A DNA stretch of 32,000 bases, taken from the NCBI GenBank assembly GCA_965219535.1, contig CBDCNV010000002.1:1140001-1172000 (forward strand), read 5' to 3'. Below the pieces are notes generated by a model. The model was not told the DNA's origin, searched no databases, and worked only from the letters and a program-made list of their open reading frames with translations. This document shows, in pieces, positions 1-32,000 of the stretch (position 1 is its first letter; each line of letters starts with the position of its first letter). Position numbers and translations under genes: made by a program. The stretch is from Opitutales bacterium (GTDB lineage: Bacteria > Verrucomicrobiota > Verrucomicrobiia > Opitutales > PNEW01).

Positions 1-17
1 AATGAACGAGCACGTTT

Positions 18-3000
18 TCACAGACTATTTATTATTCTATCGTATATTTCCTTAATCGACAGCTTTCCGAGTTCTGATGGTGATAAACGGTTTTCGCTTA
101 AAGGAGGGAGTTGTTTGATACGCTCGTTGAGCGCGGGGCTCCGATTTGCTTTAACTTCGTCAACACGGTCCACGGGTGTGAAAAACGGCGTTTTGTTTAG
201 CGTCTCTGGGTAATCGCGGACCAGCTTTATAATCCACATTACCGCTTCAGAAAAACGATCGAGTTCATGTTTACTATAACTTTCGGTTGGTTCAATCATA
301 AGCCCAAGCGTTTCCGGCCAGTTTACAGTCGGTGCATGAAAACCAAAGTCGAGAAATAATTTTCCAATACGGCTGATCGCAATGGCTTTGCTCAACCCGA
401 TCGCTTCCAGTCGCGCAAAATCTTCATCTTCGAGAGTGAGGATAAATTCGTGCATGCGCGGCAGGTTTCGCGTGGACTGGGGGAGGGTTGGATAGTGGTG
501 ACGCAGTATTTCATACAGATAACGTGAGGAGAGAACAGAGACTGCAGACATCCTTTTAACTCCTTCCTTACCCAGGCGCAGTAGATAAGCATAACAACGC
601 ACCTTATGCGCATAGTTCCCCCAGTGTCGGTGAAACGAACCAATACTTGCCGAGGTTTTGACAGGCACAAATTGATTTCCCTTTTTTACGATCTGATAAC
701 CCGGTAAATATTTCTCTAATTTTTCACTCACGGCAACGACTGCGTCTCCCGGGCCACCTCCCCCGTGAGGGATAGTCCAGGTTTTATGCAAATTCTGGTG
801 CACCGCATCGACTCCTAGAGCGCTAAGATTTACCCAACCCGCTATAGCGTTCATGTTGGCTCCATCCATATAAACAAGCCCACCTGCATTGTGAATTTTA
901 TCTGTGATTGCTTTAAACTCGGTTTCAAATAATCCACTCGTGTTGGGATTTGTAATCATTACAGCACTGATGCGCTCATGGTATTCGCTGAGCTTGAGAT
1001 CAAAGTCTTTCCCATCAATTAGACCGCTCTCGTCTGCCTCAAGATGAACAATACCAACATTCAGACCAGCTATTTTTTTATTTTCAAAGCCGGCCATTGC
1101 CGCAGTTGCAAAATTAGTGCCGTGTGCTGATTTAGGAATAAAAATGACATCCCGTTTCATATCCCCGTGGGCGCGGTGATAGGCTTGAATCATTTTTAAA
1201 CCCGTCAATTCCCCCTGAGCGCCAGCCACGGGCTGTGTTGTAACAGCTCGCAATCCAGTAATCGCCTTAAACCATTCCTGAATTTCATAAAGTAATTCCA
1301 AACAACCTTGAGAATCTTCAATCGGAGCTTGTGGGTGAGTGCTAATAAAGCCACTGAGGTTGGCCGCCCAGTCGTTAATATAGGGATTATATTTCATCGT
1401 GCATGAACCCAGAGGATAACAACTGTCGTCGGGGCTTACGTTCAGATCTCCGAGCTTCTGATAATAGCTTTTGATTTCCTCCAGAGGAATATCAGGCAAA
1501 CCTACTGCATTCTGACGTAATAATTTATCCGGAAGAGCGAAATCCTGACCGTCTCCCTCAATAGTTAAAAGTTCAGAAAATATATTATCCTTAAAAAAAG
1601 CTGCGAGTTTGGTGGTGTCCCGCTTTTTGTCTGAGAATGATAGCTTTAATAGATTTCGTCCACCAGCTACACGATCGGAAACATTGACACCAAGATGCAA
1701 TCCTGCACCGCGGCCTTTTTCGATAAGTTCAGGTATAGCGATGTGTAAATCGAGAATAAACTCATTAAAGAATGGCGCATGGGGAAAAGCATGGCGAACT
1801 CCCGGTATGGCCGTAAGCATTTTCAGAGTATCAACAGCCTGATCTCGCGCAAGGCGACAAGCCCGCTGCATACCTGATTCACCACGTGCCAGTATCGCGG
1901 CTCCCGCAAGAGTGGCAAGAAATGCTTGATTTGAACAGATATTGGAAGTGGCCTTGTCTTTGCGAATATGTTGCTCGCGAGTCGATAATACCATGACGCG
2001 ACATTCGTGACCACTGATATCTTCTGCTTTGCCAATATAACGGCCAGGTGTTGATCGCACAACATTTTTTGTCTCATCGTTAAAGCGAACACCGAACACA
2101 CCCAACCCCGGGCCGCCGAAATTAGGCCCTATTGCCAGGTGTTGACCTTCACCTACGATCATATCAACACCCTTTTCACCAAAATCTACGGGTGGTTTGA
2201 GACCGCCCGTTCCCAGTAGGAGAGGATCAATGACTCCTATACTTTTTGTCCCTATACTGGCGCAATAGTTGGTCAATGAGTCGACGTCTTCGAGAATCCC
2301 CAGGGAATTAATTTGCGGAAAGACAACAGCCGCCAGGCGATCACCTGTATCTGCAGCCAAATCAATCAGTGCTTTCATGTCGATGCGGCCAGATTGAGGG
2401 TCGAGCGGCAATTTTAATAGCTTTGTCGTTGTATTCGAGGCATGGGTTTCTATCACTTCCCAGTCACCTGGATATATACCCTCGGAGACGATTGCGGTGT
2501 CAGCATTTCTTTTCAACCGTATCGCCGTACAAATCGCTTCGTAAATGGCTGTGGATCGATCATAAAGTGAAGAATTAATCGCTTCAAATCCGGTTAACAT
2601 CGCCATCATGCATTGGTATATCCAATGGCTCATTAAAGTCCCTTGACTGCGTTCCGGCTGATAGGGTGTATACGCGGTTGTCAGATTTCGTATGCCGGAA
2701 ACATAGGATATAATCTCATGAACTTCAAAATCCGGTAGTCCGTCACCAATAAATGATTCACAAGTATGGTTTTTTGATGCGAGGGATTCCATCCGTTCCT
2801 GCAGTGCCTCATAGGCAAGTTCATCGGGAATGGAGAGGGTCTCACTGAATAGCAGTTCTGGGGGTATGTGATCGAAAAGTTGATCTAACTTATCGTAGCC
2901 AAACGTCTTCAGCATCTCGGCAATGTCATCTTCAGTAGCGGAAATATAATGCCGTTTGAGTTCACGCGGCAAGATTGCTGGATCGTAGGGGAGGGGATTT

Positions 3001-3020
3001 TTAGTCAATGTCGGAGTCAA
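18..3020 (-). CDS. gcvP: glycine dehydrogenase (decarboxylating), single-chain glycine-cleavage P protein
   Basis: 1000-aa ORF. The PLP-lysine region HQNLHKTWTIPHGGGGPG matches the conserved NLHKTF-IPHGGGGPG motif of P proteins. The alpha-like and beta-like halves are fused in one chain. The start is TTG at 3020-3018, with GAGGA 7 nt upstream on the coding strand. Confidence 0.95.
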   Translation of the reverse strand: MTPTLTKNPLPYDPAILPRELKRHYISATEDDIAEMLKTFGYDKLDQLFDHIPPELLFSETLSIPDELAYEALQERMESLASKNHTCESFIGDGLPDFEVHEIISYVSGIRNLTTAYTPYQPERSQGTLMSHWIYQCMMAMLTGFEAINSSLYDRSTAIYEAICTAIRLKRNADTAIVSEGIYPGDWEVIETHASNTTTKLLKLPLDPQSGRIDMKALIDLAADTGDRLAAVVFPQINSLGILEDVDSLTNYCASIGTKSIGVIDPLLLGTGGLKPPVDFGEKGVDMIVGEGQHLAIGPNFGGPGLGVFGVRFNDETKNVVRSTPGRYIGKAEDISGHECRVMVLSTREQHIRKDKATSNICSNQAFLATLAGAAILARGESGMQRACRLARDQAVDTLKMLTAIPGVRHAFPHAPFFNEFILDLHIAIPELIEKGRGAGLHLGVNVSDRVAGGRNLLKLSFSDKKRDTTKLAAFFKDNIFSELLTIEGDGQDFALPDKLLRQNAVGLPDIPLEEIKSYYQKLGDLNVSPDDSCYPLGSCTMKYNPYINDWAANLSGFISTHPQAPIEDSQGCLELLYEIQEWFKAITGLRAVTTQPVAGAQGELTGLKMIQAYHRAHGDMKRDVIFIPKSAHGTNFATAAMAGFENKKIAGLNVGIVHLEADESGLIDGKDFDLKLSEYHERISAVMITNPNTSGLFETEFKAITDKIHNAGGLVYMDGANMNAIAGWVNLSALGVDAVHQNLHKTWTIPHGGGGPGDAVVAVSEKLEKYLPGYQIVKKGNQFVPVKTSASIGSFHRHWGNYAHKVRCYAYLLRLGKEGVKRMSAVSVLSSRYLYEILRHHYPTLPQSTRNLPRMHEFILTLEDEDFARLEAIGLSKAIAISRIGKLFLDFGFHAPTVNWPETLGLMIEPTESYSKHELDRFSEAVMWIIKLVRDYPETLNKTPFFTPVDRVDEVKANRSPALNERIKQLPPLSENRLSPSELGKLSIKEIYDRIINSL

Positions 3021-3126
3021 TCTTCGTTCCTCGGATTTTAAAGAGTTGTCTCAAATATCTTGATGTGATGCTGATGACTATATTTTTTTGTGCAACCTGT
3101 CATCTTGATTTTTTAATTATTTTCTC

Positions 3127-3780
3127 ATGAATAAAAAAGAGCGTGTAAAATACATACAACGCCGTCTCAGTGAACTCTATCCGCATCCAGCCGTTCCCCT
3201 GGAGCATAAGGATGCTTATACCTTACTCATCGCGGTTATATTGTCCGCGCAGTGCACAGATGTGCGTGTCAATCAGATCACGCCCAAGCTGTTTAAAAAA
3301 GCGGATAATCCACATGACATGGCCCGGATGAGGGTAAAAAGCATTGAGGCCATCATCCGACCTTGTGGTCTCGCTCCGTCCAAAGCCAAGGCGATCTCAG
3401 AAACATCAAAAATGATTATCGAAAAGTATTCAGGCAAAGTCCCCGACACGCTGGAAGCACTGGAATCCCTGCCCGGCGTAGGCCACAAAACAGCTTCGGT
3501 GGTCATGATCCAAGCCTTTGGTGTTCCCGCGGTCCCGGTCGATACGCACATTCATCGGCTTGCGCAGCGCTGGGGTCTCACGAGCGGAAAGAATGTCATT
3601 CAAACTGAGCGCGATATAAAACGATTGTTCCCCATAGAAAGCTGGAATGACCTTCACCTTCAAATTATTTATTATGGAAGGGAACATTGCACCGCACGAG
3701 GCTGTGATGGGACCATCTGTGAAATCTGTTCCACGTGCTATCCACGCCGCCGCAAGCCGTTCGAGGCGAAAAAAGCTTAA
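3127..3780 (+). CDS. nth: endonuclease III (HhH-GPD base-excision DNA glycosylase/lyase)
   Basis: 217 aa. Helix-hairpin-helix LPGVGHKTASVV followed by VDTH. C-terminal Cys cluster CTARGCDGTICEICSTC consistent with the Fe-S loop. ATG start. Confidence 0.9.
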   Translation: MNKKERVKYIQRRLSELYPHPAVPLEHKDAYTLLIAVILSAQCTDVRVNQITPKLFKKADNPHDMARMRVKSIEAIIRPCGLAPSKAKAISETSKMIIEKYSGKVPDTLEALESLPGVGHKTASVVMIQAFGVPAVPVDTHIHRLAQRWGLTSGKNVIQTERDIKRLFPIESWNDLHLQIIYYGREHCTARGCDGTICEICSTCYPRRRKPFEAKKA

Positions 3781-3816
3781 ATCTGACCGCCAATATTTAT
3801 TCCGGAGTCCTGTATA

Positions 3817-4167
3817 ATGAAGATCTACACCTATAAGAATTGTGATACCTGCCGCAAAGCGCTGAAGTGGCTCGATGCTCATGGAATGGAATATGAGCAA
3901 ATAGCCATTCGTGAGTCGCCCCCCACGGTTATAGAGCTCGAATCCATGTTCGCTGCTTATGAAGGGGAAATTCGAAAACTGTTTAATACCTCCGGCCGAG
4001 ATTACCAGGCGCAGAAGTTAAAGGATAGCCTACCTAAAATGAAATTACCCGAAGCCCTCAAGCTTCTCTCAGGGAATGGAAATCTTATTAAAAGACCTTT
4101 TCTCCTGGCTGGAACCACAAATCTTGTTGGTTTCAAGGAAGAGGAATGGAGCGAGAAGCTTAAGTAG
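3817..4167 (+). CDS. ArsC/Spx-family thioredoxin-fold protein (YffB-like)
   Basis: 116 aa. N-terminal MKIYTYKNCDTCRKALKWL and C-terminal NLIKRPFL are typical of the ArsC/Spx/YffB family. Confidence 0.8.
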   Translation: MKIYTYKNCDTCRKALKWLDAHGMEYEQIAIRESPPTVIELESMFAAYEGEIRKLFNTSGRDYQAQKLKDSLPKMKLPEALKLLSGNGNLIKRPFLLAGTTNLVGFKEEEWSEKLK

Positions 4168-4300
4168 AAATCCTGAAAGCCGGAAAACTGGAAAGCCAGT
4201 TCCGAGTTCTCCCGCGACTGCGGATCGGAACGATATTTTCCAATCCGGAATTCCTAAAAATTGGGTTGTGAGAAAGAAGATAATTTATTCCACATAATCG
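4165..4300 (+). repeat. dispersed intergenic repeat family 1, copy A
   Basis: GTAGAAA..GAAAGCCGG..GGAAAGCCAG..TTCCGAGTTC, a hairpin, then GTGAGAAAGAAGATAATTTATTCCACAT. It aligns by eye with 17978-18118. Confidence 0.65.
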
Positions 4301-4309
4301 CGTACACGC

Positions 4310-5149
4310 TTATTCGCATATACGAAAATTTGGTTCAAATTTTCTAACATTTTCCCGGGCGGTTTTTATATAGTCGGGATTGATATCGAATCCGATAAAT
4401 TTTTTTACCCCACATTTTATAGCCCCGAGTGGGGCATGACCAATACCTACGAAGGGGTCCAAGACGACGGTATGTGAATTCACACCGTGCAGATTAATAC
4501 AATTTTCCGCCAATTTTACCGGGAAGGTTGCCGGGTGTGGACGATTTTTGTCCCTGCTTTGAATTGTCTTATACGAGACAAACCAATTATTGCCTCGGCA
4601 TCTCTTGTCTCGCCCGCCCGTGTGACTCCACCGCGCGATATTTGATTTGTCACTGTAGGACACGCCTAGACTGAGACGGTTTACGGGGGTGTTTCCCGTA
4701 TGTGTTAGGTGAAAAACGTATTCGTGGCAGTCAGTGACATAGCGTTTCGAATTGATAGGCTTGAAATGGCCAACCGAAGTTTCCTTGCCATCCGGTGTCT
4801 CCACCGTGATCGATTTGATCCAGTGAAAAGTATTTTGAAGAATAAAAAATTCGCTCATTAAGATGGCAACTTGGTGCGGGAGCATCGGATTAGATGGGCT
4901 GGCACCAATGTTTAGAAAAAAGGATCCACTTTCTTTTAATAGTCGCTTTATCTCACGCGCCCACTCTTTACACCAGCTTAAGTATTGGGGACGGTTGCTC
5001 GAATCTTTATAGTTACCGTACGCAATACCCAGATTGTAGGGCGGTGAAGTGACGACTATATCAATAGTATCGGAATCAATTTTCCGCATACCTTTCAAAC
5101 AGTCCTGTCGTAATAATTTATAGCTGTAGGTCTGCGCTTTAGCTTTCAT
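4310..5149 (-). CDS. site-specific DNA methyltransferase, beta-class N4-cytosine/N6-adenine type
   Basis: Catalytic motif IV VVTSPPYNLG lies near the N-terminus. HPATFPVKL and the AdoMet motif VLDPFVGIG lie near the C-terminus, giving beta-class order. The ORF track starts at TTG 5182, but ATG at 5149 (MKAKAQTY) is the more likely start. Confidence 0.85.
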   Translation of the reverse strand: MKAKAQTYSYKLLRQDCLKGMRKIDSDTIDIVVTSPPYNLGIAYGNYKDSSNRPQYLSWCKEWAREIKRLLKESGSFFLNIGASPSNPMLPHQVAILMSEFFILQNTFHWIKSITVETPDGKETSVGHFKPINSKRYVTDCHEYVFHLTHTGNTPVNRLSLGVSYSDKSNIARWSHTGGRDKRCRGNNWFVSYKTIQSRDKNRPHPATFPVKLAENCINLHGVNSHTVVLDPFVGIGHAPLGAIKCGVKKFIGFDINPDYIKTARENVRKFEPNFRICE

Positions 5150-5530
5150 GACTCTCACTGCCCTTGAGAAATATGAAAACAAATTGAATTAAAGTACAAG
5201 CCTGTAGTTTTACCTACCTAAATATAATAAAAGATTAACCCCTATGCCGCTGCGGTCGCGAAGTTTTTAATTGCGGATTCAATAAGCTGAAATTGAGCCG
5301 ATAATTAAGCGTTAATCGCATGAAAACCGGGCGTTCCACTAGGTGTCAAATGTGTCATTATGACGCAAATTAGTTATTCAACCAATACCACGAATCAGAA
5401 GGCCGTTTAAGGATGGGAGCTTATTTATATAAGTCGTTATGTAAGAATAATATGGATCAAATATGAGCCCTCTCTCCAATAAGAATAGAGAGAGCGACAA
5501 TTGGAATAAATCCTGCATATAAATTAAATC

Positions 5531-8158
5531 ATGAATATCGATCCCAATAAATTTACTGAAAAATCGCGCGAATCCCTGCAAGAGTCTCAGGACATTGCAC
5601 GCCGTCTGAATCATCAGCAGGTTGATGGCATTCACTTACTCTCAGCTCTTGTTCATCAGGAGCATGGCGCGGTGTCGGCCATATTGGAGAGGATGGAAAT
5701 CACCCCGAGTGCTGTGCAACTGGCGTTGCAACGGGAATTAGAAAAATTACCGAGTGTATCAGGTAGTGTTGATGCATCGCGTGTCTATGTTACACCCTCT
5801 TTTCAAAATACTATTACCAGGGCCGAGGCAGCGGCGGATCGGTTACAGGATGAATTTATCAGCGTTGAGCATCTCCTCCTCCGGCTGATCGAGGATTCTG
5901 ATAACACTGCACTGCAACAGTTTTTTAAGCAGTTTGGTATAGAGTGTAAAAAAGTCCTCGAAGCAATGCAGGATGTCCGAGGGAATCAGCGCGTAACTTC
6001 ACAGAATCCGGAAGCCACCTATCAATCCCTGGAAAAATATGGTCTTGATCTTGTTGAACAAGCCCGGCGGGGTAAACTGGATCCGGTCATTGGGCGCGAT
6101 GCTGAAATTCGCCGAGTCATTCGAATTCTCTCGCGCAAAACAAAAAACAATCCCGTGCTTATTGGCGATCCGGGCGTAGGAAAAACGGCAATCGCTGAAG
6201 GACTTGCCCAGCGTATCGTGCGTGGTGATGTCCCTGAGGGCTTAAAAGACAGAACAGTATTTTCTCTCGATATGGGAGCATTGCTGGCAGGAGCAAAATT
6301 CCGTGGTGAGTTTGAAGAACGCCTGAAAGCAGTACTTCAGGAAATAAAAAACAGTGAGGGTCGAATTCTCCTTTTTATTGATGAACTCCATACCATTGTC
6401 GGTGCGGGTAAAGCAGAAGGTGCGATAGACGCAGGCAATATGTTAAAACCCATGTTGGCCCGCGGTGAACTTCATTGTATCGGTGCGACCACACTCGATG
6501 AATACCGCAAAGAAATCGAAAAAGATGCGGCTCTTGAAAGGCGTTTTCAAACGGTTATGGTTGATCAACCTAACGTCGAAGACACGATATCCATTCTGCG
6601 TGGTATACGCGAACGCTTTGAGTTACATCACGGTGTTCACATTCAGGATAACGCCCTCGTGAACGCTGCGGTCCTCTCTAATCGTTACATCACGGATCGA
6701 TTTCTTCCAGACAAGGCAATTGATTTAGTTGATGAAGCCTGTGCTATGATTCGTACGGAGATCGACAGTATGCCGAGAGAACTGGACGAACTCACTCGAC
6801 GTGTGATGCAGTTGGAGATTGAAGAAGCGGCCTTAAAGAAGGAAAAAGATGATGCCAGTAAACAGCGATTAAATCAGTTGGGTAAAGAAGTGACTGAAAC
6901 TCGCGAGAAAGCTGATGCTTTACGCCGGCAGTGGGAAACCGAAAAGTCTTCCATCGGGGATGTGCAGAAAATTCGCGAAGAAATCGAAAAAACAAAACTG
7001 GAGATGGAACAAGCGGAGCGCGATTACGACCTCAACAAAATGGCTGAATTGCGCCATGGGCGACTACCCGAACTTGAAGAAGAACTAAAGAAGCTGGAAT
7101 CAACAGAGAACAAAAATAATGGGTCACGTCTATTAAAAGAGGAAGTTTCAGCTGAAGAAATTGCTGAGATCGTCTCGCTTTGGTCAGGTGTCCCCGTCAC
7201 ACGATTACTCGAAGGGGAAAGAGAAAAGCTTTTGCGCCTTGACGATGAACTGCACAAGCGCGTCATCGGACAAGATGAACCTGTTGAGCTTGTATCCGAA
7301 GCTATTCTTCGGGCCCGTTCCGGGATAAAAGATCCCAAAAGACCTATTGGATCCTTCCTTTTTCTCGGCCCGACCGGGGTTGGAAAGACCGAGCTGGCTA
7401 AGACGCTTGCCGAATCACTCTTTGACAGTGAAGACAATATCGTGCGTCTCGATATGTCCGAGTATATGGAAAAGCACACGGTATCTCGATTGATCGGTGC
7501 CCCACCAGGTTATATTGGTTTCGAAGAGGGAGGGCAACTCTCGGAAGCCGTTCGACGCAAACCTTACTGTGTCATCCTTTTTGATGAAATAGAAAAAGCG
7601 CATCCTGACGTCTTCAATGTCCTTCTTCAAATCATGGATGATGGGCGTATTACTGACGCACAAGGGCATACCGTGGATTTCAAGAATACTGTCATCATCA
7701 TGACTTCGAACATCGGCAATCGCTATTTACAGGAAGGTGTAACTGGAGATGAAATTCCAGAGTCCGTTCGCGAGTCCGTTTTTACAGAACTGCGTCAAGC
7801 GATGCGGCCAGAATTTCTCAATCGAATTGATGATACCGTTCTCTTCAAGCCACTGACCCTTGTGGAAATTCGCGACATTGTTGATTTGTGCATTGTGGAA
7901 TTAAACAAGCGCATGAAGGATCGTCGTATTGCGATCGAGCTGGACGGAGAAGCTCGCGATTGGTTAGCTGAGCGCGGCTATGACCCCGTTTATGGCGCTC
8001 GCCCGCTGCGTCGATTCCTGCAGAAACGGATCGAAAACAAACTAGCTCGCGCGCTTATAGCTGGCCAGGTGATTGAGGGACAAACGGTCGATTTTATTTT
8101 AGAGGGTGATGAACTCACGATGCTCTTGATACCAGAACCTCAGGAGATTGTTGATTGA
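5531..8158 (+). CDS. clpB: ATP-dependent chaperone/disaggregase ClpB
   Basis: 875 aa. Two AAA+ modules with Walker A GDPGVGKT and GPTGVGKT. Long coiled-coil middle domain and a Clp N-domain repeat. Confidence 0.97.
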
Positions 8159-8160
8159 TG

Positions 8161-8400
8161 TAGAAACTTCGTTTTCGTGCGCTTGTCATCGCGAGGGAGT
8201 TTGTCAGGTGGAACGCGCTGTCCCTAGCGCGTTTGAATATTCCATAACAGAAGAAGCGTGCTAGGGAACAGCCGTCGCTGTGCAGTGTTATGCTATGGCC
8301 GTCAGGCAGCCCGCCACGACGGAGCTTTGAATTGTATTAAATACTAGGATGGACGAAGACGAAGAGGCAGACGAAGACGAAGATTTGTAAAATATCGTCC
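8161..8400. repeat. composite structured gap between convergent clpB and the SDR gene
   Basis: CTTCGTTTTCG at 8167-8177 is complementary to the (GACGAA)-type hexamer array at 8352-8384. CTTGTCATCGCGAGGG at 8182-8197. Nested inverted repeat GCGCTGTCCCTAGCGC (8215-8230) / GCGTGCTAGGGAACAGC (8256-8272). Confidence 0.55.
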
Positions 8401-8401
8401 A

Positions 8402-9172
8402 CTAACCTGAGGACATACCGGCATCGATCATTACGGGGGCCCCGGTTAAAGCCGAGGCTTCGTCATGACATAAAAATAAAATCAACGCGGCGACTTCTGC
8501 TGGTTCAAGAAGGCGTTTAAGCGCGGTGGGTTCAATGATTATTTTTTCGACCACTTCGTCTTCGGTCATTCCTCGTTCGGATGCTTGATCGGCAATTTGG
8601 TTCTCAACCAATGGCGTCCGAACATAAGAGGGGCAGATCGTATGAGCTGTAATTCCATGAGGGCCACCTTCCAGCGCGGTGACGCGTGTTAGACCGAGTA
8701 ACCCGTGTTTTACCGTCGAATAGCACGCTTTATAGGCAGAAGCGCGAACCGAAAGCACGGAACCCATGTTAATTACGCGACCCCATTGCTGCTTTTTCAG
8801 GTGGGGCCATGCATAACGGGTAAGAAGGAAGGGAGCGGTCAACATCACCGAGACCATTTTGTCCCAGATATCCTCGGAAAATTTTTCCAAGGGAGCGATA
8901 TGTTGAAACCCTGCGTTATTAACGAGGATATGAACGGTGCCAAATTCTTCCACCGTCTTATCGACAAGATTTTTGCAATCTGTTCTCTCACTCAAGTCTC
9001 CCTCGATGAATAATCCATTGATGCGCTCAGCTGATTGTCTTCCTATTTCTGTCTGCAGATCACTGAGGACTACCTTTGCGCCTTCGGCAGAAAAGCGTTC
9101 AGCGATCGCCAGGCCAATTCCACTGGCAGCGCCGGTGACAATCGCCACTTTATCCTTTAAGTTAATTTCCAT
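8402..9172 (-). CDS. short-chain dehydrogenase/reductase, 3-hydroxybutyrate dehydrogenase-like
   Basis: 256 aa. TGAASGIGLAIA Rossmann motif, NNAG, YSTVK catalytic Y-x3-K. The C-terminal SYVRTPLVENQI segment resembles D-beta-hydroxybutyrate dehydrogenases. Substrate is not proven. Confidence 0.8.
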   Translation of the reverse strand: MEINLKDKVAIVTGAASGIGLAIAERFSAEGAKVVLSDLQTEIGRQSAERINGLFIEGDLSERTDCKNLVDKTVEEFGTVHILVNNAGFQHIAPLEKFSEDIWDKMVSVMLTAPFLLTRYAWPHLKKQQWGRVINMGSVLSVRASAYKACYSTVKHGLLGLTRVTALEGGPHGITAHTICPSYVRTPLVENQIADQASERGMTEDEVVEKIIIEPTALKRLLEPAEVAALILFLCHDEASALTGAPVMIDAGMSSG

Positions 9173-9207
9173 CCTAAATTGAAATTAATCCATTCACCAT
9201 TATTGAA

Positions 9208-10485
9208 TTACCAGCAGGATAGTGAGTCGAGAAAGAGTTGCTTGAGGTCAAAGGCGCTTGCTGGGCGGGGAGATAATTTAGTAACGCGGTGTTGCGGTAG
9301 TGTGCCTTCAACAAGATTATCAACGTCATTGGGAGTGTAACCCAATGCACTTAAACCGTTAGGCATATTCGTTTTTCGCATCAGGTCTACAATCACCCCG
9401 GAAAGTAAATCTCCCGCATCCTCTGGTTTAGCATCAGTTGTATCCACCCCCATCAGCCTGGCGGCTTGAAGGTGAAGTTCTGGGTTGGATGGCGCGGTGA
9501 AGCGAAAGACCGCCGGCGCGTTGAGGATTACCGACATGCCGTGAGGAACAATCGGGTGTTCAGATGGATAACCTTCGGGGATGTAATTCCGAACCATACC
9601 TGAGACTGGATAGGACATGCCATGGGGTAAGTGGACACCGGCATTGCCAAAGCCAATTCCAGCGAAGGTTGCAGCCAAGAGCATCTTTCCGCACGCCTCT
9701 TCATCATTCGGATCATCGATCGCGCGGACAATGTTATGAAAAACCATTTCTATTGCCTGAGCCGACCATATATTACTAATCGGGTTGGCCCCTTGATAGG
9801 CCGGTCGCAACCTTGGGTGTTCAGGCGCGGGACGATCATTAAATGGCAATGCGGTTATTGATTCCAGGGCATGGCTAAGGACATCAAGACCCGTGCAGGC
9901 TGCGACCATTTTTGGCAATCCACGCGTGTTATGGGGATCCACTATACCCATAACGGGTCTAAGTGCCCGATGAGCGATTCCTGTTTTAGCATGCATTTCC
10001 TTTAAATCGAATATTGCAACACCGGTAGTTTCACTGCCAGTGCCCGCTGTGGTCGGTATCGCGATCAATGGTTTCAGTTGTCCCGGGACCGGTTTACCTT
10101 CACCGATTGGCGGGTTTACATAGGTGAGAAAATCAGCAGGATAAGTGGAATACAGGTTGGCTGCCTTGGCGGTATCCATTGTTGACCCGCCACCTACGGC
10201 GATAAAACCATCGAAATTTCCTTCACTTGCAAATCTGATCGCCTCTTTAAAAGAAGCATCGGTCGGTTCTACATAAACCTGGTCATACAAAACTGCTTCT
10301 ACCCCTTCATTTTTTAATGCTTCGAGCGTAACGGACACCGATTCACATTTTGCCAGAATAGGATCGGTCAGGATCATAACACGACTAACGCCAAAATCTT
10401 TTATATCAATTCCCACTTCACGCGTGACACCGGGACCATACTTGATCTGTGAAGTATCCATGATATAGGCAGTTTCTAAATTCAT
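9208..10485 (-). CDS. iron-containing (group III) alcohol dehydrogenase, hydroxyacid-oxoacid transhydrogenase-like
   Basis: 425 aa. GGGSTMDTAK NAD-binding motif and conserved His residues (LSHALE, HLPHGMS) of the Fe-ADH family. It lies 35 nt upstream of the SDR on the same strand. Confidence 0.8.
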   Translation of the reverse strand: MNLETAYIMDTSQIKYGPGVTREVGIDIKDFGVSRVMILTDPILAKCESVSVTLEALKNEGVEAVLYDQVYVEPTDASFKEAIRFASEGNFDGFIAVGGGSTMDTAKAANLYSTYPADFLTYVNPPIGEGKPVPGQLKPLIAIPTTAGTGSETTGVAIFDLKEMHAKTGIAHRALRPVMGIVDPHNTRGLPKMVAACTGLDVLSHALESITALPFNDRPAPEHPRLRPAYQGANPISNIWSAQAIEMVFHNIVRAIDDPNDEEACGKMLLAATFAGIGFGNAGVHLPHGMSYPVSGMVRNYIPEGYPSEHPIVPHGMSVILNAPAVFRFTAPSNPELHLQAARLMGVDTTDAKPEDAGDLLSGVIVDLMRKTNMPNGLSALGYTPNDVDNLVEGTLPQHRVTKLSPRPASAFDLKQLFLDSLSCW

Positions 10486-10872
10486 TGTTTTGTCTTCTTC
10501 TTTAAATAACTCGGGTTTTATTTATTTGTCGATTTAAACTTATTCGCTTATCGATTTGTATAATTATCTCTTTAAAAATGAGAAAAATTATACGCAATTG
10601 AAATAGTTTTTCTTTAAAATCAAATGTCTTAGGGTAATCTAAAAAAGTCGATCAAGATTGATCTTTTCATTATCGCTACCGCGATCATTTCCATAGTCGG
10701 GCTTGCTATTTGGTTTATCCTGAGCATACCGAAGCTATTTAAATCGGATGGCATTCCGACTCAGAAGGTTGTAGATAAACCAGTACCCGCGAAAGAAAAG
10801 ACGAAACCTTGGAAATCCTTTCTGCTTCCCCGTGATGCGGAAGCGTTATCTCGACAAGTAAAGTATGAGTTA

Positions 10873-12117
10873 TTGGGATTGGATTTCAGAAATCTTAAAT
10901 TGAAATTTGAAGAACCATCAAAGGAAATTGAAATTATCGTTCCGGCGGGGACAAAAATTGTTCATCATGAAAGTAGTGATTTCCCGGAATTCTATATTTG
11001 GAAAACGGCGAACTTGAGAATCGTCCCGCGAAAATACAAAGTGAGGGAATTGGCAGTTGTGGGTGCGGACGCCAATAAGCTGGTAGAGACCACTGAAGGA
11101 GATCATTTTAAATTTTCTGTTACAGACCCCAATGAATTGATTCCCCGTTTTATTCAAATGAGTGAACGGGAGAATTTAGATTGGGGGCCCGTTCAAAGCG
11201 GTGTTTGGATGCTGAGCCATAATATTTCACCTGAGGATTTCTATAAGATCCGTGTACACACTTACCATCAATTAAACCCGATGGGGGGGACTGATTCAAT
11301 TGTTGCCGCTTACGCGGGATTGAAATCCACCGCCAATATATTTCAAAACCTGGGATTGAATCCCATGGATTATCACCTTCTCGCCGATTCGCGTAATAAA
11401 TTTCTGGAATTATTGAAGAAAGTCGATTTCGACGCTCCGAGTAAAAATTACGCTTCCATCATTGTTAATAAATCGCTTCTTGCTTATGAAAGTGAACCCG
11501 AAGTTGAAAAGGTGTTAATTCGCTACCTGACGGAACATCCCACACCGCATATCCGTTTGGATGCTCTGCGAAATTTGACCTCAATGGAAGTCGTGGACGA
11601 TGCGGAAATTATTTTCCACCAGCTGAAAAATGAAACCCATCGCCATGTGCAATTTCTTTTCGCCTATCGATTATACAAAATTGATGACCCCAGGTCTTTC
11701 CCTTTGCTGGCGGCATTTGAAAAGGATGCGGAGCTTACTAAATATTTTTCGAATTATCTTCGCGCTAAAATTAAAAAGTTGAGCGGAAGAGACAGTGCGA
11801 GAAACGAAAACCTCTTCACCTATTGGGAGAGAGTTTTAGGTTGGGACAGCCTTGCGAGGGATGGATGGAATAGTGAAGGGCTTCGACCGCTTACTGAGAA
11901 ATTAATGTCAGCTCCGGATCCAATATTAGTGAAAGCGCTGCAACAAGCTTCATCTCACGAACGAGGAGAAGTGAAAAAAGCTATTCATCAACTTAAAAGT
12001 TATCGAGATTCCCCTGAAGCTTTCGAAATGCTTGTCGAGCTGACGACTAAACATGAGGATGGCAATACCCGGTTTTCTGCGATGAATGCGCTTACAGGAT
12101 TTAGAGACTTTAATTAA
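10873..12117 (+). CDS. HEAT-repeat protein; the reading frame stays open upstream to 10633
   Basis: The C-terminal half has HEAT-like repeats (IRLDALRNLTSM, TRFSAMNALTGF). The first canonical start in frame is TTG 10873. The upstream in-frame stretch encodes a signal-anchor-like segment (see findings). Confidence 0.6.
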   Translation: MGLDFRNLKLKFEEPSKEIEIIVPAGTKIVHHESSDFPEFYIWKTANLRIVPRKYKVRELAVVGADANKLVETTEGDHFKFSVTDPNELIPRFIQMSERENLDWGPVQSGVWMLSHNISPEDFYKIRVHTYHQLNPMGGTDSIVAAYAGLKSTANIFQNLGLNPMDYHLLADSRNKFLELLKKVDFDAPSKNYASIIVNKSLLAYESEPEVEKVLIRYLTEHPTPHIRLDALRNLTSMEVVDDAEIIFHQLKNETHRHVQFLFAYRLYKIDDPRSFPLLAAFEKDAELTKYFSNYLRAKIKKLSGRDSARNENLFTYWERVLGWDSLARDGWNSEGLRPLTEKLMSAPDPILVKALQQASSHERGEVKKAIHQLKSYRDSPEAFEMLVELTTKHEDGNTRFSAMNALTGFRDFN

Positions 12118-12580
12118 AAAAATATGTGAAGACCGTATTCTCAACGATTCGGATTATCGATTGGCTCAAGTGGCTCTTAATATTGCCGGCGGTCAGAAAT
12201 TTCCAGGATTTGAAAATTTATTTCTTTTAGCCTGTGAGCATGAACATACAAGTGTCCGACTCTGGGCTGTTAGAGGTATCGGTAATCATAAGATCGCTCG
12301 GGGGGAGAGTCTCCTTCTCGAGCTGGCAAATGGCGATCCTGAAAGCAATATTCAGTATGCTGCTTTAAGATCCCTCACAAATGGATTGAAGTCCTATGCT
12401 GTATTTCCACTTTTAAAGGAAATGCTTCAGAGTACGGAGGAGGCAGATAGATGGAACGCTTTGAATAATTTAAAAATGTGGAAAAGCAACCCAGATGCGC
12501 TCGATATGCTGGAGCCTTATCGTAATGATCCTATAATTGGATCTCGGGTTATACCGCATTTAGAAAAATACGGACGTTGA
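12086..12580 (+). CDS. HEAT-repeat protein
   Basis: 164 aa with repeats VRLWAVRGIGNH, IQYAALRSLTNG, DRWNALNNLKMW. ATG 12086 overlaps the 3' end of the preceding HEAT gene by 32 nt. Confidence 0.6.
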   Translation: MRLQDLETLIKKICEDRILNDSDYRLAQVALNIAGGQKFPGFENLFLLACEHEHTSVRLWAVRGIGNHKIARGESLLLELANGDPESNIQYAALRSLTNGLKSYAVFPLLKEMLQSTEEADRWNALNNLKMWKSNPDALDMLEPYRNDPIIGSRVIPHLEKYGR

Positions 12581-12624
12581 TGATAGGGCTGATTGAAACA
12601 AACAACAACCCTCGATAAGAACCT

Positions 12625-13677
12625 TCAATTAACTACGCTCGTCTTTTTGCCCTCGTATTCTTGTAGCACCTCTTGGGCGGCTTTCGCCTGGTCGGATGTC
12701 GGGTCTCGTTTGATCAACCGTGATAAGGCATAGTGCGCATGTTCATCTCCCTGCCTCGTCAATTCCAGCGCCTCCGCAAATCCATTATCTCCAAAACTTG
12801 AGTCTTTAGGGATAACTGGAAAATCGAGATCTTTCCAGTAATACTGTAAATCATCAGATTTCCAACCCTGATAAATTTTATCCCAGCTAATTTCACTGAA
12901 GCTGTGCAAGTGAGGTTCGAGCATAGTTTCGGCGAGTGGGAGTCCCAAGGCCTGGTAGCGATTGTCGAGCGATACGCGCAATCGATCAGGTGTTAAATTC
13001 GGCAGTGCTCTATGAAGTGTAAGACAGTGAAAGATCAGGGTATCTCCTATTTCATAGTTAGTAGTCACCCAGTCTCCCGAATGTTCTTCGGGGTCTACGG
13101 TTAAAGCTCCAGCGCCGAGGGAAAAGTGGTGTTCAAAAACAGTATTTTGCTTATGGGATCCCGGTAAAATTGCCAAACCACCGAGTTCGATCGGACTGTC
13201 TCCTAGGGGCGTCCAGCAGGTATAAGTTTCATAATTACCCTGGAAGTGAACAAAATCCTGATGCGCGGGGGTGGTGTGGTCAGTGTATTGTGGAAACCAA
13301 AGTCGGGCGATTTTATGGGGATAAGGAAAGACCGTATCACCGATAATTTTATTCATCATATCGAGCAGTTCGGGCCAGTGCCCCGCTCGATGAAAAGATT
13401 CAAGTTTATAGACTTCGTGATAGACGTCGGTGTATTGACTGTCACCCTCGGTGCAGCGGCGCGAAAGGTCGGCAATTCCATCTGCTAATTCTGTTCCCGC
13501 TTTGAGCCATCCGCCTTCACGCATCATTTCCAACATACCCAGTCTAAGAGACCAAATCTTATCGGGGTCTTGTAGTTTTCGGAAAAATAAATACCCCTCA
13601 TTTTTTATCCGTCGTCGCAATTCATCGGCATCATCGCTTGCGTCATTGGATACTCTTAGTTCTTTGAATTCAGACAT
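12625..13677 (-). CDS. phytanoyl-CoA dioxygenase (PhyH) family Fe(II)/2-oxoglutarate oxygenase
   Basis: 350 aa. H-x-D facial-triad motif HQDFVH, distal His in FHCLTLHRALPN, and an R-x-S-like RVSLDNRY segment. Confidence 0.8.
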   Translation of the reverse strand: MSEFKELRVSNDASDDADELRRRIKNEGYLFFRKLQDPDKIWSLRLGMLEMMREGGWLKAGTELADGIADLSRRCTEGDSQYTDVYHEVYKLESFHRAGHWPELLDMMNKIIGDTVFPYPHKIARLWFPQYTDHTTPAHQDFVHFQGNYETYTCWTPLGDSPIELGGLAILPGSHKQNTVFEHHFSLGAGALTVDPEEHSGDWVTTNYEIGDTLIFHCLTLHRALPNLTPDRLRVSLDNRYQALGLPLAETMLEPHLHSFSEISWDKIYQGWKSDDLQYYWKDLDFPVIPKDSSFGDNGFAEALELTRQGDEHAHYALSRLIKRDPTSDQAKAAQEVLQEYEGKKTSVVN

Positions 13678-13853
13678 GGTTAACTCCTGCTTTTGGGGTA
13701 TTCTGGTAAGTTAAATAAATTAAATGATGTCAACAATCAAGCAAATCGAGACTTCAACCACTCAAATTGCTTCCCGCTGTCTTGCTCATACTATAATGCT
13801 TGTGTCCTTAAGACCCAATTGAGATAAGCTAAGCTCACCCTAATATATTAATT

Positions 13854-14813
13854 ATGAACTTCCGACAATTTGCCAATACCAATTTAAAGGTTTCTGAAAT
13901 CTGTTTAGGCCCCATGCGGTTTTCCGCTAAGTCTCCCTCGGATGATGAAAAGTCTCAGGCTGGGAAGCGTGCTTTGGAAAGAGCGCTTGAACGTGGGGTT
14001 AACTTTATCCATTCCAGTTACGAATATGGTACCCGATGGGCCGTAGGCGAAGTCCTTAAAAACCATCCTCGACGCGGGGAATTACATCATATTATTAAAG
14101 TGCCCGTTCCTGATTTCGATGACAAGGGCAAGTTTGATGCAAATAAATTCAGACTGCGTATAGAGGAAGCACTGCGTGATTTGCATACCGATTGTATTGA
14201 TCTACTACAACACTTGCAGCGGGCGCGACCCAACTCTGATGAATTAAGAATCCCAAATATACCAGCGGTAGAAGAACCGATGTTGGAAATTTTCGAGAAA
14301 TTAAAAGAGGAGGGCAAGGTAGGTTACTTAACCACATTTCCTTATTCACCAGAGTTTGCATGTGAGGCCATAAAAACAAAGGCTTTCAAGGGTATGGTCG
14401 CTTATTACAACCCGATTGAAATGGATATGGCAGAGTTTTTCCCCCTGATGGAACAACAGAACCAGGGATTCTTTTGCATTCGCCCGTTTATGTCAGGATT
14501 GTTGACTGATAAACGAGTCGATCGAAATGAACTTGAGAAAGATGATCGCTTTAATGATCCATTGTGGGATGCGGCCTATGATAGATTGACACTGTTGAAT
14601 GCTCAACTTCGCAATGAAATCAACTCATGGACCGATTTTGCGATTAAGTTTAGCTTGTGTCACCCCATTGTCACCAGCCTCATTGTCGGTCTCAACACCG
14701 AGGAACAGGTTGATGGGGTTCTTGACGCCGCCGACGGAAATTATCCGGACCTCAATACTTTTGAAAAAGCGCTTAGTATCTGCCGTGAAAACGGACTGGT
14801 TAAGTCTAATTAA
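13854..14813 (+). CDS. aldo/keto reductase family oxidoreductase
   Basis: 319 aa. N-terminal LKVSEICLGPMRF, INFIHSSYEYG and DLLQHL segments are typical of AKR (beta/alpha)8 enzymes. Confidence 0.85.
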   Translation: MNFRQFANTNLKVSEICLGPMRFSAKSPSDDEKSQAGKRALERALERGVNFIHSSYEYGTRWAVGEVLKNHPRRGELHHIIKVPVPDFDDKGKFDANKFRLRIEEALRDLHTDCIDLLQHLQRARPNSDELRIPNIPAVEEPMLEIFEKLKEEGKVGYLTTFPYSPEFACEAIKTKAFKGMVAYYNPIEMDMAEFFPLMEQQNQGFFCIRPFMSGLLTDKRVDRNELEKDDRFNDPLWDAAYDRLTLLNAQLRNEINSWTDFAIKFSLCHPIVTSLIVGLNTEEQVDGVLDAADGNYPDLNTFEKALSICRENGLVKSN

Positions 14814-14978
14814 GTGAGCAAGACGCGAAGAAGCGCGTAGTGTTACGTGAAGAATGGGTTCAGGGATCGGAGATTGGACGGAATATTGGAAGAATGGATA
14901 AATGAGGAATAACCGAGGGTATTCACAACCATCCATTCATCCGCGATCTTCGCATTTCACGCATCTTCGCGTATACCC
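14814..14978. repeat. imperfect hairpin filling the AKR/PhyH convergent gap (repeat family 3 words)
   Basis: ACGCGAAGAAGCGCG at 14823-14837 against the reverse complement of 14962-14976 (ACGCGAAGATGCGTG). Inner pair GAAGAATGGATAAATGAGG against the reverse complement of ACCATCCATTCATCC. GGGTTCAGGG at 14857-14866. Confidence 0.55.
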
Positions 14979-15827
14979 TTACGCCTTATCGCTTACTTCC
15001 TGGAAAGATTCGATATATCCCCACTTGTAAAGGTAATCGATCCAACGCTGACGCCGTGGATCCTTATCGGGATTGGCTAACCATTCGAGAGGGTATTCAG
15101 GCTGACGCTCCGCGTAGGTATTTTTGGCTAAATCTTTCCGCACATTGAAATTATCCCTTACTTGTTTGCGGGTCATTGCTTTTTCTTCAGCAGTTTTTGG
15201 GTTTTTCGTATAAATGGGCGAAATCATCCGTCGGTCAGTATTGCCTCCCCATGAGGCATGCCAGATATGACAATCAAAAATAAATACATCACCCACTTCC
15301 ATATTGCAGCTATAGGCGGGGACATCACTGATGCTGAATTCGGTGTCGAGTGCCTTTTCTTTAAATCCCAGTAGACCAAAATTTAATACTGCTTCGTGGA
15401 AAGGTTTCCGATGTGAACCGGGGATAAGTTTTAATGCCCCGTTGCTTTCGTCCAACGGCTGGAGGTAAACGGGAAATTTTATCGTATGCTCATGGAAATT
15501 TATACTATCGGGGTGCCACGGGGTTTCGTTAACGTAACTGCCGCAATTGCAGGATCGTATAACAAAGTCATCTCCCAGCAGCTGTTCGGCAATACTGAGG
15601 AGTCGAGGGTCTTCGTGAATCTTGGCTGAATGCGGGGTCTCTGATCCCAGGCTGGACCAGCTGCTATATTTTGCTGGTTCCTCAGCAGGTCCGGTGTAAC
15701 GCAGAGTAGATTCTAACTTCTGCTGGAATTCATCGTTGAAGTTGTCAATTTCCTCCTTTCTGAACAGTCCCCGGAGAGGAACGAAACCAAAGGTATTAAA
15801 ATGGGTGAGTTGATGTTCTGTAAGCAC
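14979..15827 (-). CDS. PhyH-family Fe(II)/2-oxoglutarate dioxygenase (second paralog)
   Basis: 282 aa. N-terminal FNTFGFVPLRGLF, WHPDS (H-x-D) and HIWHASWGG distal His. GTG start at 15827. Confidence 0.75.
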   Translation of the reverse strand: MLTEHQLTHFNTFGFVPLRGLFRKEEIDNFNDEFQQKLESTLRYTGPAEEPAKYSSWSSLGSETPHSAKIHEDPRLLSIAEQLLGDDFVIRSCNCGSYVNETPWHPDSINFHEHTIKFPVYLQPLDESNGALKLIPGSHRKPFHEAVLNFGLLGFKEKALDTEFSISDVPAYSCNMEVGDVFIFDCHIWHASWGGNTDRRMISPIYTKNPKTAEEKAMTRKQVRDNFNVRKDLAKNTYAERQPEYPLEWLANPDKDPRRQRWIDYLYKWGYIESFQEVSDKA

Positions 15828-16025
15828 TGTATTTCCTGACTATAGAATGACTAAGAATTTCTGCGTTCACATGTATTGAAATATAGTTTAGCATTTATTC
15901 TATGCGCTTGTCACTATTGAACGGCCAAAATTGTTGTTATTCATGTTACCCTCATTTATTGCCAAAAAATAATCTAAGTTTGACCATACCTTATTTTCTT
16001 GCCCCTGGCTTAATGATTATCGAGA

Positions 16026-16075
16026 ACAGATAGAATCCTGGGAATTGCTGACCATAGAATTCTGTCTGTTTTTTT
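16026..16075 (+). terminator. intrinsic-terminator-like hairpin with T-tract, no upstream annotated + strand gene
   Basis: An 11-bp stem pairs ACAGATAGAAT (16026-16036) with ATTCTGTCTGT (16059-16069), including one G-U pair. The loop is 22 nt. The stem's terminal T (16069) plus 16070-16075 form a run of seven T. It sits 30 nt before the MBL gene ATG. Confidence 0.5.
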
Positions 16076-16105
16076 AAATGAGGTCTTAATTCTAAAAAAA
16101 TATAA

Positions 16106-16897
16106 ATGAAAATTACTATTCTTGGTTCCTGTGCCGGCACTGAGCCCATGCCGGGACGACATCACAGTTCCTTTACCATTGAGCATAATGATTCTCTGTT
16201 CTGGATAGATGCCGGTGAAGGTTGTACTTATACCGCCCACCTCAGAGGCATCGATCTCCTCTCCACGCGTGCTATCTTTATCTCCCACCCACATATCGAT
16301 CACATCGAAGGTTTGCCTCACTTAATTTCTATTCTTGAAAAACTGAACTCGAGAGCGGATCCAACATCAACCGTCTTAACGGGAAAAACGATCGATGTGT
16401 ATATCCCGGAATTGGAGGTGTGGGAGGCGATCATGAAGATGAATAAGTATACCTTCCCTGCTTATGATAATAATAATATCGAGTATAAGCCAACTTGCTA
16501 TAAAGACGGGATCATCTTTGATGAACAGGGTTTAAAAATTACTGCCATGCACAATTTCCATATGGGAAAACCACAAAAGGGGGAACCTTGGCTTTCATAC
16601 TCCTATCGCATTGAAGCGGATGGGAAATGCTTTGTTTATTCCGGTGATTTGGGGGGGCCTGAAGACGTTGACCCACTATTTGATTCTTGTGATTTACTTT
16701 TTATGGAAGCGGGACACTTTCAAGTTGATAAAGTGTGCCGTTACTTGAAGGAAGCCGGAAAAAAGTTTGATCAATTGGGAATTATCCACAATGGAAGAGA
16801 AGTCCTTGCCGATGCTCAGGGGGAACTAAAGAAAGGAAGAGATATTCTGGGAGACAAAGTTTTTATCTCTGAGGACGGAATGGTTTTTGATTTATAG
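16106..16897 (+). CDS. MBL-fold metallo-hydrolase
   Basis: 263 aa with the H-x-H-x-D-H motif HPHIDHIEG and downstream His/Asp ligands (MHNFHMG, SGDLGG). Confidence 0.8.
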   Translation: MKITILGSCAGTEPMPGRHHSSFTIEHNDSLFWIDAGEGCTYTAHLRGIDLLSTRAIFISHPHIDHIEGLPHLISILEKLNSRADPTSTVLTGKTIDVYIPELEVWEAIMKMNKYTFPAYDNNNIEYKPTCYKDGIIFDEQGLKITAMHNFHMGKPQKGEPWLSYSYRIEADGKCFVYSGDLGGPEDVDPLFDSCDLLFMEAGHFQVDKVCRYLKEAGKKFDQLGIIHNGREVLADAQGELKKGRDILGDKVFISEDGMVFDL

Positions 16898-16939
16898 TAA
16901 ATTAAAGGTTCTTCAATCTGCAGATTGTATTTTTTGTGA

Positions 16940-17974
16940 ATGAACATGAATACCTTTACGATTGACGAGATTTGCCAGCGTGTTAACGGCAGACTTGCTG
17001 GCCCCCCAGATCTAATGATTACAGGGGTGGAGCAGATAAACCGTGCAGGACCTTCTCAATTAACTTTTATTGGTCAAAAAAAGTACGCGCAATTCTGGAC
17101 TGACTCGCGTGCCTCAGCCGCGCTTGCCAATGAAAAACTAAATTTAGAGCCGGGTGAGGGCAGGGCCTTGATCCATGTACCCGATACCGATCTTGCTCTG
17201 GCTGTCGTTTTGGAAATGTTTGCACCTGAAATACCTGATTGTGGACAGGGAGTCCATTCCAGCGCAATTATCCATCCTTCAGCCAATTTAGGTGTGGGTG
17301 TAGCAATCGGTCCGGGATGCGTTCTTGGCCCTCACGTGCAGCTTGGTGATAATGTTTCACTTTACGCCAATGTTACCGTCTTTGATCATTCAAGCATAGG
17401 TGAAGGTTCCGTGATCTGGCCGGGTACTGTCATTCGCGAACGCTGTAAAATAGGGGAGAATTGCATCATACATCCTAATGTAACGATTGGAGCAGATGGA
17501 TTCGGTTATCGACCTTCACCCGATGGTATGAGTCTCGTCAAGATACCACAGATCGGTACCGTAAACATTGGTCGTGACGTAGAAATTGGAGCCGGTTCTT
17601 GTATCGATCGAGGTAAGTTCAGTGCGACGACAATTGGAGATGGCACCAAAATTGATAACTTGGTTCAGATTGCTCACAACTGTACTATAGGGCGTGCTTG
17701 TGTGATAGCTGGTTTGGCAGGGATCAGTGGATCGGTAACAATCGGCAATGGTGTCATGATAGGGGGTAATGTCGGGATTGCAGATCATCTTACAATTGGT
17801 GATGGAGCAATTCTTGGAGCCAAAGCAGGCGTTATGCGTGATGTAGATCCGGGTGCCTTTGTGGTCGGTGCCCCTGCTCGCGACACGAAAAAAGCGATGC
17901 GTGAATGGGCTGCTCTTTCAAAGCTACCCGATCTTATAAAGAAGTGGAGGGCGAGAATGAAGAGTGAACAGTGA
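16940..17974 (+). CDS. lpxD: UDP-3-O-(3-hydroxyacyl)glucosamine N-acyltransferase
   Basis: 344 aa. LpxD N-terminal uridine-binding-type region followed by long hexapeptide (left-handed beta-helix) repeats and IGADGFGY. The last codons and the TGA stop lie in a GTGAACA heptamer repeat. Confidence 0.9.
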
Positions 17975-18148
17975 ACAGTAGAAAGCCGGATGGCCAGATA
18001 ACCGGTAGACCGGAGCGCCGGAAAGCCAGAGAGTCAATTCCGAGTTCCGCAGTCGCGGAACGACATCTTTAAAGCCGGAGTGCTGGAGTGAGAAATAGAG
18101 GATAATTTCTTCCGCATTTCCTTTTTGACTTTTTGACCTTTTGACTTT
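17964..18148 (+). repeat. composite repeat: GTGAACA heptamers, family 1 copy B, and TTTTGAC-type octamers
   Basis: GTGAACAGTGAACAGT at 17964-17979. Family 1 copy B at 17978-18118, with perfect hairpin GTTCCGC-AGTC-GCGGAAC at 18044-18061. CTTTTTGA-like x3 at 18121-18148. Confidence 0.7.
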
Positions 18149-18158
18149 AATCATTCCA

Positions 18159-18365
18159 ATGAACCCGATTGGTATTATCCTTTATCTACTGCTTGTTGCG
18201 ATCATCGTCATGTTTTGGCTTAAGATACGGAAGAAGTCACTCGACGATCTGCTCGAACAGAGCAACCATGACTATCACCATGTCCAGAAAGTGATGGCTA
18301 AACATCCATTCGGCGGTTCCTGGAATGAACACCAGCAATGGATGAAGGAAGAGGACTCGTCCTAG
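18159..18365 (+). CDS. small single-pass membrane protein (hypothetical)
   Basis: ATG 18159 gives MNPIGIILYLLLVAIIVMFWLKIRKK, one TM helix then a polar tail. The track's TTG 18141 lies inside a tandem repeat and is unlikely to be the start. Confidence 0.45.
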   Translation: MNPIGIILYLLLVAIIVMFWLKIRKKSLDDLLEQSNHDYHHVQKVMAKHPFGGSWNEHQQWMKEEDSS

Positions 18366-18374
18366 AAATAATTT

Positions 18375-18450
18375 TTATCATTGCGGAAGACAAAGGCTAC
18401 CCCGTCAGGCAAGAGCGGGGAGGGGCGACGGATTGTCATCGCGCAATCGG
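18375..18450. repeat. family-2-like GC-rich structured segment
   Basis: TCATTGCGG..CCCCGTCAGGCAAGAGCGGGG..GATTGTCATCGCGCAATCGG. It shares the TTGTCATCGCG and GTCAGGC words with 8161-8330 and 26611-26722. Confidence 0.4.
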
Positions 18451-18463
18451 AAATTGAATGGAA

Positions 18464-18847
18464 TTACTTAAGAATCTGAATCGTCAAGGGATAATTCCAG
18501 ACTTCTCCGTTGTTTGCTTTGATACCCCCGATGACGGGAAAGACAATACAGAGGCCAGCAAGAATAAAAAGCAGCGGTATTCCGATTAATACAAAAGTTA
18601 ATAGTAAACCTACCGCACTGTAAATTATGGCGGAGATCAGCCAATTGACGACGATTTTACCATGCACGTCTATTGCGGGAATTTCGTCCTTTTTAATCTG
18701 CCAGAGAATGATTGGAAGAATTAGACCGGCGAATGGTACCACGAAACCTGCGAGAACCGAAAAATGCACAAACATGGCCCATTGATTAGGTTGTAGATTT
18801 CCCCCGGTCGGTTTTGATTCAGATTGTCCCTCCTGTTTTTTTGCCAT
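18464..18847 (-). CDS. DUF4870-like integral membrane protein
   Basis: 127 aa with three or four TM segments. The layout (polar N-terminus, HFSVLAGFVVPFAGLILPIILW, C-terminal NGEVWNYPL) resembles DUF4870 proteins. The family assignment is from memory only. Confidence 0.55.
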   Translation of the reverse strand: MAKKQEGQSESKPTGGNLQPNQWAMFVHFSVLAGFVVPFAGLILPIILWQIKKDEIPAIDVHGKIVVNWLISAIIYSAVGLLLTFVLIGIPLLFILAGLCIVFPVIGGIKANNGEVWNYPLTIQILK

Positions 18848-18950
18848 TGTCCATTATTTATCTCGACGAGAGGATAAACGGTCAAGACGAAATGGCAGGT
18901 TGTGCTAAAAGCTGAACGCCTGATACAATGAAGCGACGGTCGACGTTCCT

Positions 18951-18974
18951 AAAGGGGAATTGGCATACCCCTTT
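18951..18974 (-). terminator. possible terminator hairpin after the TPR gene
   Basis: AAAGGGG-N10-CCCCTTT perfect 7-bp stem, 10 nt downstream of the TPR stop. There is no extended U-tract beyond the stem. Confidence 0.3.
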
Positions 18975-18984
18975 AAACAATCAA

Positions 18985-20361
18985 CTAAGATCGGGTGGCT
19001 TCGATAACGAGGATGATATGCTCAACCTGTTCTAGGAAATCTGCGACATTCTCCTTAAATTCTATTTCTTGCGCTTCACGCAATAGCTCAGCTGCTTCGA
19101 CATATTCTTTAACCCTGCCTAATAGCTGTGCATGCATGACCAAAGCTTCCGCTTTAAAGTCATCTATTTCCTTGGCCTGATCGAATAATTCCACTGCTCG
19201 TTCGGAGTTACCTTCCCTGCCGTAAAAGTTACCTAAGATAAGAATTGCTCGTCCCTGATTTGAGTCCCGTTTAATTATTTCTTCAAGCGTTGCTATTGCT
19301 TTTTCACCTTCACCTCGAGCAATGGCGATCTGGGATTGCATCGTCAACAAGGTTAAATCTTCATCCTCAGTACTGCGCCCTCGGTAGAGCCTTTTTATTT
19401 TTACTATCAAATTAGCAGCTTCATCGTAAGCTCCATAATTAATCAGGGACCTTACGGCTCGTATGGGAGAATCGAGTTTCTGTTCGGGATCTTTAATAAC
19501 TGACGCCATATATGCATCAAATGCTAGATCGAGCATTTGCCTGTTAATATAAATATCACCAAGCAGGAGTAAGCTGTCAGCAGGTGCTTTATTCATGCGT
19601 TTTAAGATTTCGAAATTAGCAGCTGCCTTGTCTATATTCCCAAGACCGATGTAACCATTCGCCTGCAATAACCAGAATTCTGGGTTTTCAGGGTCTATAG
19701 ACAGCAATTCTTGAAAAACAGCATTACTCTCCTTGTATCTTTCCTGATAGAGGTAGTTTTGAGCCAGGAACCCTTTCCATGACTTTTCTTCAGGTTCAAT
19801 TAATATCGCTTTTGTTAATGCTTTTTCTGCCGCGATATAATCTTCTTTCAGTTGTAGACAATAACCGAGAAGACCATAGGTGCCTCCCTCTGTATTGCCT
19901 AAGGAGATAGTTCGCTTGAGGTACTTGATGGCTTCGTCGAAATCTTCCATTCTTACGCTAAGAAAAGCCAAGGTTTTTTGATTGAGCAGATAGTAAGGAT
20001 GTTTTTCTCCCACCTCTATAAAAAGACGTTTTGCTCGTTTTAACTCATCTTTTTGAAAATAAAGATTACCGAGTATGAGGGTCATAGCCGCACTCGATTC
20101 TATCGTAATCGCGGTCTCCAGTAAACTGATTGCCGAATCGACGTTATCCGGTAGAAGCGTTTGTATTTGTGTAATTATTTCTCTTTCTTCGATCGTTATC
20201 TTTGGGCTTCTTTCTATAATGTAGCTTAGATCTCCAATATACAATTCATGCCAATAGGGATCTTTGTATAAATCTTTCACCGGATTGGGTAGGGGCTTAT
20301 ATGCCGACAGCGTGCCAAAAACACTGAAGCAAAATATTAACAGTAGGATAATTTTTTTCAT
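18985..20361 (-). CDS. secreted tetratricopeptide (TPR) repeat protein
   Basis: 458 aa. Signal peptide MKKIILLLIFCFSVFGTLSA and many 34-residue TPR-like repeats (A/G/Y/L pattern, for example LGNLYFQKDELKRAKRLF). Confidence 0.8.
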   Translation of the reverse strand: MKKIILLLIFCFSVFGTLSAYKPLPNPVKDLYKDPYWHELYIGDLSYIIERSPKITIEEREIITQIQTLLPDNVDSAISLLETAITIESSAAMTLILGNLYFQKDELKRAKRLFIEVGEKHPYYLLNQKTLAFLSVRMEDFDEAIKYLKRTISLGNTEGGTYGLLGYCLQLKEDYIAAEKALTKAILIEPEEKSWKGFLAQNYLYQERYKESNAVFQELLSIDPENPEFWLLQANGYIGLGNIDKAAANFEILKRMNKAPADSLLLLGDIYINRQMLDLAFDAYMASVIKDPEQKLDSPIRAVRSLINYGAYDEAANLIVKIKRLYRGRSTEDEDLTLLTMQSQIAIARGEGEKAIATLEEIIKRDSNQGRAILILGNFYGREGNSERAVELFDQAKEIDDFKAEALVMHAQLLGRVKEYVEAAELLREAQEIEFKENVADFLEQVEHIILVIEATRS

Positions 20362-20602
20362 TATTTACTTTTACAAATTTAATTCACCGGGTGAATAGCT
20401 TTCACCCGTATAAACCTTTATACTCTATCACCAGAGTAAACGCTTATTATTGATAATGGGTTTAGATAAATTCAACCTAATTATTGCCTTCTTTCACTAT
20501 TTTGAATGACATCTCCGATGGAATCTAATGTCCCTAGCATGCAATATACGCCTTTTTTCATATCTAAGCACCGTTTTATTGCCTGAGTAGTACTCAAACA
20601 TT

Positions 20603-21037
20603 ATGAATAATACAGAAAAGTCACTGCATTCGGCAAAGATCGGGCTCTATGGATTAATTGTGGCAATGGTTGTCACCGTTGCGATAATGATCTATGCTGC
20701 TCATCCTTGGGGAGAAAACTATGCTAACCAAACGCTTACGGACTATGTCTATCTTCTGGCCTTTTCTTTCTGGTCAATTGTGCCCTATCTCGCACTAATA
20801 ATATTCATTCACCTCTTTCGACAGTATAAACACCCCTATTATGTAGTAAACTGCGGTGTTGGATTAATTATTTTGGCAAGCCTGGCATTTCTTATCGATA
20901 CCGTTTTTATTCATCCTGACGCCCAGGGGGCGCATATCTTTCTCTTCTTACCCATCTATCAATGGCTTGCCATATTGCTCTTAGGCATCGTGGCAGCCAT
21001 CGTTTTTCAGCTGACAAAAAAAAGTGCGCCCTATTAG
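20603..21037 (+). CDS. integral membrane protein (hypothetical, about 4 TM)
   Basis: 144 aa, four hydrophobic segments, no recognisable motif. Confidence 0.55.
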   Translation: MNNTEKSLHSAKIGLYGLIVAMVVTVAIMIYAAHPWGENYANQTLTDYVYLLAFSFWSIVPYLALIIFIHLFRQYKHPYYVVNCGVGLIILASLAFLIDTVFIHPDAQGAHIFLFLPIYQWLAILLLGIVAAIVFQLTKKSAPY

Positions 21038-21090
21038 TTTTAAATACCTCGTGACTCCACTCGTCTTATTTCCCCTCGAAACAATTTAAA

Positions 21091-22116
21091 ATGGCCTTAA
21101 TAGAAAGTCGTGAATTTCGCTTGAAGCAATATCCGGAGGGGATTCCCGTCCCCGAGATTTTTCAACTGGAAAAAGTGAATTTTGGAAAATTGAATGAGGG
21201 TGAAATACTCATAAAAAATATTTGGATGTCAGTGGATCCTTATATGCGTGGACGTATGGTGGGTGTGAAAAGCTACGCTGAGCCATTTAAAATTGGGGAA
21301 GTCTTATATGGAGGGGCAATTGGCCAGGTGATTGAGTCCTTGCATGTGGATTACAAACCAGGATACATCGTTAAAAGTATGCAGGGCTGGCGGGAATATT
21401 ATATTTCTAATGGTGAGGGTTTGGAAAAAATTGATTGTGATCGCGCGCCACCACAGACCTATTTAGGTGTTATGGGAATGCCTGGTATGACCGCGTATGT
21501 AGGTCTGCTCTACATAGGAGAGGTGAAACCAGAAGATACAGTATTTGTTTCAGCTGCATCCGGCGCGGTTGGTTCTCTCGTGTGCCAGATAGCAAAAATG
21601 AAAGGCTGTCGTGTGGTCGGTAGTGCCGGTTCGGAGCAAAAAGTTAAATGGTTAATGGATGAAGCCAAAATAGATGTGGCCATTAACTATAAAACTTCCG
21701 TTGACTTTGATTCTGAACTTTCAAAAGCGTGCCCCGATGGAATTGACGTTTACCATGATAATGTTGGCGGTAAGCAACTGGAGGCTGCGTTAAACTTGAT
21801 GAATCAATCCGGTCGCATAGTCGTTTGCGGAACAATTTCAAATTATAATGATACAGAGCCAATGCCGGGACCTTCAAATCTCCGTCAGGTTTTAGTTAAA
21901 AGATTAAAGATGCAGGGCTTTATAGTAAGCGATCACATGGAGTTGTATCCCGAGTTTATAGAGCAAATGTCGAAATGGATTTCGGAAGGTAATTTGAAAT
22001 GGCGTGAAACGATTGTTGAGGGTATAGAAAATGCACCGGCCGCGTTTATCGGCCTTTTTAAGGGCGATAATATCGGTAAAATGTTAGTAAAACTAGGTGA
22101 TCCAGAAAAATTTTAA
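21091..22116 (+). CDS. NADP-dependent alkenal/enone oxidoreductase, medium-chain dehydrogenase/reductase family (PTGR1/YncB/CurA-like)
   Basis: 341 aa. Nucleotide-binding AASGAVGSLVCQIAKMKGCRVVGSAGS and C-terminal GDNIGKMLVKL are typical of this zinc-free MDR subgroup. Confidence 0.85.
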   Translation: MALIESREFRLKQYPEGIPVPEIFQLEKVNFGKLNEGEILIKNIWMSVDPYMRGRMVGVKSYAEPFKIGEVLYGGAIGQVIESLHVDYKPGYIVKSMQGWREYYISNGEGLEKIDCDRAPPQTYLGVMGMPGMTAYVGLLYIGEVKPEDTVFVSAASGAVGSLVCQIAKMKGCRVVGSAGSEQKVKWLMDEAKIDVAINYKTSVDFDSELSKACPDGIDVYHDNVGGKQLEAALNLMNQSGRIVVCGTISNYNDTEPMPGPSNLRQVLVKRLKMQGFIVSDHMELYPEFIEQMSKWISEGNLKWRETIVEGIENAPAAFIGLFKGDNIGKMLVKLGDPEKF

Positions 22117-22302
22117 TTCTTTTTTCTTCTCCCAGCATGACAGTTAATCTAAGATAGATTGACAGTTAGGGTTTCCGCTTTTAGGATAAGTGATCACGAT
22201 TGTGAGTTAGAATTTTTTATTACTTCTATTGTCATGTTTTTATTCGTCCTACAGATGAAGCTGTAGCAAATAAGGTCATATTACCTGTTTTATTATTTTA
22301 TC

Positions 22303-22671
22303 ATGAAGAGCGTACTCGTAGTAGATGATGAACCTGGAATGCGTGAAATGGTGAAGCAACTTTTGCTTAATGAGGGGTATCATGTGCTTGAAGCTTCAAA
22401 CGGAAAGCACGCGATGGAATTTCTGAAAAACGAATCACCTGAACTTGTGATTACCGACATCATCATGGAGGAGATGGACGGTGTGGAAATAATTATGGAA
22501 ATTCGAGAAAACTATCCCGATGTAAAGATAATTGCGATGAGTGGCGGTAGTAAAATTTCATCAGAAGATTATCTCGAATCGGCTTCGGATCTGGGCGCGG
22601 ATCGAATCTTCAATAAACCCTTTGCTCTTTCCGATATGTTGAGCGCGATTAAAGAGCTGATTGAAGAGTAG
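22303..22671 (+). CDS. stand-alone response-regulator receiver domain (CheY-like)
   Basis: 122 aa. VVDDEP acidic pocket, phospho-acceptor Asp in LVITDIIM, conserved MSGG and NKPF (Lys). Confidence 0.9.
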   Translation: MKSVLVVDDEPGMREMVKQLLLNEGYHVLEASNGKHAMEFLKNESPELVITDIIMEEMDGVEIIMEIRENYPDVKIIAMSGGSKISSEDYLESASDLGADRIFNKPFALSDMLSAIKELIEE

Positions 22672-22864
22672 TAGTAAGGTTCAACGGTTCAGCGGTTCAA
22701 CGGTTGGAGAGGATGATATTTTGAAGTGAACAGCAAGAAGAGGTAGCAGATGGAATTGGGTTGCGGGGTTCAATATTTAATGGCGTGTTAATAATAACTC
22801 TGAACGTTGAACCGTTGAACCCTGAACCCTGAACCCTGAACCCCGAACCCTGAACCTATTCACA
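22672..22864. repeat. imperfect hairpin cassette without a gene, built from the same word set
   Basis: (GGTTCARC)x3 at 22678-22701 is complementary to CTGAACGTTGAACCGTTGAACC at 22800-22822. This is followed by (CCTGAAC)x5 at 22821-22855. The loop holds GTGAACAG (22726-22733), AAGAAGAGGTAG (22735-22746) and GGGTTGCGGGGTTCA (22758-22772). Confidence 0.75.
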
Positions 22865-23914
22865 ATGCCTTTAACTGTAGAACTTAACGAAACGGATCGT
22901 CGGATATGGGAGGAACTTGATTCATTTGTTCCCAAGGAAATAATCGACGTTCATACCCACCTCTATCTTTGGGAGTTTAATAGCGATCCCGATAAAGATA
23001 AGGCTCCGGAAGCGGGTAAAACTTGGCCGGCAAAACCGTTTCGGGAGGATTTCCCCATCGCGGGTTGGGAGCAAAGTAATAAAATTGATCAACTTCTCAT
23101 GCCCGGCCGAAAGGTTCACCGGCTTTCTTTTGGCATGCCTTTTGCGAGGGTTGATTTCGAAGCATCGAATAAATTTACCGCCGCGCAGACGGCGAATGAT
23201 TCCAATTCTCACGCATTAATGTTAGTAGAGCCAAAGATGACTGCCGACTACCTGGAAGAGCAGGTAGAAAAATACGGATTTATCGGTTTTAAACCCTACC
23301 GGTTATACTCGATAACGGGCGATGTCGATAATTGCCGAATTACCGATTTTATTGCCGAACACCAGGTTGAAGTCGCTCACCGACTGGGTCTCATTATCAT
23401 GATGCATGTTTCCAAACGCAACGCGATCGCCGACCAGGATAACATTGATGACATGCAGCGACTTTCTGATAAGTACCCAAACGCAAAATGGATACTCGCC
23501 CACTGCGGTCGCAGTTATTCTTCCTGGGCTATAGAAAAAGGCGGAAAAGTCATGAGGGATTTACCCAATGTATGGTTTGATACCTCAGCCGTCACCGAGT
23601 CCGATGCGATTGATGCTCTACTAACCACCGTCGGGCTCGATCGAGTTATGTATGGAAGTGATGATATTCCCTTTGGCATTATGCGGGGAAAATTAATCGC
23701 TTTTGGCTATTCGTGGGCGCTTCTTACTGAAGACAATCACTCTTTTGCTCTCAATCATTGTGATGGTCGACTGACTTTCATCCGTTACGAAGAATTGCGA
23801 GCCATGCAGCGTGCTGTTAAAAAATATGGTCAGTCTGATAAGGTTTGCCAGGACCTGTTTTATAACAATGCAAAAAAATTAATTGATTCCGTTGGTTCGG
23901 AGGTTTCCTCTTAA
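22865..23914 (+). CDS. amidohydrolase-family (TIM-barrel metal-dependent hydrolase) protein
   Basis: 349 aa. IDVHTHLY N-terminal His-x-His, MMHVS, AHCGR and GSDD ligands consistent with an Amidohydro_2-like fold. Confidence 0.7.
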   Translation: MPLTVELNETDRRIWEELDSFVPKEIIDVHTHLYLWEFNSDPDKDKAPEAGKTWPAKPFREDFPIAGWEQSNKIDQLLMPGRKVHRLSFGMPFARVDFEASNKFTAAQTANDSNSHALMLVEPKMTADYLEEQVEKYGFIGFKPYRLYSITGDVDNCRITDFIAEHQVEVAHRLGLIIMMHVSKRNAIADQDNIDDMQRLSDKYPNAKWILAHCGRSYSSWAIEKGGKVMRDLPNVWFDTSAVTESDAIDALLTTVGLDRVMYGSDDIPFGIMRGKLIAFGYSWALLTEDNHSFALNHCDGRLTFIRYEELRAMQRAVKKYGQSDKVCQDLFYNNAKKLIDSVGSEVSS

Positions 23915-23950
23915 GCGTATACGCGAGCATGCGTGTATGCGATGATGCGA
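23912..23950 (+). repeat. repeat family 3 copy starting at the amidohydrolase stop codon
   Basis: TAAGCGTATACGCGAGCATGCGTG matches the reverse complement of 14958-14981 (TAAGGGTATACGCGAAGATGCGTG) at 21 of 24 positions, counted by hand. Confidence 0.6.
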
Positions 23951-24000
23951 TTAAAAAAGAGATAGCCACAAGAGGCACAAAATAGAAAGCAGATAAAAGG

Positions 24001-24279
24001 ATGAATAATATGTACGATTTATTAATAATAGCTGTTATCTTAATTATTTGTTTAATCGGATGCGTATTTTGGTTTCTCTATCGAGCCATGAAATCCACTG
24101 CTGATAAGCACCGTCGGGTGGATGATACATTAGATAAATCCATCGAGCAGCAGGAAAGAAAAGATGCGATTTTGGCCAATGATGAATTGCTACAGCAACG
24201 ACACGAAAAGCTGATTAAAAAAATGGAAGATAATTGTGAGCGAGTGGAAAAGCTACTCGACAGATTTGAATCACGTTAA
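24001..24279 (+). CDS. small membrane-anchored coiled-coil protein (hypothetical)
   Basis: 92 aa. One N-terminal TM helix (LLIIAVILIICLIGCVFWFL) then a charged helical tail. Confidence 0.45.
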   Translation: MNNMYDLLIIAVILIICLIGCVFWFLYRAMKSTADKHRRVDDTLDKSIEQQERKDAILANDELLQQRHEKLIKKMEDNCERVEKLLDRFESR

Positions 24280-24307
24280 TGCACTCCTTAATAGGGGAAG
24301 TGAAGCA

Positions 24308-24682
24308 TTAGACTGAAATCCAAATCAATAGAATAGGTATTAGGGCACCCGAGATGAGAGAAATCCAAATAGTCTTAGCCTTTCGTGTAAATCTGAACGC
24401 CATGACAATCCCTAATGAGGCTGTAGCGACGAAGCCCAATGACATTAAAAGTACAAACAATCGAAAGGGAACAGAAGGAGTTCCTGGATTTTCATTCATA
24501 GGCAATCGTTGGTTTTCATGTATCTCAGATAATTTCTTGAGAATGGTTGGTGCCATATAACTGCCATCTTTCTTGCTCTTGTGTAAGCTGAAAGATTGCC
24601 AGGCTCCGGAAACCACGAAAAAAAGGAGAAGCGGGGTAAAAAAACAACCGAGATAAATATGGAATTTTCGAATTAGATTCAT
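24308..24682 (-). CDS. small membrane protein, PepSY-associated-TM-like
   Basis: 124 aa. N-terminal KFHIYLGCFFTPLLLFFVVSGAW resembles PepSY_TM helices. Three or four TM segments. Confidence 0.5.
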   Translation of the reverse strand: MNLIRKFHIYLGCFFTPLLLFFVVSGAWQSFSLHKSKKDGSYMAPTILKKLSEIHENQRLPMNENPGTPSVPFRLFVLLMSLGFVATASLGIVMAFRFTRKAKTIWISLISGALIPILLIWISV

Positions 24683-24807
24683 TACATGCCTCCAGACCTA
24701 ACGTTTAAGTGTATCAATGCACTAATAGGTCTTCATCCTATTAAAGAGCAAATAACCCTCAAGTTATTACTTCACTTGTTGAATTATCCTATCCTTCGAC
24801 TGGGTGG

Positions 24808-25197
24808 ATGTCCTGTTCACCGCAAGTCGTTAATTATGATTCATTGATGGCAAGCCCGCTGATAATATTTCTGATCTCAATGGCCGGTGTCTCAAGTATC
24901 TATGCATATATTTGTGATATTCGTTTGTATCGAAAAGCGAGTAAGCTTAGCAATTGGGTGAAGCAAGAGCATCCAGATCTTTGGGCTGAGTTGAATATAT
25001 TTCTGAGGAATTGGAACGGCGGTCTGTCGGGATTAAAATACCTTCATCGCAGAGGTGTAATCAGTCTTCCTTATTATGATCAGCAATATGAGCAACTTAA
25101 GGTATTAGAGCGTAAAGTTTTTTGGGGAATTGGAATCGGTTCGCTGTGCATTGGTTGGGTGCTGATAGGAGCCATTTTCTGGGGCTGGAAATGGTAG
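24808..25197 (+). CDS. membrane protein (hypothetical)
   Basis: 129 aa with N- and C-terminal TM segments and no recognisable motif. Confidence 0.45.
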   Translation: MSCSPQVVNYDSLMASPLIIFLISMAGVSSIYAYICDIRLYRKASKLSNWVKQEHPDLWAELNIFLRNWNGGLSGLKYLHRRGVISLPYYDQQYEQLKVLERKVFWGIGIGSLCIGWVLIGAIFWGWKW

Positions 25198-25230
25198 AGC
25201 GCGGATGCAGTATAAAAGGTAAAAATTTAC

Positions 25231-25258
25231 TTTAGACTTTTGACCTTCGACCTTAGAC
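25231..25258. repeat. heptamer tandem array (TTTAGAC TTTTGAC CTTCGAC CTTAGAC)
   Basis: Four tandem 7-mers in the convergent gap between 24808..25197 and the BNR gene. The word set matches 18121-18148. Confidence 0.6.
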
Positions 25259-25271
25259 TCCCCTTTGTCCT

Positions 25272-26537
25272 CTAGTTCTCAAACCATTCCACCGGTATGA
25301 TCAGCAGTTTATGATCGGCGAGTGTGAGATGTGGGTAGTCTCCGATCTGCCATTCACGGTAAGAGAGATAAACATTCCGATTATAAATGCGTGCCGACAC
25401 ATAGTCATAAGTTCTCCCGAGCATGGGTTGAATGATCTTTCGAAACTGGAAAGACTTTCCTTCGTCTTTACTCACCGCAAAAGCTAGAGGTGTACGGTCA
25501 CAGTTGCGGTTTCTTTCACCCACCGAATTATTATTGTAGATGACCGCGATATGGCCGGAGTCGGGTAGGCGAAACAGGGTCTGGGGGGATACAGGGGTTT
25601 CTAATTCCACAATGGGAACAGGTTGACTCCAGGTCTGACCGCCGTCTGAGGAAATACTCTTATAAGGATTGCCGAGTTTGGTGCGTATGATCATGAACAC
25701 GCGTCCATCCTTAAGCTCGATTAACCCGGGTTCTTGAAGCGTTAATTTTTTGTATTCCTTGCCGGGAAAATCCTTCTGCAGCAAGGTGCATGATTCTCCC
25801 TGTTCCCAACTGTTTCCCTCATCATCCGAATAATAAGTGAGACAGGATTGCTTCATCCATCTGAATTCCTGGCCCGGATCAAGTGAGACGGCAGCAGGAA
25901 CCAGAATACGACCGGTCGATAACTGAAGGACGCGGGCATTATTGACGACATAAAAATGATTACGATCTGAAATGCGCTCGGCTTTAGTGAATTTTTTCCC
26001 ATCGATGGTAGAGCGAACATAAATGGAGCAGCGCATCTGTCGGTAGTCATCATCACTCCCCGTCTCGACCTCTTCCTTCCCGAGATAGACTAAGAGAACT
26101 TTATCGCTGGACTGCAGCCGGAGCAAACTGGCGTCCATCAGATTTGAATTAGCTCGGTGTTCTGCTTCGGAGAGAGAGGCATAGGTGTCAATCCCTCCCC
26201 AGCTCATGCCTAGATTGTGACTGCGCCGTCCAATGAGGATCGACCTGGAAAGATCACTGCGATTGCTATGGCGTGTCCACACCGCAAGAAGACTGTTATC
26301 AGCCAGTTGAGCGATATCGCCCTCGGAATGGCGCTGGTAAATCTCATCCGACCGTCCAAGAACTATTTCCTTACCCGGAGCAGCTGGCTCACCTTCGTCT
26401 TCGTCATCAGAGCGATCTCTTACATGAATGAGGACAGAATTACGGCTCTTAGCTTCGGTGGTATCAACTAGTCCGGCAACTACGAGAACTAGAATTATTA
26501 TTAGAGCCCAACGAAATAACTTAGTTAATAGATTCAT
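25272..26537 (-). CDS. secreted BNR/Asp-box beta-propeller protein (sialidase/GH33-like)
   Basis: 421 aa. Signal anchor LIIILVLVVAGLV. Asp-box motifs YSDDEGNSW, SSDGGQTW and SKDEGKSF. Confidence 0.8.
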   Translation of the reverse strand: MNLLTKLFRWALIIILVLVVAGLVDTTEAKSRNSVLIHVRDRSDDEDEGEPAAPGKEIVLGRSDEIYQRHSEGDIAQLADNSLLAVWTRHSNRSDLSRSILIGRRSHNLGMSWGGIDTYASLSEAEHRANSNLMDASLLRLQSSDKVLLVYLGKEEVETGSDDDYRQMRCSIYVRSTIDGKKFTKAERISDRNHFYVVNNARVLQLSTGRILVPAAVSLDPGQEFRWMKQSCLTYYSDDEGNSWEQGESCTLLQKDFPGKEYKKLTLQEPGLIELKDGRVFMIIRTKLGNPYKSISSDGGQTWSQPVPIVELETPVSPQTLFRLPDSGHIAVIYNNNSVGERNRNCDRTPLAFAVSKDEGKSFQFRKIIQPMLGRTYDYVSARIYNRNVYLSYREWQIGDYPHLTLADHKLLIIPVEWFEN

Positions 26538-26610
26538 CTTTGGTTCATCTCATTCAACAATGCATGACTGACCTCTGTCAATAAATCCAAATTGGCTTAG
26601 AAATTACCCT

Positions 26611-26722
26611 ATTGTCATTGCGAAGGAGGCATAGCCGACTGCGGCAATCTAGGGGAATGCCGGTCACGTATAGACATCCCCCTGGATCGCCACGGCTGAC
26701 AAGCATCCTCGCGATGACAAAA
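26611..26722. repeat. long imperfect hairpin, repeat family 2 (TTGTCATYGCGARGG termini)
   Basis: ATTGTCATTGCGAAGGAGGCATAGCCGACTGCGG at 26611-26644, against the reverse complement of 26687-26722 (TTTTGTCATCGCGAGGATGCTTGTCAGCCGTGGCG). Confidence 0.65.
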
Positions 26723-26797
26723 TAAATAAATCCACAATCGCAAATCCATATCAAGGGTAAACCCGACATTCCTCAAATCGTTTGGATTACTCTGCAT

Positions 26798-26905
26798 CCT
26801 GAACCCTGAACCCGGAATTCACTTACCGGCTTTTCGGTTCTCTGGAAATCTGACCTTCTCGCCTTTCGGTCTTCTGGACTTCTGTACTTCCGGTTTTCTA
26901 TTCCA
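26798..26905 (-). repeat. family 1 copy C (5' portion, reverse orientation) abutting CCTGAAC heptamers
   Basis: The reverse complement reads TAGAAAACCGGAAG..CAGAAGACCGAAAGGCG..GAAAAGCCGGTAAGTGAATTCCGGGTTCAGGGTTCAGG. This parallels copy B: TAGAAAGCCGGATG..CAGATAACCGGTAGACCGGAGCG..GGAAAGCCAGAGAGTCAATTCCGAGTTC. Confidence 0.55.
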
Positions 26906-26950
26906 AATATCCATTCGACAAAAAGCGAAAATAGATAAACCGTTTAAGCT

Positions 26951-27907
26951 ATGAAAGTTGTATTGAAATTTGATTTAGGTGAAGCCTTTGTAAATGATTT
27001 AAAAGCAACATTTCCGGACATTGATTTTCGGCCGGTCAGTACTCGCGAAGAGGAACTTCAAGAAATCGTCGACGCTGAGATCCAGTTTGGGGAAATCAGT
27101 CGGGAAGCTTTCGAAGTGGCAAAAAAACTGCGCTGGTTTCATTTTATTGGTATGGGTTTCGATGGGTACAAGAATAATTTTCCTGAAATGTTTGATGGAG
27201 AGTTTATCTTTACTCGCGCTCCGGGAACCCACGTCATTCCCATGGCAGAGCATACATTTGCCATGATCCTGGCTTATGCCCATCGCATTCCCGATTTTGT
27301 CGACGAAAAACAAGCGCATCGTTGGATTACAGAAAATTTCATGGATAAAATTATTGAATTAGCCGGTACTACGATGGGAATCATCTCCATGGGTGGAATC
27401 GGTAGGGGCATTGCGCAACGCGCGCAGGGCTTCGATATGGACGTTTACGCTGTCGACAGTCAACCGATGTCGCCACCACCGGGTGTCAACGAAGTGTGGG
27501 GCATGGATCGACTGGATGATCTTCTCGCGCGGTCCGACTGGTTGATTGTCACCACACCTTATACCAAGGAGAGCCATCACTTACTTGACCGACAACGCAT
27601 CGAACGCATGAAGCCCGGCGCTTTTATCGCCATAATGTCGAGAGGAGGGATTGTCGATGAAGAGGCCCTGATTGATGCGCTCCGATCGGGCCACGTAGGG
27701 GGAGCTGGAATTGACGCCTTTGGCCAGGAGCCCCTGCCCGCGGACAGCCCTTTCTGGGATCTACCCAACGTCATAATCACGCCTCATATATCGGCACATT
27801 CTCCCCAACTCTGGCTGCGCCGCGGGCAGATATTTAAAGACAACCTCAAACGCTACCTCGCCGGTGAACCGCTCATGCATATCTGTGATTCAAAAACGGA
27901 GTTTTAG
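26951..27907 (+). CDS. D-isomer-specific 2-hydroxyacid dehydrogenase family protein
   Basis: 318 aa. NAD motif GIISMGGIGRGIAQRA, RGGIVDEEAL, GAGIDAFGQEPLP and catalytic His in ITPHISAHS. Confidence 0.88.
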   Translation: MKVVLKFDLGEAFVNDLKATFPDIDFRPVSTREEELQEIVDAEIQFGEISREAFEVAKKLRWFHFIGMGFDGYKNNFPEMFDGEFIFTRAPGTHVIPMAEHTFAMILAYAHRIPDFVDEKQAHRWITENFMDKIIELAGTTMGIISMGGIGRGIAQRAQGFDMDVYAVDSQPMSPPPGVNEVWGMDRLDDLLARSDWLIVTTPYTKESHHLLDRQRIERMKPGAFIAIMSRGGIVDEEALIDALRSGHVGGAGIDAFGQEPLPADSPFWDLPNVIITPHISAHSPQLWLRRGQIFKDNLKRYLAGEPLMHICDSKTEF

Positions 27908-28042
27908 TAGAGGGGGTAGAAGGTGTCGGGTGTCGGGTGTCGGGAAAGAGGGTTCGGGGTTCAGGGTTCGGGGAAAATGCCGATAGTTAGAAATGAACAG
28001 TGAACAGTAAACAGTAAACAGTGAACAGTAAGAGGGAAGCTG
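27908..28042. repeat. left inverted arm of the four-helix-bundle cassette
   Basis: GAGGGGGTAGAAGG terminus, (GTGTCGG)x3 at 27922-27944, (GGGTTCR)x3 at 27950-27973, (RAACAGT)x5 at 27995-28029. Confidence 0.8.
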
Positions 28043-28477
28043 ATGATGCAGAGAAACCCGCACGCTGCAAATTTCAGGGATCTGATCGTTTATCAGAAAG
28101 CAAGGAATGTTGCTGAGGAAATCTTCATCATCTCAAAACAATTCCCAAAGGAAGAAATCTATTCACTTACTGACCAGGTGCGGAGATCGTCAAGATCGAT
28201 TGGGGCCCAAATAGCGGAAGCATGGGGGAAACGACGTTACGAGAAACATTTTGTGAGTAAACTTACAGATGCAGATGCTGAACAATATGAAACACAGCAT
28301 TGGATTGAGACTGCTGTAGATAGCGGGTATTTAAGTAATGATAATTCGGACAAGCTATGTGAAAAGCTTTCCAAAATCGGACGTATGTTGAATAGTATGA
28401 TAGACAAGTCCCCATCATTTTGTGAGAAATCTCCATTTATTATCAGAGAAGATGCCGCCGATTATTTCACCCTATAG
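28043..28477 (+). CDS. four-helix-bundle protein (23S rRNA intervening-sequence protein / Avd-like family)
   Basis: 144 aa. FRDLIVYQKARNVAEEIFIISKQFPKEEIYSLTDQVRRSSRSIGAQIAEAWG is the hallmark N-terminal pattern of the PF05635/TIGR02436 family. The gene is flanked by long inverted repeat arms. Confidence 0.9.
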   Translation: MMQRNPHAANFRDLIVYQKARNVAEEIFIISKQFPKEEIYSLTDQVRRSSRSIGAQIAEAWGKRRYEKHFVSKLTDADAEQYETQHWIETAVDSGYLSNDNSDKLCEKLSKIGRMLNSMIDKSPSFCEKSPFIIREDAADYFTL

Positions 28478-28596
28478 AGCGTCAACCATTTTCCCACTGT
28501 TCACTGTTTACCGTTCACTGTTCACTATCTTCTGAACCCTGTACCGAGGGCGTAGCCCGACATCTTCCACCCCCGAACCCTTCTTCCTACCCCTCC
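28478..28596. repeat. right inverted arm of the four-helix-bundle cassette
   Basis: (ACTGTTC-like)x4 at 28496-28526, CTGAACCCT at 28532-28540, CCCGACAT at 28556-28563, CCCCCGAACCC at 28570-28580, TTCTTCCTACCCCTCC terminus at 28581-28596. These are the reverse complements of the left-arm words in mirrored order. Confidence 0.8.
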
Positions 28597-31500
28597 GCTT
28601 TCTTCAGGATAGCTGGATCCCACTTGTATTCTTTAAATCTTACTCGGAAGAAAAGGGAGTAAAGGACGGGGCAGAGTGCGAGGGTGAGGACAGTGGAAAA
28701 TGCGAGGCCGAATATGATAACGTTAGCCAACGGTCGCCACATTTCACCTCCCTGAAGAGAGAGTGGAATCAGTCCAATTACTGTGGTTGTCGCGGTTGTA
28801 AGGATTGGGCGCATTCTTGATAGAGCGGTCACCATTATCGCATTGGCGTCATCGATTCCCTTTGCTCGCAACGCTTCGATGCTGTCGATTAACATGATCG
28901 CATTATTAACGATAATCCCCATGAGGCTAAGGGCACCGAGCAAGGCCATGAAACCAAATGCGGCATCCGTTATGAGCAATCCCAAGGCGATGCCGAAGAT
29001 CGCTGGCACGATGGTAATTCCTATAATAATGGGTCGGGTTACCGAATTGAACATGGAGACAAGGGTTAGAAAAAGTAGACCCATCGCCAGGGGAAAACTG
29101 GCAGCGATAGAGGCTTGAGCGATGGCACTTTTTTCCTGTTCTCCGCCGAATTCATAAAAGAAACCGGTTGGCCACTCGGGTGTCTCCATCATCAAATCGA
29201 GCTTGGGTTGAATCATGGCTAAAGAGTCGGTAGCGTAATAACCCGGACGGAGATAAGCTTTTATCGTCATCGTTCGCTTGCCGTTTTCTCTTCGTATATT
29301 TGAGGGTTGCCAGGTTAATTCCGGTTTACCCACTTGCAGTAAGGGGACGTTTCGATTACTGGCCGTCGAATAAACATTCAAACTTTCAATTCTCCCTAGA
29401 TCTCGCCGATAGGCCTCTTCCGATCGCATCACGATCGGTATGATTTCATCACCTTCCCGAAAATTGCTTACACTTAATCCTGAAATCTGGGTTTGCAGAG
29501 AGAGGGCTACGTCTTCACTTGTTAATCCGGCATATTTAACTTTGTCCTGGTTAATATTTACATTGAGTTTCTTCGTCCACTCGCCCCAGTCATCGAAAAT
29601 ATTTATCACACCGGGTGTTTCTCTGAGTATTTCCGCAATCCGATCACGAGTGCGATAAAGGTCTGGAATATCATCTCCCGTCAATCGTATCTGAATGGGT
29701 GCGCCCACCGGAGGTCCCATTTCCAATTTAGTAAGCGTTACCCGGCTATCCGGCATGTGCTCATTGGCAAATTCACTGCCTTTTTTTAATATCGTATCGA
29801 CACTTGGAATATCGACTGTTTCCACGAGCATGAAAGCATAGGCCATATTGCTCTGCTCAATATTTTGTGAGAGATTCCACCGGGGGCCTCCGTTGCCGAC
29901 AAAACTGGTTACCTGAAAGACTTCTTCCTGTGCGAGAAAATATTCCTCAAGGGTTGCTGCTTTCTCTCCCGTTGTTCTTATATCAGAACCGTACGGTGTC
30001 CATAAGTCGATGAGAATAATCTCCCGGTCGTTGGGTGGAAAGAATACCTTTTTAACATACCCGAAGGAGTAGACACCGACAAAAGTAGCAATAATGGTGA
30101 TAAGGATAACGACCAATCGATTCCTAAGTGCCCAATGGAGAATGATGCGATACAGCGAGTAGAGCTTTCCATCATACGTTTCCTTTTTGACTTGGACTTT
30201 TATGAAATAATAGCAGAGAAGCGGGACGATGGTCATGGAAAGAATCCACGAAGAGACCAGGGTAATGGCGATTACCTGAAAGAGAGATAAACAGAATTCC
30301 CCCACACTCGATTTTGCCATCGCGATAGGCAGGAAGGCGAAAATTGTTGTCATCGATGCGGCCAGAAGTGGCTTCCATAATTCGGAAACTGCCCCCGTCA
30401 TGGCCTTAAGACGGTCATCTCCGCGCGCGAGCCGTACAAGAATATTTTCGCTTACGACAACCCCGTTATCCACCATAATGCCGAGCGCGATTATGAGAGA
30501 AGCAATCGATATTTGCTGCAGAATGATATTAAAGATGGGCATCGCGACAAAGCACATCAGGATAGCGAAAGGAATGAGTGATGACGCGATGAGACCCGTT
30601 CGAATTCCCGTTGCAGCAAGCATAACGACAAAGACAAAGAAAAAGGCCTGGCCGAGATTACCCATAAAATCACTGATCTTTCGCTGGACGAATTTTGGTT
30701 CCCACATGATTTCCTGAAGGTCCAGCCCGATGGGCAATTCATCTTTGATTCGATCGACAGCAATTTTAACTCGCTCCCCAACTTCGATAATGTTTCCTCC
30801 CACCGCCATATTTATAGCTAGAACAATAGTCGGGTTCTGGTTATTGGTAACAAGGCTCGTCGGTGGATCGACAAAGTCCCGTTTGATCACGGTAATATCC
30901 TCTAATGAAATGGCTTCTTCATTGCCCGGTGCACGGAACGAGGTCTTGCGTATATCTTCTACCGTTTTGTATTCACCACTGGATTCGACAAGAATGCGTT
31001 CAGGTCCGACCAGGGCATCACCACTCGGTTGCACAATATTCTGTGAGTCTATAGCAGCCGCGATGACGAAAGGAGACACGCCACGCTCAGCGAGGAGGGC
31101 ATTGGAAAATTCAACAAATATTCGTTCATCCTGTATCCCGTATTTATCTACTTTCGCGACACCTTTGACCCTGAGCAGTTGATTTCTAATGTCGTCCGCG
31201 TAGTCTTTCATTTCTCGATAGGTGAATCCATCACTGTGAAGAGCCACTACCATCCCAAACACATCACCGAAATCATCGTTTATTAAAGGTGCCTGTACCC
31301 CCGCAGATAACGTCGGTGTTACTTCATCGACTTTATTGCGCATCTTGTCCCAATTTTTGCGAACTTCTGACTTAGGGGTGCTCTCATAAAGATCAACCGT
31401 GATAATCGAAGTGCCGGCTAGTGACTGGGATTTTACCTTATCCACAGCGGCAATTTCCCTGATTTTTTCTTCCAGTTTATCGGTGACAAGCTCTTCAACT

Positions 31501-31673
31501 TTTTGCGGCGTGGCACCGGGAAATTGAGTAATAATTACCGCGGATCTGATCGTAAAATCCGGATTTTCACCTTTCGGGAGATTAAAATAGGAAAGCACTC
31601 CGGCAAAAACCAGGAGCACCACACCAACGATAGTCGTGGCATTATTGCGTAAGCACCATTCAGCAATATTCAT
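28587..31673 (-). CDS. RND-family efflux transporter permease (AcrB/HAE-type)
   Basis: 1028 aa, 12-TM architecture with two large periplasmic loops and typical AcrB-family segments. The ATG overlaps the adaptor gene's TGA by 1 nt (TGATG). Confidence 0.93.
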   Translation of the reverse strand: MNIAEWCLRNNATTIVGVVLLVFAGVLSYFNLPKGENPDFTIRSAVIITQFPGATPQKVEELVTDKLEEKIREIAAVDKVKSQSLAGTSIITVDLYESTPKSEVRKNWDKMRNKVDEVTPTLSAGVQAPLINDDFGDVFGMVVALHSDGFTYREMKDYADDIRNQLLRVKGVAKVDKYGIQDERIFVEFSNALLAERGVSPFVIAAAIDSQNIVQPSGDALVGPERILVESSGEYKTVEDIRKTSFRAPGNEEAISLEDITVIKRDFVDPPTSLVTNNQNPTIVLAINMAVGGNIIEVGERVKIAVDRIKDELPIGLDLQEIMWEPKFVQRKISDFMGNLGQAFFFVFVVMLAATGIRTGLIASSLIPFAILMCFVAMPIFNIILQQISIASLIIALGIMVDNGVVVSENILVRLARGDDRLKAMTGAVSELWKPLLAASMTTIFAFLPIAMAKSSVGEFCLSLFQVIAITLVSSWILSMTIVPLLCYYFIKVQVKKETYDGKLYSLYRIILHWALRNRLVVILITIIATFVGVYSFGYVKKVFFPPNDREIILIDLWTPYGSDIRTTGEKAATLEEYFLAQEEVFQVTSFVGNGGPRWNLSQNIEQSNMAYAFMLVETVDIPSVDTILKKGSEFANEHMPDSRVTLTKLEMGPPVGAPIQIRLTGDDIPDLYRTRDRIAEILRETPGVINIFDDWGEWTKKLNVNINQDKVKYAGLTSEDVALSLQTQISGLSVSNFREGDEIIPIVMRSEEAYRRDLGRIESLNVYSTASNRNVPLLQVGKPELTWQPSNIRRENGKRTMTIKAYLRPGYYATDSLAMIQPKLDLMMETPEWPTGFFYEFGGEQEKSAIAQASIAASFPLAMGLLFLTLVSMFNSVTRPIIIGITIVPAIFGIALGLLITDAAFGFMALLGALSLMGIIVNNAIMLIDSIEALRAKGIDDANAIMVTALSRMRPILTTATTTVIGLIPLSLQGGEMWRPLANVIIFGLAFSTVLTLALCPVLYSLFFRVRFKEYKWDPAILKKAEG

Positions 31674-32000
31674 CAGTTTTTCAGGAGTTTTACTTTCATG
31701 CCCTCTTCCAGACGATGAACGCCACGGGTAACAACTCGCTCACCAGGAGTTACGCCTCCCTTTATTTGCAGACCTGCCGAGGTGAGCTCACCGGGAACGA
31801 TATCACGCCGGGTGACGGACTCTGAACCTTTATCAAATATCCAGATATACCGTTCATCCAATCGGCCCGCTACCACCATCGGTGGTAATAGAATATAGCG
31901 TTCGGATTCTATAGTATTAAAAATAAGCGTTGCCTCCCCGATCATCCCCGGACGAATGCGCGAATCTTCCGTCAGCATCGCAAGCTTGACAACATAAGTT
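31673..32000 (-). CDS. RND efflux periplasmic adaptor (membrane fusion protein), C-terminal part only
   Basis: The frame is open to the window edge (TYVVKLAMLTEDSRIRPGMIGEATL). It shows the beta-barrel/MP-domain pattern of MFPs and is translationally coupled to the pump. The 5' end lies outside the window. Confidence 0.8.
   Translation of the reverse strand, partial: TYVVKLAMLTEDSRIRPGMIGEATLIFNTIESERYILLPPMVVAGRLDERYIWIFDKGSESVTRRDIVPGELTSAGLQIKGGVTPGERVVTRGVHRLEEGMKVKLLKN

Follow-up and report, generated by a model that had tools for sequence, protein, structure and literature searches.

ORF-bearing rRNA intervening sequences (IVSs) have been known since 1993, and two kinds of bacterial heptamer repeats, the STRR sequences (1990) and the GGGAATC arrays (2015), have no accepted function. 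In Coxiella, the IVS contains two to three tandem GACAGAT heptamers, with a copy number that differs between strains; RNase III excises the IVS, cutting at the first heptamer, and the IVS protein is apparently not made (PMC4990558). IVSs put into E. coli rRNA caused no phenotype, and a Xanthomonas protein of the same family has been published as a homopentamer (both cited in PMC4990558). Heptamer repeats are over-represented in bacteria, with 186 arrays and about 70 inverted pairs per genome in Xanthomonas (PMC4692102). These orphan heptamers lie mostly between co-oriented genes, often as convergent inverted pairs, and are transcribed; the regions that bear them show raised stability, and the studies that described them connect the repeats to no gene (Rehm et al. 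2015, PMC4692102). For the STRR hairpins between hupS and hupL, transcript stabilisation or translational coupling has been suggested (PMC2670836). We compared these systems with a unit at positions 27908-28596 of the window, that is, the whole 32,000-nucleotide stretch of Opitutales DNA under analysis, and consider it on balance probable that this unit is a copy of widespread promoterless passenger cassettes that are homologous, both in their protein and in their architecture, to ORF-bearing 23S rRNA IVSs.

The entire gap 27908-28596, between a dehydrogenase gene and a convergent efflux pump gene, is one symmetric unit, with arms that are collinear inverted copies around a 144-aa gene. All features that the first-pass annotation had described (the dehydrogenase TAG, the RND stop, the 435-nt ORF and the arrays) were found where it had placed them, and the unit and its host genes comprise the following:

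26951-27907, plus strand: D-2-hydroxyacid dehydrogenase gene, the upstream host, with its TAG stop adjoining the left arm (PF02826, E = 9.4 × 10−54)
27908-27921, unstranded: left terminal segment GAGGGGGTAGAAGG, with its partner at 28583-28596 (I18)
27922-27944, unstranded: outer left array (GTGTCGG)x3.3 (Tandem Repeats Finder: GGTGTCG, 3.3 copies, 100% match)
27950-27973, unstranded: middle left array (GGGTTCR)x3.4 (Tandem Repeats Finder: GGGTTCG, 3.4 copies)
27994-28029, unstranded: inner left array (RAACAGT)x5, the same as (GTRAACA)n (Tandem Repeats Finder: TGAACAG, 5.1 copies)
28030-28042, plus strand: spacer AAGAGGGAAGCTG with a Shine-Dalgarno-like AGAGGGA directly before the start codon (read from the sequence)
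28043-28477, plus strand: cassette gene, encoding a four-helix-bundle protein (S23p / 23S_rRNA_IVP / TIGR02436) of 144 aa (PF05635, 1.1 × 10−32)
28495-28526, unstranded: inner right array (ACTGTTY)x4.6, the inner left array reverse-complemented (Tandem Repeats Finder: CACTGTT; I1)
28527-28582, unstranded: right outer module CTATCTTCTGAACCCTGTACCGAGGGCGTAGCCCGACATCTTCCACCCCCGAACCC (alignments with the homologous loci L001 and L002)
28583-28596, unstranded: right terminal segment CTTCCTACCCCTCC (ORF translation and I18)
28587-31673, minus strand: RND efflux pump gene, the convergent host, 1028 aa, with the C-terminus ...KKAEG-stop (ORF list)

Smith-Waterman alignment of 27908-28042 to the reverse complement of 28478-28596 gave a score of 52, far above the 18.3 ± 2.9 of dinucleotide shuffles (z = 11.6). 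End-free global alignment of the same two arms scored 82, compared to 27.9 ± 6.1 in shuffles (z = 8.9), which indicates that the arms are collinear along their entire length. In an RNAfold prediction for the cassette, the arms were paired end to end (−230.6 kcal/mol, z = −6.8), and 0 of 20 shuffles were equally stable. The alignments and the fold thus bear out the original proposal that the arms can pair into a long imperfect stem around the ORF; the claim that both arms contain the same words in the same order stands as to collinearity but is only approximate as to order, with GGGTTCG preceding ATGTCGG in the right arm. The inner arrays contain the inverted pair I1 (27999-28029 with 28496-28526; 31 nt, 94% complementary), and further pairs join 27912-27930 to 28556-28574 (19 nt, 89%), 27943-27959 to 28571-28587 (17 nt, 88%) and, at the termini, 27910-27922 to 28583-28595 (I18; 13 nt, 77%). 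The partner of the outer left array is a single ATGTCGGG word at 28556-28574 (I7, I11); the middle left array, whose GGGTTCR is a word type found in the arms of another protein subfamily (type B, below), pairs with 28532-28545 and 28571-28581 (I12-I14).

The right outer module is the single-copy counterpart of the words amplified in the left arm. The outer arrays of the left arm, (GTGTCGG)x3 and (GGGTTCR)x3, are local amplifications of words that are single in a ~40-nt module, GGTGGAAGATGTCGRRCTACGCYCTCGGTACAGGGTTCRG, which is intact in the right arm of the window unit, at the orthologous locus L001 (left arm) and at the paralogue L002 (both arms); in place of the outer left array, L001 has two units and then the unique module. 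The spacer before the start codon is conserved at L001 and L002, and a third locus (L003) has a related form of it. The left terminal segment is also present in L001, and the matching right-hand terminus is kept at the site in two sister genomes (L095 and L097); thus, the termini behave as site sequence and not as cassette sequence. The RND pump gene ends in the right terminal segment, which holds its stop codon (28587-28589, minus strand) and its final A-E-G codons; the end of the gene accordingly falls within the right arm, and the ORF translation agrees with the earlier statement that the right terminal repeat encodes A-E-G-stop. The orthologues of the pump in L095 and in a further sister genome (L099) were called PF00873 ACR_tran.

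The membership of the cassette protein in PF05635/TIGR02436, asserted from the sequence alone, was confirmed by profile searches (112.9 bits against a cut-off of 33.8 for PF05635, and 105.6 against a cut-off of 24, E = 1.5 × 10−30, for TIGR02436), and the protein matched the PDB entry 2RLD (8.8 × 10−8). The public gene call starts at 28046 and gives 143 aa. In the AF2 model (pLDDT 86.5), helices span residues 15-31, 43-62, 67-93 and 99-121, and Foldseek comparison of this model gave target-normalised TM scores of 0.90 to 2GSC, 0.88 to the Avd protein 4DWL and 0.86 to 2RLD. The PDB entries 2GSC and 2RLD contain five chains each, and pentameric barrels are common to Avd and two crystallised S23p proteins. 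The cassette gene is under purifying selection (dN/dS = 0.12-0.32). PADLOC defence models gave no match; an IMG/VR scan for close relatives of the cassette protein found none, so that there is no evidence of a phage vector. The exact protein is encoded in two public contigs, both identical to the window across 27801-28700, with no variation in array copy number; the window itself belongs to contig ctg834844 of ENA ERZ25067264.

The window unit shares with the ORF-bearing IVSs of Leptospira, Coxiella, Brucella and Azospirillum the protein family, an ORF in sense, a stable stem of complementary arms, heptamers beside the ORF and the lack of an own promoter. Insertion in rRNA was not found: the unit lies between protein-coding genes, whereas IVSs are located in helix 9, 25 or 45 of 23S rRNA, and an Rfam search of 27500-29000 (E <= 1) returned nothing. 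The window arms (about 120-135 nt) are longer than IVS arms and layered from three word types, and purifying selection acts on the window protein, in contrast to the decaying Coxiella IVS ORF. In the 23S rRNA IVS of Azospirillum lipoferum (L090; LSU rRNA match of 2138 bits), the ORF is in sense to the 23S rRNA and the arms (z = 14.9) are (CRGARGA)n heptamer arrays; because a real IVS thus has heptamer-array arms, the link between the window unit and IVSs is now direct. Taken together, the arms, the fold, the other copies of the gene and the polymorphism of the site support the initial view of an IVS-style hairpin-plus-ORF cassette outside rRNA that is probably selfish or mobile.

Among loci of type A, the protein subfamily to which the window gene belongs, 63 of 74 have complementary flanks, defined as an alignment score of the upstream against the reverse-complemented downstream flank above the 95th percentile of random-position controls; the sample spans six phyla (Verrucomicrobiota, Lentisphaerota, Chloroflexota, Desulfobacterota, Bacteroidota and Planctomycetota). 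Inverted arms also enclose the gene in 47 of the 69 type-B loci, in about 12 of 14 retrieved plasmid hits, which comprise 13 from cyanobacterial plasmids and the Azospirillum IVS, and in Xanthomonas copies, so that other copies of the gene, too, lie between such arms. Tandem runs of 7 nt were detected in 131 of 148 type-A flanks (89%) vs. 6% of control windows drawn from the remainder of the same loci, a ~15-fold enrichment, and the flanks show an autocorrelation peak at lag 7.

The repeat word depends on the protein subfamily. CAGT arrays are present in 48 of 74 type-A loci and in 0 of 65 type-B loci, and, conversely, GGTTCA arrays are present in 48 of 65 type-B loci and in 0 of 74 type-A loci; no cross-occurrence was observed in the 139 loci, and both types are present at the dehydrogenase/RND site in sister genomes. 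RAACAGT (equivalent to GTRAWCR) is the cognate word of the type-A subfamily, including the window gene. The words of STRR1-3 reported by Mazel et al. in 1990 are said to be CCCCAGT, TTGGTCA and CAACAGT, with a CAGT core shared with the window word. Likening the heptamer arrays to STRR seems apt; the cyanobacterial copies compared here are plasmid copies, with words that differ from those of the classical STRR1-3. Like the orphan heptamers (STRR, and GGGAATC and GGGGA(C/T)T of Xanthomonas and Nostoc), the window arrays are intergenic, consist of 7-nt units and vary in copy number. Other words include GCAGRGGA (Nostocales), CRGARGA (Azospirillum) and GGGAATC (Xanthomonas), and the Xanthomonas four-helix-bundle (4HB) gene, located between accB and accC, is flanked by exactly the GGGAATC orphan arrays described in 2015. 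The orientation of the word relative to the element centre is fixed (48 to 5 in type A, and 48 to 4 in type B); a simple stem does not explain this fixed orientation or the subfamily specificity. The own downstream arm was the best partner in 10 of 74 loci and among the top three in 20; locus-specific co-variation is modest because the arms share family-wide words. Homologous loci that share arrays number in the hundreds, their distribution is patchy and multi-copy, and protein identity is 60-70% across phyla. The window unit is one of hundreds of passenger cassettes behind host genes in many phyla.

Arrays that lack a gene also occur, and three are present in the window:

17958-17979, unstranded: solitary (TGAACAG)x3 array across the LpxD stop codon (Tandem Repeats Finder, word positions)
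22678-22856, unstranded: gene-less hairpin consisting of (GGTTCAAC)x3, a 95-nt loop and (GTTGAACC)x2(CTGAACC)x5 (Tandem Repeats Finder and sequence)
26798-26817, unstranded: solitary (CCTGAAC)x2.9 array, 5' of the dehydrogenase gene (Tandem Repeats Finder, sequence)

The hairpin is located between response-regulator and amidohydrolase genes (RNA fold −60.7 kcal/mol, z = −3.1), and no type-B gene was found in the 32,000-nt window. At the place equivalent to 26798-26817, L001 contains a dispersed copy of the right-arm module (L001 2740-2802, blastn). Dispersed gene-less inverted pairs or solitary arrays were also identified in other loci (L010, L026, L033 and L039), and gene-less hairpins were found between co-oriented genes. 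Related genomes differ in what the orthologous dehydrogenase/RND gap contains: a gene of the other 4HB subfamily, an inverted remnant in decay, arms without a gene, or a nearly empty spacer, with neighbouring genes that are 78-93% identical. The paralogues L001 and L002 differ by a dS of 0.012. No target-site duplications or sharp element ends were found, the unit common to L001 and L002 fading out inside the arms, and the element contains no gene for a transposase or other catalytic protein; the combination of a transposase, or ends derived from one, with a target-site duplication that marks transposons and MITEs was not found at the window unit.

The left arm, which separates the ORF from the dehydrogenase gene, showed no sigma-70-like promoter, and 26500-29000 showed no intrinsic terminator; the dehydrogenase gene, which is on the same strand as the cassette gene, presumably supplies the read-through transcription. 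Among type-A loci, 66 of 73 (90%) have a co-oriented upstream neighbour, compared to a baseline of 65% (p = 4 × 10−7), with a median gap of 80 nt; among type-B loci, 56 of 65 do (86%), which equals the local baseline of 36 of 42 (86%) and is no significant excess. Copies lie within operons, between trpF and trpB, cas6 and cas4, cmr2 and cmr3, and accB and accC; those at trpF/trpB recur across Desulfobacterota and those at accB/accC across Xanthomonas species. In 53 aligned arm pairs, G.U and A.C mismatches on the sense strand were equally frequent (76 vs. 85, p = 0.53). Because G.U is not in excess over A.C, there is no sign at the level of base pairs of strand-specific selection on an RNA stem, and the arms could be complementary for no other reason than that each is an array of one word.

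We read the unit as a selfish IVS-type cassette that would depend on read-through for its transcription and on an RNase III-type stem to close it off, and whose ring protein probably reads its own word. The cassette, having no promoter of its own, would be transcribed from the co-oriented dehydrogenase gene; in the read-through transcript, the arms would pair into a long stem from which the cassette is looped out, and RNase III, by analogy with the experimentally shown rRNA IVSs, would cut this stem, so that cassette and host RNA come apart and the host transcript suffers less harm. The ring-shaped protein is a putative binder of its own heptamer array, at roughly one word per subunit, which would be the reason that each subfamily keeps its own word, and this binding may control processing or translation, or aid copying. 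The arrays may further provide the homology for recombination by which cassettes would be duplicated, inverted, swapped and deleted; the gene-less hairpins and solitary arrays dispersed in intergenic DNA would be what remains. Nucleic-acid binding in this protein family is, to our knowledge, known for Avd of diversity-generating retroelements (DGRs) only. In the DGR ribonucleoprotein, the Avd pentamer touches RNA directly (bioRxiv 10.1101/2023.10.23.563531).

A different reading, possible although doubtful, assigns the function of the arms to DNA: they would be multi-site protein-binding ends, or hairpins of single-strand DNA, and the ring protein would promote copying with host enzymes through annealing or recombination, the RNA stem being a by-product. 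Repeated transposase sites are present at the ends of Mu, Tn7 and IS607. This reading would account for a word orientation fixed to the element centre, which a plain stem does not need, for the specific word of each subfamily and for arms without a G.U bias, and it agrees with cassettes that are flipped, swapped and deleted at one site, with almost identical paralogues inside one genome and with dispersed gene-less inverted pairs and solitary arrays, including those of Xanthomonas (PMC4692102). However, no catalytic activity is known for the family, which lacks nuclease and recombinase motifs; neither target-site duplications nor defined ends were found; the strong bias to a position behind a co-oriented gene suggests that the cassettes depend on being transcribed; and the sole experimental data on such arms concern RNase III cleavage at the RNA level (PMC4990558).

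Long residence at conserved operon sites (accB/accC in Xanthomonas and trpF/trpB in Desulfobacterota), purifying selection on the protein and gene-less hairpins between co-oriented genes could also reflect operon punctuation of benefit to the host, in which hairpins would govern how the mRNA of neighbouring genes is processed, how stable it is or how its translation is coupled, and the protein would serve these hairpins genome-wide as their dedicated RNA chaperone or regulator, as might be expected from the suggestions made for the STRR of hupS/hupL (PMC2670836) and from the stability of Xanthomonas repeat regions (PMC4692102). We consider such punctuation unlikely, given the rapid turnover, subfamily replacement and decay at the site despite the conservation of the neighbouring genes, the patchy, multi-copy distribution of a protein that is 60-70% identical across phyla, and the lack of a phenotype of IVSs in E. 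coli rRNA (cited in PMC4990558).

That the cassette gene derives from a DGR, as an orphan or degenerate avd without its reverse transcriptase, is very improbable: the fold similarity to 4DWL and the matches of the protein to the bAvd Pfam profile (7.8 × 10−14) and to the PHROG 'Avd protein of DGR' (1.8 × 10−15, the only match in PHROGs) are outweighed by a score of 44.5 for the Avd equivalog NF033474, below its cut-off of 80, whereas the TIGR02436 score far exceeds its own, by adjacent genes that encode a dehydrogenase and an RND pump and not a reverse transcriptase, and by hundreds of homologous loci with arrays and not the DGR layout, and we rejected this reading. Even less credible is a coincidence in which polymerase slippage makes heptamer arrays general in intergenic DNA and the gene lies among them by chance, since, despite the gene-less arrays of the window and the over-representation of heptamer repeats in bacteria (PMC4692102), it is contradicted by the enrichment of arrays in the flanks, the strict word orientation, the perfect separation of words by subfamily even in one clade and at one site, and the same design within a 23S rRNA gene.

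The preferred reading, a selfish IVS-type cassette, has parallels in two other systems. As in REP/REPIN-RAYT systems, one gene lies between inverted short repeats, each protein subfamily has its own type of repeat, and the repeats are dispersed in intergenic DNA as gene-less hairpins; RAYTs, however, are relatives of HUH/Y1 transposases with a catalytic motif, whereas the four-helix-bundle protein has none, and REP repeats are unique palindromes of ~20-35 nt, whereas those of the window are 7-nt tandem arrays. With integron cassettes, the unit shares a promoterless ORF, an imperfect inverted repeat, a co-oriented position behind a host promoter and exchangeability at one site, but it has no integrase, attI or attC, its arrays are on both sides, and its cargo is always of one family. 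In the full-text literature searched, with most subscription journals outside its scope, the family is not linked to flanking heptamer arrays beyond the note on Coxiella. Tentatively, and at a level of confidence well below that of the reading of the window unit, we suggest that S23p/TIGR02436 proteins may be specific readers of 7-nt arrays, with each subfamily and its word self-propagating like RAYT/REPIN and seeding gene-less arrays; rRNA IVSs would then be copies that landed in rRNA hairpins, the STRR, GGGAATC and Opitutales arrays would be footprints, and the Avd of DGRs would represent one branch of this nucleic-acid-binding ring that a reverse transcriptase has recruited.

The locus and the comparative data tie ORF-bearing IVSs, heptamer repeats and this protein family together by a rule that can be tested, in which each protein subfamily has a single repeat word, set in inverted arrays around the gene. 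Subfamily-specific words may explain orphan heptamer repeats in bacterial genomes. Heptamer-armed cassettes also explain two practical nuisances: cassette genes are located on short, broken contigs, and large screens make them look 'CRISPR-associated' because some copies are carried within cas operons. If the stem truly insulates host transcripts, these cassettes would be a natural design for harmless gene insertion into operons or rRNA.

The gap between the 2-hydroxyacid dehydrogenase gene and the convergent RND pump gene, both of which end in TAG, holds a single ORF, around which Tandem Repeats Finder places four heptamer arrays:

26951-27907, plus strand, 2-hydroxyacid dehydrogenase ORF (PF02826, E = 9e-54)
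27922-27944, array (GGTGTCG)x3.3
27950-27973, array (GGGTTCG)x3.4
27994-28029, array (TGAACAG)x5.1
28043-28477, plus strand, cassette ORF, 144 aa (PF05635, 23S_rRNA_IVP, 1.1e-32)
28495-28526, array (CACTGTT)x4.6
28587-31673, minus strand, convergent RND pump ORF

The inverted pairs of this cassette (27908-28596) were nested, from an innermost pair of 31 nt (94% complementarity) to a terminal pair of 13 nt (77%). Aligned locally, the left arm and the reverse-complemented right arm scored 52, where dinucleotide shuffles reached 18.3 ± 2.9 (z = 11.6), and end-free global alignment (z = 8.9) indicates that the arms are collinear along their full length. RNAfold paired the arms end to end around the ORF (−230.6 kcal/mol, z = −6.8), and the right terminus contained the final codons of the RND pump (A-E-G-stop). 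These results bear out the first-pass annotation, which had described the gap as one symmetric unit with arms able to pair around the ORF and with the pump's last codons in its right terminal repeat. The left arm contained no sigma-70-like promoter, nor did an intrinsic terminator follow the dehydrogenase gene.

The encoded four-helix-bundle (4HB) protein matched TIGR02436 (1.5e-30) and, more weakly, the bAvd model (7.8e-14). Its AlphaFold model, built from an input alignment of 30 sequences, comprised four helices and a disordered C-terminal tail (pLDDT 86.5), and in a Foldseek search of the PDB resembled XCC0516 (2GSC, TM 0.90), the Avd protein of diversity-generating retroelements (DGRs; 4DWL, 0.88) and BT_0352 (2RLD, 0.86). 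DGR identity was rejected because the Avd equivalog model scored 44.5, under its cut-off of 80, and there was no reverse transcriptase near the window 4HB gene. The dN/dS values against orthologues and paralogues (0.12-0.32) indicate that selection acts on the protein, not on the RNA alone. A further distant family member (hmmsearch E = 7e-12) lies in the orthologous locus L001 (minus strand, 7116-7469; Opitutales MAG OY829953.1), 3 kb from the type-A copy, type A being the subfamily of the window protein.

The architecture is general in type A, as demonstrated by the best 80 of 308 relatives found on scanning one genome for each GTDB species. These proteins were 55-95% identical despite their spread over Verrucomicrobiota, Lentisphaerota, Chloroflexota, Desulfobacterota, Bacteroidota and Planctomycetota. 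We compared the 200 nt upstream of each gene to the reverse complement of the 200 nt downstream, taking as threshold the 95th percentile of controls placed at random positions within those loci. Complementary flanks exceeded it in 63 of the 74 loci having both flanks (median scores of 40 within a locus, 23 across loci and 17 at random), so that most other type-A copies of the gene do sit between inverted arms. Runs of at least three 7-nt units occurred in 131 of 148 flanks vs. 6% of control windows, and flank self-identity was maximal at lag 7 (0.46). Arms contained a median of 6 units (maximum 25); 28 nt separated the last upstream unit from the start codon, and 11 nt lay between the stop and the first downstream unit. 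The words were GTGAACA, GTGATCA, GTAATCA, GTAAACA and similar (consensus GTRAWCR = NNNCAGT), sense upstream and antisense downstream in 48 loci and the opposite in 5. Because reverse-complementing an inverted pair gives back the same pair, this fixed orientation concerns the word relative to the element's centre, not the orientation of the gene. In a protein search, close homologues were mostly on contigs shorter than 2 kb, consistent with repeat arms and multiple copies fragmenting short-read assemblies.

Type-A cassettes lie downstream of genes: the upstream neighbour was co-oriented in 66 of 73 loci, vs. 65% for the remaining neighbouring ORF pairs of these loci (p = 4e-7), and the median distance from its end to the start codon (80 nt) was essentially the arm length. 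Flanking genes were arranged ++ in 42 loci, +- in 15, -+ in 3 and -- in 3. For type B, a second PF05635 subfamily, upstream co-orientation (86%) equalled the local baseline. Annotated operon-internal copies occurred between cas6 and cas4, cmr2 and cmr3, accB and accC, and trpF and trpB. The last pair, apparently trpF and trpB from flanking translations read by eye, holds a cassette in six Desulfobacterota genomes (L011, L015, L019, L023, L057 and L065, about 3900-4500 in each) with varying words (AATCAGT, AACCAGT, AATAAGT), reflecting either in-place word drift or repeated re-occupation of the site.

Tracing the dehydrogenase through relatives revealed that its downstream site turns over.

State of the gap downstream of the dehydrogenase (identities relative to the window dehydrogenase)
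Window and L001: type A, plus strand; L001 syntenic with window 24082-28541, 95% nt identity over gene and cassette
L095/L096 and L097/L098 (93% and 88%): type B, plus strand
L099 (82%): gene-less arms (GTGTCGG)x4, (GTGAACA)x3 ... (ACTGTTC)x4
L101 (82%): 140-nt spacer, vestiges only
L103, L105 (78%): left arm retained, ~70-nt loop, (GAACCCT)-type right arm, gene absent

In L099, a 21-codon 5' type-A remnant with an in-frame stop adjoins the right arm on the minus strand (tblastn 76%, E = 2e-8); here the cassette was inverted and has decayed. Synteny of L001 with the window stops within the right arm, at window 28541. L001 and its paralogue L002, from one genome, are 99% identical (dS 0.012), and their similarity fades within the arms, with no sharp ends and no target duplications. 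Of the signs of mobility that the first-pass annotation had proposed seeking, presence/absence polymorphism was thus found at the orthologous gap, and target-site duplications were not found between L001 and L002. Gene-less forms also occur elsewhere: window 22678-22856 is a hairpin of type-B words (−60.7 kcal/mol, z = −3.1), solitary heptamer arrays are present in the window besides it, and comparable empty hairpins were found in L010, L026, L033 and L039. Behind a more distant dehydrogenase (L106 3552-4650, 60% identical) lies an IS630-like transposase pair (HTH and DDE_3) and no cassette.

In L095-L098, which retain the order dehydrogenase, gap, RND pump, the gap gene encodes a 146-aa PF05635 protein that shares only 20% identity with the window protein (blastp E = 3e-6), between arms of (CGGTTCA)n and (TGAACCG)n. 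Eighty type-B relatives from JGI metagenomes likewise had arms of GGTTCA-type units of 7-8 nt. CAGT arrays occurred in 48 of 74 type-A loci and in no type-B locus, whereas GGTTCA arrays occurred in 48 of 65 type-B loci and in no type-A locus, a clean split indicating that the word follows the protein subfamily, not the host. The window arms are layered, with a type-A inner word and a type-B-like middle (GGGTTCR)x3, and the left arm preceding the type-B gene of L097 still holds a type-A piece, GGGTTCAGGGTTCAGGAAAAATGACGATAGTTATGAGTGAACAGTGAACTGTAAACAGT; the arms thus keep a trace of the types that occupied one site in turn. Many type-B loci (L113, L136, L138, L147-L150) have a complete small hairpin, (GGTTCA)n then (TGAACC)n, upstream of the gene, which with the downstream array makes three arrays per cassette.

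Other repeats were seen in the window. Two convergent ORFs (24808-25197 and 25272-26537) are separated by a 75-nt spacer that contains an (ACTTTAG/ACCTTCG)-type heptamer array (25229-25259). The end of the LpxD gene falls within a (TGAACAG)x3 array (region 17958-18148), after which come an array of a second word, (AGAAAGCCGGATGGCCAGATAACCGGTAGACCGGAGCGCCGGAAAGCCAG), and, at 18121-18148, (CTTTTTGA)x3.5. Words akin to these recur at 26860-26890 and past the right arm of L002. This genome thus has several word families beyond the two linked to 4HB genes. A MITE-like dispersed element of ~140 nt (26596-26760; terminal inverted repeats TTGTCATTGCGAAGGAGGCAT.../...ATCCTCGCGATGACAA) has copies in the related Opitutales genome, in L001 (2511-2621, reversed) and L002 (2691-2828).

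A tblastn search of 72,556 plasmids returned 39 records, nearly all cyanobacterial, and about 12 of the 14 loci read had inverted arrays: (GCAGRGGA)n in Nostoc and Tolypothrix, (GGGAGAGT)n in Oscillatoria, (CAGGTGA)n in Anabaena sp. 90 and (CAGGAGT)n in N. punctiforme. The match on Azospirillum lipoferum AZO_p2 (L090), which has no annotated feature, lies within a 23S rRNA gene (Rfam LSU_rRNA_bacteria, 2138 bits across the locus), sense to the rRNA and in place of the helix-45 hairpin, and is flanked by (CRGARGA)n arrays (z = 14.9). In the Coxiella 23S rRNA intervening sequence (IVS), two or three tandem GACAGAT units, their number differing among strains, precede the S23p start codon, and the first of them is where RNase III cleaves (PMC4990558). 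Protein and arm design are thus common to the window element and real IVSs, which supports the earlier reading of an IVS-style hairpin-plus-ORF cassette outside rRNA. The element is homologous to the IVS; however, because it is not located in rRNA, the defining feature of an IVS, it falls outside the strict class.

Two copies lie in cas operons: Anabaena sp. 90 (type I-D, L091 1183-1551, cas6/cas4) and Picosynechococcus (type III-B, L093 1189-1545, cas10/cmr2 and cmr3). Such copies probably explain, by hitch-hiking and not function, why a large screen (PMC10910872) listed '23S rRNA IVP' as CRISPR-associated. On two Nostocales plasmids (L082 1501-3009; L083 1501-3014), the 4HB gene lies directly 5' of a co-oriented tyrosine recombinase gene, a possible hint that some lineages have a recombinase partner.

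Xanthomonas genomes contain 186 GGGAATC heptamer arrays each, including about 70 convergent inverted pairs, mostly between co-oriented genes, transcribed and without assigned function; the same study describes Nostoc GGGGA(C/T)T arrays and links no gene to either (Rehm et al. 2015, PMC4692102). The Xanthomonas family member (XCC0516/2GSC group) lies between accB and accC, co-oriented with both, and has GGGAATCGGGAGTGGAGAATGGGGAATCGG on its upstream side and, downstream, GGGAATAGGGAGTCGAGAATGGGGAGTGGG in reverse complement (z = 11-13); this flanking repeat is the published orphan GGGAATC repeat. The cassettes (L192 1424-1881; L193 1424-1872) split the essential accB-accC operon, so the host tolerates a cassette within a highly expressed essential operon. 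The right array reaches the accC start codon, which the called 4HB gene of L192 overlaps by 11 nt. Cyanobacterial short tandemly repeated repetitive sequences (STRRs) reportedly occur inside the RNase P RNA gene, going by the title of a 1997 paper by Vioque. STRR hairpins also occupy the hupS-hupL intergenic region (PMC2670836), and both placements fit the behaviour of the heptamer cassettes.

By analogy, the window element would work like an IVS. Read-through from the upstream gene would transcribe the cassette, and the stem would form in the transcript and be cut by RNase III, as in the Coxiella, Salmonella and Leptospira IVSs. The protein, as a ring, may bind its cognate array, as suggested by the word-subfamily rule, by the way the Avd pentamer directly contacts RNA within the DGR ribonucleoprotein and by what we regard as a rough geometric fit of five subunits to five 7-nt words. 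The main rival explanation, which is compatible with the RNA-stem model, is that the arrays act as DNA, either as protein-binding ends or as single-strand hairpins; it accounts better than a pure RNA-stem model does for the word's fixed orientation and for the lack of G.U bias (76 vs. 85). Recombination between arrays would most simply explain how cassettes are copied, flipped and exchanged; no dedicated enzyme is evident.

The cassette exposes a wider rule, of which we found no statement in the accessible literature: a single four-helix-bundle subfamily goes with a single heptamer word, set in inverted arrays and in dispersed gene-less copies. Through this rule, what a very common uncharacterised protein family does, and what orphan heptamer repeats do, can be tested directly.
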